From: Lentisphaeria bacterium
GTDB lineage: Bacteria; Verrucomicrobiota; Lentisphaeria; JABSQK01; JAWLHB01
Assembly: GCA_041690595.1 (NCBI GenBank)
Contig: JAWLHB010000052.1
Span: 1-56,080, forward strand
Reading direction: 5' to 3'
DNA: 56,080 nt
The notes beneath the pieces are model-generated. The model saw nothing but the letters and a program-made list of their open reading frames with translations. It made no database searches and was not told where the DNA came from. Positions 1 through 56,080 of the stretch are shown piece by piece. The position numbers and the translations under genes are program-made. Numbering within the stretch: the first letter of the stretch is position 1; each line of letters begins with the position of its first letter.

Positions 1-104
1 TATTATATGCCACCTATGCAAGCGCTGCAAGAGCAGACTCAAATAATCTTTTCCGGCCAGCCGAACTGGCATAGGTATCATCTCTCAGCAGATTTCAGGA
101 CACG

Positions 105-1235
105 TTGCATGCCCACTGTGAGTATCTGGAGATTCTCGTCGATACCGGGATCCTTGGGCTGGCGGCCTGGGGGCTGCTGATAGGCGGCATCCTGTGGCTC
201 GGCTACAAGCGGTTCGACGAGCTGCCGCTGCGCGACCGCCTCTATCTGGGCGGCGCCATGCTGGGAGTGGTCGCGCTCCTCGGGCAGAACCTCGTCTGCG
301 TCAACCTGCGGTGGGCGACGACCCCCTTCTACTTCTATCAGTTCCTCGGTTTGATCGTCGCGTATCGTGGCGCCGCCAGCAGCGTGCGGCTCGCCTGGCC
401 CGTTCGCCTGGCGCTGCCCGCGGTGCTCCTTGCCGGGCTCTGGTTCCTGACCCTCCAGCCATTCCGCTCCGAGATCGCCCTGAAACGGGGCGCCGACCTC
501 CAGGCACGCGCCGCCTGGAGCGACTCCTTGCCGCACCTGCAAACGGCCATCGCCCTGTGGCCGGCCAACGCTCGCGCCAGGTATTACCTCGCTTACTCCC
601 ACTTCAACCTTGGCGATTACGCGAAGGCCGAAGAAGCCTATCGCGACCTGCAACACTACAGCCCCGACTATGCCCAGATTCACTGGAATCTGGCCGCGAT
701 CTATCTGAATCGCGGCGATTGGGACGCCGCCATTGCGGAGTACCGGGAGCAACAGCAGATCGGCGGCTTACCGGCGGGGTACGATCTGGATACCCTGAAG
801 CAGACGCTCTTCGTGCAGGCCGAGCAGTCCATCAAATACGAAGCCGCCCTGCTCCAGCTCCTGGCGCTGCGCCCGAACGACGAGATCACCCTCAACATGC
901 TGGGCAACCACTGCTTCCGCGCGCGTCGATTCGACGAAGCCGCCAGCTACTACGCCGGCATCCTTGCGCATCAACCGCAGTCCATACCCGCGCTCAACAA
1001 CCTGGCCGGGGTCTACTTCGTGCGCGGCGACTATTCGGCTGCCCGCGATGTCTGTCTGCGTATCGTGGCGATACCCGACTCGGGGCCAGTTCCCTGGATC
1101 AATCTCTCGAAGGCCTACTATGCCGCCGGCAACAACGACAAGGCCCTTGAAAGCCTGCGCCAGGCCGAGCAGCTCGACCCCGACAACCGCGAACTCCACG
1201 AGCTATACGCCCTGCTTCAGGACGAGAAGCCGTAG
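105..1235 (+). pseudogene. 5'-truncated O-antigen ligase (Wzy_C)-family membrane protein with C-terminal TPR repeats
   Basis: Begins directly with HAHCEYLEILVDTGILGL, the HAHN-type late motif of O-antigen ligases. Hydrophobic helices and TPR-like repeats follow (ARYYLAYSHFNLG, IHWNLAAIYLNRG, ALNNLAGVYF). An in-frame TAG lies at 72-74, so the expected N-terminal TM region is absent. Confidence 0.65.
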
Positions 1236-4200
1236 CTATCCGTTCTGTATCTCGCGATAGCCTTTGCGGAGCTTGGCGGCGCTCATCCGTCGCCCCTCCT
1301 TGCGGGCGGCTTCGGGCGTCGTAAAGCCGCGGTCGAGGATCTGGCCCTTCTTGCCGATGGCGCCGTAGCGTACTCGGTAGTTGCAGCCCTCCACCGTGAC
1401 TTCCCAGAATTTCGTGGCCGGTTCGCCAAAGACGAAATAACGGGTGAAATCGTCGGGTGAATCCGTCGGGGATGTTGCCGGTTCGGCTGGCGCCGTCGGG
1501 GGGCTTGCGGGTTCCGGCTCGGCAGGGACTTCGTCCGGCAGTTGCTCTTCGGGCTCTTCCTCGCCGTTGAGCTGGCGCTCCAGACGGGCAATGAGCCGTT
1601 CGGGATCCTGCTGCCAATCCTTCGCCAGGACCATGGCGATCGGCCAACCGAAGGCGCGCAGCACCCCCGGTCGCAGCAGGTATCGTTCCAGAAGATTGCC
1701 GGTGGTATAGTGGAAGGCGGAGTCGATCAAAATGCCCAGGCGATAGGCACTGTCTCCCTGGCGGCAGACGGCCAGGTCGCAGCGAAGCGAGCTTTGACCG
1801 ACGTTCTCGTCCACCCGCCAACCACTCGCGCGCAACCTCGCGCCCAATTGCCCCGCGACGACGGCTCGGTCGGCGGTCGTGGCGCCGGTGGCCCGCTGTG
1901 GGGTCAGGCTTCCGAGCAGTCGCTGCGCCGTCGGCCAGGCGGCATTCGAGACGGCCGCCGCATACTCGAGGAAGTGGCGGAGGCAGTTGGCGCCGTCGTT
2001 GTACTCGTTGGTGATGTCGAAATGACGGATCGAGCTGACGACGACCATGTGGTGTTTGGCTCGGGAGAAGATGACGTTGAGCCGCTTTTCGCCGCCGCTC
2101 TTGTTGATGGGACCGAAATTCATCCGCATTTGCCCCTGACGGTCGTGACCATAGCAGATGCTGAGGATGATGATGTCCCGCTCGTCGCCCTGTACATTCT
2201 CCAGGTTCTTGACGAAGAGGCCACAGAACTGGTCATCCTCCTCGCGCTCCATCTCAGCTTCGAGACGCTCGGTAAAGGGGGCGTCTTCCCTGGCCAGGCG
2301 GTTGAGAGCATCCTCGATCTCGCCCTGTTGTGCCTCCGAGAAGGCGACAATGCCGATGCTCCGCCCGACTTCCGCCTGCAGCAGCGCCTTCACGAGGTGG
2401 GCGATGTAGGCGGCTTCGGCCGGATTACGCCTCTTCTCGTAGATTCCCCCTTCCAGGTAGTGGAAGCTGAGGCTTCGACCGAGCAGCTCCTCGATGTTCT
2501 CCACGGCATCTTCCGGCGCGTCGACGACAATGTCGGGAGACTCGGCGGGCGGCAGGTGACGGTCTGGAATGGTCAGGAGCTGGCCCTGGTAAAAGGCGTG
2601 GTTCGAGAAGTTGATCAGGCTCTCGTATCGGCTGCGATAGTGCCAGCCGAGCAACGTGTGGGGGAGGTTCTGAATGGTATGGGTGAGGAAGCTGTCCGCG
2701 TTCAGGTCGTACTCGACAAGGCTTCCTTCGTCTTCGATCGTCAGGCTCTCTTCATCGCTCGAGCGTGTCGCCGAAAAGAAGTTGCTGGGCGGCAACTGCA
2801 TCTCGTCACCAACCACGATCACCTGCGGGGCGCGATAGACGGCGGGCACGGCTTCCTCCAGCCGTATCTGGCTCGCTTCGTCGAAGATAACCACATCGAA
2901 ATGCTCGCTGTCCAGGGGGATGGTATCGGCCACGCTCAAGGGGCTCATCAGCCAGATGGGCTTGATGTCGAAGGCCACCAGCCCAGTCTCGTCATCGACA
3001 AGGTCGCGAATCGGCCGATAGCGCATGGTCTTGCCGAACTCGTGCTCCAGCTCGCGCCGTCCCCGGCTGTACTCCCGCTTGAAGATCCGTTCTTCCGGGC
3101 TCAGTTGCGACGTCGGCATGGCCGCGAGATTGACCCGTCGTCGGAAGTTCTCTTCCACCTGCTCGCGGATGAGTCGACCGTTGAGGCGCATCCAGTTGTC
3201 GTAGGCTTCGCTGAGGCCGTCCAGATGCCGCGCGAGCAGGCGACTTTCGAAGCGTTGCAGCCCGCGATCGGTACGGTAGACGCCGTTGAGACAGTGGACC
3301 GCTATTGCGGCTTCCAGCTGATCGCAGGTGAGCGGCAGGCGCGCCACGGCCCGGCGCAGGGAAGGAGGCAGGGCGATGAGTTCCTGCAGGTTCGGCAACA
3401 GCTCGGGCAGCAGCCCCAGGCTCGACTCTATCTCGTCAAAGATGCTCGCCAGCTCGTTCAGCTCCCGTTCCGGCAGGTCAGCCAGGAATGCTCCCGCCTC
3501 CTCCAGCAGAATGCCGAGCGGCGCCTGCAGCCGCGACAGGCGGGTGACGATCTCTGCCGCTTCATCGGGTTGTTCCGCCAGCCTTTCGTGAAAGCGCACC
3601 ACGAGGGGCGGCAGCTTCTCCAGGCTCGCGCGAATGGTGGCCAGCCTGGGCAGCAGGTCGATGGCATCCTCGAGGCCGTACTCCTGGAAGAAGCGGCTTT
3701 CGGCAGCTTCGAGCGCGGCGATCGCTTCGTGTTCGCGATTCAGCTCCTCGAGCACCTGCGACCAGCTCGGCGTGACTACGCAGCTCGCCCGGTCAAAGCG
3801 CTTGCCGAGCAGCTTGGTAAGGCGCCACCATTCCGGGCGGAAAAAGCGGGTGGGGCTGACTTCCAGCCGGCGAATGCGCTCCAGAGCCGCGCGGGTGTCG
3901 TCGGGATCGAGTTTCTGACGCCAGTGGGTCGTTCGCTCGGCTGCCTTTTCGAGCTGCTCCTGGCGATGACCGAAGTCGCGGACCATCTTCTCGAAGCGGC
4001 GGGCATCGGGAGAGCTGGGGCGAAGGAGGAAGAGCAGATCGATCTCCGCCAGAGGCAGAACGATGGTCGCGTAGGCAAGGAGATCCTGCAGGCCTGCGAT
4101 GGAGAGATTCCCGTCGAGCCCGACCTTCGGGTCCGTCGTTGCCTGCAGGATCGTGCCGAGGGCGAGGCGGCTTTCGCGCAGGTGCCCTTGCACGCGGGCA

Positions 4201-6725
4201 ACGGGTCCATCCATCTCCGCCACACTGGGCTGCAGGTGACGCAGCGGCGAGCGGGCAAATATGGGTGGCTCGCCGAGGTCGCGGAGCGCGGTTGCCAGGC
4301 GGCGTACGTTCCCTCCGTGCTCCCGCCAGGCGAGGTACGGCGGCAAGGCCTCCTCCTCTTCCGCGGTGAGCGAAGGACGATCCTGACTCAACTCGATGAG
4401 GCGATCGAGCAGCTCGCGCAGTGAGATGCCCGCACTCTCGACAGGGGTGGTCATGGCCTGGGAAACGCGACCGAGGATCGACAGGTGACGGTGGATCTCC
4501 TCGATTGCCGACTGGCGGTCAGGCGCGCAACTCTCGCTGCCTGGCGAGTTCAGAATGCGTTCGTAGGTTTCCTTCAACTCAAGGACGAACGCCTTCTTGT
4601 CGGTCTGCGAGTCGTGGATGAGGACGGTCAGTGGGTCGAGGTCCTGCTGTTTGAGGCGATGAAAGACCACATCGATGGCTGCCCGCTTTTCGCAGACGAA
4701 GAGGACGCGTTTGCTGCGCGCCACATAGTCGGCAATCAGGTTGGTGATGGTCTGGCTCTTGCCTGTGCCGGGCGGCCCCTGGATGATGTAGCTGCGACCG
4801 AGGCGGGCGCGCTGGATGGCCGAGATCTGGGTGGGATCGCCGGGCACGATAAGATGCAGATCCTCTGGATCGGGCGTGGCGACCGGCATGGCATCGTGAG
4901 GGCGCGGCTCCAGGGTAAAGATCTCTTCGAAGGCTGGATTCGAGGCGCCGCTCTCGATGAGCCGGGCATAATCCTGCACCAGCGTCATGCGCCGGTAATT
5001 GAAGTTGCCCAGGGTAACCGCGCACTGGTCGAAGTCCCACACGTAGGGGTTGGTCTCGCTCCCAGTTTGAAGGTGGTAGGAGTTCCTCGTCCGCTGGGAC
5101 GCATCCGGAGCCGGATCGAGGCCGGAGAGGGGGCCGGCGCCGGGATGGCGGGGACGCGGCAGCGCACCAAGCACATTTTCGAAGGGGGTAAGCGCCGGAC
5201 GGATGCGCTGCAGGAAGAGTTGCAGCCCGAGCGGCCGATAGTTCTCCCGCTCGTAGCAGTAGTCGATATCGTCGAGCTGACGCAAGCCGCGACCGCTGGG
5301 GCGAAGGCGCCGCCGGTAGTTGTTGAGCCGGCGCCGCGCGTTGTCGTAGATGAGCTTGATCTGTGGCCGATCCAGACGCTTGAGGGTGATGCCCGGTTCG
5401 CTGGCGTGGATCTGCTCGACCAGGTAACCATAAAAGGCATCGACTGTCGTCTTGGCGAGATCGATCGCTTCCGGCAGATCGAGGTTGTAGAGCTGCTTGA
5501 GATGAAAGCGCAGGGCGGGATTGACTTCGGCCAGTGCGCTGACGGGGGTCAGGACAAAGCTGTCGCGAATCCCCTTCTGGCGGGTCAGCTCGACCGGCAG
5601 CAGGAGCAGGGGAGAGTGGATGCGCTCGTCCGGGGATTCCTTGAGGTTGTGCCAGCGCAGAAAGACGAGCACCAGGCGCAGTTGGGAAAAGCCGAACTCG
5701 CGGGTGCTGCGCGTGGCTTCCTGCCGGATGCTGTCCAGGATGCTCGGCGCATAGATCGCTTCGCCGACGGCAAGGTACCGGTTGAGGTTGATCGCGTCGC
5801 CCCGCACAAGCTGCTCGAGCACCTCCGCATTCAGCGTGAAGAGCTTCTCCGGGGCGATGTTGCGATAGTCGAGCACCAGCGGTACAGACGCCTCCGTGAG
5901 GTTGAGGGTCTGTTGCGTGGGCCGAAAGTAGATGAGCCGGTTGCGGCGGGAGATTTCGAAGAGACGCTCGCGCAGATGATCGAGCACGATGCTTCGCCGA
6001 TCCGCCAAGGCCGCCTGCTGAAAGCCCGGCTGCTGCCGGTAGTCGATTGCCTGTCCCAACGCTTGATCGCGGTAGTTCTCCAGAGCCGCGATCAGCGAGG
6101 CCAGATCCTGTGGACGGCGATGAGGATCGAGTTCCGTCATGCGCACAATGGCCGATGCAATCACCGGATGCAGATCACCCTCGAGGGCAAAGAGATTTCC
6201 TCGGCTGGCCACAAAGCGCCGCAGGTCGTCGATCTCATCGAAATGGAGTCCCAGGCTGAGGCTGGCAAGGAGCAGGCCGAGCAGAAAGATGTCCGTTAAT
6301 TCATCGTGATGATCGAGACGCTCTTCCCAACTGGTGTAGCCGGGAAGGTAAACGGGCCTTGTCGGACTGCCCTCACCCACGCCCACGCTCAGGTTGTCCA
6401 CCTCGATCATGCCTTCATCGAGATCTGCATCCTGGCGGTACTCGCCGATGACCTCGATGGCGCGTGAAGGCGTCAGCAGGCCGTCAATGCGATTGCGCCG
6501 GCGCCTTGGCGGCAGCGCTTCGGCCTGGTGGAACCAGAGATGTGTCTCGTCGACCTGGATCTCCCAAGCGCCGTCCAGAGGAGCGACTTCACCGTGTTCG
6601 TGAGTGGTCAGCACCTGCCGCATTAGGGGCAGAATGGCCGCCAGTACATCATCGGTGCGGAAGTTGCCGGCGGCGACCCCTCCACCGAGAAAGGCACGGA
6701 AATCCTTCTGGGCAGGATTGGTCAT
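1236..6725 (-). CDS. Large SF1 (DNA2/NAM7/UPF1-like) helicase: N-terminal kinase-like region, DUF4011-like domain, AAA_11/AAA_12, Vsr/MTES_1575-like domain and C-terminal WGR domain
   Basis: Walker A QGPPGTGKSQT (4755-4778), Walker B IFDEASQ, GDEMQLPP, HYRS, VQGDERD, RLNVIFSRAK. LFEISRRNRLIYF is typical of DUF4011. C-terminal KFWEVTVEG...RYGAIGKKGQ...KLRKGY is WGR-like. Confidence 0.88.
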   Translation of the reverse strand: MTNPAQKDFRAFLGGGVAAGNFRTDDVLAAILPLMRQVLTTHEHGEVAPLDGAWEIQVDETHLWFHQAEALPPRRRRNRIDGLLTPSRAIEVIGEYRQDADLDEGMIEVDNLSVGVGEGSPTRPVYLPGYTSWEERLDHHDELTDIFLLGLLLASLSLGLHFDEIDDLRRFVASRGNLFALEGDLHPVIASAIVRMTELDPHRRPQDLASLIAALENYRDQALGQAIDYRQQPGFQQAALADRRSIVLDHLRERLFEISRRNRLIYFRPTQQTLNLTEASVPLVLDYRNIAPEKLFTLNAEVLEQLVRGDAINLNRYLAVGEAIYAPSILDSIRQEATRSTREFGFSQLRLVLVFLRWHNLKESPDERIHSPLLLLPVELTRQKGIRDSFVLTPVSALAEVNPALRFHLKQLYNLDLPEAIDLAKTTVDAFYGYLVEQIHASEPGITLKRLDRPQIKLIYDNARRRLNNYRRRLRPSGRGLRQLDDIDYCYERENYRPLGLQLFLQRIRPALTPFENVLGALPRPRHPGAGPLSGLDPAPDASQRTRNSYHLQTGSETNPYVWDFDQCAVTLGNFNYRRMTLVQDYARLIESGASNPAFEEIFTLEPRPHDAMPVATPDPEDLHLIVPGDPTQISAIQRARLGRSYIIQGPPGTGKSQTITNLIADYVARSKRVLFVCEKRAAIDVVFHRLKQQDLDPLTVLIHDSQTDKKAFVLELKETYERILNSPGSESCAPDRQSAIEEIHRHLSILGRVSQAMTTPVESAGISLRELLDRLIELSQDRPSLTAEEEEALPPYLAWREHGGNVRRLATALRDLGEPPIFARSPLRHLQPSVAEMDGPVARVQGHLRESRLALGTILQATTDPKVGLDGNLSIAGLQDLLAYATIVLPLAEIDLLFLLRPSSPDARRFEKMVRDFGHRQEQLEKAAERTTHWRQKLDPDDTRAALERIRRLEVSPTRFFRPEWWRLTKLLGKRFDRASCVVTPSWSQVLEELNREHEAIAALEAAESRFFQEYGLEDAIDLLPRLATIRASLEKLPPLVVRFHERLAEQPDEAAEIVTRLSRLQAPLGILLEEAGAFLADLPERELNELASIFDEIESSLGLLPELLPNLQELIALPPSLRRAVARLPLTCDQLEAAIAVHCLNGVYRTDRGLQRFESRLLARHLDGLSEAYDNWMRLNGRLIREQVEENFRRRVNLAAMPTSQLSPEERIFKREYSRGRRELEHEFGKTMRYRPIRDLVDDETGLVAFDIKPIWLMSPLSVADTIPLDSEHFDVVIFDEASQIRLEEAVPAVYRAPQVIVVGDEMQLPPSNFFSATRSSDEESLTIEDEGSLVEYDLNADSFLTHTIQNLPHTLLGWHYRSRYESLINFSNHAFYQGQLLTIPDRHLPPAESPDIVVDAPEDAVENIEELLGRSLSFHYLEGGIYEKRRNPAEAAYIAHLVKALLQAEVGRSIGIVAFSEAQQGEIEDALNRLAREDAPFTERLEAEMEREEDDQFCGLFVKNLENVQGDERDIIILSICYGHDRQGQMRMNFGPINKSGGEKRLNVIFSRAKHHMVVVSSIRHFDITNEYNDGANCLRHFLEYAAAVSNAAWPTAQRLLGSLTPQRATGATTADRAVVAGQLGARLRASGWRVDENVGQSSLRCDLAVCRQGDSAYRLGILIDSAFHYTTGNLLERYLLRPGVLRAFGWPIAMVLAKDWQQDPERLIARLERQLNGEEEPEEQLPDEVPAEPEPASPPTAPAEPATSPTDSPDDFTRYFVFGEPATKFWEVTVEGCNYRVRYGAIGKKGQILDRGFTTPEAARKEGRRMSAAKLRKGYREIQNG

Positions 6726-7915
6726 GATGAAGCCTCCTCATCGGCCATGGCCTCCGCTGCCTTGCGCATGACAGCCAGCTGGCGCTTGTTCATGCGCAGC
6801 TCTTTGGCGATAATGCCGTCGTAGCAATCGGCAAGGCCGATTTCGCCCGCCAGTCTCCATGTGGCAGCCAGGGCATTCTCTTCAAGGTCGGGGTCGACTG
6901 TACCGAAATCGAGGAGGAGATAGCAGAGATACTCCTGAAGCCGGGGATCTTCGAAGCAGCATTCCGCCAGGCAATCAGGGTCGGGCCGAACGACCATATC
7001 TGAGAAAAAGAGGTGGGCGTGCCCCATGACGCGGTCGGTGCGCAGCCACTCCCGGCTCAGCAAGTGTCCCAGTAGTCGTCGCGTCAGGGTCGTGAGTTTC
7101 TGCTGGTCGAGCAGGTCCATTTCGTTGAGCGTCAGCGGACCCTGAATCATTCGTCGCAGTTCGACGTCCACCTCGTCGGCCGCCAGCTCGCCTCTGCTCC
7201 AGAGATTCACCGCCCGTGCACGAATATACGCCTCGGGATGGGTGACGCCGTCGGTCTTGATCTTATCGCGCAGCAGGATTTCGTCAGCCTGCTTGAGGTA
7301 TGCCGCCGCACTCACTTTCTCCAGCCCCGTCATCACTTTCACCAAGGCTGAGACCGCCACTTGCGGATCGTCGACAACCATGGCGGAGCCGCGATCCGCA
7401 AAGATCTCCGTATACAACTGGTAGCGGCGGGCGCTGTGAAAGTGGCTTGCTTCGGCCCGCGGGTCGTTCGCCATGGCAAGCAGGGCGCGATCGGTGGTGA
7501 GGTAGTCTCCATCTTCGAGCTCCCACAGCACGTAATGCGCGAACTCGTGCCCGATCAGCGACTTGATCTCCCGGTCATCCAGATGCTCCAGGACCTGCCC
7601 GGCGAAGACCAGGTGAATCTCGCGCGGCGCATAGCAGAGAAAAGCGCCCGAATCCCGCTGCTCGGTCGATTGATAAAGGGTGACCGGGACCCCCAGATCG
7701 AAGACGGCGAGCACCTCGTCGGCCAGTCTGTGAAGCTCCCCATGGCTTTCACGATCGAGGCGATACGTTGCTTTCAACAGATCGAGACGAATCTGGTCCA
7801 GATACTCCGTCTCCGTCGACTTCGATGCAAACCATGCCCACAGCGCCGGTTCCTCCTGCTTCAGGAAGTCGCGCAACATCCGGTGATAGAAGAGTGGCTC
7901 CACGCCGGCATCCAT
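6722..7915 (-). CDS. M48-family zinc metallopeptidase, apparently soluble
   Basis: IGHEFAH (HExxH), downstream EIFADR third ligand and THP motif. No obvious TM helices or signal peptide. ATGA overlap with the helicase start. Confidence 0.85.
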   Translation of the reverse strand: MDAGVEPLFYHRMLRDFLKQEEPALWAWFASKSTETEYLDQIRLDLLKATYRLDRESHGELHRLADEVLAVFDLGVPVTLYQSTEQRDSGAFLCYAPREIHLVFAGQVLEHLDDREIKSLIGHEFAHYVLWELEDGDYLTTDRALLAMANDPRAEASHFHSARRYQLYTEIFADRGSAMVVDDPQVAVSALVKVMTGLEKVSAAAYLKQADEILLRDKIKTDGVTHPEAYIRARAVNLWSRGELAADEVDVELRRMIQGPLTLNEMDLLDQQKLTTLTRRLLGHLLSREWLRTDRVMGHAHLFFSDMVVRPDPDCLAECCFEDPRLQEYLCYLLLDFGTVDPDLEENALAATWRLAGEIGLADCYDGIIAKELRMNKRQLAVMRKAAEAMADEEASS

Positions 7916-8154
7916 TCCCGCTGAAGGTCAAACTCGTGCCGAGAAAGGATACTTAATAGCACGCCATCCAGACTTCCGCAACAGGCGTCAAAAGGCGGCT
8001 CATGGGAAGGGATGTTTGCCGAGCCAGACTTTGCGAAATCTGCTTTTCTGCGTCAATCGCGGGTGTCATGGCATATTCTGCTCGCGGAACCATGGGGGAG
8101 AGCCGGTGTCCTTGAAAGGATACAGCAGGTTTGGTTGACGACTACAGGATTCTT

Positions 8155-10896
8155 ATGCGCAGGTACCTCTACTCGGTATTATTTCTGGTCACGTTGGGGC
8201 TGTCGTGGGCCGAGGGGCCGGCGAGTCGTCAATTCGACTTCGCGGAAGGGGCATTCGTACATCGGGACTACCTCACGGCGATCGAGGAGTTTCGCACCTA
8301 TCTGGAGGAGTATCCGGAGGGGGAGCAGACGGCGACGGCGTTGCTGCGCCTGGGGCAATGTTATCTGCGCGTGGGCGACCACGCCAAGGCTGCCGAGCAG
8401 TATGAAGCTTTTCTGAAGAAGCATCCGCTGGACGAACGCGCGCCACGAGCCCATTTCGATGTTGCCCAGGCCTATACGCAGCTGAACAACCAGGCGTTGG
8501 CACTGGAACACTATCAGGCGGCGGCCGGGGCTGATGACGCGCGGGTGCGGGAGGAGGCCATCATCGGCCAGGGCGAAGCGCTGATCGCCTTGGAGAAATA
8601 TCCCGAAGCAGCTCTGCTGTATGAAGAATTCCTGAAAGCGTTTCCGCAATCGACGCATCGGCCGGCCATCCTCTTTTCTCGCGGCTGGGTGCTTCAGCAG
8701 ACGGGGGAGAGTGCCACGGCCGTGACGGTTCTGGAGGAGCTGGTCGCGAAGCATGAGGATTTCGGTGATCTGGATCGGGCGCGTCTGCTGCTCAGCGATG
8801 CGGCGAGTGCGGCCGGCAATCATGAGCGGGCCGCCGAGGTGCTCCGTGAGGTGATGGCGGCGGGCCGTGAGGCGGAAGCGGCCATGCTTCGCCTGGCTTG
8901 GACCATGTATCGGGGCGGCGACAAGAACGGGGCGGCAGCCCTCTTCATCGACTTCGCCCATCGCTATCCGACCCATGACCAGGCGCCGACCGCCCTCTAC
9001 AACGCCGCGATCTCGTACTACGACAGCAGGGAGTTCGCCAAGGCGGCGGAGATCTGCCGAGAGCTGCGCCAGGCATATCCCGACCAGGCACCAGCGAAGG
9101 AAGCTCACTTCTGGCTGGGGTTGTCGCTGCTGGAACTGCAGCAGCACGCGGCAGCGGCGGAGGTTCTGGAAGAGGTGCTCAACGGGGGCCATCTGAGCGC
9201 GGAGCAGGCGCCGAGCGCCTTGTACGGCGCGGCGACTGCTCTGGCTGCCGCGGGGAAAGCCGAGGCCGCGATCGGTCGCTATCGGCAGTTGCGCGAGGCA
9301 CACCCACAATCCGGCTATTACGATACCGCCAGCTATTCCCTGGCGAACCTCCTCGCTGCTTCCGGTGACCGGGATGCCGCCGTGCAGGTGCTGACTGCGC
9401 TGCTCGCTTCGCATCCGCAAAGTGAGTTGCTGCCCAGGATCCGCTTTGCCCTTGGCGAACACCTCTTCTTTCTCGATCGGTTTGGCGAGGCGCTGGTGCA
9501 TCTGGAAGCCTGCCGTGAGGCCGGCGACGATGAAGCCAAGGTGCTCTGCCGGCTTGGCTGGACGCAATTCCGGCTGGAGGATCACGCCGGCAGCCAGGCT
9601 ACCTTCATGGCCCTGAGCGGCATGGATTCGCCTTTCCGCCAGGAGGCGCGCTACATGGCTGGACGCGCCAGCGAGATGGGGGGTAACGTCGAGCAGGCAG
9701 TGACGCAGTACCAGACGGTGATCGAAGCGGGAGACGGGCCTTTTGTCGAGAAGGCGAGCTACAGTCTCGCTTTTCTCTTGAAGGGAAAGAGCGCCATCGA
9801 CGCGATCCGGAGCTACCTGACCCGCTTCCCCGAGGGTGAGCACGTCCTCGACCTGCGGCTGAAGCTTGCCGAGCTGCGGCTGGCGGCCGGCGAGGTGGAG
9901 AGCGCCAGGGAGATCTATGCGGCGCTGGCGAAGGCGGAGCTTTCACCCGTGCATCGACGAACCGTCGACTACGGTCTGGGCTGGTGCGCACTTCGTAATG
10001 ATGAACTGGCGGAGGCAGATGACTTCTTCGCGAAGGTGACGATGCCGCCGGCGGATCTGGTGGGGCTCGACGCGCTGCAACAGCGGGGCGAGATTGCCTT
10101 TCGGCAGGAACGTTTCGCGGAAGCGCGGCGCTGGTTCGGTGAGCTGGTCGAGGCGCTGGGGGAGGGGAGTGAGCCTCAGCGCCGGGAGCGTGGCTGGTAC
10201 ATGCTGGGCTGGAGCAGTCGGCACCTGAAGATGTCCGCCGAGGCAGCCGAAGCCTTTCGCCGCCAGGTCGAGCTTTTTCCTCAAGGTGAGCTGGCCGGCG
10301 ATGGATGGCTGCGGCTCGCGGAAGCGCTCCATGAGCGTGGCGACGCCGCGGCGGCCGCCAAGGTGCTGACGGAGGCGCTGGCTCAGGTGAAGCCGACGGA
10401 GGAGTTGCTTCACCTGCAGGGGGATATCCTGGTGGCGCTTCAGGAGTGGCGCCAGGTGATCGAACGCAGCGAGTTCTTGAAAGATGAGTTCCCCGAATCC
10501 CGACGGATCTACATGGCCACATTCCGCATGGGGCTGGCCTACAAGGCGCTGTCCATCCATGAGGAGGCTGAAAAGCAGTTCGAGGCGACCATCGCGGCGA
10601 CGGAGACGGTCGAGGCCGCTCAGGCGCAGTTCAACATCGGCGGCCTTTACTTCAGCCAGAAGAAGTATGCGGACGCCGGCAAGCACTTTCTGCGGGTGGA
10701 GATGCTCTATGACTATCCAGAGCTTTCTCCGAAGGCGCTCTACCACGCGACGGAATCTTTCCTCATGGCGGAAGGCGTCGAGTCGCGCCGAGCCGGAATC
10801 TATCGTGAAAAACTGAAGAAAGATTATGCGGCGTCTGAATGGGCGGTCAAGGTCGACAGCCTCTTCACGGCCGCGAGGGTGGAGGGTCAGGAATGA
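8155..10896 (+). CDS. Exported multi-TPR protein (CpoB/BamD-like repeats)
   Basis: ATG 8155 preceded by ACAGGA. Signal peptide MRRYLYSVLFLVTLGLSWA. Many TPR pairs with YP-type turns (EEYPEG, KAFPQS, HRYPTH, ELFPQG). Confidence 0.85.
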   Translation: MRRYLYSVLFLVTLGLSWAEGPASRQFDFAEGAFVHRDYLTAIEEFRTYLEEYPEGEQTATALLRLGQCYLRVGDHAKAAEQYEAFLKKHPLDERAPRAHFDVAQAYTQLNNQALALEHYQAAAGADDARVREEAIIGQGEALIALEKYPEAALLYEEFLKAFPQSTHRPAILFSRGWVLQQTGESATAVTVLEELVAKHEDFGDLDRARLLLSDAASAAGNHERAAEVLREVMAAGREAEAAMLRLAWTMYRGGDKNGAAALFIDFAHRYPTHDQAPTALYNAAISYYDSREFAKAAEICRELRQAYPDQAPAKEAHFWLGLSLLELQQHAAAAEVLEEVLNGGHLSAEQAPSALYGAATALAAAGKAEAAIGRYRQLREAHPQSGYYDTASYSLANLLAASGDRDAAVQVLTALLASHPQSELLPRIRFALGEHLFFLDRFGEALVHLEACREAGDDEAKVLCRLGWTQFRLEDHAGSQATFMALSGMDSPFRQEARYMAGRASEMGGNVEQAVTQYQTVIEAGDGPFVEKASYSLAFLLKGKSAIDAIRSYLTRFPEGEHVLDLRLKLAELRLAAGEVESAREIYAALAKAELSPVHRRTVDYGLGWCALRNDELAEADDFFAKVTMPPADLVGLDALQQRGEIAFRQERFAEARRWFGELVEALGEGSEPQRRERGWYMLGWSSRHLKMSAEAAEAFRRQVELFPQGELAGDGWLRLAEALHERGDAAAAAKVLTEALAQVKPTEELLHLQGDILVALQEWRQVIERSEFLKDEFPESRRIYMATFRMGLAYKALSIHEEAEKQFEATIAATETVEAAQAQFNIGGLYFSQKKYADAGKHFLRVEMLYDYPELSPKALYHATESFLMAEGVESRRAGIYREKLKKDYAASEWAVKVDSLFTAARVEGQE

Positions 10897-11669
10897 AGGC
10901 ATGGTTGCTTCCAGCGCCTTGCGCGGCGCGGCGTCCGGGGGCGCGTCTGCTCCAGTACGTGATTGTTCTGATGGTCGGCTTCGCGGTCTCCATGGCGATG
11001 GCGGCGGACGGGGAGGGGGCAGGCGTGGGCGTACTTGGCGGCACGGTCGGTGGCACGCTGGAACGCGGCGGAACGGTCATGTACCTGATCCTTGCACTCT
11101 CCATCCTGGGGCTGGCGTTCATCCTGGAAGCTTCCTGGAAATCCCGCCGGAGCGCAATCCTGCCGAAGCCGGTGGCGGATGCCCTTGGCAGCAGGTCGCC
11201 AAATGCCGTGCGCGATGTGGTCGCCGAGGGCAAGAGCAGTATCGCGCATGCGATCCTCACGGCCGGCTATGCATGGCGAAACGGGAGTTCCGAGCAGATC
11301 GCGGCAGCCATCGAGGAGAAGACGGATGAGCTGCTCTGGACCTTGAAGCGGTCGGCGCGCCCGCTGGGTATCATCGCCAACACGGCACCGCTCCTCGGCC
11401 TCCTGGGAACCGTCATCGGTATCATTCAGGCATTCGACACGGTGGCGCGCAGCGGCGCCCTTGGCGATCCCGGCGCCCTGGCCGGCGGCATCTCGAAGGC
11501 GTTGCTGACCACCTGCTTCGGGCTGATCGTTGCCATCCCCCTGTTGCTCGCCTACCACTTCTTTGTCGGCCGGATCGAAACGCGCACCCGCGCCTGTGAG
11601 ATCCTGGCCAAAGAGCACTTGATCCTGCCGCCCGAACGCCCGGAAGCGGTCCCGGCCGGGGAGGGTTGA
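10893..11669 (+). CDS. exbB: MotA/TolQ/ExbB proton channel protein
   Basis: TAPLLGLLGTVIGII and ALLTTCFGLIVAIP motifs. ATGA overlap with the TPR gene stop. Confidence 0.88.
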   Translation: MKAWLLPAPCAARRPGARLLQYVIVLMVGFAVSMAMAADGEGAGVGVLGGTVGGTLERGGTVMYLILALSILGLAFILEASWKSRRSAILPKPVADALGSRSPNAVRDVVAEGKSSIAHAILTAGYAWRNGSSEQIAAAIEEKTDELLWTLKRSARPLGIIANTAPLLGLLGTVIGIIQAFDTVARSGALGDPGALAGGISKALLTTCFGLIVAIPLLLAYHFFVGRIETRTRACEILAKEHLILPPERPEAVPAGEG

Positions 11670-11672
11670 GCC

Positions 11673-12092
11673 ATGTCCCGGCAGCATTGGGAGAGCGACG
11701 AGGGCTTCGAAATACCGCTCACGCCGCTGATCGACATCGTCTTCATTCTGATCATCTTCTTCCTTGTCGCCACCACCTTCTACACGGAAGAGCGGGACAT
11801 CGAAGTGAAGCTGGCGGAAGGGACCGAAGGGGAGCTGATCGCCCAGGAGAACGAGGCGTTCGTGGTCAATATTCGCGGCACCGGTGTGCTGGTGGTGCGT
11901 AACCAGATGGTCACCGAAGACGAGCTGACGGAGATGCTGCGGACGCTGGCGCGGCAGGCAAATCCGAAGGTCGAGATCCGGGGCGATACGACGGCCAACC
12001 ATGGCGGCGTCATGAAGGTGATCAATCTCTGCAAACGCCATGGCATCGGCAATCTCTCCCTCACCCAGCGCATCGTCAAGGAATCGCCATGA
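11673..12092 (+). CDS. exbD: ExbD/TolR family protein
   Basis: LTPLIDIVFILIIFF TM helix with the conserved Asp. VEIRGD...HGGVMKVINLC periplasmic motif. Confidence 0.9.
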   Translation: MSRQHWESDEGFEIPLTPLIDIVFILIIFFLVATTFYTEERDIEVKLAEGTEGELIAQENEAFVVNIRGTGVLVVRNQMVTEDELTEMLRTLARQANPKVEIRGDTTANHGGVMKVINLCKRHGIGNLSLTQRIVKESP

Positions 12093-12093
12093 C

Positions 12094-15000
12094 ATGCGAC
12101 AAGCTGCCCCCAGAACCCTCGTCCTGTGCATCCTGCTGCTACTCGCCTGGCGCGGTGGCGCCGAGGATTTCTGGATCGTGCAGAAGCTTCATGAGCAGGC
12201 TGGAACGGCTGCCGACAAGGGCTTGCTGATCGCCGAACCGCTGGCCGGTGGCGAGGCGACCATGGCTGCCTGCCGCATTGTACGCCAAGGTGATGAGCAG
12301 TGGATTGTCGGTATGCTCTCCGTCGACCTCAGCGGCGACTACCGGCTGCGCCTGAAGCGAGATGGTGACGCCGCGCCGCTGACCCTGGTGGAGCAGCGGA
12401 CCCTGCGCCATCGCTACTACGATGTCGTGCTGCTGATTGATACCTCCCTCAGCATGCACAAGAACGACCCCGCCAACCTCAGGGGCGATGCCATTCGCAG
12501 CTTCGTCAAGCTGGCCCGGCGAGGGGGCGGCATTCGCCGGCTGGCTCTGCTGGCGTTTGACGACGAGGTTCGGACCCTTCTGCCCCCCACCGCGCCGGGC
12601 CGGATTGGTGATCTCGAACCAATCATGGCCGAGCTGCGACCACGCGGGAGAACTGACTTCGACAAGCCCTTCCGGGCCGCGCGGGAGCTGCTGGCGGAGG
12701 GATCCGGTGCGACGCCCGCGGTCATCTTCCTCTCTGACGGCGAACCCTTCGGAACGTATGGCGGCGGGCATCGCCTGCTGGCGGAGATGGGCTGCCCGAT
12801 CTACGCGATCGGCCTGAGCGGCGAGGCCGACGCAGCGCTGCTGGCAAAGGTGGCCGCGGAGAATGAGGGCCGCTTCTTCGATGCGCCGCGCGCGGATCAG
12901 CTCCCCGGCATCTTCACCGAGATCTTTCGCCTCATCAGCCCCCCGGCAACCGTCTATCGGGAGACCTTGACGGTCGATGCCGAAGCAGGGCAGTCCTTGT
13001 TGATTGATCCCGACATGCGCAATACCGTGCTGGAGTGGGCCTCTCTCGGCGGTGGGCAGACGGTGACGCTGGGCGACCGGGAGCTGCTGGCAGTGGCGGA
13101 CGGGGAGCGGATCGGGATGGATCTGGCGGAACTGACGGTCGGAAGCCATCCGTTGCGGGTGCGAGGATCGGGTCGCGCCTCAATGACGTTGCTGGCCGAT
13201 GCGGATGTCGATCTTCTGCCGATCGCGCTGAACCAGGTGGCGGAGCAAGGACTGCCGTTGGCGACTGGGGTGGTGCTGCGTGGCCATGCCCTCTGCGACG
13301 CGGTGACCATCGATGCCGTCGTCACCACCCCAGGTGGGCGCACGATGCCGCTGACGGTCACCGAGTCTGGCGTGCCGGGCTTTCATCTCTTCTCGGATTC
13401 TCCCGCCATCCAGGCGGGAACGTACGCCATCCGGGTGAGGGTGGAGGGGCGCATTGGCGGATTTCCATTCGTTCGGGCGACCACCATCCATCTTCAGCGT
13501 CACCAACGGGCGACCGCGATGCAGCCTCTCCTCTCTCCCACGTCCGGCCTTTCGCTGCCGGCGCTCGATCTGCCAGCGCCCGCCGCCATTGAGTTGGATC
13601 CCACTCGTCAGGCGACCGGCACCAGCGACTTGCGTACCACCTTCTGGGCATCCGCCGAACGGCTGCTGCTCGACGATCTGTATCCCGGATCGTCGACAAC
13701 GCAAGAACTCGAAGTCATGCTCAGTTCACCGGCCGAGACGGAGGTGGAGGTGCGGCTGGCCAGCCCGGAAGGGAATGGGGTGACGATACAGGTGGAGGGG
13801 AGGGTGCAGGCCAATCGAAAGGCGCTCCTGCGCATCAGTGCCGAGGCGGGGGCGGACGCGGCGGGCAACCGGCATGAGGGGACGCTCGTGGTTACGGCCG
13901 GCCGGCAATCGTGGACGGTGCCGATCGCGGTCAGCGTCGCCGTGCCGCGCATCGTCATCGAAGCTGCCGAGCCTCAGTTCACCGACATGCCGAGTCGGGT
14001 CACGGCGGTTCAGAAGCTCGCCGTGAGGCTGGAGCCTGGTGGGCGGATGCCCTTGCGGATCGAGACCGACCTGCCGGCACTGCGGGTGACGCCTGAGCTG
14101 CTCGATGGCGGCGTCGGCGCCGTGCGCGCCTCCCTGGCCTTCACGGTGAACAGGCCGGTCGAGCAGCGCCACTGGCAGGGGACGGTGCGGGTGAGCGGCA
14201 TCGGCCTGCAACCGGCCGAACTGCCATGGGAGGTGGAGATTCGCGAGCGGACGGCCGTGCCGGGGATCGATCAGGTGCGGAGCGGCAGCTTCGACTGGCG
14301 GCTCCTGCTCTGGATCCTGCTGGCGCTGGTGATCATCGCCCTGGTCCTCGCGGCGATGCGGGGCAATTCACGCGCGGTTTTCGTTCTGGCATCGCTGGCG
14401 ATTCATCTGGCAATTCTCTTCCTCGTGCTCCCGCGGGTCGAAGAGGAACCGGAAGAGGCACAGGCCGTCACCACTATCCAGATGACCAGTGGTGGCGTCG
14501 TGCATGAGCAGGAGATCGCCTCCGAGGTTGCCACCTACCGTCCTGATGAGCAGACGCCGCGGGCCGAAGCGCCCCAACAGGTCGAGACGGCTGAACTGCC
14601 CAAGCCGGAAGAGGAGCAGCCCAGCCAGCTCGATACGCCGGAGGCACAGGCGGTGCTCGAGGAGACGGCGGAGGCTGCCGAGATCGTGAAGGAGGTGCCG
14701 CGAGAGGAGCTTGCGCCTGCACTGGCGGAGCCCACCACGGCCGTGCCCGCCGCCAGGCGCGAGGAGATCGCAACTCCTCAGGACGCACCCGCGGCCCCCG
14801 CCGAAAGCGCTCAGCCGCGGGAGTCCGTCGCCCATCTCGAGACGGCAACACCGGGCGCGTTGGCGCCCGCCGAGCTGCAGGCTGAGGTGCGGGCCGCGGT
14901 CGACCTGAACCCTGCCGAGCTGCCGGTGGAGCGAGAGGCCGTCACCCCTGATGCGCCCGGCGAGCCGACGCAGGCTCCCGTCGCCAGGCGGCTGGCCGTG

Positions 15001-17172
15001 CTGCCGACGGTCGATGCGCCTCTGGAGGGTGGAACACGGGGCGCACCCGGGCGCACCGTCATGCAGGTGACCATGGGGGATACTGTTGAAGCGCTGGCGC
15101 CAGGTGACGTGGCGTCGGAGGTGGCGGTCGAGGCCGTACTGGCGGGGGCAGCGACGGAGGTGGCGCGGCCGACAGTGGCTCTCTCGACGCCGGCCGCGGT
15201 GGCGGCCGAGCCCATTTCCAGGCGTTCAGCGGCGGAGAGTGCCACCGGTACAACGCGCGGTCCCGCGGCACCTGCCATGGCGGCACCCGCAACGTCCGCG
15301 GCTCGCGTGGAGAGCACAACAGCAGGAAGCCTCGATCCCGGCACGGCCCGCGAGCATATCGAGGCGTCGACCGTGGCAAAGGAGTGGCAGCCGGAGGTGG
15401 CGAGGACGCCCGCCTCCATCACGGCGCCCATGGCGGATGCTCCAGGTGCCGCGACCACCCGGCTTCGCGCCTCATCATCGGGCCGTGGTACGGCCGAGGC
15501 GCATGCTGTCGGCGAGGGTGCGCCAGTGGTCACCGTGACATCTACGCCGCGGATGGTGGCGCGGGATCTGCCCATCGACCGGACCGGCGACGCCACGGTC
15601 GCCCCGCGGGTTACGCTGAATCCCTCTATTGAGGCCATGCCCGCGCCGAGTGTACACGGAGAGCTGGTGCCGGCTTATGCCGAGTTGCCGCGGGAAGCCG
15701 CCGCCGCGCCGGGTCGGGGCCGATCGTCGGCGCCTGTCTCCGGTGGGTCGGAGTCTCCGCGGGCGCTCGATGCCGAAGGGGCGAAGCCGGCGCCACTGAC
15801 TCCAGCCCTGCCTCTAGCCGCTTCGCCGATGCCCATGAGCGTGGATGCGCCCGTGGCAAACCTGCTGCAGGGGAGTGCATTGCGGGAACCGCCGAGCATC
15901 GGCCTCCGGCAGAGTGAGGAGGGTGGACGCGCCGCGGGCAAGTGGGGCAGGACGCTGCCGTTGCTGCGCTACGATGGCGACTGGGATGCGGACAAGACCG
16001 CCATGATCAACCTGGCTCACCAGCTCGAACGGCGGACAGGCAGCCTGTTGCCGATCGAAAGTCGCACGATCGACCTTACGCATCCGGAGCTGGGAGCGAC
16101 TCCTTTTCTCTTCATGACCGGGCACCGCGACTTTCGCCTCACGGAAGCCGAGCGCAACGCTCTTCGGCAGTATCTGGAGCAGGGTGGATACCTCTGGATC
16201 AACGACTCGACCGACTTGGGCGACGAGCAGTACGATGAGGCGGTGCGACGGGAGCTTGGCGCCATATTTGGGAAGGCCGCCGAGCTGCGTGCTATTCCCA
16301 TGGATCATGGGCTCTTCGCCGCGCCTTACGATTTGCGGCAGGGCTACAAGGGATACAGGGTTCCCCCTGGCGACAAGTATCGGCAGGACTACATCGAAGG
16401 ACTCTGGCTCGGTGATCGACTCGCCGTGGTCTACACCCGCAACGACTATGGCGACGGCTTGGAGATCGATCCGCACACGCACCCGCTGATGCCTTCGCTC
16501 AGCGATCTTTCGCCCGCCGAGATGCAGGAAGGGTCGGCACGCATGGGCATCAACATCGCCCTGCATTTCATGAATCGCGGTGAAGCACCCAAGGCGCACG
16601 TCACTACACGCGTGCAGACCACGACCAGCGCGGACGATGCCGAGGATCGCGCCTGGATCGGCAACCCGCCACTCGATTCCCCGTTGTCGACGCCGTCGCT
16701 GCAGTGGGTCCAGCCTGAAGGGTGGGGCGATCTCATTCCCGCCACCGGCGACTATACCGAAGACGGCACGCTGCGGTTGCGCTTCCGCAAGGAAGGTGGG
16801 ACCGTGACGCGACGCGACAAGGCTGTCATTGGAACGGCGCTCGACATTCAACTGAGCAACAGGCAGGGCATTGTACTGGATCTCCTCAGCACCCTCAGCG
16901 GTGGGGCGCGGATGGCGCTTGCTTTCAACGGCCCCGATGGCTACATCGAATCCGGGCCGGTCTTTCTGCGACCGGGTATGAACCGGGATGTGGCCTTCGA
17001 TCTCAGTGCCTCCAGCTTCAAGAACGAGGCGACACAGTGGGAGCACACGGCGGAGTTCGGGGAACGCCGGCAGGTGGATGCCATCTATCTGATCATCTAT
17101 CCGCAGCAGGGCGCCGGCGAGCTGCGCATGGAAAAAATCCGCCTCATCCAGCGCTCCGAGGGGCTCAAGTAA
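12094..17172 (+). CDS. Membrane-anchored fusion: vWA domain, beta-rich domains, TM hairpin with TonB-like SxxxH, Ala/Pro/Glu linker, DUF4159-like domain, C-terminal beta-sandwich
   Basis: Signal peptide; MIDAS DTSLS plus LSDGE; two hydrophobic helices at about 14290-14430; low-complexity linker; PFLFMTGHRDFRLTEAERNALRQYLEQGGYLWIND resembles DUF4159. Confidence 0.8.
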   Translation: MRQAAPRTLVLCILLLLAWRGGAEDFWIVQKLHEQAGTAADKGLLIAEPLAGGEATMAACRIVRQGDEQWIVGMLSVDLSGDYRLRLKRDGDAAPLTLVEQRTLRHRYYDVVLLIDTSLSMHKNDPANLRGDAIRSFVKLARRGGGIRRLALLAFDDEVRTLLPPTAPGRIGDLEPIMAELRPRGRTDFDKPFRAARELLAEGSGATPAVIFLSDGEPFGTYGGGHRLLAEMGCPIYAIGLSGEADAALLAKVAAENEGRFFDAPRADQLPGIFTEIFRLISPPATVYRETLTVDAEAGQSLLIDPDMRNTVLEWASLGGGQTVTLGDRELLAVADGERIGMDLAELTVGSHPLRVRGSGRASMTLLADADVDLLPIALNQVAEQGLPLATGVVLRGHALCDAVTIDAVVTTPGGRTMPLTVTESGVPGFHLFSDSPAIQAGTYAIRVRVEGRIGGFPFVRATTIHLQRHQRATAMQPLLSPTSGLSLPALDLPAPAAIELDPTRQATGTSDLRTTFWASAERLLLDDLYPGSSTTQELEVMLSSPAETEVEVRLASPEGNGVTIQVEGRVQANRKALLRISAEAGADAAGNRHEGTLVVTAGRQSWTVPIAVSVAVPRIVIEAAEPQFTDMPSRVTAVQKLAVRLEPGGRMPLRIETDLPALRVTPELLDGGVGAVRASLAFTVNRPVEQRHWQGTVRVSGIGLQPAELPWEVEIRERTAVPGIDQVRSGSFDWRLLLWILLALVIIALVLAAMRGNSRAVFVLASLAIHLAILFLVLPRVEEEPEEAQAVTTIQMTSGGVVHEQEIASEVATYRPDEQTPRAEAPQQVETAELPKPEEEQPSQLDTPEAQAVLEETAEAAEIVKEVPREELAPALAEPTTAVPAARREEIATPQDAPAAPAESAQPRESVAHLETATPGALAPAELQAEVRAAVDLNPAELPVEREAVTPDAPGEPTQAPVARRLAVLPTVDAPLEGGTRGAPGRTVMQVTMGDTVEALAPGDVASEVAVEAVLAGAATEVARPTVALSTPAAVAAEPISRRSAAESATGTTRGPAAPAMAAPATSAARVESTTAGSLDPGTAREHIEASTVAKEWQPEVARTPASITAPMADAPGAATTRLRASSSGRGTAEAHAVGEGAPVVTVTSTPRMVARDLPIDRTGDATVAPRVTLNPSIEAMPAPSVHGELVPAYAELPREAAAAPGRGRSSAPVSGGSESPRALDAEGAKPAPLTPALPLAASPMPMSVDAPVANLLQGSALREPPSIGLRQSEEGGRAAGKWGRTLPLLRYDGDWDADKTAMINLAHQLERRTGSLLPIESRTIDLTHPELGATPFLFMTGHRDFRLTEAERNALRQYLEQGGYLWINDSTDLGDEQYDEAVRRELGAIFGKAAELRAIPMDHGLFAAPYDLRQGYKGYRVPPGDKYRQDYIEGLWLGDRLAVVYTRNDYGDGLEIDPHTHPLMPSLSDLSPAEMQEGSARMGINIALHFMNRGEAPKAHVTTRVQTTTSADDAEDRAWIGNPPLDSPLSTPSLQWVQPEGWGDLIPATGDYTEDGTLRLRFRKEGGTVTRRDKAVIGTALDIQLSNRQGIVLDLLSTLSGGARMALAFNGPDGYIESGPVFLRPGMNRDVAFDLSASSFKNEATQWEHTAEFGERRQVDAIYLIIYPQQGAGELRMEKIRLIQRSEGLK

Positions 17173-17192
17173 TGTGGCGAAAGCAATTGCAC

Positions 17193-17220
17193 TTGGCGGT
17201 TGGGCTTCGTATGGTATCTT
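17193..17220 (+). promoter_or_regulatory. Possible sigma70 promoter with extended -10 (TG-G-TATCTT)
   Basis: TTGGCG-N16-TATCTT with TG at the extended -10 position, upstream of the GH78-like gene. Confidence 0.35.
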
Positions 17221-17377
17221 TCATACGGGTGGAACTGCCACTGCATGGACAGCCGGGTTCTCCACTTTTTTGCCCATGTTGACCGCAATTTTCGTTGGAA
17301 GTCAGAGAATCTAGCTGTAACTTCAGCTGTCTTCATCTCTATCTGATGCCGCAGCAGCAAGTAAGGAAACGACCGCG

Positions 17378-20317
17378 ATGATCGGATCTCCACAGCCGAC
17401 CACTTTGAATGCTGAATGGATTTGGTCGTCGGATCCTACCGATAAGATGGAGAGCTATGCGTTCTTCCGGCGCGAGTTCATGCTTGACGAGACGCCGGGT
17501 ACCGCGGAATTGTGGGTGACGGTGCACACCTCCTTTCATCTTTATGTGAATGGGATCCATGTCGTTCGCAACAGCTCGCCCGCCAACGACGGCCGGAGCT
17601 ACCTGTCGTGCTACGACATTGCCTTCGCGCTGCAGGTAGGGCGCAACTGTCTGGCGGTGATGGCACACAATACTCAGGTGTCGCGCTTCACGCACCGCAA
17701 GCGCCGCAGTGGCTTTTTCGGTCAGTTGAACGTTGACGGGGAACCCTTGCTGTGGACGGACGAGCAGTGGCAGGCCCTGTCCGGCGAATGCTATCTGAGC
17801 AATCAACCTCGTCTTTCCCGCGCGGATGGTTTTGTCGAGACAATCGATCTTCGCCGCTATCCGAAGGACTGGACCACGATCGAGTTCGACCCGCACGATT
17901 GGGAACCGGCGCAAGTGGTGCAGGTGGTGGCGAATGGTCATCTCCTCACGCAGCAGCTGGACTGCGAGTTTACCTCGGAGACCTTCAGCTACTTCAATTA
18001 CTACATCATCGGTAGTGCGCAGCAAATCGCCGCGACGACCCATGTCAACTTCTCGAATATCTACAAGGGGGCTCGCGGTCTGCACGCGGCGGAGACTTAT
18101 ATTCATGTGCAGGAAGACATGAATGTGCGCTTTCTGCTCTTCTGCGATGATCCCTATTATGTTTTTGCGAACGGCAACATCATCAAGTCTCAGGGTGTGC
18201 GGGAGATCGCCAACTGGAGTGATCCGGCCTGGAATCGGCCGCGTCCTTACCTGCAGGATCATTTCGGCGAACTCAGCTGCACTGTTCCGCTGACGGCGGG
18301 GAGCACCCACCTGCAGTTCCTGCAACTGATTGAAGAGAACTCCGCGGGGGCCACCTTCGTCTTTCCGGATACGGACCGGGATTCCATGCGCTTCCTGCGC
18401 GGCAAGGACGATTTCAGTTTTGACGGTTGGAATGTGCTTGGCAAGCTGCAGGTACCCTTCCATCACGTCCGGGAGAGCCTCGACCTGTCGCACCTGGCGA
18501 AGACGTCCTATTATGGGTATGGTCCCTGCGATGCGGCCGCGCACCTGATGGCGTATGCCTTCACCGCCAAGGAGGTGTGGGAGGAGTCGATCGAGGCGCT
18601 CGAGCTGCAGCAGAACGATTATACGGTAGTCGAGCTGGAGCGCTACGTGCGTGGCTGCCCCGAGTTCATTGTGACGGGCTCACCCGGAGACATCATCGAC
18701 GTGCTGTACGGCGAGTATCTGAATGCGCATTTTGTGCTGCCTTATGCGCATGACAGCCGCCGCGTCTTCACCATCATCTGCGATGAAGGTCCACGAAAGT
18801 GGCAAGCGGTCAGTGCGCAGGGCATCAAGTACATGATGATACTTGTGCGCCAGGCCAAGGGGACGGTCAAGCTGCAGCAGGTCGGCGTTCGGCGTGCCAC
18901 CTTCAACTTCCGTGATGCCACCTCTTTCTCGTGTTCCGACGAGCTGTTCAATCAGATCTGGGAAGCGGGCGTCAACACCCTCGAAGCGACCTATGACCAC
19001 ATGTTCCTCAATTCGGGGTGCAGCCCGGAAGGACAGCTGCTGGCGGACTCGATGCTGCAGTCGCTGGCGAGCATGTTCGTTTTTGGCACCTATGAGCTGA
19101 GCGAGAAGGCCTTGCGCGAGTTTGCGGAGGTGCAGTACGAGACCGGCGAGATTCCGGCGATTGCGCCCAGCGACTATACGGTTCGCCTGCACGACTTCGG
19201 CCTGCTCTGGCCCGTGTGGCTGCAGAAGCACGTGATGCAGAGCGGCAACATCGAGTTGGCCGTAGAGATGCTGCCCCATCTGCGTCGGCTCCGCAACTTT
19301 TATAAGTCGATTACCTCGGAAGATGGCCTTCTGCTCGGCAATCTCGAGCCTCCATACGACCTGCCCATGCTGATCGATTATGCGAGCTCGGTAGACCGCA
19401 AGGGTATCTCGACCAGTCTCAACGCCCTTTACTACAACTGCCTGGTCAAGTGCGAATGGCTCTTCCGCATTGCTGGCGAGGCTGAGGAAGCGCAGGTCTG
19501 CATCGATCACGCGGGCAAGCTGGCAAGAGCGATGCGGACGTTGACATGGGACGAGGAGACCGGTCTTTTCGCGGATGGATGGTACGAAGGGACCATGACC
19601 ACTTCGCATTCGCTGCAGGCGAACATCCTGGCCATTTACGCGGGCATCGCACCGGAAGGCAGCTACACCTCCATGTTCGAGAAGCTCTTCCTGGAGTACG
19701 CGCCATTCCTGAGTCGGATTGACGACAAGGAGAATGACAACCCCTACTTCAAGTTCTTCCTGCTCGAAATGTGCTTCCTGCACCAGTCACGGGATTGGGC
19801 GGCCGACTTCATTCGCTACTACTGGGGCAAGATGATTGCGGATGGCGCCTCGACCTGGTGGGATCGGTATTGCCCAGACCAGGAGTATGGACCGGAGCGG
19901 GCTCTCTCCCTCTGCCACGGCTATGGCGTTTCCCCGAACTACTTCCTGATCACGGAGATCGTCGGCATCCGTCCGGCCGAACCCGGCTACTCGACGGTTT
20001 ACTTCAATCCTCTCCTCACTGCCGTCGAGTGGTGCCGGGCCCAGATCAACACCCCGCGCGGAACGATCCATGTGGACTGGGGATTCCGGGAGACGGGCGA
20101 ATTGGAGATCCTGATCGACTCGACGTACAACGTCGAAGTGGTGCCGCTGCTCAATCCTGAGATCATCTCCGACGCCATCATGCATGTCAGCGACGAGGTG
20201 ATGATCGCCTATCCGGAAGAGCGTCAGCCCGCGGCCGCGGCCGAAGCGGCCAACCAGTACGATGGCATACCGGAGCCGGTGTTGGGAGACGAGGATCAGG
20301 AGTCGGCGGGCAGCTGA
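17378..20317 (+). CDS. GH78 alpha-L-rhamnosidase-fold protein with degenerate catalytic motifs
   Basis: AEWIW...FFRREF...LYVNG N-terminal domain, FSCSDELFNQIWEAG, SLCHGYG and GIRPAEPGY C-terminal motifs. No signal peptide. Confidence 0.8.
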   Translation: MIGSPQPTTLNAEWIWSSDPTDKMESYAFFRREFMLDETPGTAELWVTVHTSFHLYVNGIHVVRNSSPANDGRSYLSCYDIAFALQVGRNCLAVMAHNTQVSRFTHRKRRSGFFGQLNVDGEPLLWTDEQWQALSGECYLSNQPRLSRADGFVETIDLRRYPKDWTTIEFDPHDWEPAQVVQVVANGHLLTQQLDCEFTSETFSYFNYYIIGSAQQIAATTHVNFSNIYKGARGLHAAETYIHVQEDMNVRFLLFCDDPYYVFANGNIIKSQGVREIANWSDPAWNRPRPYLQDHFGELSCTVPLTAGSTHLQFLQLIEENSAGATFVFPDTDRDSMRFLRGKDDFSFDGWNVLGKLQVPFHHVRESLDLSHLAKTSYYGYGPCDAAAHLMAYAFTAKEVWEESIEALELQQNDYTVVELERYVRGCPEFIVTGSPGDIIDVLYGEYLNAHFVLPYAHDSRRVFTIICDEGPRKWQAVSAQGIKYMMILVRQAKGTVKLQQVGVRRATFNFRDATSFSCSDELFNQIWEAGVNTLEATYDHMFLNSGCSPEGQLLADSMLQSLASMFVFGTYELSEKALREFAEVQYETGEIPAIAPSDYTVRLHDFGLLWPVWLQKHVMQSGNIELAVEMLPHLRRLRNFYKSITSEDGLLLGNLEPPYDLPMLIDYASSVDRKGISTSLNALYYNCLVKCEWLFRIAGEAEEAQVCIDHAGKLARAMRTLTWDEETGLFADGWYEGTMTTSHSLQANILAIYAGIAPEGSYTSMFEKLFLEYAPFLSRIDDKENDNPYFKFFLLEMCFLHQSRDWAADFIRYYWGKMIADGASTWWDRYCPDQEYGPERALSLCHGYGVSPNYFLITEIVGIRPAEPGYSTVYFNPLLTAVEWCRAQINTPRGTIHVDWGFRETGELEILIDSTYNVEVVPLLNPEIISDAIMHVSDEVMIAYPEERQPAAAAEAANQYDGIPEPVLGDEDQESAGS

Positions 20318-20319
20318 GT

Positions 20320-21432
20320 TCAGGCCGGCCGGGGGATGCTTTCCCGGGCCTGATGGGCGCGCAGCTCCAGCACGATCTTCTCGACTTCCATGGCGCGGTG
20401 AACCGCGGTATGACCTTTCATCACGCACCTGCGTCCCCGCTCTCCGATGGTGAGGCGTTCCTCTTCGGAGAGATTCTGGAGGATATGCATGGTCTCCTCG
20501 GCATTGCGGCTGATCAAGATCTCCTCGCCGGGGGTGAAGAACTCGTCGAGTCCCTCCCAGTAGTCGCTGATGACGGGTACGGCGCAGGCGGCAGCTTCGA
20601 AGAGGCGAACACTCGGTGACCAGCCAAGCTTGCGCATCGCGGCGCGGGTGATGTTGAGGGTGAAGCGCTGGGCGTTGTAGAAGGTCGAATGCCGGTCAGG
20701 CGGCAAATGCTCGATGCGCTCGACATTGTTCGGCCAGTTGACGCTGGATGGATACCGGGGGCCGGCCACGACAAAGCGCTGCTCTGGAAGCCGGCGGGCG
20801 GCCTCCAGCATGAGCTGTTCGAGAGGGGGCTGACGGTCATCGCTGTAGGTTCCCATGTAGCCGAGATCCCAGGACATCTCTTGCGGCGCTTCAGGACGAT
20901 AGGCCGTCGTATCGACCGAGCAGTAGAGGGGACGGGCCATCGGTGAATGATAGCGTCTCTCCAGGATCTCCAGTACCCGGCCGCCGGCAAAGGAGAGGTA
21001 GAGTTGATAATCGGCGATCTGCCGGACGGCCAGGTAGTCGCATTCCCCGCGTTCGAGATGATCCAGCGTCACGGGGGTGTCGATATCGTAGAAGGCGGTG
21101 ATGCCCGTGGCGGTTTCCAGCACCCAGTCTCCTACCTCGATACCGTCCGGCACATACGAGCCGACAATGACCATGTCGGCCTGCTGTACGGCGTGCGCAT
21201 GTTCGTCCCGCAAGGTGTCGAAGGAGTCATAGAGAGCGGTGGTGCCGTAGGGCGGCGATGGGAGATCGCGGTTAGCGGCGTACCACGGCATGTCGCGTTC
21301 GAGAAAGAGGAGCCGATGACCGCGATTTTCCAGTTCGCGAATGAGCGCGCGATAGGTTGTGGCATGGCCATTTCCCCAGGATGAGGTAATGGTCAGCCCG
21401 AGGATGACAATGTCGAGGGAAGCATCGCTCAT
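20320..21432 (-). CDS. CgeB-like glycosyltransferase (Glyco_trans_1_2)
   Basis: SSWGNGHATTYR, FYDIDTP, SPSVRLFEAAAC. Confidence 0.85.
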   Translation of the reverse strand: MSDASLDIVILGLTITSSWGNGHATTYRALIRELENRGHRLLFLERDMPWYAANRDLPSPPYGTTALYDSFDTLRDEHAHAVQQADMVIVGSYVPDGIEVGDWVLETATGITAFYDIDTPVTLDHLERGECDYLAVRQIADYQLYLSFAGGRVLEILERRYHSPMARPLYCSVDTTAYRPEAPQEMSWDLGYMGTYSDDRQPPLEQLMLEAARRLPEQRFVVAGPRYPSSVNWPNNVERIEHLPPDRHSTFYNAQRFTLNITRAAMRKLGWSPSVRLFEAAACAVPVISDYWEGLDEFFTPGEEILISRNAEETMHILQNLSEEERLTIGERGRRCVMKGHTAVHRAMEVEKIVLELRAHQARESIPRPA

Positions 21433-22544
21433 GCCGTCATCTCCTTGCGCAGGGCGGTTTGCTCCAGAAGGACGGACTCCACCTGCTCGGCGCGGTGGGC
21501 GTAGGTATGCTCGTGGAGTACGCGCCGCATGGCGGCTTTGCCGATGGCGTTGGCCTGCTCGACGCTGAGCGTACGCAGATGGGCGATGACCTCGTCGCCA
21601 TCAGCGGCAACGAGGCATTCACGTCCGGGGGTAAGGAAGTGCTCGATTCCTTCCCAGGCATCGGTGATCATGCACGCGCCTGAGCCGGCGGCTTCGAAGA
21701 CGCGCGTGGCGGGAGAGAAACCATAACGGGCCATGCTCTCCCGGCTGATATTGAGTACGGCGAAGGGGGTGCAGTTGAAGGCGTTGTGGTCGCGCGTATA
21801 GACATGGCCGAGCACCTTGACGTTACCACGCCTGGGCACGTCTTGCGCATCCCAGCCGCTGCCGCCGATCATGAAGGTAGATCCTGGCATGGCATCCGCC
21901 GGTTTGAAGAAGAACTCCTTCACTCTCGCTTCCCGATCGGGCAGTCGATTGCCCAGGAAGGCGAGGGTGGCGTGAAAGGCATCGACCGGCTCGACCGGAT
22001 GATGGGTATCGGCATCGAAGGCGTTGTAGATGGGGACGCAATCGCGTGCCGCCTGCTCGCGGTAAGCGTTGATCACCGGCTTGCCGCCGCCATAGGTGAG
22101 GACGATGTCATACTCGGGCACGAGCTCGGCAAAGGGATCATGGCGGTTGTTCTGAAGGCGATCGAGCGTGGCGGGCGCATCGACATCCCAGAAGGCGACC
22201 ATGGTGTGCGGGCGGCGGATCTCCAGGACCCGCCTCTCCAGGTAATCGTCGAGAACGCCGACGCCGCTGGTCTTGATGATTACGTCACACTCCGAGGCCT
22301 CCGCGAGCACGCGATCCGCCGCGGCCTTGGTGGGAGCATAGACGACGCTCCGGGCGTACGGCGGATCCTTCTCCAGGTCTCGGTGCGCCTGCCGTTCGTA
22401 GGCGTCCGGCTCGTAGAAGGTGATGGTGTGACCACGTTGATGAAGGGCGCGGATGATGCCGCGATAGTAGGTGGCAGCGCCGTTCCAGTAAGCGGATACG
22501 AGGCTGGAGCCAAAGAAGGCGATGCGCAGCTGACGGTTCTTCAT
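21429..22544 (-). CDS. CgeB-like glycosyltransferase
   Basis: SAYWNGAATYYRG, WDVDAP, SPATRVFEAAG. 4-bp overlaps with both neighbours. Confidence 0.85.
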   Translation of the reverse strand: MKNRQLRIAFFGSSLVSAYWNGAATYYRGIIRALHQRGHTITFYEPDAYERQAHRDLEKDPPYARSVVYAPTKAAADRVLAEASECDVIIKTSGVGVLDDYLERRVLEIRRPHTMVAFWDVDAPATLDRLQNNRHDPFAELVPEYDIVLTYGGGKPVINAYREQAARDCVPIYNAFDADTHHPVEPVDAFHATLAFLGNRLPDREARVKEFFFKPADAMPGSTFMIGGSGWDAQDVPRRGNVKVLGHVYTRDHNAFNCTPFAVLNISRESMARYGFSPATRVFEAAGSGACMITDAWEGIEHFLTPGRECLVAADGDEVIAHLRTLSVEQANAIGKAAMRRVLHEHTYAHRAEQVESVLLEQTALRKEMTA

Positions 22545-23749
22545 GAGAAGATGAAGCTCCGGTGGTGGATGGCGTTGAAGAAGGCGCCGGCGGGACGCAA
22601 TCGCGCTCCGTTGACAGGAAGGCGTAGGGGGGAGGCGGCGAGTTGACGAATCCGGGTATCGAGGTCAAGCTCTCCACAGATGGCCAGCAACTGGCGGACG
22701 CGATGGGCGCAGGTGTGGCGGCTGAGGATGGTTTGCCGAGCCCGGCCGGCCATGGCGCGGGCCTCCTTCGGATGCTTGAGCAGGCGGTCGATCAGGCCGG
22801 TCATGGCCTCACCGTCTTCCGCCACCAGGTAATCATTGCCTGGATTGAAGAGCCCTTCGCTGTCATCCCAGGGCGAGCAGATGAGCGGCAGACCGCACGC
22901 CATTGCTTCAAAGGGACGAATCGTCGGGATACCCGGCAGTGATTCCACGTAGGGGCGCCGGGGTACGTGAAGCGTCAGGCGATAGGCGCTGAAGACTTCA
23001 GGGACACGATAGTTGGGCAGCCATCCCGCGTATTGAATGCCGGCGCCGGCGAGTGCCTCACGGGCCTCGTCCGGGTAGCGTACGCCGTGCACCCGCGCCT
23101 TGAGCTTGAGCGTGGCAATCGGCTCGATCAGGTAGTTCTGGAGTTCCTCGGCGCGCTCGTCATCGCCCCAGTTACCGATCCAGACAATGTCGCCGGCGGT
23201 TTCTTTTGCGGGGATGGGCCGGAAGACGCTGGTGTCGGCAGCTTCGTGCCATACCCAGACGCGTTTTGCCCAGCCGCGTTTGCGATAGATGTTCCGGATG
23301 ACGCTGCCGAAGGCCAGAACGCCATCGTAACAACTGAGGTCGTAGTGGGCCATCTCTTCCGGCTTGGTGACGGAGCGATGGTGGGTATCATGGAAGAGCA
23401 GCCGACAGTGTGGATTGGTGGACCGGTAGCGGCCGATTGCATCGACCAGAGCCGGATCATTCCATTCATGGACGATGATCAGATCGGCGCCTTGAAGGAG
23501 CTGTTCGAGATTCGGCGCTTCGGGGTCATAGAAGACACTGTTGAGCTGGGGATAGGCATGGTGGAAGCCGCGCAGGGGTTCCTCCCCGTGGTACTTGATC
23601 AGATTCCGATAGCTCCAGCCTTCCCGCGGCTCGAAGATCTGGACATCGTGTCCCAGCTCGATCAATTCGCGGGCGTAGCCTCGCAGGAAGTGAGCGTTGC
23701 CATGGTTCCAATCCGACAGAAGAGAATGGTAAAACAGGCAGATGTTCAC
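22541..23749 (-). CDS. CgeB-like glycosyltransferase
   Basis: SDWNHGNAHFLRG, IPTIRPFEAMACG. GTG start with AAGGA upstream. Confidence 0.85.
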   Translation of the reverse strand: MNICLFYHSLLSDWNHGNAHFLRGYARELIELGHDVQIFEPREGWSYRNLIKYHGEEPLRGFHHAYPQLNSVFYDPEAPNLEQLLQGADLIIVHEWNDPALVDAIGRYRSTNPHCRLLFHDTHHRSVTKPEEMAHYDLSCYDGVLAFGSVIRNIYRKRGWAKRVWVWHEAADTSVFRPIPAKETAGDIVWIGNWGDDERAEELQNYLIEPIATLKLKARVHGVRYPDEAREALAGAGIQYAGWLPNYRVPEVFSAYRLTLHVPRRPYVESLPGIPTIRPFEAMACGLPLICSPWDDSEGLFNPGNDYLVAEDGEAMTGLIDRLLKHPKEARAMAGRARQTILSRHTCAHRVRQLLAICGELDLDTRIRQLAASPLRLPVNGARLRPAGAFFNAIHHRSFIFS

Positions 23750-23774
23750 GGTTGTCTATCCTTGGTTGAGTCGA

Positions 23775-24932
23775 TCAGCCGCGGGTGGAGGCTGACATGT
23801 TGGGGGATGGATGCCACCCTTCGGAACGGAGGGCATGGTGAGAGGCGATCAGCAGTTCGTAGAGCCGCAGATAGCGTTCGACGGTACGCCGCGGACGGTA
23901 CAGTTCGGCGCGAGCGCGAGCGCGAGCCGCCATCTCGCGCCGGAGCGGTGGCGATGCGATCAAGCGGCACAGCTCCGTGCGAAGCTGGTCGTGATCGTCC
24001 GGTTGCACATAGATGGCGGCATCGTCCCACACTTCCCGGAGTGATGGAATGTCGCCCAGAACAAGAGCGCAGCCGGAGAGCGCTGCTTCCAGCGCGGAGA
24101 GGCCGAAAGGCTCGTAGCGGGCAGGGAGGGCATAGATGGAGGCGCGCGACATCCAGTCGGCGATCTCCTCGGAGGTCAGCCATCCCAGGCATTCCACGGC
24201 GGGGAAGCTGTTGCTGCCGCCATCTGGATGGTCCTCTTCGCCGGCGATACGAACGGCCCAGGGAAGGGTGGATGCAATGGCGTCCAGTGCCGCGATATTC
24301 TTGGCATCGTCCCAGAGACGACCGACGGAGAGAATGAAGGGTTGCTTGGTGGTGGCGGGATGGAAGAGCCATGGTCGCCGGCAGTTGGGTATGAACCCGG
24401 CAGTCTGGAAAGCGCCATAGTGGTTCTTCAGCTCGGTCAGCATGGCGCGAGTCGGTGCGGTGACCGCATCGGCGCGTCGCAGGCCGGAGCGAACCTTGGT
24501 GTGGTAGGTCTTCCATTCGTCCTCGGGGGGGCTTTCGCCACGCACCGCCGCGAACCACGAATAGACGCAGGAATGGGCCGTCATGAGCACGGGAGCCTGC
24601 CAGGGAAGGGAGCCATGGGCATAGCCGTTGAGGTGAATGACATCCGGCTGCCACTCATCCGCCAATTGGAAGAGCCACTCGCCGGCGGCCGCGACATCCG
24701 ACCACGGATCCTGCATCCATTCCAGCTTGTATCGGCTTTCGTGGAGGATGAGCGACGGGCCGACGGCGGAAACTTCATGACGCTGGCGCTCGGTCAGCGG
24801 CGATCCCATGGTGGCCAGATGCACCTCTACGCCGCGGCAGGTGAGTGCCTCCGCCAGTTCCATACAATAGGTCCAGACGCCGCCGACGGTATCGGTCGTC
24901 ATCAGGATGCGGGTGATCTGAATATCCATCAT
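23775..24932 (-). CDS. GT4 glycosyltransferase
   Basis: TDTVGGVW, YEPFGLSALEAALSGC (E-x7-E motif). Confidence 0.88.
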   Translation of the reverse strand: MMDIQITRILMTTDTVGGVWTYCMELAEALTCRGVEVHLATMGSPLTERQRHEVSAVGPSLILHESRYKLEWMQDPWSDVAAAGEWLFQLADEWQPDVIHLNGYAHGSLPWQAPVLMTAHSCVYSWFAAVRGESPPEDEWKTYHTKVRSGLRRADAVTAPTRAMLTELKNHYGAFQTAGFIPNCRRPWLFHPATTKQPFILSVGRLWDDAKNIAALDAIASTLPWAVRIAGEEDHPDGGSNSFPAVECLGWLTSEEIADWMSRASIYALPARYEPFGLSALEAALSGCALVLGDIPSLREVWDDAAIYVQPDDHDQLRTELCRLIASPPLRREMAARARARAELYRPRRTVERYLRLYELLIASHHALRSEGWHPSPNMSASTRG

Positions 24933-25237
24933 GCCTCTCCTCCTTCCTCGAGTTGCAAGCTTTTGCGGTCAACGAATGAGCAGAAACGACTGACTTCGCC
25001 GAAGGCATTATGATCCTGGCAGACAAAGGCCAGGTTCTGTTCCTCGAAAGCGAGAAAGAAGTCCTCCCAACTGAGGTGGCTGAGTTCGTCGTTGCCGCCA
25101 CCGTGAAAGTCGATGACGAGCCGGACATTATGCTCGTTTTCCCCGGTATCGGGGAGGATGGCGGGTTCTCCATCGCGCTTGACGATCCAGCTACGGATAT
25201 CGCGGTGGTCGGTGTAGATGTGATCTGCTTCTGTCAT
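24929..25237 (-). CDS. Small acidic hypothetical protein (102 aa)
   Basis: TDHRDIRSW...GEPA and SWEDFFLAFEEQNLAF pattern. ATGA overlap with the GT4 gene. Confidence 0.75.
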   Translation of the reverse strand: MTEADHIYTDHRDIRSWIVKRDGEPAILPDTGENEHNVRLVIDFHGGGNDELSHLSWEDFFLAFEEQNLAFVCQDHNAFGEVSRFCSFVDRKSLQLEEGGEA

Positions 25238-25271
25238 GGGAGTGGTCTCAGGCTGGTGGAACGTGCGGCTG

Positions 25272-26306
25272 CTAACCCAAGGTGATCAGCCCCTTGAGAA
25301 AGCCGTCGGGGCGCTGTTGGATCATGTCGAGTGCCTTACCGAGTTCTTCGAGGCGAAAGTGATGGGTGAAGAGTGACTGCGGCTGCAACCTGCCCACGCA
25401 GACGGCATGGATGGCAGCGCGAATACCGTCGACGTAGCGCTGGGGATCCCGCTCGTGGGCGTTGATGACATCGAGGCCGCGCCAGTTCCACTGCTGCATG
25501 TTGACTTGCCTGGGGCCATCCTGATGATAGCCGGCAATGATCAGCTTGCCGCGTATGCGGGTCAGTTCCCCGGCAAGGTCCAGGGGCCACTGGTAACCGA
25601 CACACTCGATGACGCGGTCACACCATTCGCCACCGGTCAGCTCCTTGACGGTCTCGAGAATGCGCCAGTGGTCGTCCATGAGGATCGTTTCGTCAGCGCC
25701 GCACTGCCGGGCAACGTCCAGGGAGTATTGACGTCGTGAGATGGCGTAGACGGTAGCGCCGGCTCGGCTGGCGAGCTGGGTCAGCAGGGCGCCCAGCAGG
25801 CCGATGCCAATGATGGCGACCGTATGCCCTTCAAGGATGTCGCCGCGGTTATAGACATTCATGACGCAGCCCAGCGGCTCTGCCGGAAACGGTTGATCCG
25901 CCAGCTCGTCCGGCAAGGGGATGACGTTCCGCGCATCGGCAATATCGTATTGGGCATACGCATGATCGCTGATCATGGCGACGCGCTGCCCTTCACGAAG
26001 GGCGCTGACCCCAGCGCCGACCTGATCGACGATGCCCCAGCCTTCGTGGCCGGGGTTGCCTGGCGGCATGGGATAGGAGAACCATTCGCGTCCTTCCCAC
26101 ACGGGGATATTGCTGGCACAGACACCGCAACCCTGCAGGTGCACGCGCACCTCTCCCGCGCCCGGTTGGGGAAGCGCCAACTCCTGTATGGTCACCTCGC
26201 CGGGGGAGGTGATGACGGCGGCCCGCATGCGAGCGGGCATGCTCCTGCGCTGCGACTTGCGGGTGGCGGTGGCGGTGACTGGATCATCGTTGGCAAGTGC
26301 GATCAT
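25272..26306 (-). CDS. Zinc-dependent MDR dehydrogenase (threonine/sorbitol dehydrogenase-like)
   Basis: CGVCASN, GHEGWG, GIGLLG. ATG at 26306 overlaps the upstream stop (ATGA). Confidence 0.87.
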   Translation of the reverse strand: MIALANDDPVTATATRKSQRRSMPARMRAAVITSPGEVTIQELALPQPGAGEVRVHLQGCGVCASNIPVWEGREWFSYPMPPGNPGHEGWGIVDQVGAGVSALREGQRVAMISDHAYAQYDIADARNVIPLPDELADQPFPAEPLGCVMNVYNRGDILEGHTVAIIGIGLLGALLTQLASRAGATVYAISRRQYSLDVARQCGADETILMDDHWRILETVKELTGGEWCDRVIECVGYQWPLDLAGELTRIRGKLIIAGYHQDGPRQVNMQQWNWRGLDVINAHERDPQRYVDGIRAAIHAVCVGRLQPQSLFTHHFRLEELGKALDMIQQRPDGFLKGLITLG

Positions 26307-27421
26307 AACGTCAATCCCCGCAGTTTGAGTTCGGAGTGAGCGGATTCCACATTGTCCTCGGCGATCTGGCCGGCGAGCCAGTCCGCCAGCTCGCGAAGGC
26401 CTTCCTCGAAATCGACCTTGGGCTCGAAACCAAGTACTTGGCGGGCACATTCGATATCGGCGAAGCAGTGGCGGATATCGCCGACGCGATATTCGCCGTT
26501 GATGTCGGGAGCGAGATTCTCTCGGCCCATCACCTTGGCTGTCTTGCGGGCCAGCGCATTGATGCTGATCTGCCTGCCGCTGCCGACATTGATCGGTTTG
26601 CCGCTGGCCGCGTCGCTTTCCATGGCGAGACGGCAGGCGCGGGCAATATCCCTGACATGGACGAAATCGCGTTGCTGGTTGCCATCTTCAAAAACCAGAG
26701 GCGGCTTGCCGTTGAGGAAGCGCGAAGCAAAGATGGCCAGGACGCCGGTATAGGGATTGGAGAGGGACTGGCGGGTTCCGTAGACGTTGAAGAAGCGCAG
26801 CGCCACGGCGGGAATGTTGTAGGCGTTACCAGTAGTCAACGCCATGCATTCCTGATCATACTTGCTGAGAGCATAGATGCTTGCCAGGTTGGCGGGTTTG
26901 CTCTCCGGGGTGGCAATCGGGGTCAGGAAGGATCCATTGCCATCGCTGATCTCCCAAATTCCCCGGGCCAGCTGCTCCCGGTTGCGCGCGACATTGCTGT
27001 GCGGCCTGCCGGCGTCATCCCGATAGAGCCCTTCGCCATAGATGCTCATGGACGAAGCGACGACCAGCTTCTGCACCGGATGGTCAAGGAGCTGTTCGAG
27101 CAGAACCGCGGTGCCCACGTTGTTGATATCGGTATAGCGGCGGATCTCGTACATGCTCTGGCCGACGCCGACAGCGGCTGCCAGATGAAAGACCGCGGCT
27201 ACATTCTGCAGCGCCTTGCAGACCGCGTCCGGATCGCGCACGTCCCCGTAGATGAACTCAACCTGGTCGCTGAGGTAGTCGGGGGGAGTCGTTCGCTCGC
27301 CATGCACCTGGGGTGAAAGGTTATCGAGAACCCTGACCTCATAACCATGGGTGAGGAGTTCATCGCAAAGGTGGCTGCCGATGAATCCGGCGCCTCCAGT
27401 AACAAGCACTTTCATTTTCAT
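26303..27421 (-). CDS. NAD-dependent epimerase/dehydratase (extended SDR)
   Basis: VTGGAGFIGSH, YALSK, LRFFNVYG, RDFVHV. Confidence 0.92.
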   Translation of the reverse strand: MKMKVLVTGGAGFIGSHLCDELLTHGYEVRVLDNLSPQVHGERTTPPDYLSDQVEFIYGDVRDPDAVCKALQNVAAVFHLAAAVGVGQSMYEIRRYTDINNVGTAVLLEQLLDHPVQKLVVASSMSIYGEGLYRDDAGRPHSNVARNREQLARGIWEISDGNGSFLTPIATPESKPANLASIYALSKYDQECMALTTGNAYNIPAVALRFFNVYGTRQSLSNPYTGVLAIFASRFLNGKPPLVFEDGNQQRDFVHVRDIARACRLAMESDAASGKPINVGSGRQISINALARKTAKVMGRENLAPDINGEYRVGDIRHCFADIECARQVLGFEPKVDFEEGLRELADWLAGQIAEDNVESAHSELKLRGLTL

Positions 27422-27434
27422 ACCCTGCTCCTGC

Positions 27435-28430
27435 TCATCGCCTGCTGTTAGCAAGCGGTTCAACTTCGATTTTCAGTGGTTTCGGATCCAGTACCCATCG
27501 GTGAAGCGCATGCCAGGCGGGCTTTCGCCAGCCATCCCAGCTCTCCAGGCCGAGGTGATATTCGTGTGCGTCAAACCAGTTTCCTTCGGTCATCTCGATG
27601 GCTGGTTCATGGGGCGCAAGATCGATGGCGGAATACCAGTAGAGGCGTTCGGCTGGCGCCAGCAGTGCTGCCCGGAGGCGGGCCACCTGCTCCACGTAGC
27701 CGCCGCGGCGCTTGTTGCGCTGATCCCACGTGGCAAAACCGGTCTCGGTCACCCAGAATCGGTTACGGCCGGTGTGGCGTTCGAGATAGTCGAATTTGGC
27801 CTGCCAACCCTTCCATCGCAGTTCCTGGTCCCACGATCTGTGGTCGTCCCACCACATGTCGGGAAAGGCATGGAAGCTGATGCGGTCGATATGCGGCAGT
27901 ACGCCATAGTCTTTCATCAGCGCCAGCCAGTGATGGTCGACGGGGATGATTCCGCCCAGCACGGTGCGTTTACCCCGGCGGTGGGCCCAGTAGGCAGCCT
28001 TGCCGATCATTTCGCCGAACTTCCGCCAGTTCGGATCATGATCGCGGAAGTTCCACTTAAGGATGTTGTTGGGCTCGTTCCACAGCTCGATCCATTCGAA
28101 GGTGTGGCCATACTCCGAGATGATGACATCGATAAAATCGGCGAAGGCCTGGAGGTGTCTGGGTGGGCCAGAGCATGAAGATCCTTCCGCCAGGGAGGGA
28201 GGGGTATGCCAGACGCATGCCAGCAGCTCAAGGCCTGCCCCATGAAGCGTTTCCAGTTGCCAGCGCAACCATTCTGGACCCCCTGGGCGATAGTAGTCTG
28301 CCCATGAGATGCCGGTGCGCAGGTGATGCAGACCGAGCGCCTTCATCGTGCGCACGGCGCGTTCGACGGAACGGCGATCTTCGAAGTGGAACCACTGGCA
28401 GAGGCCTGTCTTCTCTTGCAGGTTTGTCAT
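27435..28430 (-). CDS. Cytoplasmic clan GH-A TIM-barrel glycoside hydrolase (beta-xylosidase/GH39-like)
   Basis: WNEPN acid/base and WVTETG nucleophile motifs. No signal peptide. Confidence 0.8.
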   Translation of the reverse strand: MTNLQEKTGLCQWFHFEDRRSVERAVRTMKALGLHHLRTGISWADYYRPGGPEWLRWQLETLHGAGLELLACVWHTPPSLAEGSSCSGPPRHLQAFADFIDVIISEYGHTFEWIELWNEPNNILKWNFRDHDPNWRKFGEMIGKAAYWAHRRGKRTVLGGIIPVDHHWLALMKDYGVLPHIDRISFHAFPDMWWDDHRSWDQELRWKGWQAKFDYLERHTGRNRFWVTETGFATWDQRNKRRGGYVEQVARLRAALLAPAERLYWYSAIDLAPHEPAIEMTEGNWFDAHEYHLGLESWDGWRKPAWHALHRWVLDPKPLKIEVEPLANSRR

Positions 28431-28484
28431 GCTGGTAAAGGTTTTGATTGGTAATTTTATAACGGCGGATTCGCTGTTGGACTT

Positions 28485-28501
28485 AGCAGAAGCGATGCCA
28501 A
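28485..28501 (-). promoter_or_regulatory. sigma54 (-24/-12) promoter for the CgeB glycosylation operon
   Basis: Minus strand reads TTGGCATCGCTTCTGCT (GG-N10-GC), 54 bp upstream of the ATG at 28430. Confidence 0.72.
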
Positions 28502-28583
28502 TGACTCATTGCCCAGTCGGCAGCATCTTCTTCCCCGAATGATGCTGTTTTTACGGGGCCTCATGTTGGGCCGGCTGACAGAG

Positions 28584-28601
28584 TGTAAAGATTGCCTTAC
28601 A
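28584..28601. promoter_or_regulatory. Palindromic activator site TGTAAA-N6-CTTACA (TyrR-box-like), candidate bEBP binding site
   Basis: TGTAAAGATTGCCTTACA lies between the two divergent sigma54 motifs. Confidence 0.5.
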
Positions 28602-28653
28602 GGTGGAGGAGGGCTGGAGGGCGGTTAGTGGCGTTCTGTGCGGGAAATGAACC

Positions 28654-28670
28654 TTGGCATATGAGATGCA
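28654..28670 (+). promoter_or_regulatory. sigma54 (-24/-12) promoter for the GT9 gene
   Basis: TTGGCATATGAGATGCA (GG-N10-GC), 66 bp upstream of the GTG at 28737. Confidence 0.68.
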
Positions 28671-28736
28671 CAGCAGCAGGCATCATGCTCTTCATCATGA
28701 ACAGACTTTTCACAGTTCGCAAAGGAATGAGAATCG

Positions 28737-29864
28737 GTGGACCCAACCCTCAGCCACGCTCGCAAGATCCTGCTTTGTGCCCGCCGTGGCATCGGCGACC
28801 TGATCATGGAGATCCCCCTGATGCAGGCGCTTCGCAAGGCGATTCCCTACGCCCACGTTTCCGTGCTGGGGGCTCGCCCGGCGTTACAGGTGCTCGAGAA
28901 CCATTCGCCCTTCGATCAACTCTTCTACCTGGAGGATTTTGGCGTGACGGATTGGGCGGATGCTGGTACGGAGGCACTGGCCAGCCGGTTCGGGCGATGG
29001 CTCGATGACCAACGGTTCGATGTGGTGGTCGATGCGCTACAGGCCCCCATGGCGATACGGGATAGTATTTATGGGCGGCAGATGCCGGTGCGCGACCTGG
29101 ATCAGGAAGCCATACGAGGCATGTTGCGGTGCGGCAAGAGTGGCTTGGACGCGTTGCGCGCGGGTGCCATCGATGGATGGGGCATCCCCGTGGAAGGCGT
29201 GTTGGCGCCGCGGCTGAAGCTGGATCGGGACGAGTTGGAAGCGGGACGGCGCTACTTGGAGGAGCGCGGCGTGTGCCAGCGTCCCCGAGTGGCGGTATCT
29301 CCGATTGCGTCTTCGGAAGCAAAGCGCTGGCCTTTGGCGCATGTTGCAGCCGCCGCTGACTACCTGCTCGACAGCCATCGGGGGCGACTGCCGATCTTCT
29401 TCGGCCCCGACGATCAGGCGTTGCGGGACGAGCTGTTGTGCCTGATGCGCCGCGCCGACGATGTCGTTCCCATCGAGGCTCAGCACCTGCGATTAACGGC
29501 GGCCATGCTGGTGCACTGCGATCTGCTGCTGGCGAACGATACGGGCTTGATGCATCTGTCCGCAGCCGTCGGGACGCCGGTGGTGGCGATCTTCGGGCCG
29601 ACCAGTCCGGGGATCTACCTGCCGCCGAACTGCGTCTCGGTCAGTGGAAATCGCACGGCCTGCCCGCACGCGTCGCGGGACAGCTTCAGCCAGGGATCAT
29701 GCGTGCAGAGCGGCCATTGCTCGCGTCCCACCGCCAGTTGTATGGCTCGCATTCCACTGGCGGCGGTTCTCGCCGCCCTGCATACGCATCTGGAGCGGGA
29801 GACAGCCGTCTTTGCAACCGTCGAGACAGGCACTATAGTGAATGGCAAAACAGAGATCCACTGA
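28737..29864 (+). CDS. GT9 glycosyltransferase (heptosyltransferase-like)
   Basis: GIGDLIM, KRWP, NDTGLMHLSAAVGTPVVAIFGPT. Cys-rich C-terminus. Confidence 0.88.
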   Translation: MDPTLSHARKILLCARRGIGDLIMEIPLMQALRKAIPYAHVSVLGARPALQVLENHSPFDQLFYLEDFGVTDWADAGTEALASRFGRWLDDQRFDVVVDALQAPMAIRDSIYGRQMPVRDLDQEAIRGMLRCGKSGLDALRAGAIDGWGIPVEGVLAPRLKLDRDELEAGRRYLEERGVCQRPRVAVSPIASSEAKRWPLAHVAAAADYLLDSHRGRLPIFFGPDDQALRDELLCLMRRADDVVPIEAQHLRLTAAMLVHCDLLLANDTGLMHLSAAVGTPVVAIFGPTSPGIYLPPNCVSVSGNRTACPHASRDSFSQGSCVQSGHCSRPTASCMARIPLAAVLAALHTHLERETAVFATVETGTIVNGKTEIH

Positions 29865-29884
29865 CCATTCATCAAAGGGCGACA

Positions 29885-31327
29885 ATGGCCGAGGGTGTCT
29901 ACGAGATTGGCTGCCGACGCGAGCTGTTGCTTGACGATTTTCTGGCGGAAGCATTTCTCGGCAAGGCAGAGCTTCGCCTGCACTCGCCGCGGCGGCGTGA
30001 GCTGGTCCTGGTGGCGGGGCAGCCGTGGGAAGGGTGCATGAACACCTTCAACACGGTCTTTCACGATGGCGAACGTTTCCGCCTCTACTATCGTGGCTGG
30101 CAGATCGATCTGGAAGCTTCGCGAGGGAAGGGAGAAGCACTTGCCTTTTCGCACCCTCCCTGCAATTGTCTGGCGTTCAGTGATGATGGTATTCACTGGG
30201 ATCGGCCGATGCTGGAAGCGTATGCGTGGACAGGGGGTGAGCGAACGAACATCGTCCTGCAGGGTGATGGGTGGCATGGGTTTTCCCCCTTCCTTGACAC
30301 GCGTCCCGAGGTTGTGCCCGAGGCTCGATACAAGGCGGTGGGCGTACAGGAAGAATCGCAGGCGGCCACTCTCGTATCCTTTATATCGGCTGATGGCATC
30401 CACTGGGAGCGGGGTCGTCCCCTTCGCCTCTCCGGCAGGTTCGACTCGCACAATCTGGTCTTCTGGGATTCGATCCGCCAGGAGTATCGCGCCTACTATC
30501 GCGACCTTCGGGATGGCAAGCGGGACATCCGGACAGCCGTTTCGCCGGACTTTGCCACCTGGCGGGAGTTGGGATGGCTGGAGTATCCGGGCAGTGAGCG
30601 TTGTGAGTTGTACACGAACAACGTGCAGCCGTACTATCGTGCTCCTCATCTGTATGTGGGGTTGCCGGCGCGCTACGTGCAGCGTGGTTGGTCGCCGACC
30701 ATGGAAGCCTTGCCGGAGCTGGAGCATCGGCGGATGCGGGCGGCCATTAACGAACGTTTTGGAACGGCTTTGAGCGACGCGCTCTTCATGAGCAGCCGCG
30801 ATGGACGCAGTTTCCGGCGCTGGGATGAAGCCTTCATCCGTCCGGGAGAACAGAGCATCGGCAACTGGACCTACGGTGACAATTATCCTTCCTGGGGCAT
30901 GCTGGAAACCGAGTCGGATCTTCCCGGCGGAGGGCGTGAGCTCTCCTTCTATGTCAGCGAAGGTTACTGGCGAGGCAAGGCCTCGAGCGTCCGCAGGTAC
31001 AGCCTCAGGCTCGACGGCTTCGTCTCGCTTCATGCGCCCTTGAGTGGCGGCGAGATGATCAGCCGGCCGATGAGCTTTCACGGCAGCCGTCTGTCGCTCA
31101 ACGTATCCACCTCCGCCGCGGGATCGATGCGAGTCGAGTTGCAGGATCTCGAGGGGCAGCCCCTTCCCGGCTTCGAGCTCGCCAACTGCTGGGAGGTCGT
31201 CGGCGACACGCTGGACTATACCGTCCGATGGAGAGAGCGCTCTTCTGTTGCGGCCTTGGCAGGAAGGCCGGTCCGTCTGCGACTGGTTCTGCGCGACGCC
31301 GATCTTTATTCCTTCTGTTTCGGATGA
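29885..31327 (+). CDS. Putative five-bladed beta-propeller glycoside hydrolase-like protein
   Basis: RELLLDDFL start, FRLYYRG, SDDGIHW and SADGIHW, FDSHN, SRDGRSF, LRLDGFVSL, ADLYSF C-terminal sandwich. Confidence 0.7.
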   Translation: MAEGVYEIGCRRELLLDDFLAEAFLGKAELRLHSPRRRELVLVAGQPWEGCMNTFNTVFHDGERFRLYYRGWQIDLEASRGKGEALAFSHPPCNCLAFSDDGIHWDRPMLEAYAWTGGERTNIVLQGDGWHGFSPFLDTRPEVVPEARYKAVGVQEESQAATLVSFISADGIHWERGRPLRLSGRFDSHNLVFWDSIRQEYRAYYRDLRDGKRDIRTAVSPDFATWRELGWLEYPGSERCELYTNNVQPYYRAPHLYVGLPARYVQRGWSPTMEALPELEHRRMRAAINERFGTALSDALFMSSRDGRSFRRWDEAFIRPGEQSIGNWTYGDNYPSWGMLETESDLPGGGRELSFYVSEGYWRGKASSVRRYSLRLDGFVSLHAPLSGGEMISRPMSFHGSRLSLNVSTSAAGSMRVELQDLEGQPLPGFELANCWEVVGDTLDYTVRWRERSSVAALAGRPVRLRLVLRDADLYSFCFG

Positions 31328-31350
31328 AGTCCCAATTGGTGAAAATGGAC

Positions 31351-31379
31351 TTGACAAGGTTGCGTCGGTTGCCTATTAT
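31351..31379 (+). promoter_or_regulatory. sigma70 promoter for the glycan-degradation cluster
   Basis: TTGACA-N17-TATTAT in an AT-rich intergenic gap. AAGGA RBS at 31399-31403. Confidence 0.8.
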
Positions 31380-31409
31380 TCTAAATATTCATAAAGTTAA
31401 GGATTGCGA

Positions 31410-34400
31410 ATGATCATGAGCAGTCGGCATTGGGTTGCGGGTGTGGTGGTAATGGCGTGCCTGGGGTTGTCCATGGCGGAGGAGCTGCCGGATGCAGTGG
31501 AGCTGGCGCCTCGCGTGCTGCGAGGGTATGGGAGTATCGAGGGGCGCTTTGACGGCTTCACCTTGAGCGACGGCAGCGTCGGCACGCGCTTGGTCATCGG
31601 CTGTGAAAATGAGGCAAAGGCGCGGCTGACAGCCGCCAAGTTCGCCCGCGACCTGGTGGCGCTCGAGGGGCTTGGTAATGGGCTTGCCGTTGTAGGCGGA
31701 GGACAGGATGCCCGGTGGCAGGCGCCGGGGCAGGGATGGCTGATGGTGGGGCAGGATCAGGACAAGGTCACCATCCTGACTGCACCAACGGAGGCGCTTC
31801 TGGACGAGTTGGCCCGGCGATTCGGCTGCACCCCGGCCAAGATCGATGAGAGCCTGGTACCCATGTTCCTGGACATGTGGGATCGGCATGGATTCCGCTT
31901 CTACTATCGACCTTGGGAAACGCCGCCCGAGGTCGACTGGAAGGCATACCCGGTGCTCGAAGAGTTCGACTTCGGCAAGCGGCTCGGGGGACTCGGTTTC
32001 ATCTTCTGGGCGAAGCCGGACGAGACGGATCGGGGAGCAGCCATGACCAATGACGTCTGGTGGGATTGGGCCGCGCGTGCCGCCGCCAGACGCGACCTGC
32101 CGATTGTGGTCAACACCGTGCGCGCCGCGCCGACCTGGCTCCTCAATCGCTATCGGGATCAGGTTATGGCAAAGATGCCGCAGTACTGCGGGTCGTTCCA
32201 CTCTGTGGCGGAACCGGGCCACGATGGGCGGCGGAATTTCTCCTGGTGCGCCACGGAAGCCAGAGACGCCGAGTACGCGATCGTGCAGCAGCATGTGAAA
32301 GCGATGCAGAGCTGGCCTCAGGTGATCGATTACATGGAGCCCAATTGCGAACTCAAGCATGGGGCCTATGATGTCTTTCTCGAGTACGGTCCCCAAGCGG
32401 ATGCCAGCTATCGTGCATTCCTTGAGAGCCGATATGGGGAGGTCGGCGTGCTGAGTGAGCGCTGGTTCGGCGATGCAGGCAGGCTGAACTTGTGGGAGGA
32501 TGTCCGCGTACCTGAGCTGGCGTCGTTTCTGGGATGGGGACCGGCGGCAATCGACCTTACCGGCGAATGGCGGATTGCCTACGAGCATACTGTCGCCGGT
32601 GCGACCGCGGCCGACGTGAAGGAAGGGGATGCCTTTGATGAGCTGGTCGACGAGGTGACCGAAAGCAGCGCCACCTGGCACGATCCGCGGTTCGATGCTT
32701 CCTCCTGGGGAACCGTCACGGCGCCCGGCCATGACCGACAGATGTTCCTGCCGAAGATGCCGGCAATGCTGAGACGTGAGGTGGACGTGCCGGCGGATTG
32801 GCTGGGGCAAGGGGAGCAGGCATGGCTGTATCTGTGGGATCTGAACTATGGCAAGCACCTGGAAACGGCGGTGCGCGTCTATGTCAATGGCAAGGCGGCA
32901 GGCGAGGATCTTCTGCGTCACGCGATCCCGCACTGGGCCGCATTCGAGGTGACGGCGGTGCTGCGGGAAGGCGTCAACACCATCGGGCTGTGGTTGCCGC
33001 AGAGCTACCTCGGTTATCGGGTCTACCTCTCCCATTCGCCGCCGCGCCAGTATCCCGCTCTGGGAGCACATCGCAACGCGCAGTGGGTCGATTTCAGCGA
33101 CTGGCGGCGGCAGACGCGACTGGATACCTGCCGGGAGGGAATGGAGATGATCCGGGCGGTGGATCCTGATCGCTCGATCATCCTGGCCGCGCCCGATGGC
33201 TACTTCACGGGTGTCCGCCAACTGGCCGAGACGTACGGGGGGCGTTTTCACAATACCGGCCACATGGGGGCCTTCTGGAACGATTTCCTGCCGATGCTGA
33301 TGCGGGGCGCGGATCTGCCCTTTTCGCTGGAGCCAGGCGGTCCGGCCCGGGATCTTGCCGGCTTCAAGAGCCAGATGGGCCTCTACTTCACCGAAGGCAT
33401 TCAGGCGATCCACTACTTCATCCACGTTGGCAACCTCCTCTGGCCGGAGGAGATCCGCACGCATTTCGAGCAGATTCAGCCGCTGGTGAAGACGATCGGC
33501 AAGGTGCATCCGCCGAAAGCCGAGATCGCCATGCTGTTGAGCAATCGAGCCAACAACCTGAGCGGCTATCCCTGGGGCACTGATTACAATGTCAACCTGC
33601 CGACGGGCTACTGGGGATGGCGCTTCAGTGATGGTCTGGCGCAGAACTATCATGTGGACGCAGTGACGGACATCGACTTCGTGCCTGGCGGAAATGCCGA
33701 TGCCTACCGCGTGGTCATCGACACCAACACGTCGGTCATGGACGAGGCGACGGTTAGGGCAATCGAGGGATGGGTGCGCCGCGGCGGCACCTTTGTGACC
33801 ATGATCCAGACGGGTCGCCACACCCCGGAAGTGCCGGACAGCTGGCCGATCAGCCGCCTGACCGGCTATCGGGTCACCGCGGTCGATCCTCATCAGGCCG
33901 ATGGCGGTGAAGGGCGCACGCGCGGCTTTCGGGTGCTGGAGGATCAGACCATCTTTCGCCAGGAAGACTGGCCGCTGGAGAAGCGTCACTACGCCAATGG
34001 CCTTTCCCTGGAGCCGGTGGCCACCGACTGTCAGGATCTGATGCTCTGGGAAGGGGGCGAGGTAGCGGCGGGTATGCGGCCGCTGGGCAAGGGGTATGTG
34101 CTGCACATGGGGATCAAGTTCGGCGCCGGCCGTGGCGGCGGCGGCGGAAACTACGGCATGCTGCTCGAACGCATCCTGGAGTGGGCTCGGATTCCCAAGC
34201 TGCCGGCGACCGCGGAAGGGGTGAGCTTCCGCCATTATGTCAGCAACAATGGCCTCTATGATGTCTGGACGCTCTGGAATCGGCATCACGACCAGACAGT
34301 GCGGACCCGGCTGAGCTTTCGCGGTGAGGCCCCCGCCATCTGTCACGATCTGCTGACGCAGGCTTCGGTGCAGGTCGGCGAGGCGATCGAGCTGGCGTCG

Positions 34401-35336
34401 CTGGAGAGCCGCATCTTGGTTTCTCCGCGGGGCGCTCTTGCCACCGCGCCTCTGGACTGGCTCAAGCTGCAGCGCGGCTGGTGGCGGGGTGGGGCGGTCG
34501 CTCCAATCGCGCCGCTTGCCGTGCCGGAGACGCCGAACGATCTCGACTTGACGGAAGAATGGGCTTACCAGGTTCTGGACGAAGCCGCCGCTGAGGATGC
34601 GGCGCCGCTGGCGGATCCGGCCTTGGACGATGCAGCCTGGCCCCGTCGGCCGCTCAACTGCTGGGCTGTCGGAGAAGAGCTGCCTTCGCGCCACCTTTTC
34701 TTCCGTCGCCACTTCACCGTACCCGCGGAATGGCAGGATGGAGAACTGACCCTGTGGCTGCGCAGCTACTTCTCGCGGACGGTGGTCGGCACGGCACGCT
34801 ACTGGTTGGACGGTACGCTGCTGCCGGCGGGTGATGGACGCTATGGGCTGATTCAGCATCTCGACCTGGAGCCGGGCTCCCGGCATCTGCTGGCGGTGGA
34901 GGTGCGGGGCGAGGGGGATGTCTGCGGCATACGTGGCCATACGTGGCTCTCCTTTACGCCAAGTCCACGGGAGCGGCTCGAGCTGGCGGGAGAATGGGAG
35001 TCGGCAAAGGATCTGCTCTTCTACGGAGAGCCCGTGGCGATTCCCGGAAAGGTGGGGGAGTTGCGCGGCGTGCGGCGGCGCTTCCAGCTTCCGGACGCAT
35101 GGCGCGGTGGCGCCGTTTACCTGCACATGGTGGCCGGCTATGCGGTCACCGGGGCAATCGTCAACGGTCACTACATTCGGCGTCACCATCATGCACTTGG
35201 CGAGGTAACCTTTCTCAATATCGGAACCCTGCTCGAGGATGGGGAAAACGAGATCGAAATCCCCCTTGGCGGCGGGCGCAACGATCGCATCGACACCTTG
35301 GAGCTGCGCCTGTATGACACGGAGACAAAACTGTGA
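31410..35336 (+). CDS. Secreted multidomain clan GH-A / GH42-like protein, paralog 1
   Basis: Signal peptide; EPNCE and SLEPGG putative catalytic Glu motifs; GH42 trimerisation-like segment (IEGWVRRGGTFV...TGRHT); galactose-binding-like sandwiches (IDLTGEW, VYVNG). Confidence 0.75.
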   Translation: MIMSSRHWVAGVVVMACLGLSMAEELPDAVELAPRVLRGYGSIEGRFDGFTLSDGSVGTRLVIGCENEAKARLTAAKFARDLVALEGLGNGLAVVGGGQDARWQAPGQGWLMVGQDQDKVTILTAPTEALLDELARRFGCTPAKIDESLVPMFLDMWDRHGFRFYYRPWETPPEVDWKAYPVLEEFDFGKRLGGLGFIFWAKPDETDRGAAMTNDVWWDWAARAAARRDLPIVVNTVRAAPTWLLNRYRDQVMAKMPQYCGSFHSVAEPGHDGRRNFSWCATEARDAEYAIVQQHVKAMQSWPQVIDYMEPNCELKHGAYDVFLEYGPQADASYRAFLESRYGEVGVLSERWFGDAGRLNLWEDVRVPELASFLGWGPAAIDLTGEWRIAYEHTVAGATAADVKEGDAFDELVDEVTESSATWHDPRFDASSWGTVTAPGHDRQMFLPKMPAMLRREVDVPADWLGQGEQAWLYLWDLNYGKHLETAVRVYVNGKAAGEDLLRHAIPHWAAFEVTAVLREGVNTIGLWLPQSYLGYRVYLSHSPPRQYPALGAHRNAQWVDFSDWRRQTRLDTCREGMEMIRAVDPDRSIILAAPDGYFTGVRQLAETYGGRFHNTGHMGAFWNDFLPMLMRGADLPFSLEPGGPARDLAGFKSQMGLYFTEGIQAIHYFIHVGNLLWPEEIRTHFEQIQPLVKTIGKVHPPKAEIAMLLSNRANNLSGYPWGTDYNVNLPTGYWGWRFSDGLAQNYHVDAVTDIDFVPGGNADAYRVVIDTNTSVMDEATVRAIEGWVRRGGTFVTMIQTGRHTPEVPDSWPISRLTGYRVTAVDPHQADGGEGRTRGFRVLEDQTIFRQEDWPLEKRHYANGLSLEPVATDCQDLMLWEGGEVAAGMRPLGKGYVLHMGIKFGAGRGGGGGNYGMLLERILEWARIPKLPATAEGVSFRHYVSNNGLYDVWTLWNRHHDQTVRTRLSFRGEAPAICHDLLTQASVQVGEAIELASLESRILVSPRGALATAPLDWLKLQRGWWRGGAVAPIAPLAVPETPNDLDLTEEWAYQVLDEAAAEDAAPLADPALDDAAWPRRPLNCWAVGEELPSRHLFFRRHFTVPAEWQDGELTLWLRSYFSRTVVGTARYWLDGTLLPAGDGRYGLIQHLDLEPGSRHLLAVEVRGEGDVCGIRGHTWLSFTPSPRERLELAGEWESAKDLLFYGEPVAIPGKVGELRGVRRRFQLPDAWRGGAVYLHMVAGYAVTGAIVNGHYIRRHHHALGEVTFLNIGTLLEDGENEIEIPLGGGRNDRIDTLELRLYDTETKL

Positions 35337-35364
35337 AGCAAGACTCAACCCTGGAGGCTTCTCG

Positions 35365-37284
35365 ATGACATCCTGTTCAGCGCTGAAAACGGTCCGCATC
35401 GATGGTGGATTCTGGGGGCGATTGATGGAGGTCAATCGCCGGGTGACGTTGCCGATTGAGCACATGCAGTGCCGGCAATCCGGGCGAATCGAAGCCTTCA
35501 AGCTGGACTGGCGGCCCGGAGAGCCGAACCCGCCGCACATCTTCTGGGATTCCGATGTCGCCAAGTGGATCGAGGCCGCGGCCTACAGCCTGGCTGCGTA
35601 TCCGGATGCGGAACTGGAGGCATCTCTGGATGCGGTGGTCGACCTGGTTGCCGGGGCACAGCAGGAGGACGGCTATCTCAACGTGCACTTTACGGTGGTC
35701 GAGCCGGAGAAGCGGTGGACGAATCTGCGCGACTTGCATGAGTTGTACTGCGCCGGTCACCTGATGGAAGCCGCGGTGGCCTGCTGGGAGGCTCTGGGCA
35801 AGCGCCGGTTGCTGGAGGTCATGTGCCGCTATGCGGATTATATCGGCACGGTCTTCGGTCCGGGAGAGGAGCAGAAGCACGGATATCCCGGCCATGAGGA
35901 GATCGAGCTGGCGCTGGTGAAGCTTCATCATGCCACCGGCGAGAAGCGTTACCTGGAGATGGCCCGCTACTTTGTCGATGCGCGCGGAACGCAGCCCAAC
36001 TATTTCGAGGTTGAAGCCGTGGCGAGAGGCGAACAGCCAAAGTCGTATTGGGCACGCACGTACGAGTATACCCAGGCGCATCTACCCGTTCGCGAGCAGA
36101 GCACGGTGGTGGGGCATTCGGTGCGGGCCATGTATCTCTATTGCGGCATGACCGATGTAGCTGCCCTGACGGGCGATCGCGCGCTTATGGATGCCTGCCA
36201 TCGCTTGTGGCGCAACGTGATCGACCGGCGCATGCACATCACGGGCGGACTCGGGCCGGTCCAGGCGAATGAGGGCTTCACCACGGATTTCGACCTGCCC
36301 AACGAGGGGGCCTATCTGGAAACCTGCGCGGCGGTCGGACTGGCCTTGTGGGCCTGGCGCCTGCTGCAGGCGGAGCTTGACGGTGAGTACGCGGATACGC
36401 TGGAACGGGCGCTTTTCAATGGTACAATCAGCGGTGTGTCGCAGGATGGCGAGCGTTTCTTCTACGGCAATCCGCTGGCGGTGCATCCCGGCTTTGACGG
36501 CAACGGCCGCTACGTGAGCGACGACTATCATTACCGCCGCAGCGAATGGTTTGGCTGTGCCTGCTGCCCGCCCAATATCGCTCGCCTGATTGCTCAGTTG
36601 CCCACCTTCCTGTATTCCACGCATGAGGAGAGGCTCGCGGTGCATCTGTACGCCGCCAGCCAGAGCGAGCTGGAGGTGGCGGGGCAGAAGGTGCGGGTTG
36701 TGCAGGAGACGGACTATCCGTGGGACGGCAGGGTGACAATCACGATCTCTCCCGAACGTGAGGCGGAATTGATGCTGGCGTTGCGCATTCCCAGCTGGTG
36801 CCGGGACGCCACGCTGAGCCTCAACGGAGAACGGGTCGATGCTGCTCCGATTACAGCCATGGGCTATGTCCGCCTGCGGCGAGTCTGGAAGGGCGGCGAC
36901 CGGCTGGTGCTGGAGCTGCCGATGCCGGTGGAGCGGATCGAAGCGCATCCGGCGGTGCGCCAGGATGGCGGCCGTATTGCGCTGCAGCGGGGACCGATCG
37001 TTTACTGCCTCGAAGAGGTGGACAACGGAGCGCGGCTGAATGACCTGATCCTGGCGGCTGAGCCGGAGTTTGCGGTGGAGCACGGGAGCGAGGGCATTCT
37101 GGAGGGCGTGCCGCTGATTCGGGGTCGGGCATCGCGGCGTGATCCGGCGGCATGGCGGAAGGGGCTCTACCGTCCGCTGGTTCCGCGGTCGCGCCAGTCC
37201 TGCTCGTTCACCGCCATCCCCTATTACCTGTGGGCAAATCGTCAACCGGGCGAGATGGTCGTCTGGATCAACCATGAATCCTGA
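35365..37284 (+). CDS. GH127 beta-L-arabinofuranosidase-family protein
   Basis: FWDSDVAKWIEA, HELYCAGH, GHSVRAMY, NEGF, ETC, WFGCACCPPN, LQRGPIVYC. GGAGG RBS. Confidence 0.93.
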   Translation: MTSCSALKTVRIDGGFWGRLMEVNRRVTLPIEHMQCRQSGRIEAFKLDWRPGEPNPPHIFWDSDVAKWIEAAAYSLAAYPDAELEASLDAVVDLVAGAQQEDGYLNVHFTVVEPEKRWTNLRDLHELYCAGHLMEAAVACWEALGKRRLLEVMCRYADYIGTVFGPGEEQKHGYPGHEEIELALVKLHHATGEKRYLEMARYFVDARGTQPNYFEVEAVARGEQPKSYWARTYEYTQAHLPVREQSTVVGHSVRAMYLYCGMTDVAALTGDRALMDACHRLWRNVIDRRMHITGGLGPVQANEGFTTDFDLPNEGAYLETCAAVGLALWAWRLLQAELDGEYADTLERALFNGTISGVSQDGERFFYGNPLAVHPGFDGNGRYVSDDYHYRRSEWFGCACCPPNIARLIAQLPTFLYSTHEERLAVHLYAASQSELEVAGQKVRVVQETDYPWDGRVTITISPEREAELMLALRIPSWCRDATLSLNGERVDAAPITAMGYVRLRRVWKGGDRLVLELPMPVERIEAHPAVRQDGGRIALQRGPIVYCLEEVDNGARLNDLILAAEPEFAVEHGSEGILEGVPLIRGRASRRDPAAWRKGLYRPLVPRSRQSCSFTAIPYYLWANRQPGEMVVWINHES

Positions 37285-37296
37285 TGGAGATTACAC

Positions 37297-40200
37297 ATGA
37301 AGCGAGTGCTGATCCTGATAGTTGCGATACTCCTGCTCGGCGCCGTGGCGCATGCCGAGAGGCTGCGCGGCTTCGGCGAGGTTGAACTCCGGCTTGAAGA
37401 GGATGGCCTGCTGACCTTCGTCTGTGAAGATGTGGAGCACGCGCGGCTGCTGATGCACAAGCTTGGGCGCGATCTGGGCCAGAGCGCGACCGTGCCGGCA
37501 CGGTGGGAGCGGGTGCAGGCAGGCAGCCTTGCGGTGCCCGTGCTCGTGCGGCCGGGACTGGGCGTATTCCTGCCGATGACTCTCGGCCGGAAGCTGGTCG
37601 TTCTGACGGGGAGCGTCGACGAAGCTCCGGCCCTGGCTGCCAGAGCGGTCGCACTTGGCGACGCAGGTTTTTTCGATCCCGATTTCCGCTATCCCGCCTA
37701 TCTGGACAAGTTCTCGCACCACGGGATCGGCTCGTGGTATCCGAGCAACTGGGGCGACAAGAACACGCAAGGCAAGCCCAACGGCGTCGACGATCATTTT
37801 GCGTTTGCCCGTGAACTCGATCTGGTGCTGCAGCCCAACGCGGGAGGTTATCTCCTGCGCAACCTGCTGCCGAAACTCCACGAGTATGGGCGGCCATACC
37901 ACTTCGCCAAGTGGCAGGAGTGGAGCCAGGAGTTGGCCATCATGGCACCGGAAGAGCTGATCCAGACGGGTGATCAGTTCTCCGCCATGCCGCATTACTA
38001 TGGACAGGTGAGCGATGGCGGAAAGCGCCTGATGACCTGGCATAACTGGAAGCTGCAGGATCGGGTTCGCCGATATGGGCAGGATCCCCTGCTCATCGAC
38101 TGGCCGGATCCAAACGGGGAGGTTGGCCCCTTCGATCAGGACTTCTTCTGGGACTTCACCGAGAACAACCGGCGCAACTTCGTCCGCTTCCTGCGTGAGA
38201 TCCGCGGGTATAGCCTCGCGTCGCTGGGGGAGGCCTGGCATGGTGACGGGAGCCGCTTTGCCGGTTGGGACGAGGTGCCGATTCCCATGACCTATGAGCT
38301 CTTCGGATGGAGGGCGGACAGCATTCTGGCGGATCGGACGTGGCGGCTGCATCCGGTGGCGCCGGGCCAGGCGCTGAAGGAAGGGCTGGCCGCTGGATTC
38401 CATCGCGACGACGTTGACGACAGCGGCTGGGTCAGCTTCGAGGCGCCGGGCGGCGAGCTGATCTCGACTTTCTGGCGCGCGGGGAAGGCGATCTGGCATC
38501 GCGGTCGCATCGAGGTGCCACAGGACTGGCTCGAGCAGAAGCGGGCGGCCGGGCCGATCTACCTCAACGCCGTTACCTTCACCAACGCGCGCGGCTTTCG
38601 CAATCCGGATCGCGTCTGGCTGAACGGTCAGGAGATAGCCGCCTATTCGCACTGCCCCGGGCACTCGCTGCGCACGCAGTTCGAGATCACCGACTTTCTG
38701 CGCGCGGGCGCCAACTCCATCGCTTACCTGCCGGCGCACGCCTCATTCTACGGCAGCTTCTTCCTCACGGATGAGCCGTGGGAGGTATATCCGTTCAGGG
38801 ATTCGCAACGCAATGCTCGCTATGCGGACTGGCATGAGTATGTGCCATGGGCGGTGGCCGACATGCTGGAGAATACCTACAAGGCGATTCGTGCCGTCGA
38901 TCCGGATCGTCCGATCAAGATGCATGCTTTTCAGAACAAGCATCTGGGTATCTCCCTGGCGGCGCGCTATGGTGCATTCGGACACAATACCGGCGACGAG
39001 GCCTTCTTCCGGCCGTGGGACAAGCGCTTCGGATATGTGCGCGGTGTGCCCGGGTCGGCGGAGCCGAGCGGCAGCGTCGATTCGCCGGAGCACTTCAAGC
39101 GCTGGCTGGGCTGGTACAGCTTCACCGGCTTGAATGCGCTCGACTATTTTCACAACATCCAGTCGATGATGTATTCACCTGCCGCGGCGCTGTGGAAAGA
39201 ATACCTGCCGTACTGGAAGCTGGCGCCGCGTCGCGACATCAAGCAGCCTCAGATCGCCTTGATGTGGTCGAGCCGCAACAATCATCTGCTCTCGCGCCCA
39301 GTGCCGTACTGCTTTGACCTGGGGCGGGGCGATCTTCAGGCGATCGGCTATTCCTATGTCTATGCCGACGAAAGCACCCTTCGCGATGGTCTGGTTGACG
39401 ACTATCCCGTGCTGTGGGATACGGGGAGTTTCATCCTGGATGAGGCGACCATTGCCGATCTTCGCCGCTATGTGGAAGGGGGCGGGACTTATGTCATGCT
39501 GCAGGAGACTGGCCGGCACACCACGACGCAACGCGACAGTTGGCCGATCAGCGACCTTACCGGCTTCAGGGTGAAGGAGGTCCGGCCAATGACCGGCAGC
39601 GTCGCCATCATGAACGAGCAGCCCGTCTTCCGCAAGCTGGCGGGCTCCACTTGGTACAATCGCGGCAAGTCCATCGACTATTCCGATTACAATTATGCTG
39701 ACAAGTGCATCGCACTGGAGCCTGTCGCCGAGGGCGTCACCGCCATTGCCCGGTATGAAGACGGCGCCATCGCCATCGGCATGCGTGAGTTGGGGAAGGG
39801 CAGAGTCATTGTGCTGGGAAGTCCTTTCTGGCGCGACTCGTACGACCTCGCCGGGATGTGGTGGCCGGGAGAGAGCCAGAGCGCCTTTCTCGAGGACATT
39901 CTTGATGGACTGGGGCTGAAGCCGCTGGCCGCCGCGGACACGCACCACGTTTGGCGCGAGCATTACCTGGCGACCAACGGTACGGAAGAGTTCCTGCACC
40001 TGCATAATCCGGGCGATGAGCCGCGCACCTTTACTACGGAATGGACGACGGTGCATCCAGCCACTACCCTTCATGATCCCAAGAACGGCCGGGAAATACC
40101 GGCGATCATCGACGGCACCATGGTGCGGCTGGAAGGGCTGACCCTGGGACCGCGCGAAACGCTCATTCTTGCCACGCAACCGACCAGGGAGCCGCGGGGC

Positions 40201-41118
40201 GCCGTGCAGGACTGGTTTGCCAAGCTCGGGCAGTGGTGGCGCCAGTCGGAGTCCGGCGAGGTGCTCGAGCGCCCAGATCTTCCCCTCTACGAGTTGCGCC
40301 TGGCGGATGATCTCCATGCCAAGGTGCTGACGTCCGAGGAAGCCGACGCACTGCCGGCAATACCGGCCGGCACGGTGTTGGGTGCCTGCCAGAGCAGGGC
40401 CGCCTTCAACGACAATCCCGACAGTGAGCGCCGCTGCGTCTTTCACATTGCCTTTGCCACGCCGCGTGAATGGCGCGCGGAGGACAGCGTCCTGCTCTTC
40501 ATCCGGGGGATGACTCACGCGATCGGCAATGTTGTCGGTCCCGTCGATGCCTGGGTCAATGGCACGCAGGTACTCGATCAGGCCGATGCCAGCGCCCGCG
40601 GCTACAGCAGCCTGCAGGGTGGGGCGGAGGTGGAGATCGGCACGCTGCTCAGACGCGACGCCGACAATGTTCTGGTCTTCACCACCGGTCCGAACGGCTT
40701 CCATGGCGAGGTGGATATCCAGATGCGGCCCGCTCCCGCCGAAGAGCTGGAGATCGCCGGTGAGTGGCAGCTGCAGGCCGGCACGGCCAGCGGCCTGAGT
40801 ACCATCGAGCTGCCCGGCGCCATGACGGGGCTCTATGCGTGGCGGGAGTTCACCATACCGGTCGAATGGCAGGAAGACCGGATCTTCGCGCGCCTGGAGC
40901 TGGCGGACGTGCGGCCGCTGAATGCCTTTGCCGTCAATGGCAAAATGATCTTTCACCCGGTAAACTGGTTCGAGCCTGTCACCTATATGGATGTGACTCC
41001 GTGGGTGAAGCCGGGAGCGGCAAATCGGCTGACGCTGATCACGACCGCGGCCGTCAAAGGCTGGGAGCCGGGCACCCTGCACGTCGAGCGTGTCGTGCTC
41101 CAACGCGTGAAGCGCTGA
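37297..41118 (+). CDS. Secreted multidomain clan GH-A / GH42-like protein, paralog 2
   Basis: Signal peptide (AHA cleavage site), LRGFG, DPNGE, SAEPSG, TGRHT, DSWPISDLTG. Confidence 0.75.
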   Translation: MKRVLILIVAILLLGAVAHAERLRGFGEVELRLEEDGLLTFVCEDVEHARLLMHKLGRDLGQSATVPARWERVQAGSLAVPVLVRPGLGVFLPMTLGRKLVVLTGSVDEAPALAARAVALGDAGFFDPDFRYPAYLDKFSHHGIGSWYPSNWGDKNTQGKPNGVDDHFAFARELDLVLQPNAGGYLLRNLLPKLHEYGRPYHFAKWQEWSQELAIMAPEELIQTGDQFSAMPHYYGQVSDGGKRLMTWHNWKLQDRVRRYGQDPLLIDWPDPNGEVGPFDQDFFWDFTENNRRNFVRFLREIRGYSLASLGEAWHGDGSRFAGWDEVPIPMTYELFGWRADSILADRTWRLHPVAPGQALKEGLAAGFHRDDVDDSGWVSFEAPGGELISTFWRAGKAIWHRGRIEVPQDWLEQKRAAGPIYLNAVTFTNARGFRNPDRVWLNGQEIAAYSHCPGHSLRTQFEITDFLRAGANSIAYLPAHASFYGSFFLTDEPWEVYPFRDSQRNARYADWHEYVPWAVADMLENTYKAIRAVDPDRPIKMHAFQNKHLGISLAARYGAFGHNTGDEAFFRPWDKRFGYVRGVPGSAEPSGSVDSPEHFKRWLGWYSFTGLNALDYFHNIQSMMYSPAAALWKEYLPYWKLAPRRDIKQPQIALMWSSRNNHLLSRPVPYCFDLGRGDLQAIGYSYVYADESTLRDGLVDDYPVLWDTGSFILDEATIADLRRYVEGGGTYVMLQETGRHTTTQRDSWPISDLTGFRVKEVRPMTGSVAIMNEQPVFRKLAGSTWYNRGKSIDYSDYNYADKCIALEPVAEGVTAIARYEDGAIAIGMRELGKGRVIVLGSPFWRDSYDLAGMWWPGESQSAFLEDILDGLGLKPLAAADTHHVWREHYLATNGTEEFLHLHNPGDEPRTFTTEWTTVHPATTLHDPKNGREIPAIIDGTMVRLEGLTLGPRETLILATQPTREPRGAVQDWFAKLGQWWRQSESGEVLERPDLPLYELRLADDLHAKVLTSEEADALPAIPAGTVLGACQSRAAFNDNPDSERRCVFHIAFATPREWRAEDSVLLFIRGMTHAIGNVVGPVDAWVNGTQVLDQADASARGYSSLQGGAEVEIGTLLRRDADNVLVFTTGPNGFHGEVDIQMRPAPAEELEIAGEWQLQAGTASGLSTIELPGAMTGLYAWREFTIPVEWQEDRIFARLELADVRPLNAFAVNGKMIFHPVNWFEPVTYMDVTPWVKPGAANRLTLITTAAVKGWEPGTLHVERVVLQRVKR

Positions 41119-41144
41119 ACCTGCAACCATCAGGAGAATCCCAC

Positions 41145-42062
41145 ATGTGGAAGTCACTCATTCTGCTGTTGCTTGCCGTATCGCTGACATGCGCCCAGGA
41201 GCCGGCCAAGGATGCCCTTCCCGAACCGACCCGCCAGGATGTGAAATATGGTCCTGACGAGCGCAACGTTCTCGATTTCTGGCAGGCTCCCGGCGAAGCT
41301 CCGCGACCGGTTCTGGTGCTGATCCATGGAGGCGGCTGGCTGCATGGCGACAAGATGGCGGAGGCCAAGGGAGGACGCCACCTGCTGATGGCGATGCTGC
41401 GGAATGGCGTCTCGGTGGCCAGCATCAACTATCGTCTTGCTACCACCGCTCCCCTGCCGGCGCCGGTGCACGATGCGGCGCGGGCCATCCAATACCTGCG
41501 GGCCAACGCGGCTGAATTCGGCATCGATCCGGCCTTCATCGCGGCCACGGGAGGCTCAGCCGGCGGCTGCACGAGTCTCTGGCTGGCCACCCATGACGAT
41601 ATTGCCGATCCGAACGCCGACGATCCGGTGCTCCGGGAATCGAGCCGCATTTGCGGCGCCTATGTCCGTTCCGCCCAGACGACCTTGGAGCCGCACGTCA
41701 TCCGCGAGTCGGTGACGCCGGCAGCATTGCGGCACGGGATGATTCACCGCGCCGGGGGCTTCGGCAGCAATCAGGAGATGGAGGCGAACTACGAGAAGGT
41801 TGCGGAGCTGTACCGGGACTTTTCGCCGCTGGCGCACCTGGACGCGAACGATCCACCAACCCTCCTCACCTACGCGGGACGCCTGGACGATGAGAAGGAA
41901 GGTATCCATCACGCGCGCTTCGGTCTGGTCTTCAAGCTGCGCGCGGACGAAGTGCGGGCGCCATGCTATCTGGCGTTGCGTCACGATGGCGAGAGCTTTC
42001 CCGGCGCTCCAAAGCCGATCGATTTTCTGCTCCATGTACTGACCGGCAAGGATCTTCCCTGA
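41145..42062 (+). CDS. Exported alpha/beta hydrolase (HSL/BD-FAE-like carbohydrate esterase)
   Basis: Signal peptide, HGGGW oxyanion motif, GGSAGG nucleophile elbow, GIHH. AGGAG RBS. Confidence 0.88.
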   Translation: MWKSLILLLLAVSLTCAQEPAKDALPEPTRQDVKYGPDERNVLDFWQAPGEAPRPVLVLIHGGGWLHGDKMAEAKGGRHLLMAMLRNGVSVASINYRLATTAPLPAPVHDAARAIQYLRANAAEFGIDPAFIAATGGSAGGCTSLWLATHDDIADPNADDPVLRESSRICGAYVRSAQTTLEPHVIRESVTPAALRHGMIHRAGGFGSNQEMEANYEKVAELYRDFSPLAHLDANDPPTLLTYAGRLDDEKEGIHHARFGLVFKLRADEVRAPCYLALRHDGESFPGAPKPIDFLLHVLTGKDLP

Positions 42063-42129
42063 AGGGATCCTGGCGACACAGGCTCAATCTGCTGAAGTTC
42101 AACCCACCATGATGAGAGGGAATGACGTG

Positions 42130-45100
42130 ATGAAACACCTGATGCGACTGATCGTGTTCGCCTTGGCTTGTGCCGCTGCGGAAGCTGCCTGGCAACGTGA
42201 ACAGATTGCGAACGTTCCGGCGGGTCAGGAGCTGCGCGGCTTTGGGCGTGTCGCCACCTCTCTGGAAGAATGGCGGGATGCGGATGGGGCGCGGGTGGGA
42301 GTGATGCGCTTCCGGTGCGCCAGCAACCTGCACGCCTCTACCCTGATCGGCAAGTTCCTGGCCGATCAGGAGCTTTCCGACGGCGTCGAAAAGATCGGGA
42401 GAGGTGGCCTGCCGATGGTCACGTTGCCGGGTGGCGCGGCGTTGGTCGGCTGCATCGCCGGGGCGGAAGGGCGAATCCTCTTCGCGCCCTCGGCGGAGAT
42501 CCTGTCGAGCTTTGCCGTGGAGCATCGGGAGGTCGTGCTCGGTGCCGTCGCCGATGCGCCATATCCCGCCTGGCTGGACCGATTCGATCGCTATGGCTGG
42601 GGATGCTACGGCATGGGCGGATTCAGCAATTACCACGACTGGATGACGAAAGTGGACGGCCAGAGAACGCCGAAGGATCCCACCGAAGATGTGGCCTTCA
42701 TGATCGAGAACGATTTCCGCTTCGAACCGTGGCTGGATCCCGTCGGCTTCGACAACAGCGACGGCATCATGAAGAACACGGAACACGAGTGGATGACCAA
42801 ACTGCTGACCGAAGCGGGGATGCCCTTCTCGTTTCGCGTCTACGGCGCGGCTGGTGGCGCTGACTGGACGGCGCGTCGTTTCCCGGAGTACAGCGAGCAG
42901 CCGGCCAGTTTCCTGATGAGTGGCTGGCATGGCCCCGATCTCCACAACAAGACGCAGCCGCACCTGACCTGGTTCGACCGGGACATTCACCGCTACATGG
43001 CGGTCAAGACGATGGATATGATGAAGCTGTACGCCGATCACCCCCTCAACATGGGCTGGATGCATCCGCACGGCGAGCTTTCCCATGACGAATGGTACGA
43101 CCGCCATGATGACTACTCACTGACGGCTCACCGCCACTGGCGGAACTACCTCCAGGGCAAGGAGCTGTCGCTTGCCGATGTTTCGCGCCTGTACGGAAGG
43201 CCGGAGCGCCCATTCGCGGCATGGGAACAGGTGCCGGTACCGGAGTTTGCGACCTTTGCCGGGCTCAATGGACGGCTGCTCTCCCTGGAAGGAACCTGGT
43301 TCTGGCGCCGCGGGCGGAGCGCCACGAAGAAGGAAGACACCAGCTTCCCCGGACTGGAGCAGGAATGGTATCGGCAGCCGCTGGATCCCGAGAGCTGGCA
43401 GGCGACGGAGTTGCCCGGCAACGACAGCCTCTTCCAGGTGTTGCCGAAAGATCTCGGCTGGTTCGCCACCACTTGGTTCCGCCGCTCCTTCATGCTGACG
43501 CCCCAGCAGCTCACGCGGAAGCCGATCTACCTGTACTGGTTTCCGATCAGCCATGGCGTCGTCCATTCCGGCGAGCAGGGACGGTACCACGGGGTCTTCG
43601 TCAATGGCGAAAAGGCCGGTGAGATCGGCATCTGGGGAGCGCTCGATGTGACCCATCTGCTGCAGGCCGGCACCAACGAGATTTCGGTGCAGCTCTTCGG
43701 TCCGGTCTGGAATGGTCGGATCTTCCTGTCGACGGAGCCGCCGGCGGTCTATCCGCACCTGGGGGCAGAGGGTAACCGCTTGTATGTGCTTTGGCAGGAT
43801 TGGCACATCGAGGCCAAGTACGACGGCTGGAGCGATATTCTGGATGGCATGCGTCAGGTAGATCCGAACCGCCCGATCAAATACATGGCGCCGATCAAGT
43901 TCCGCGCGGATCGCTGGCTGAAGCTGGCGCGCGACTGGGGCGGCTATGGCCACTTTACCGGTGAAGGGATGTGGTACTTTCCCTGGTACAAGCGCTATGG
44001 ATTTCTCTACGACCTGCCGGCTTCGAGCGAGCCGGGCAGTCCTTACGGCAATGTCGAACAGCAGTTCAATGGTTTCCGCCGCACCTTCCTGGCGGGGCTC
44101 AATGCCCACGACCCGGTCTTTCTGGCGCAGACGTATACGCGCAATCCCGAGGTCCGCCAATGGTGGCTCGATCACAATCCCGTCTTGAAGCGCATGGGCA
44201 AGTATGACATCGATGGCCCGCAGGTCCTGCTCTATCGCTCCACGCATGGAACCATTCGCCTCTACACGCCATCGCCATATCCGGAGGTGGGCGACTCCAC
44301 CCGCCTGGTGCAGAGCGCCTGGAACTGGGACATCGGCCGCGGCACCCTGCAGACACTGGGCCAGTCGTACCTCTACCTGGATGACGGCGGTCTGACCGAT
44401 GGCAAGATGGTCGGCTTTCCGTTGATGATCGATTCCGGCAACGAAACCATACCGACGGAATCGGTCGATGCCATCGAGAAGTGGGTCGCCGCCGGCGGCA
44501 CCTTCGTGACGCTCCCCTTCACCGGGCGCAACAGTGTTCTCGACGCGGACTCCTGGCCCATCTCCCGCCTGACCGGATGCAGAATAAAGAGCATGCGCAA
44601 TGCAGGCGAAGGAACCGTAACCTTTGCCGCCGATCAGACGGTGTTCTCGGGGTTTGCGGGCAAGAGTTTTCCGGATGCGGGCATGTCCATGGACTATATC
44701 GGCAACAATCTCAACCAACTGAGTGTGGAGCTGGAGCCCCGGGATAATGTCGATGTGCTGGCCACCTTCGAAAATGGGGCGCCGGCCATTGTGCGGCATC
44801 GGATCGGAGCAGGGCAGGTGATCGTCCTGGGCACCACCTTCTGGCGGCAGAGCAAGGATGTCCAGGGCATCTGGTGGCCGGAACCCCTCGAGACCGACTT
44901 CATGGCCGACTTGCTGCACGGCGTCGGATTCGCGGATGCGGTCTGTACCACCGACGATCGGTTGGTCTGGCCGCAGCCCTATCGCTCCAATAATGGTCTG
45001 GACTCGGTGACCTGCCTGGTGAGCTGGCATGAGGATGTGGATGTGGAGGTAACGGTTCGCCTGCGTTTGCCGCGGCGGCCGGCCCGCCTGACCAGCTATG

Positions 45101-46107
45101 GCGTTGACGGCATCCAACAGCTCGACTTCACCTGGGAGGATGGCGTTGCCACGACCCGCATCCAGATGCCGGCGAAGGAGGTGAAGGTGATCGATGCCGC
45201 CGTCCATGAACCGCGTTCGGCAATCGAACACTGGTGGCAGTATCAGCAGAAGCTGTGGCACCAGCTCAAGGAGCCGGGCATCGACTTCTCCGCCTATCGG
45301 CAAGGCAAATGGGAGGATCCCACCCTCGATCTGCGCATCGGGGGCGCGGATTTCGCGCTTGCGGAGGATGCCGAAGCCGCCTGGCAGCCGGCGCCAGTGA
45401 GCGTGCTCAACATGTTCGGCGCACCGGCTGGCCAGCCATTGCTGCTGCGCAAGCGCTTCGCGGTACCGGAAGGGTGGGCGGCCAAGGGCGGCACCATCCA
45501 CCTGATCAGTGGATCCTGGACGGGGCCGCACTACCAGGGGAGCGCCCGCCTCAGCCTCAACGGCACGATGCTTCATGACTATCCCGGGACCAACTACCAG
45601 GAGTTCGATGTGACCCGTCTCCTTACGGACGGGGAAAACGAGCTGGTCTTCGAGTTCAAGGGAGACCGCGAGTACCAGGGGATCACCGGTAACGTCTACC
45701 TGTACCATCGGGCGCCGCCGGCACGCCGTCTTGATCTGGCGGGGAGTTGGGATGCCGAGGATGCGGCGGGCGAGCCCTTGGTCGTCACGCTGCCGGGTGA
45801 GGCGCGGATCTGGAACCCGTCCCGCTCTGTCTTCATTCCGGCCGAATGGGAGGAGAAGTACCACGTGCGGATCTACCTGAAGGGGATCACTCACGACAGT
45901 GCCGGCGCGATGGTGAACGGACGCCTGGCGCGCCGTCATCATCACTGGTTCGGCAGCTGGGGCGACATTGACATCACGCGCTTTCTGCGCTTTGGCGAGG
46001 AGAACCAGATCGAGCTTCTCCACGTCTACGGCCATGAACGCAACCCCAAGCGCCCCCCACAGTGGAACCTGCGGAAGGTGGAACTCCACCTTTTTCCAAA
46101 AAACTGA
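42130..46107 (+). CDS. Secreted multidomain clan GH-A / GH42-like protein, paralog 3
   Basis: Signal peptide, LRGFG, HPHGE, SSEPGS, TGRNS, DSWPISRLTG, YRSNNGLD. Confidence 0.75.
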   Translation: MKHLMRLIVFALACAAAEAAWQREQIANVPAGQELRGFGRVATSLEEWRDADGARVGVMRFRCASNLHASTLIGKFLADQELSDGVEKIGRGGLPMVTLPGGAALVGCIAGAEGRILFAPSAEILSSFAVEHREVVLGAVADAPYPAWLDRFDRYGWGCYGMGGFSNYHDWMTKVDGQRTPKDPTEDVAFMIENDFRFEPWLDPVGFDNSDGIMKNTEHEWMTKLLTEAGMPFSFRVYGAAGGADWTARRFPEYSEQPASFLMSGWHGPDLHNKTQPHLTWFDRDIHRYMAVKTMDMMKLYADHPLNMGWMHPHGELSHDEWYDRHDDYSLTAHRHWRNYLQGKELSLADVSRLYGRPERPFAAWEQVPVPEFATFAGLNGRLLSLEGTWFWRRGRSATKKEDTSFPGLEQEWYRQPLDPESWQATELPGNDSLFQVLPKDLGWFATTWFRRSFMLTPQQLTRKPIYLYWFPISHGVVHSGEQGRYHGVFVNGEKAGEIGIWGALDVTHLLQAGTNEISVQLFGPVWNGRIFLSTEPPAVYPHLGAEGNRLYVLWQDWHIEAKYDGWSDILDGMRQVDPNRPIKYMAPIKFRADRWLKLARDWGGYGHFTGEGMWYFPWYKRYGFLYDLPASSEPGSPYGNVEQQFNGFRRTFLAGLNAHDPVFLAQTYTRNPEVRQWWLDHNPVLKRMGKYDIDGPQVLLYRSTHGTIRLYTPSPYPEVGDSTRLVQSAWNWDIGRGTLQTLGQSYLYLDDGGLTDGKMVGFPLMIDSGNETIPTESVDAIEKWVAAGGTFVTLPFTGRNSVLDADSWPISRLTGCRIKSMRNAGEGTVTFAADQTVFSGFAGKSFPDAGMSMDYIGNNLNQLSVELEPRDNVDVLATFENGAPAIVRHRIGAGQVIVLGTTFWRQSKDVQGIWWPEPLETDFMADLLHGVGFADAVCTTDDRLVWPQPYRSNNGLDSVTCLVSWHEDVDVEVTVRLRLPRRPARLTSYGVDGIQQLDFTWEDGVATTRIQMPAKEVKVIDAAVHEPRSAIEHWWQYQQKLWHQLKEPGIDFSAYRQGKWEDPTLDLRIGGADFALAEDAEAAWQPAPVSVLNMFGAPAGQPLLLRKRFAVPEGWAAKGGTIHLISGSWTGPHYQGSARLSLNGTMLHDYPGTNYQEFDVTRLLTDGENELVFEFKGDREYQGITGNVYLYHRAPPARRLDLAGSWDAEDAAGEPLVVTLPGEARIWNPSRSVFIPAEWEEKYHVRIYLKGITHDSAGAMVNGRLARRHHHWFGSWGDIDITRFLRFGEENQIELLHVYGHERNPKRPPQWNLRKVELHLFPKN

Positions 46108-46220
46108 TCGGCATCACCTTCAAAGAGGTGCAACTCTCCCGCTGCGCGCTATTGTAGCGGGAAAGTGGCCCTGCCTCGAATATCAGCACAGTGAAGCTCT
46201 ACCAGGGAGTTGGGAATACG

Positions 46221-48032
46221 ATGTTTACGTGGAATCGAAAGTCGGTGGATCTGAACGGCACGTGGAAGTTCTGCCCGGATCCCATGCAGCGGTGTCGCCG
46301 GCAGCAGTGGTGGAAGAACCCGACCAGGACGAATGGCATCTTTCCCTGCTGGGATGCCGCCGGGCTTTGGTCGACGCCGGTGCCGTCGACGTGGAAGATC
46401 GCCCACGATGAGCTGAAGTGGTACGACGGTCATGCCGTCTACATGCGCGACTTCGAGGCTGAGCTGCCGGAGGATCATGAAGCTTACCTGGCCTTCGACG
46501 GGGTACTCTACTCCGCTCAGGTCTACCTCAATGGACAGCATGTGGGCGATCACGAATGGGGCTATTCTCCCTTTCAGTTGCGGGTCACGGAGGTGCTGCG
46601 CGAGCACAACCGGCTCTGGGTTCTCCTGGAGAACATCCCGCGCCTCGATCGCGTGCCGGGCGAGATCCACGACTGGTGCAACGACGGCGGCATCATCAAC
46701 CCAGTCAAGCTGATCTTCGTCCCGAAGACTCACATCGAGAACTTCCGCACGTCGACGCGCCTGGAGGGCGAAGAGGTGGTGATCTCGGTCGAGGTGACGC
46801 TGGCTTCCCGTGACCAGGCCGCCCGCGAGAGCGTGCATGTCCGCCTGCCCGAGCTTGGTCTCGACGCGGACATGACGGCCTCGATCGGCGAAACGGCCCG
46901 TTGCGACCTGCGTGTCGCCCGCGCGGATATCGAGCTGTGGACACCTTCCTCGCCGAAGCTCTATAGAACGGAGATTTCGACCCGTTTCGAATGCCTGGTG
47001 GATGAGATCGGCTATCGTGAGGTGCGCACGGAAGGGCAACGAATCCTGCTCAACGGGGAACCGCTCCGCCTCTACGGCATCTGCACCCACGCCGAGTTCA
47101 AGGATACCGGTCGAACGGCGACGCCTGAAGGCATAGAGCTGATTATTGACCATGCCAAAGCGCTTGGCTGCAACTTCCTGCGCTGCGCTCACTATCCCTA
47201 TCCGGAAGCCTGGGGACGGGCGCTCGATCGGGCGGGCATCATGTGGTGGGAGGAAGTCCCCGCCTACTGGCTGCCGAACATGCACACCGAGAGCCAGACC
47301 CGGCGCTGCTGCGGCATGCTGGAAGAGGCCATGAGGCGGGACTGGAATCGCGCCAGCCTGATCATCTGGTCGGTCTCCAACGAGTGCTGCTGGCGCAATC
47401 CCGAAAAGCCGGAAGAGAATAACTACCCTTACTGGTTCAAGTCGGTAGCGATGGTGCGGCAACTGGATGACAGTCGCCTGATCAGTTGCGCGGAGGCCGG
47501 CAACATGATCTCTGTCAAGCCGGTCTGGGCGCCGGAAAGCGGCGACGACTTCGATCGGCCGGTTGAGGATGCCGAGAGCTGGCGGCCCGGCCACACCGAT
47601 GAATGGTATGCCTTGTTCGACATCCTGGCGGCCAACCTGTACGTCGCCAATCCCGGTGAAGCGGAACCGGCCTACCGGCGCTTTGTGGAGATGTTCCGCG
47701 GCTACAACAAGCCGTTGATGCTCAGCGAGTTCGGCTCCATGTCCCTGCGCGGTGCGGAGATGCCGGAGGATCGTCTGGGCAGCGAAGCGCGCCATGCCAG
47801 CATTCTGCGGGAGGCTTACTCCGTCTTCTCCAAGCTGCCGGAACTGACGGGCTACATGCCCTGGTGCGTGGCCGACATTCGCGTCCCCCTGCACTGGCGC
47901 TGGTACAACGAAGGCAAGGGGGTCTTCCGCTATGGCATTCTGGATGATCGGTTCGAGCCGAAGCAGAAGGTCTACCAGGCGTTGAAGAGTGCGATCACGG
48001 AGCTGAAAGAGCAGTACGGCGAGGCGCGATGA
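46221..48032 (+). CDS. GH2 glycoside hydrolase (beta-glucuronidase-like size)
   Basis: DLNGTW, VYLNG, GYSPF, PKLY, NFLRCAHYP, WSVSNE, SEFG. No signal peptide. Confidence 0.92.
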   Translation: MFTWNRKSVDLNGTWKFCPDPMQRCRRQQWWKNPTRTNGIFPCWDAAGLWSTPVPSTWKIAHDELKWYDGHAVYMRDFEAELPEDHEAYLAFDGVLYSAQVYLNGQHVGDHEWGYSPFQLRVTEVLREHNRLWVLLENIPRLDRVPGEIHDWCNDGGIINPVKLIFVPKTHIENFRTSTRLEGEEVVISVEVTLASRDQAARESVHVRLPELGLDADMTASIGETARCDLRVARADIELWTPSSPKLYRTEISTRFECLVDEIGYREVRTEGQRILLNGEPLRLYGICTHAEFKDTGRTATPEGIELIIDHAKALGCNFLRCAHYPYPEAWGRALDRAGIMWWEEVPAYWLPNMHTESQTRRCCGMLEEAMRRDWNRASLIIWSVSNECCWRNPEKPEENNYPYWFKSVAMVRQLDDSRLISCAEAGNMISVKPVWAPESGDDFDRPVEDAESWRPGHTDEWYALFDILAANLYVANPGEAEPAYRRFVEMFRGYNKPLMLSEFGSMSLRGAEMPEDRLGSEARHASILREAYSVFSKLPELTGYMPWCVADIRVPLHWRWYNEGKGVFRYGILDDRFEPKQKVYQALKSAITELKEQYGEAR

Positions 48033-48056
48033 TCCCAATCTAAGCGGAGGCGCTGC

Positions 48057-50186
48057 ATGACTACTGAGATTCGCATGCACAGGGGGGCGCCGGCGCTCTT
48101 CATCGATGGGCGGGTTTCATCGGGCATGACCTACATGACCTATGATAAGAGCCTCGCTCACGTTGGGGACTTTGGCGTGGCGGGGGTACCGCTGGCCAGC
48201 TTCTGTGCGACGCCCGATCACAGCTATTACGGCTTCGTGCCCACCACCTGGATCGGACCGGATGCCTTCGACTACAGTGACTTCGATGCCCGGATGGCGA
48301 CTATCCTGACGCAGCATCCGGACGTTTACCTGATTCCGCGCCTCTACTGCTGCGCCCCGCCGTGGTGGATGGAGCAGCACCCTGAGGAGCGGAGTCTCGG
48401 ACAGCGGGTCGGCAGCCACGAAGAGCAGTACGGCGCGCAGCCCTCGTTTGCCTCGGAACTCTGGCGCCGGGCGGGCAACGAGGCGCTGCGGCGTTTCATC
48501 GAGCGGGCGGAAAAACAGCCCTATGCCGACCGCATCATCGGCTATCACCTCGCCGGCGGTTCCACCGAGGAATGGTATTACCTGGATTATTGGGACGACG
48601 TGGCGAGGGACTTCTCGGAGCCGCAGCGCCGGGCCTTTGGCGCATGGCTGGAGCAGCTCTATGGCACTCCGGCTGCGCTGCGTCAGGCCTGGGACGATGA
48701 GTGTGTTTCCTTTGCCGAAGTTTCGATTCCGACGCGGGCGGAACGGCTCAGCCCGTCATTGGGCGAGGTACGCGACCGGCGTGGGCCGGACCGTCGCGTG
48801 GCTGACTACCTGGCCTTTCACAGCGCCATCGTCAGCGACGTGATTGCCGAACTGGCTCGGACGGCCAAGGCGGCTTGCGGACGGCGCAAGATCGTCGGCG
48901 CTTTCCAGGGGTATATCTTCGAGCTGTGCGGTGGCGGTCAGGGGCCGGCGGAAGGGGGGCACCTGGCGATGGGAGCGCTGCTGCGCTGCCCCGACCTCGA
49001 CTTCTTCACCGCGCCGACCTCATACTGCTTTCGACCGCTGGCCGAGGGCACGGCCAGCTTCATGGCGCCCATTGCCTCGATCCGGCACCATGGCAAGCTG
49101 TGGTTCGACGAGAACGATCTGCGCACCCACCGATCTCCGCGGCCGGGTTACTGGCGCACGGCGGATGCGGCCGAGACGATTGCCATGCAGGAGCGCGAGA
49201 CGGCGCTGGTGGTAACGGAAGGCACTGGGATGTGGTGGTTTGACATGAGCGGCGGCTGGTACGACGATCCGGCGGTCATGACGGCTATCACGCGCCTGAA
49301 CGGCGTCGCCGAAAAGGCGCTCCACTGCTCGCGGGAATCGGCCGCCGAGATCGCTGTGGTGGTCGACGAAGCGTCGATGTGCTACCTGCGTCCAGGATGC
49401 CACTTCGCGTCGCGGCTCATGTCGATGCAGCGTCTGGAGCTGGCACGGCTGGGGGCGCCGGTGGATATGGTCTACCTTGACGATCTGGCGGAACTGCGGC
49501 CATACAGGATGTATATCTTCCTCAACCTGCTCTGCCTCGATCCGGCGCGAAAGGCGATGCTCGAGACCGTGGTCAAGCGCCGCGATCAGCTCGCTATCTG
49601 GGTCTATCTGCCGGGGCTGCTGACGGAGCGCTTCGATGCCGGCAATGTCTCGGCACTGATCGATATCGACGTGACGGTGCGCCTCTCCTACGGCATGATG
49701 GAGGTGGAGACGGTGGCGGAGAGTTCTCTGGTCAGGGCGGGATGTCCGGCGGGGGTACGCTTTGGGGTGCCTGTCTCGATGCAGCCATCGGCAACCTGTG
49801 AAGATGCCGGCGCCGAGGCGTTGGGCGTCAGCGATACCGGGGGTGTGCTGCTGGCTATGAAGAAACTGCCGGGGTGGACGAGCATCTGGTCCCTCGCGCC
49901 ATGCCTGCCGGCCTGCGTGCTGCGGGCCGCGGCCCGTCTTGCCGGTGTGCATCTGTACGCGGAGAGCGACGACCCGCAGTATGTGAACCGCTCCTTCTAC
50001 GCGATCCATGCTCGTACTGGCGGCGGCAAGCCTATTTCGCTGCCTCGTGAGGTCGCGGTGACCGATGCGCTGACCGGCAGGCCGATCGCGGTGCAACCGG
50101 TAAGCGAGGTGGCGCTGACCATGCAGCCGGGCGAGACGCGGCTCCTCTTTCTGGGGAGTCAGCAGGCGTGGCGGGAACTCTCCTGA
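48057..50186 (+). CDS. GH42-like TIM-barrel glycoside hydrolase
   Basis: PPWWMEQHPEE, SFASELWR, IIGYHLAGGSTEEW, WFDENDLRT, AEIAVVVDE. Confidence 0.75.
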   Translation: MTTEIRMHRGAPALFIDGRVSSGMTYMTYDKSLAHVGDFGVAGVPLASFCATPDHSYYGFVPTTWIGPDAFDYSDFDARMATILTQHPDVYLIPRLYCCAPPWWMEQHPEERSLGQRVGSHEEQYGAQPSFASELWRRAGNEALRRFIERAEKQPYADRIIGYHLAGGSTEEWYYLDYWDDVARDFSEPQRRAFGAWLEQLYGTPAALRQAWDDECVSFAEVSIPTRAERLSPSLGEVRDRRGPDRRVADYLAFHSAIVSDVIAELARTAKAACGRRKIVGAFQGYIFELCGGGQGPAEGGHLAMGALLRCPDLDFFTAPTSYCFRPLAEGTASFMAPIASIRHHGKLWFDENDLRTHRSPRPGYWRTADAAETIAMQERETALVVTEGTGMWWFDMSGGWYDDPAVMTAITRLNGVAEKALHCSRESAAEIAVVVDEASMCYLRPGCHFASRLMSMQRLELARLGAPVDMVYLDDLAELRPYRMYIFLNLLCLDPARKAMLETVVKRRDQLAIWVYLPGLLTERFDAGNVSALIDIDVTVRLSYGMMEVETVAESSLVRAGCPAGVRFGVPVSMQPSATCEDAGAEALGVSDTGGVLLAMKKLPGWTSIWSLAPCLPACVLRAAARLAGVHLYAESDDPQYVNRSFYAIHARTGGGKPISLPREVAVTDALTGRPIAVQPVSEVALTMQPGETRLLFLGSQQAWRELS

Positions 50187-50193
50187 TCGGCGT

Positions 50194-51405
50194 CTATGAA
50201 CTGCCGTTCAGCCAGCCCTTTCTGCGAAAGTAGAGCAGGAGCGCGACTGTGCAGGAGATGACGATGGCCCAGAAGATCGGATAGGACCACTTGAAGTCCA
50301 GCTCCGGCATGTGGGTGAAGTTCATGCCGTAGACGCCGGCGAGGAAGGTGATGGGGATGAAGAGCGATGCCATGATCGTCAACACCTTCATCACTTCGTT
50401 CATCTTGTTGCTGACGGCGGACATGTAGAGGTCGGTGAGGTTGCCCGCCATCTCCCGATGCGTCTCGATGATGTCCATCACCTGGATGCCATGGTCGTAG
50501 ACATCGCGCATGTAGGTATGGGCGTCGTCGGAGAGCATGTTGCTTTCATTGCGGTAGAGCGTGTCGACCGCTTCCCGCAAGGGCCAGAGCACACGGCGCA
50601 TCAGGACCAGTTGCCGCTTGAAGAAGTGAATGCGCTGGAGATCCTCGGTTCGAGGCTTGAGGAGGAGGGAGCTTTCGATGGCATCGAGCTGATCGCCATA
50701 GCTCTCCAGGATGGGGAAGCAGTTATCGACGACAGCGTCGAGCAGCGCGTAGAGAAGAAAGGAGGTGTCGTGGAGGCGGAGCTTCGACTCCGGCCGCTCG
50801 ATGCGCTGGCGGATCGGCTCCCAGATGTCGCCACGGCGCTCCTGAAAGGTGACCAGCGTTTTTGCGTAGAGCAGCATGCTGATCTGCTCGGCGTTGACAT
50901 GGTCGCCCTGCAAGGTCATCATGCGGATGACAACGAAGAGATGGTCCTTGAAGGTCTCCACCTTGGGCCGTTGCGGCACGTGCAGTATATCCTCCGCCGC
51001 CAGTGTGTGGAAGTGGTAATGCTGCCGAAACTGGTTGACCACGTAGGGATGCAGGCCATCCACATTGACCCAGCGGGTGGTCACCCAATCCGCCCGCGGC
51101 ACCTTCAGGAAATCGTCAGCCGCCTTGTACTCGTGGATCTCGACCTTGTCGCTGGAATAGTCAATGCAGGTGATGCGGACAGCGTCCGGTTCCGGCGGGG
51201 TGTGGAGATCCGGCAGGTGCTCGATACCCGGCGCGGAACCAGGAGCGCCTGCACCACCATGTTTCGAGGGTGAGCGGAAGAGGCTCTTCAACGAAGGTGG
51301 CGCGCTGAGCAGCGTGTGGCCGATCTGTCCGATCATGCCGATCAATCCAGCGACACTGACGGGAGGGGGATTTGGCTTCTCCTTGTGCTTCTTTCGACGG
51401 GACAT
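50194..51405 (-). CDS. corA: Magnesium/cobalt transporter CorA
   Basis: WVNVDGL, EDILHVPQRPKVE, NEVMKVLT...AGVYGMNF...MPEL. Start may alternatively be 51417. Confidence 0.93.
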   Translation of the reverse strand: MSRRKKHKEKPNPPPVSVAGLIGMIGQIGHTLLSAPPSLKSLFRSPSKHGGAGAPGSAPGIEHLPDLHTPPEPDAVRITCIDYSSDKVEIHEYKAADDFLKVPRADWVTTRWVNVDGLHPYVVNQFRQHYHFHTLAAEDILHVPQRPKVETFKDHLFVVIRMMTLQGDHVNAEQISMLLYAKTLVTFQERRGDIWEPIRQRIERPESKLRLHDTSFLLYALLDAVVDNCFPILESYGDQLDAIESSLLLKPRTEDLQRIHFFKRQLVLMRRVLWPLREAVDTLYRNESNMLSDDAHTYMRDVYDHGIQVMDIIETHREMAGNLTDLYMSAVSNKMNEVMKVLTIMASLFIPITFLAGVYGMNFTHMPELDFKWSYPIFWAIVISCTVALLLYFRRKGWLNGSS

Positions 51406-51572
51406 TCTCTTCTCCATCAGGAAGTGTGGACCATGACGTGCTGCTCCCAAGATAGCGACCGCCGCATGAAAGTAAAGCCGACCCATGCCTGCCTGGTCGC
51501 ACCGCCGCCCTTCGCGTCGCCGCTCACTGAGAATACCTGCCGCCCAACCGCCTCGATCCCAGCCAGGTGGCT

Positions 51573-51601
51573 TTGCGTATGGCAGCCCCTGACGCTACAC
51601 T
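51573..51601 (+). promoter_or_regulatory. Possible sigma70 promoter
   Basis: TTGCGT-N17-TACACT upstream of a GAGGAG RBS and ATG 51641. Confidence 0.5.
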
Positions 51602-51640
51602 ATTGAAGAAGCAAAAACGACCTGCAACGAGGAGGAGTTG

Positions 51641-52441
51641 ATGAAGTATGCATTCATGAGTTTTTCGGCGCCAGCCGCATCTTTGGACGAGTTGCTGGCG
51701 ATGGCGGCCGAGTACGGATACGATGGGGTGGAGCCGCGCATCGATAGCGATCATGCCCACGGCATCGAGGTGGATCTGCTCCCGGATGAACGGCAGGCGG
51801 TTCTGGATCTGGCGGAAGAGACGGGCATTGCCATCTGCTGCATCGCCACCTCCTGCCGCCTGGCCGATCCAGAGGTCGTTCAGGAGATGCTGCCCGTGGC
51901 CCACGACGCCATTGACCTGGCCGGCGACCTGAAATGCCCGTGCATACGGGTCTTCGGTGGGGCCGTAAGAAAGGGGCTGCGCCGCGATCAATCCTCACGC
52001 ATGCTGGCCGGCGCCCTGTCGCAGCTTGGCAATCATGCCGCCGAGCGGGGCGTAACCGTTTGCCTCGAAACGCATGACGATTGGTGCGATCCGCGACATG
52101 TGGCCGCCGTGTTGGAGAAGGTGGCGCATCCGAACATCGCGGTCAACTGGGACATCATGCATCCGGTACGGGCGGCTGGCGTGACCATGGATGAGGCCTT
52201 CGAGGCCCTGCAGCCGTGGATTCGTCACGTCCATGTCCATGACGGCGCGTGCAGCCGCGAGCGCCTGGAGTTCCGGCCGATCGGAGAGGGCGACATCGAT
52301 CATCGCACCGCGGTTCGCCTGCTCCGCGAGAGTGGCTACGAGGGCTTTCTCAGCGGCGAGTGGATCAACTGGACGCCTGCCGAGGAGCATCTGCCGACAG
52401 AGCGGCAGACGCTTCGGCAGTACGAAAGCGAGATTGCCTGA
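51641..52441 (+). CDS. Sugar phosphate isomerase/epimerase (AP_endonuc_2 TIM barrel)
   Basis: GYDGVE, LETHD, NWDIMH, HVHVHD, GFLSGEW. Confidence 0.9.
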   Translation: MKYAFMSFSAPAASLDELLAMAAEYGYDGVEPRIDSDHAHGIEVDLLPDERQAVLDLAEETGIAICCIATSCRLADPEVVQEMLPVAHDAIDLAGDLKCPCIRVFGGAVRKGLRRDQSSRMLAGALSQLGNHAAERGVTVCLETHDDWCDPRHVAAVLEKVAHPNIAVNWDIMHPVRAAGVTMDEAFEALQPWIRHVHVHDGACSRERLEFRPIGEGDIDHRTAVRLLRESGYEGFLSGEWINWTPAEEHLPTERQTLRQYESEIA

Positions 52442-52444
52442 GCC

Positions 52445-52837
52445 TCATATTCTGGTGAACGGGACGGCTTTGGCGTCCTCGATGACCTTCTCCCAGACCT
52501 TGCGATCGGTGATGACCACGTAGCGATGGGTGCCGCCATTGGGTGTCCTCAGGGTGCTTGGCCCAAGCACGTAGCAGATGACGTTCGGCGCGTCCGTCCT
52601 GACCTGCGCGGCATCGCCGATCTGCGTCAGCACCTGAGCGGCCATACCCTCCGGCGCCACGGCTTCCGCCAGCACGAGGAGGTTGGGGCCCTTGGCGTAG
52701 ACCTGCGTGATCCGCATGGCGTAGCCCGCGGTGGGCGCGGTTGCCTGCACCTTCACGGTCTGCGTACTCGCGGCGGGTGTGCTTTGGCAACTGACCAGAC
52801 AGGCCAGGGTGAGCGCGACGGTCAGCAGGCGTATCAT
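52445..52837 (-). CDS. Small lipoprotein with PrcB C-terminal-like motif
   Basis: Lipobox-like [16 protein letters not shown]...MAAQVLT. ATGA overlap with pgi. Confidence 0.65.
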
Positions 52838-54465
52838 GCTTCCTCCTTGCGGCGCTGAGCGAAGAAACGTCGCAGTAACTGGTTGGTCGAGCTGTCGTGG
52901 CGCAGGGCACGCTCATCACCGGCTTCGATCTCCGTCAGGATAGCACCGGCGAGCACCTTGCCCAGCTGTACTCCCCATTGGTCAAAGGAGTAGACGTCCC
53001 AGATAATGCCCTGCACGAAGACCTTGTGCTCGTACAGTCCGATCAGCGCGCCGAGCGTATGCGGCGTCAGCTTCTCCGCCAGGATTGAGTTAGTCGGCCG
53101 ATTGCCGTCGAAGACCTTGAAGGGCACCAGCTGCTCGGGGGTAGCTTCCGCGCGAAGCTCCTCCGCCGACTTGCCGAAGGCGAGCGCCTCCGTCTGCGCG
53201 AAGAAGTTGGCCATCAGCTTGGCATGATGGTCGCCGATGGGATTGAAGGAGCGGGAGAAGCCGATGAAATCGGCGGGGATGAGCTTCGTTCCCTGATGGA
53301 TCAGCTGGTAGAAGGCATGCTGGCCGTTGGTGCCCGGTTCGCCCCAGATGATCGGGCCGGTCGACCACTCGACTGGCTGCCCCGTGCGCGCCGTGCTCTT
53401 GCCGTTGCTCTCCATGTCGACCTGCTGCAGGTGGGCGGCAAAGCGCCACAGGTACTGATCGTAGGGCAGGATCGCGTGGCTGTCGGCGCCAAGGAAGTTG
53501 TTGTACCAGACACCGAGCAGCGCCAGGATGACCGGCATGTTGCTCGCCAGCGGCGCCTCGCGGAAATGCGTATCCATGGCATGAAAGCCTTCGAGCATCT
53601 GCACGAAGTGCTGGGGGCCAACCGCCAGCATGACCGGCAGCCCGATCGCCGAGCAGAGGGAGTAACGCCCACCGACCCAGTCCCAGAAGCCGAACATGTT
53701 CTCGGCGTCGATCCCGAACTCCACCACTGCCTTCTCGTTGGTCGAGACGGCGACGAAATGCTCCGCCACGGGCAACTCCCCGATCCACCTGCGGGCGCTC
53801 TCGGCGTTGGTCATCGTCTCCTGCGTCGTGAAGGTCTTGCTGGCGATGATGAAGAGCGTTTCGCTCGGCTTCAGGTCGCGGGTGACCTCGGCAAAATGGG
53901 TCGCATCGACGTTGGAGACGAAGCGTATGTCCAGATTTTTGTTCCAGTATGGCCGCAGCGCCTCGGCCGCCATCATCGGCCCCAGATCGGAACCGCCGAT
54001 GCCGATGTTGACCACGTGCCGGATGCGCACGTCGGGATTGGCGGGCCATGCTCCCGTGTGCACGCGGCGGACAAAGTCGCTCATCCGGTCGAGCACCTTG
54101 TTGATCTCGGGCATGACATCCTGGCCCTCGACCATGACCGGATGGTTGCCGCGGTTGCGCAGGGCCGTGTGCAGGACGGCGCGATCTTCCGTGCGGTTGA
54201 TCTTCTCGCCGGTGAACATCGCCTCGACCGCGCCCTTCACATCACAGGCCTTGGCCAGCTCCACCAGCAGCTCGAGGGTCCGCGGAGTGATCCGGTTCTT
54301 CGAGTAGTCCAGGAAGAGGCCCGCCGCTTCCAGTGACAGATTCTCCGCGCGCGATGGGTCGGCGGCGAACAGCTCGCGCAGATGCTTCCCCTTCATGCTC
54401 TCGCTTTCCTGACACAATGCCTGCCATTGGGGAAGGTCGTTTCGCTTGATACTCGGCTGACTCAT
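52834..54465 (-). CDS. pgi: Glucose-6-phosphate isomerase
   Basis: [56 protein letters not shown]. Confidence 0.98.
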
Positions 54466-54508
54466 CTACTCTGCTCTCCTTGGAGAATGTGGGAATTGAA
54501 CTGGAAAC

Positions 54509-55606
54509 TCAGGCTGTGCCCGTGCCTTTCGAGACGATGCGGCGCAGGCAGGAGCCGGGGGCGCTCATGCGACCGGCGGCTATCTCCTCTTCGCGCACCA
54601 GCGCCAGGAGGATCTCGCGGTCGGTCTTCCGGCAGCGATCGTAGACGATGGCGATGGTCCCGTCTTCCGCCTGGGCCGCGTCGGGATAGGATACCGACTG
54701 GCGCTCGTCGAGCAGCAGGTGACCGAACCAGCTCTTGCCGTCATCGTCCGATAGCATGGCGGTGAGGTGGTTGCGCCCGCCCCAGCCTTTCGAATTGGGA
54801 TCGGTGACATAGTTGTGATGATTGACCAGCAGCAGTCGACCACTGGCCAGGCGGCTGATGTGGAAGCGGCTGTTGGGGCAGGGGATGTCGTTGTGGCGAC
54901 CAGGCGACCAGGTGCGCCCGCCATCGGTCGAGATGCTTTCGCCGACGCCGTTCCACGTGCGGGCCAGCATCCACAGCGAGCCGTCGACCCGCTCGACGAT
55001 GTGGTGCTCGTCAAAGATCGGGGTGGGCATGGCCACGCCACCACGCCACTCCCAGCTCTCGCCCTGATCGGTGGACGCGTAGGCATTGGCCAGGCGCATG
55101 TGCCGCGTCTCGGGATGCTCGGCGCCGACGCTCCAGATGGAGGAGGGGATCATCCACGTGCCGTCGCGCAGCGCCGTCGGCTTGTTCATCATGATACCGT
55201 GGCAGAGGCGTCGAGGCGCCGACCAGGCGAGGGGATGCTCGTCGGGATTGTCATTGCGGATCGCCCAGACGCCGGAGCGCCCGTCCCATTTGCCCAGCGA
55301 CTGCGCCCAGAAGAGCCAGAGCCGGCCGAGGGGATCGAGCCACATCGTTGGATCGTAGGCGCGCACCTCCCCCGGAGGATCGATGACAAGCAGCGGATCG
55401 GTCCACGTCACCCCGCGATCGTCGCTGACCCCCACCGCCACATGATTCTGGGGCGTCTCGTCATGGCTTCCCGTATACCAGGTGGCCCAGAGCTGCCGCT
55501 TGGAAAAAGCGACACCCGGAATACCCTGAAAGAGGCGTTGATCAGCACGGTACTTGGCGGCGGGTGCAAGATCGACGGGTGGGGCGATGAGCGCGGGATC
55601 GGCCAT
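54509..55606 (-). CDS. BNR-repeat sialidase-fold protein (GH33-like)
   Basis: Four Asp-boxes (SDDRGVTW, STDQGESW, STDGGRTW, SDDDGKSW) and SYPD. Confidence 0.85.
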   Translation of the reverse strand: MADPALIAPPVDLAPAAKYRADQRLFQGIPGVAFSKRQLWATWYTGSHDETPQNHVAVGVSDDRGVTWTDPLLVIDPPGEVRAYDPTMWLDPLGRLWLFWAQSLGKWDGRSGVWAIRNDNPDEHPLAWSAPRRLCHGIMMNKPTALRDGTWMIPSSIWSVGAEHPETRHMRLANAYASTDQGESWEWRGGVAMPTPIFDEHHIVERVDGSLWMLARTWNGVGESISTDGGRTWSPGRHNDIPCPNSRFHISRLASGRLLLVNHHNYVTDPNSKGWGGRNHLTAMLSDDDGKSWFGHLLLDERQSVSYPDAAQAEDGTIAIVYDRCRKTDREILLALVREEEIAAGRMSAPGSCLRRIVSKGTGTA

Positions 55607-56080
55607 GGGGGCTCCTTTTGGCAGAAATGGTCAGGTCAACACGTCACAAAGAATACACTGAAAATCCCCCTCCCGCCACCCGACTTGCACGCTGTTCCGT
55701 CGGGGCCGCTTGCCGCGGTAGCTCCGGGGCAGCCGCAATCATCCCCGATTGCGCCAAGCTCGCTCTCCGGGTGGCCGCAATGAAACCTGAATCGAGGGCG
55801 CCGCTCTCCGAGCCGCGACTTGGGCCGGTGCCCCCAACGGCCCTGCCATTCGCCCCCTCGCTCACGCTCAAAACCTCGGTCGAATCCTCGGTCGTTATCC
55901 TGGGCACGCCACTCGCCTGAGTGCCATCGCCATCAACCCGTGTGCTCTCAATACCACTGCCGTTAGCCTCGACAGGCCCGGCAACGTGACGGCAATGTAT
56001 GCCCATTGACTTGCAGAGTTTGGTTGACGAGGCCACCGTTTCTACGGCTTGCGGGTGTGGTGAACCGGCAAGTGGTGGAC

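Follow-up and report, generated by a model that had tools for sequence, protein, structure and literature searches.

What would a zinc protease do for a large helicase whose closest described relatives are anti-phage proteins? The question is raised by two genes in a 56,080-nucleotide stretch of DNA from a Lentisphaeria bacterium (contig JAWLHB010000052.1), which as a whole is called the window here. Both genes lie on the reverse strand, as do all of their parts described below. Gene 1 (6722..7915, 397 aa) is predicted to encode a soluble M48 (gluzincin) zinc protease with a C-terminal TerB-like domain, and gene 2 (1236..6725, 1829 aa) a protein in which a kinase C-lobe is followed by DUF4011, an SF1B helicase with a long insert, a degenerate restriction-endonuclease (REase) fold and a WGR domain. 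A sequence-only reading had taken the two genes for a standalone, translationally coupled unit, and this description holds. The TGA stop of the protease gene shares the ATGA at 6725-6722 with the ATG of the helicase gene; a GAGGAGG ribosome-binding site sits inside the last M48 codons, directly 5' of the helicase start (6722..6739 for the site and overlap together), and the start residue is the same in aligned homologs. The gap is no more than 100 bases in 104 of 113 two-gene loci, a coupling far beyond chance, and the genes overlap or abut in about 75 of the 113, with starts extrapolated. On one side a convergent Wzy_C/TPR gene meets the helicase gene stop against stop, and on the other lies a divergent TPR gene; no third gene common across taxa was found among the loci. 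The one sigma-70-like site given by a promoter scan, 260 bases upstream, is weak and no better than chance, no terminator was found in a scan of the pair's surroundings, and the GC content of the pair (60-63%, against 61.5% for the genome) does not indicate a recent arrival.

The protease and the helicase

The catalytic domain of the protease (approximately residues 16-260; 7136..7870; PF01435, E 2.5e-7) contains HEFAH at 123-127, the third ligand E170, D174 and THPE at 225-228, and its Pfam Peptidase_M48 match covers residues 58-236 (31.2 bits, cut-off 20.3). In 71 protease sequences H123-E124-H127, E170, D174 and H226-P227-E228 are invariant, in agreement with the HExxH...E site earlier called intact. 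The fold matches 3c37 (Z 9.7, rmsd 4.6, 170 aligned) and Ste24 4il3 (Z 9.3, rmsd 3.9, 182 aligned), and the HExxH, the downstream Glu ligand, the THP motif and the fold are together those of the M48 family; Foldseek gave no match for the protease at E 0.001 or better. The proposed absence of membrane segments was confirmed by a maximum 19-residue hydropathy of 1.25 and by values above 1.8 in none of the 71 homologs. An HtpX-type membrane protease is ruled out by this absence, and the HtpX models score 30.6 against a cut-off of 341. The protein shares the HExxH..E..D and THP motifs and the gluzincin fold with HtpX, Ste24/ZMPSTE24 and BepA, but unlike them it is soluble, has a TerB-like tail and is tied to a helicase. 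This tail, missed in the first reading, is a helical domain recognized by fold match (residues 270-375; 6791..7108), with D336 and D341 invariant and E372 nearly so, and its similarity to 2ou3, a COG3793 tellurite-resistance protein, is middling (VIA-align Z 7.0, rmsd 3.3, 101 aligned). Pfam TerB did not match the window protease; at the same place it matched two fused relatives, one below the gathering score and one above.

The helicase protein starts with a remnant of a protein-kinase C-lobe (residues 1-222; 6060..6725), recognized from a predicted model (pLDDT 89.5) and alignment. It superposes on PknB 1mru (VIA-align Z 14.2, rmsd 3.2, 162 aligned), with most of the matching chain ranges starting at the hinge, and Atlas gave kinase clusters at 0.97, while Pfam Pkinase had no match on the helicase N-terminus. 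Of the N-terminal kinase-like module proposed before, the kinase fold therefore stands and the full kinase does not, as the C-lobe is there alone. In what we take to be the kinase motifs, assigned from the general subdomain scheme, the catalytic-loop Asp is replaced (VAPL), whereas E134, HHD 139-141, D145 and R204 are conserved. An active Hanks-type kinase is ruled out, as the set of an N-lobe with Gly loop and Lys, the HRD Asp and the DFG is not in place. DUF4011 follows (residues 254-406; 5508..5966; Pfam E 9.2e-14), and then the first part of the helicase with Walker A (residues 632-766; 4428..4832; Pfam AAA_11 632-766 and motif alignment), an insert of about 460 residues between Walker A and Walker B (3051..4427), poorly conserved at 0.26-0.58 per 50-residue block, and the second part with Walker B and motifs III-VI (residues 1226-1565; 2031..3050; Pfam AAA_12 1351-1565). 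Across 112 full-length sequences there is high conservation of GPPGTGKS 650-657, DEASQ 1282-1286 and RLNV..SR 1548-1555, in agreement with the SF1 motifs noted at the outset. Intact motifs I-VI and similarity to IGHMBP2/Sen1/Upf1/Dna2 place the enzyme among the Upf1-like SF1B helicases, and given its likeness to Upf1, IGHMBP2 and Sen1, RNA or R-loops appear at least as likely a substrate as DNA, so the label of DNA surveillance is not established. The WGR domain (residues 1771-1828; 1242..1415; Pfam E 2.3e-9), behind an acidic/proline linker, is indeed at the C-terminus; it occurs in 29 of 31 GTDB helicases but in 25 of 80 diverse representatives, which rules it out as a core part of the family.

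Linkage of the genes and the nuclease-like site

Both genes were found in 113 of 118 related loci from at least four phyla, three of the others being truncated and two without the protease. When the search was made with the protease, the helicase lay downstream in 37 of 38 loci, the remaining one being at a contig end; when it was made with the helicase N-terminus, the protease lay upstream in 76 of 80, and of the other four, two had no upstream DNA and two lacked the gene. The case for a dedicated and conserved protease partner is strengthened by a separate family that fuses M48-TerB to a DUF4011 helicase in one chain (about 100 clusters), in which HExxH is kept in 90 of 92 long members and the C-lobe profile had no match. 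Three helicases, L066, L098 and G291, look intact as orphans, and no homolog of the M48-TerB protease was found in the 99%-complete genome of G291.

The REase fold of the MTES_1575/Vsr-like type (1569..1841; Pfam MTES_1575 at residues 1629-1719) has an eroded active site. In the window helicase L1666 replaces the ExDG Glu of Hhe and ProA, and RDRD is absent. The ExDG Glu is found in none of 118 members of the split (two-gene) family, in none of 89 of the fused family, in 10 of 14 ProA-type proteins and in Hhe of E. coli. The last Asp of RDRD is kept in 8 of 118 split members and in 14 of 14 ProA-type proteins. In the fused family it is not one of the residues commonly found there, and Pro takes the place of the first Asp in 54 of 89 members. 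Of the 118 split members, 117 retain the central REase Asp and 70 a nearby His. The E. coli Hhe site reads E1727-C-D-G..RDRDR, and hhe lost its defence activity on a Glu-to-Ala change published as E1731A, according to the accessible part of that report (10.1101/2022.06.16.496414); from the four-residue offset we infer that E1727 is the published E1731. Loss of nuclease activity in the protease-linked helicases is hence probable by sequence, with the reservations that the central Asp is kept and that the Glu is missing from 4 of the 14 ProA-type proteins too. The orphan helicases have the eroded site as well.

Genomic setting and possible functions

The distribution is patchy, with the pair in 2 of 40 near relatives and 3 of 300 genomes of the phylum. 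The protease had no match in 50,697 phage records, and its full-length plasmid matches were restricted to 14 Ralstonia megaplasmids; the C-terminal half of the helicase matched 440 plasmid records, most among the matches listed being single-gene types. Viral contigs scanned with the helicase N-terminus, using single-sequence patterns of low sensitivity, gave no relative. The pair was thus not found in phages or ordinary plasmids in the records searched. Its neighbours are mostly housekeeping genes, with plausible defence-type genes in about 3 of 26 GTDB loci and none among 20 neighbours of four further loci or the four window genes. Enrichment in defence islands, raised together with the anti-phage proposal, was not supported, in a test of little power because the ProA control, with such genes at 2-3 of 14 loci, was no higher.

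Sequence and predicted models show a pair in which the Upf1-like ATPase and the zinc-protease site are intact, the nuclease site is eroded, the kinase C-lobe is non-catalytic, the protease has a TerB-like tail and the two parts are strictly co-inherited or fused. Because the nuclease site looks eroded and the protease is nearly always adjacent or fused, it may be the protease that acts when the helicase encounters nucleic acid that is foreign or damaged. Our leading reading, held tentatively and nearly as apt to be right as wrong, is a helicase that senses nucleic acid, that has exchanged a nuclease for a protease as its output and that acts in phage or toxin conflicts. The two proteins would be made 1:1 and bind, most likely via the kinase C-lobe/DUF4011 end of the helicase, since M48-TerB is attached at that end in the fused family. 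The helicase would load on abnormal nucleic acid such as broken RNA, an R-loop or a DNA end, using the dead REase fold and, where present, WGR as binding modules; its ATP-driven movement would switch on or deliver the protease, and the cutting of a host or phage protein would limit the attack by phage or toxin. Besides the linkage, the fused family and the lost REase residues, we counted for the move from nuclease to protease that the closest models are anti-phage proteins, that the distribution is patchy and that TerB domains and a kinase-helicase fusion occur in known defence systems, and against it the housekeeping neighbours, the lack of a phage match, the few plasmid matches of the protease, the three orphan helicases with their eroded site, the Glu-less ProA-type proteins and the retained central Asp.

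Two mechanisms had been offered at the outset, one in which the helicase activates the protease and one in which the protease releases the helicase-nuclease; as the nuclease site needed by Hhe looks lost, the former is favoured over the latter. In its most developed form the latter would have the protease, triggered via TerB or a phage protein, clip off the kinase C-lobe and free a helicase whose effector is a variant REase site or the motor alone. IrrE/CapP are zinc peptidases that act as regulators, a zinc peptidase is likewise a regulator in RosmerTA in the part of the source available (10.1101/2022.05.11.491447), and the retained central Asp and nearby His could belong to such a variant site. 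The linker between C-lobe and DUF4011 (residues 221-260) is modelled with lower confidence (pLDDT 57-72) and the C-lobe carries an exposed, variable hairpin in alignment and model, but the aligned linker shows no conserved cleavage motif, the ExDG Glu and RDRD residues are gone, and the fused family keeps the protease site without having any C-lobe to clip; we consider the gating mechanism quite unlikely. A toxin-antitoxin-like pair, in which the helicase is toxic alone and is restrained by the protease, would explain the linkage with no sensing role. It would suit the small upstream and large downstream gene, their translational coupling and the patchy spread, yet it is very improbable in view of the intact-looking orphan helicases, a one-chain fusion hard to reconcile with antitoxin turnover and the absence of the pair from the mobile elements searched.

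A role in repair or quality control, absent from the sequence-only reading, was opened by a minority of loci. RNA-repair or ADP-ribose genes (RtcB, Ro60, KptA, NrtR, NADAR, PARG, ADP-ribosylglycohydrolase, 2H, ARPP) adjoin the pair at 17 of 118 loci, often on the same strand; in seven loci the end of NrtR lies 16-25 bases ahead of the protease match, and operons with KptA and Nudix/NrtR occur in two lineages about 33% identical, the Flavobacterium-type L022 and a soil clade (L042, L071). The helicase would track damaged RNA or DNA, bring the protease to stuck proteins (crosslinked, ADP-ribosylated or stalled) and clear the ends for RtcB, KptA or PNKP-type repair, as a bacterial analogue of SPRTN/Wss1 that works with a helicase. 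The same gene panel found nothing at 18 ProA/Hhe control loci apart from one PRPP-synthetase match, and one RtcB in the window's own 8.1 Mb genome. The absence of the pair from phages and ordinary plasmids, a weak SprT-like Pfam match (E 0.0056, below the cut-off) and uvrA as the next gene in one Ralstonia record speak in the same direction. Against this, such neighbours are absent at 101 of 118 loci, at 7 of 7 further loci and in the window itself; the panel was built from the same loci, so that some matches are self-hits, and the 17 loci perhaps stand for just 2-4 independent lineages. The contrast of 17/118 with 0/18 is small. A prevalence of 1% is also low for general repair, and the protease is acidic (pI 4.9). 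We regard the repair machine as the main rival of the leading reading, though as rather unlikely. A related proposal, which we hold to be unlikely, is a helicase-driven protease for damaged ribonucleoprotein or for adducts of protein and nucleic acid: the Upf1-like motor would find RNA or DNA that ribotoxins or phage enzymes have broken or ADP-ribosylated, and would pass the protein attached to it on to M48 docked on the C-lobe, clearing the way for RtcB/KptA repair. If true, prokaryotes would have a counterpart of SPRTN/Wss1-type proteolytic repair, derived from an immune helicase by a swap of nuclease for protease, possibly twice. Should the repair reading be right, bacterial RNA repair would gain a step of proteolysis.

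Comparison with known systems

SPRTN/Wss1, which act on DNA-protein crosslinks, and IrrE/CapP are zincin proteases switched on by nucleic acid. They belong to peptidase families other than M48, their likeness to the window protease is functional, and the corresponding fold rows are weak and at background level (6mdx Z 5.3; CapP 7t5t E 0.84); we know of no member of either group that is partner to an SF1B helicase in bacteria.

The order DUF4011-helicase-Vsr-like had been compared with that of Hhe, and the order is indeed shared, with 34% identity to E. coli Hhe over the C-terminal 530 residues; as the closest model, however, Hhe (NF042953, PADLOC PDLC02194; 438.9 bits, cut-off 2000) gives way to ProA and the PADLOC candidate PDC-S37. 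ProA (NF058533) is the best model match at 675.8 bits against a cut-off of 1500, starting at residue 564, and PDC-S37 has the best PADLOC score, 660 bits; two homologs score 713.8 and 639.9 with the ProA model, and fused forms 514-559 bits. Like the window helicase, ProA has DUF4011, an SF1 helicase with a long insertion and an MTES_1575 REase fold; unlike ProA, the window helicase adds the kinase C-lobe and WGR, and has the eroded REase site and an M48-TerB partner. DUF3320 (PF11784) had no match on the window helicase at E up to 1 and is present in a ProA control, although some ProA variants also lack it, and ProA is presented as a system of one protein with kinship to eukaryotic antiviral enzymes that act on R-loops, both in the available part of the source (PMC13700489). 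No protease match was found at 14 ProA loci or in two ProA genomes, and the C-lobe and protease profiles did not match four named ProA/Hhe proteins. Unlike the window pair, Hhe is a single gene with an intact ECDG..RDRDR site. Helicase-core trees were made with 38 and 42 rows, 6 of 44 rows being left out of one where motif cutting failed. In the 42-row tree (a quick LG+G4 tree with one Hhe row) SH-aLRT support was 98 for Hhe with ProA, 99 for the split family and 98 for the fused family. Free trees place the split family with ProA/Hhe (support 85-86, unstarred), while in the AU test the grouping of split with fused was not rejected (p 0.49; p 0.73 with higher likelihood in a second run). By scores below both cut-offs and by its separate clade in these sequence comparisons, the pair is neither Hhe nor Prometheus/ProA. 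With no PADLOC match or model for the protease, and no description of an M48-TerB and DUF4011 helicase pair in a full-text literature search, the combination appears, as supposed, to be undescribed.

Mokosh type I (MkoA/MkoB) is also a two-gene system with an Upf1-like helicase that has a kinase part, the helicase being fused to a Ser/Thr kinase domain in the accessible text (10.1101/2022.05.11.491447), and MkoA models match the helicase core (E 2.5e-40) at residues 1272-1594 alone. Its partner is a PLD nuclease rather than M48-TerB, and unlike it the window helicase has a C-lobe remnant as its kinase part and carries DUF4011 and the REase fold. As far as the accessible text of the same source goes, TerB domains occur in Shango and Bunzi: Shango resembles the pair in having a TerB-type domain beside a helicase, but comprises three genes, its helicase being of the DEAD/DEAH type and accompanied by an ATPase, and the Bunzi TerB protein has membrane helices where the window protease is soluble; these descriptions do not mention an M48 protease. 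A logic in which nucleic acid is read and answered by proteolysis was not found described for the DUF4011 helicase group. The pair is also of interest for a kinase C-lobe that stands alone and is conserved, and for a TerB-like domain whose enzymatic context is defined. The DUF4011 helicase defence proteins described so far are each encoded by one gene, and the nuclease residue is essential in Hhe. In two families of the DUF4011 superfamily, split and fused, an eroded nuclease site is joined to an intact zinc protease, from which one would expect a helicase that reads nucleic acid and responds by proteolysis.

The gene pair, its protease and its relatives

The protease ORF (6722-7915, minus strand, 397 aa) and the helicase ORF (1236-6725, minus strand, 1829 aa) share an ATGA overlap, and GAGGAGG sits immediately ahead of the helicase start, in agreement with the coupling proposed in the sequence-only reading. 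On the left, a convergent Wzy_C/TPR gene has its stop abutting that of the helicase; on the right lies a divergent TPR gene (both by Pfam), followed by genes that, from their motifs, we take to be ExbB/ExbD-like and, in the same operon (8131-17172, plus strand), by a vWA protein of 1710 aa whose long linker is rich in Ala, Pro and Glu. The GC content of the pair is that of the host genome, which holds a single copy of each gene and one distant SF1 helicase of 1193 aa with Walker A and DEASQ motifs (G000:C18, about 113800-115700).

The Pfam M48 match to the protease exceeds the cut-off. In its predicted model (pLDDT 94.2), residues 16-246 align with M48 structures (3c37, Z 9.7; Ste24, Z 9.3), and residues 270-375 may form a TerB-like domain, with a middling match to the TerB-family protein 2ou3 (Z 7.0, rmsd 3.3, 101 aligned); Pfam TerB matches the equivalent position in fused relatives. 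All 71 aligned proteases (45 of 120 listed matches, 25 GTDB loci and the query) share HExxH 123-127, E170, D174 and HPE 226-228, and none has a membrane segment, as expected of the claimed soluble enzyme with an intact site.

The M48 gene had been called a dedicated partner, and its linkage is indeed kept in the split family, the homologs that occur as two genes. A GTDB search with the protease yielded 38 loci; in 37 the helicase lies downstream, and the 38th record ends 120 bases past the protease stop; record titles place the GTDB loci with the pair in Verrucomicrobiota, Planctomycetota, Bacteroidota and Betaproteobacteria. A search with the helicase N-terminus gave 387 metagenome loci, of which the best 80 were taken, a sample biased toward close relatives; 76 of them carry the protease upstream, two have no upstream DNA and two lack the gene. 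Combined, both genes are present in 113 of 118 loci (98 clusters at 90% identity) and are at most 100 bases apart in 104. Among whole genomes, the protease was found in 2 of 40 near relatives; the helicase N-terminus was found in 3 of 300 from the phylum, accompanied by the protease in two of these but not in the third. Intact-looking helicases without protease occur at L066 (1802-7087, RtcB gene 3 kb downstream), L098 (7860-13187, restriction-modification methylase downstream) and L166 (7077-12725). An ORF6N-domain gene (L021, 11304-11828) or a 2 kb insertion (L097, 2030-3915) separates the two genes elsewhere. Frameshifts or stops break the helicase in L004, L029, L030 and L168, and the protease too in L029, by either assembly error or decay. 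The Bifidobacterium title of L033, a locus nearly identical to Bacteroidetes locus L034, is probably a binning error.

A search for longer proteins revealed fusions; its follow-up gave about 100 clusters (P0122-P0124, P0275-P0371) with M48-TerB N-terminal to the DUF4011 helicase in a single gene without the kinase C-lobe; their names point to Myxococcota, Opitutae and Proteobacteria, among other groups. HExxH is retained in 90 of 92 long members of this fused family; P0302 and P0304 carry an additional exonuclease domain.

The helicase and its eroded nuclease site

By Pfam, the helicase consists of DUF4011, an SF1 helicase interrupted by a 460-residue insert, MTES_1575 and WGR. Its closest solved relatives by sequence, all weak matches, are IGHMBP2, Sen1, Upf1 and Dna2, and motifs I-VI, described earlier as intact, are conserved in 112 full-length sequences. 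Residues 1-222 are predicted to adopt a protein-kinase fold (Z 14.2 against PknB, Atlas 0.97), such that the kinase-like module stands, but as a C-lobe only: matched chain ranges mostly begin at the hinge, and the alignment, as we read its kinase motifs, lacks the glycine loop and the catalytic Asp. A C-lobe profile matched 473 representatives at E 0.001; among the 150 matches listed, the C-lobe is N-terminal in nearly all and 80 are full-length (at least 1640 aa). The profile matched no ProA-type, Hhe or fused protein. An HHD motif at residues 139-141 (6303-6311, minus strand), invariant or nearly so in 98 sequences, falls where kinases usually vary and is possibly a metal or docking site. 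WGR, present here and in 29 of 31 GTDB helicases, occurs in only 25 of the 80 full-length representatives and is thus accessory, not a core part.

The Vsr-like part was recovered as the MTES_1575 domain, but its active-site motifs, ExDG and RDRD, are eroded. In the REase-region alignment, which dropped rows without the anchor motif (1 of 119 split, 3 of 92 fused), 10 of 14 ProA-type proteins have the ExDG Glu, but no member of the split (0 of 118) or fused (0 of 89) family does, and the helicase of the window has Leu there. The last Asp of RDRD is kept in 14/14 ProA-type and 8/118 split-family proteins; the residues common among fused proteins do not include it, and erosion goes further still in these, the first Asp being replaced by Pro in 54/89. 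The E. coli Hhe site reads E1727-C-D-G..RDRDR; E1731A abolished hhe defence, according to a preprint (10.1101/2022.06.16.496414), and this residue presumably equals E1727 of the allele aligned here, since 1727 is the nearest Glu there. Judged from these residues, nuclease activity has probably been lost in the split family; we say no more than probably because the central Asp persists in 117/118 of its helicases and the Glu is also missing from 4/14 ProA-type proteins.

Genomic context and possible function

Neighbouring genes, predicted by a simple purpose-made caller, were mostly housekeeping genes in Pfam scans covering 142 at 26 GTDB loci and 147 of the 278 at metagenome loci. Enrichment in defence islands, suggested earlier as a check, was not seen: PADLOC matched 10 of the 142 GTDB-locus neighbours, mostly through generic domains, with a plausible defence-type neighbour at about 3 of 26 loci. 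The ProA-type control was equally low (72 neighbours of 14 loci, 6 matches, 2-3 loci), so that this low-power test cannot decide the matter. The protease was not found in phages, and among plasmids it is full-length only in 14 Ralstonia megaplasmids. The C-terminal half of the helicase matches 440 plasmid records; three non-Ralstonia matches checked were all ProA, over cut-off. In one megaplasmid (L127, 13965-26717), where the pair is annotated 'M48 family metalloprotease' and 'WGR domain-containing protein', a same-strand 1945-aa uvrA follows.

Intact motor and protease motifs, eroded nuclease motifs, a non-catalytic C-lobe and strict pairing or fusion, as seen in sequences and models, suggest how the pair may work. 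Protease and helicase would bind each other, the helicase would sense abnormal RNA, R-loops or DNA ends, its ATP turnover would activate or deliver the protease, and proteolysis would be the output. We tentatively favour such a nucleic-acid-sensing helicase with protease output acting in phage or toxin conflict, at somewhat under an even chance. Repair or clearance of proteins bound to nucleic acid, which we consider rather unlikely, draws on a minority of loci: 17 of 118 (16 with both genes) adjoin RtcB, Ro60, KptA, NrtR, NADAR, PARG, ADP-ribosylglycohydrolase, 2H or ARPP, against none of 18 ProA/Hhe control loci, and KptA and Nudix/NrtR genes lie near the pair in two lineages, about 33% identical. 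However, the query panel was derived from these same loci, kin among the 17 are not independent, and no such gene occurs at 7 further loci or in the window. KptA, 2H, Macro, NADAR and cREC are described in PMC9503650 as enzymes that clean up RNA ends and ADP-ribose in virus-host conflicts. That the protease gates a helicase effector seems improbable, and a toxin-antitoxin pair very improbable. Whether it serves defence or repair, the pair would represent a testable nuclease-to-protease swap.

At Flavobacterium-type loci (L022, 3508-15358; L023, L024, L027, L033-L036) the pair lies in or beside an NrtR operon with PRPP-synthetase-like, PARG, NADAR, Macro, KptA, NAMPT and vWA genes. A same-strand run ending at the protease (L071, 1803-6728; L042, 1436-6457; L064, 1116-1745) holds KptA, isochorismatase, Nudix, ADP-ribosylglycohydrolase (one fused to cREC), nucleotidyltransferase and an HD-like gene. 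Downstream of the helicase, five loci (L058, 13585-16766; L071, L072, L074, L089) encode a 500-650 aa protein without Pfam match, followed in three by a second conserved gene, which we take to be SWIM-finger-like.

Relation to named systems

The combination had not been recognised as described. PDC-S37, a PADLOC candidate model, is the best model for the helicase, and no PADLOC model matched the protease. The helicase scores 675.8 against ProA of Prometheus (cut-off 1500) and 438.9 against Hhe (cut-off 2000), and homologs and fused forms likewise stay under the cut-off. The literature search returned no description of the pair, though it could be listed in the supplements of papers on defence prediction or gene neighbourhoods. 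In a quick helicase-core tree, Hhe clusters with ProA (98), apart from the separate split (99) and fused (98) families, whose single origin is neither shown nor rejected. The pair is a real, conserved and apparently undescribed two-gene variant that shares its motor with the known DUF4011 helicase superfamily but lies outside ProA, Hhe and Mokosh I.
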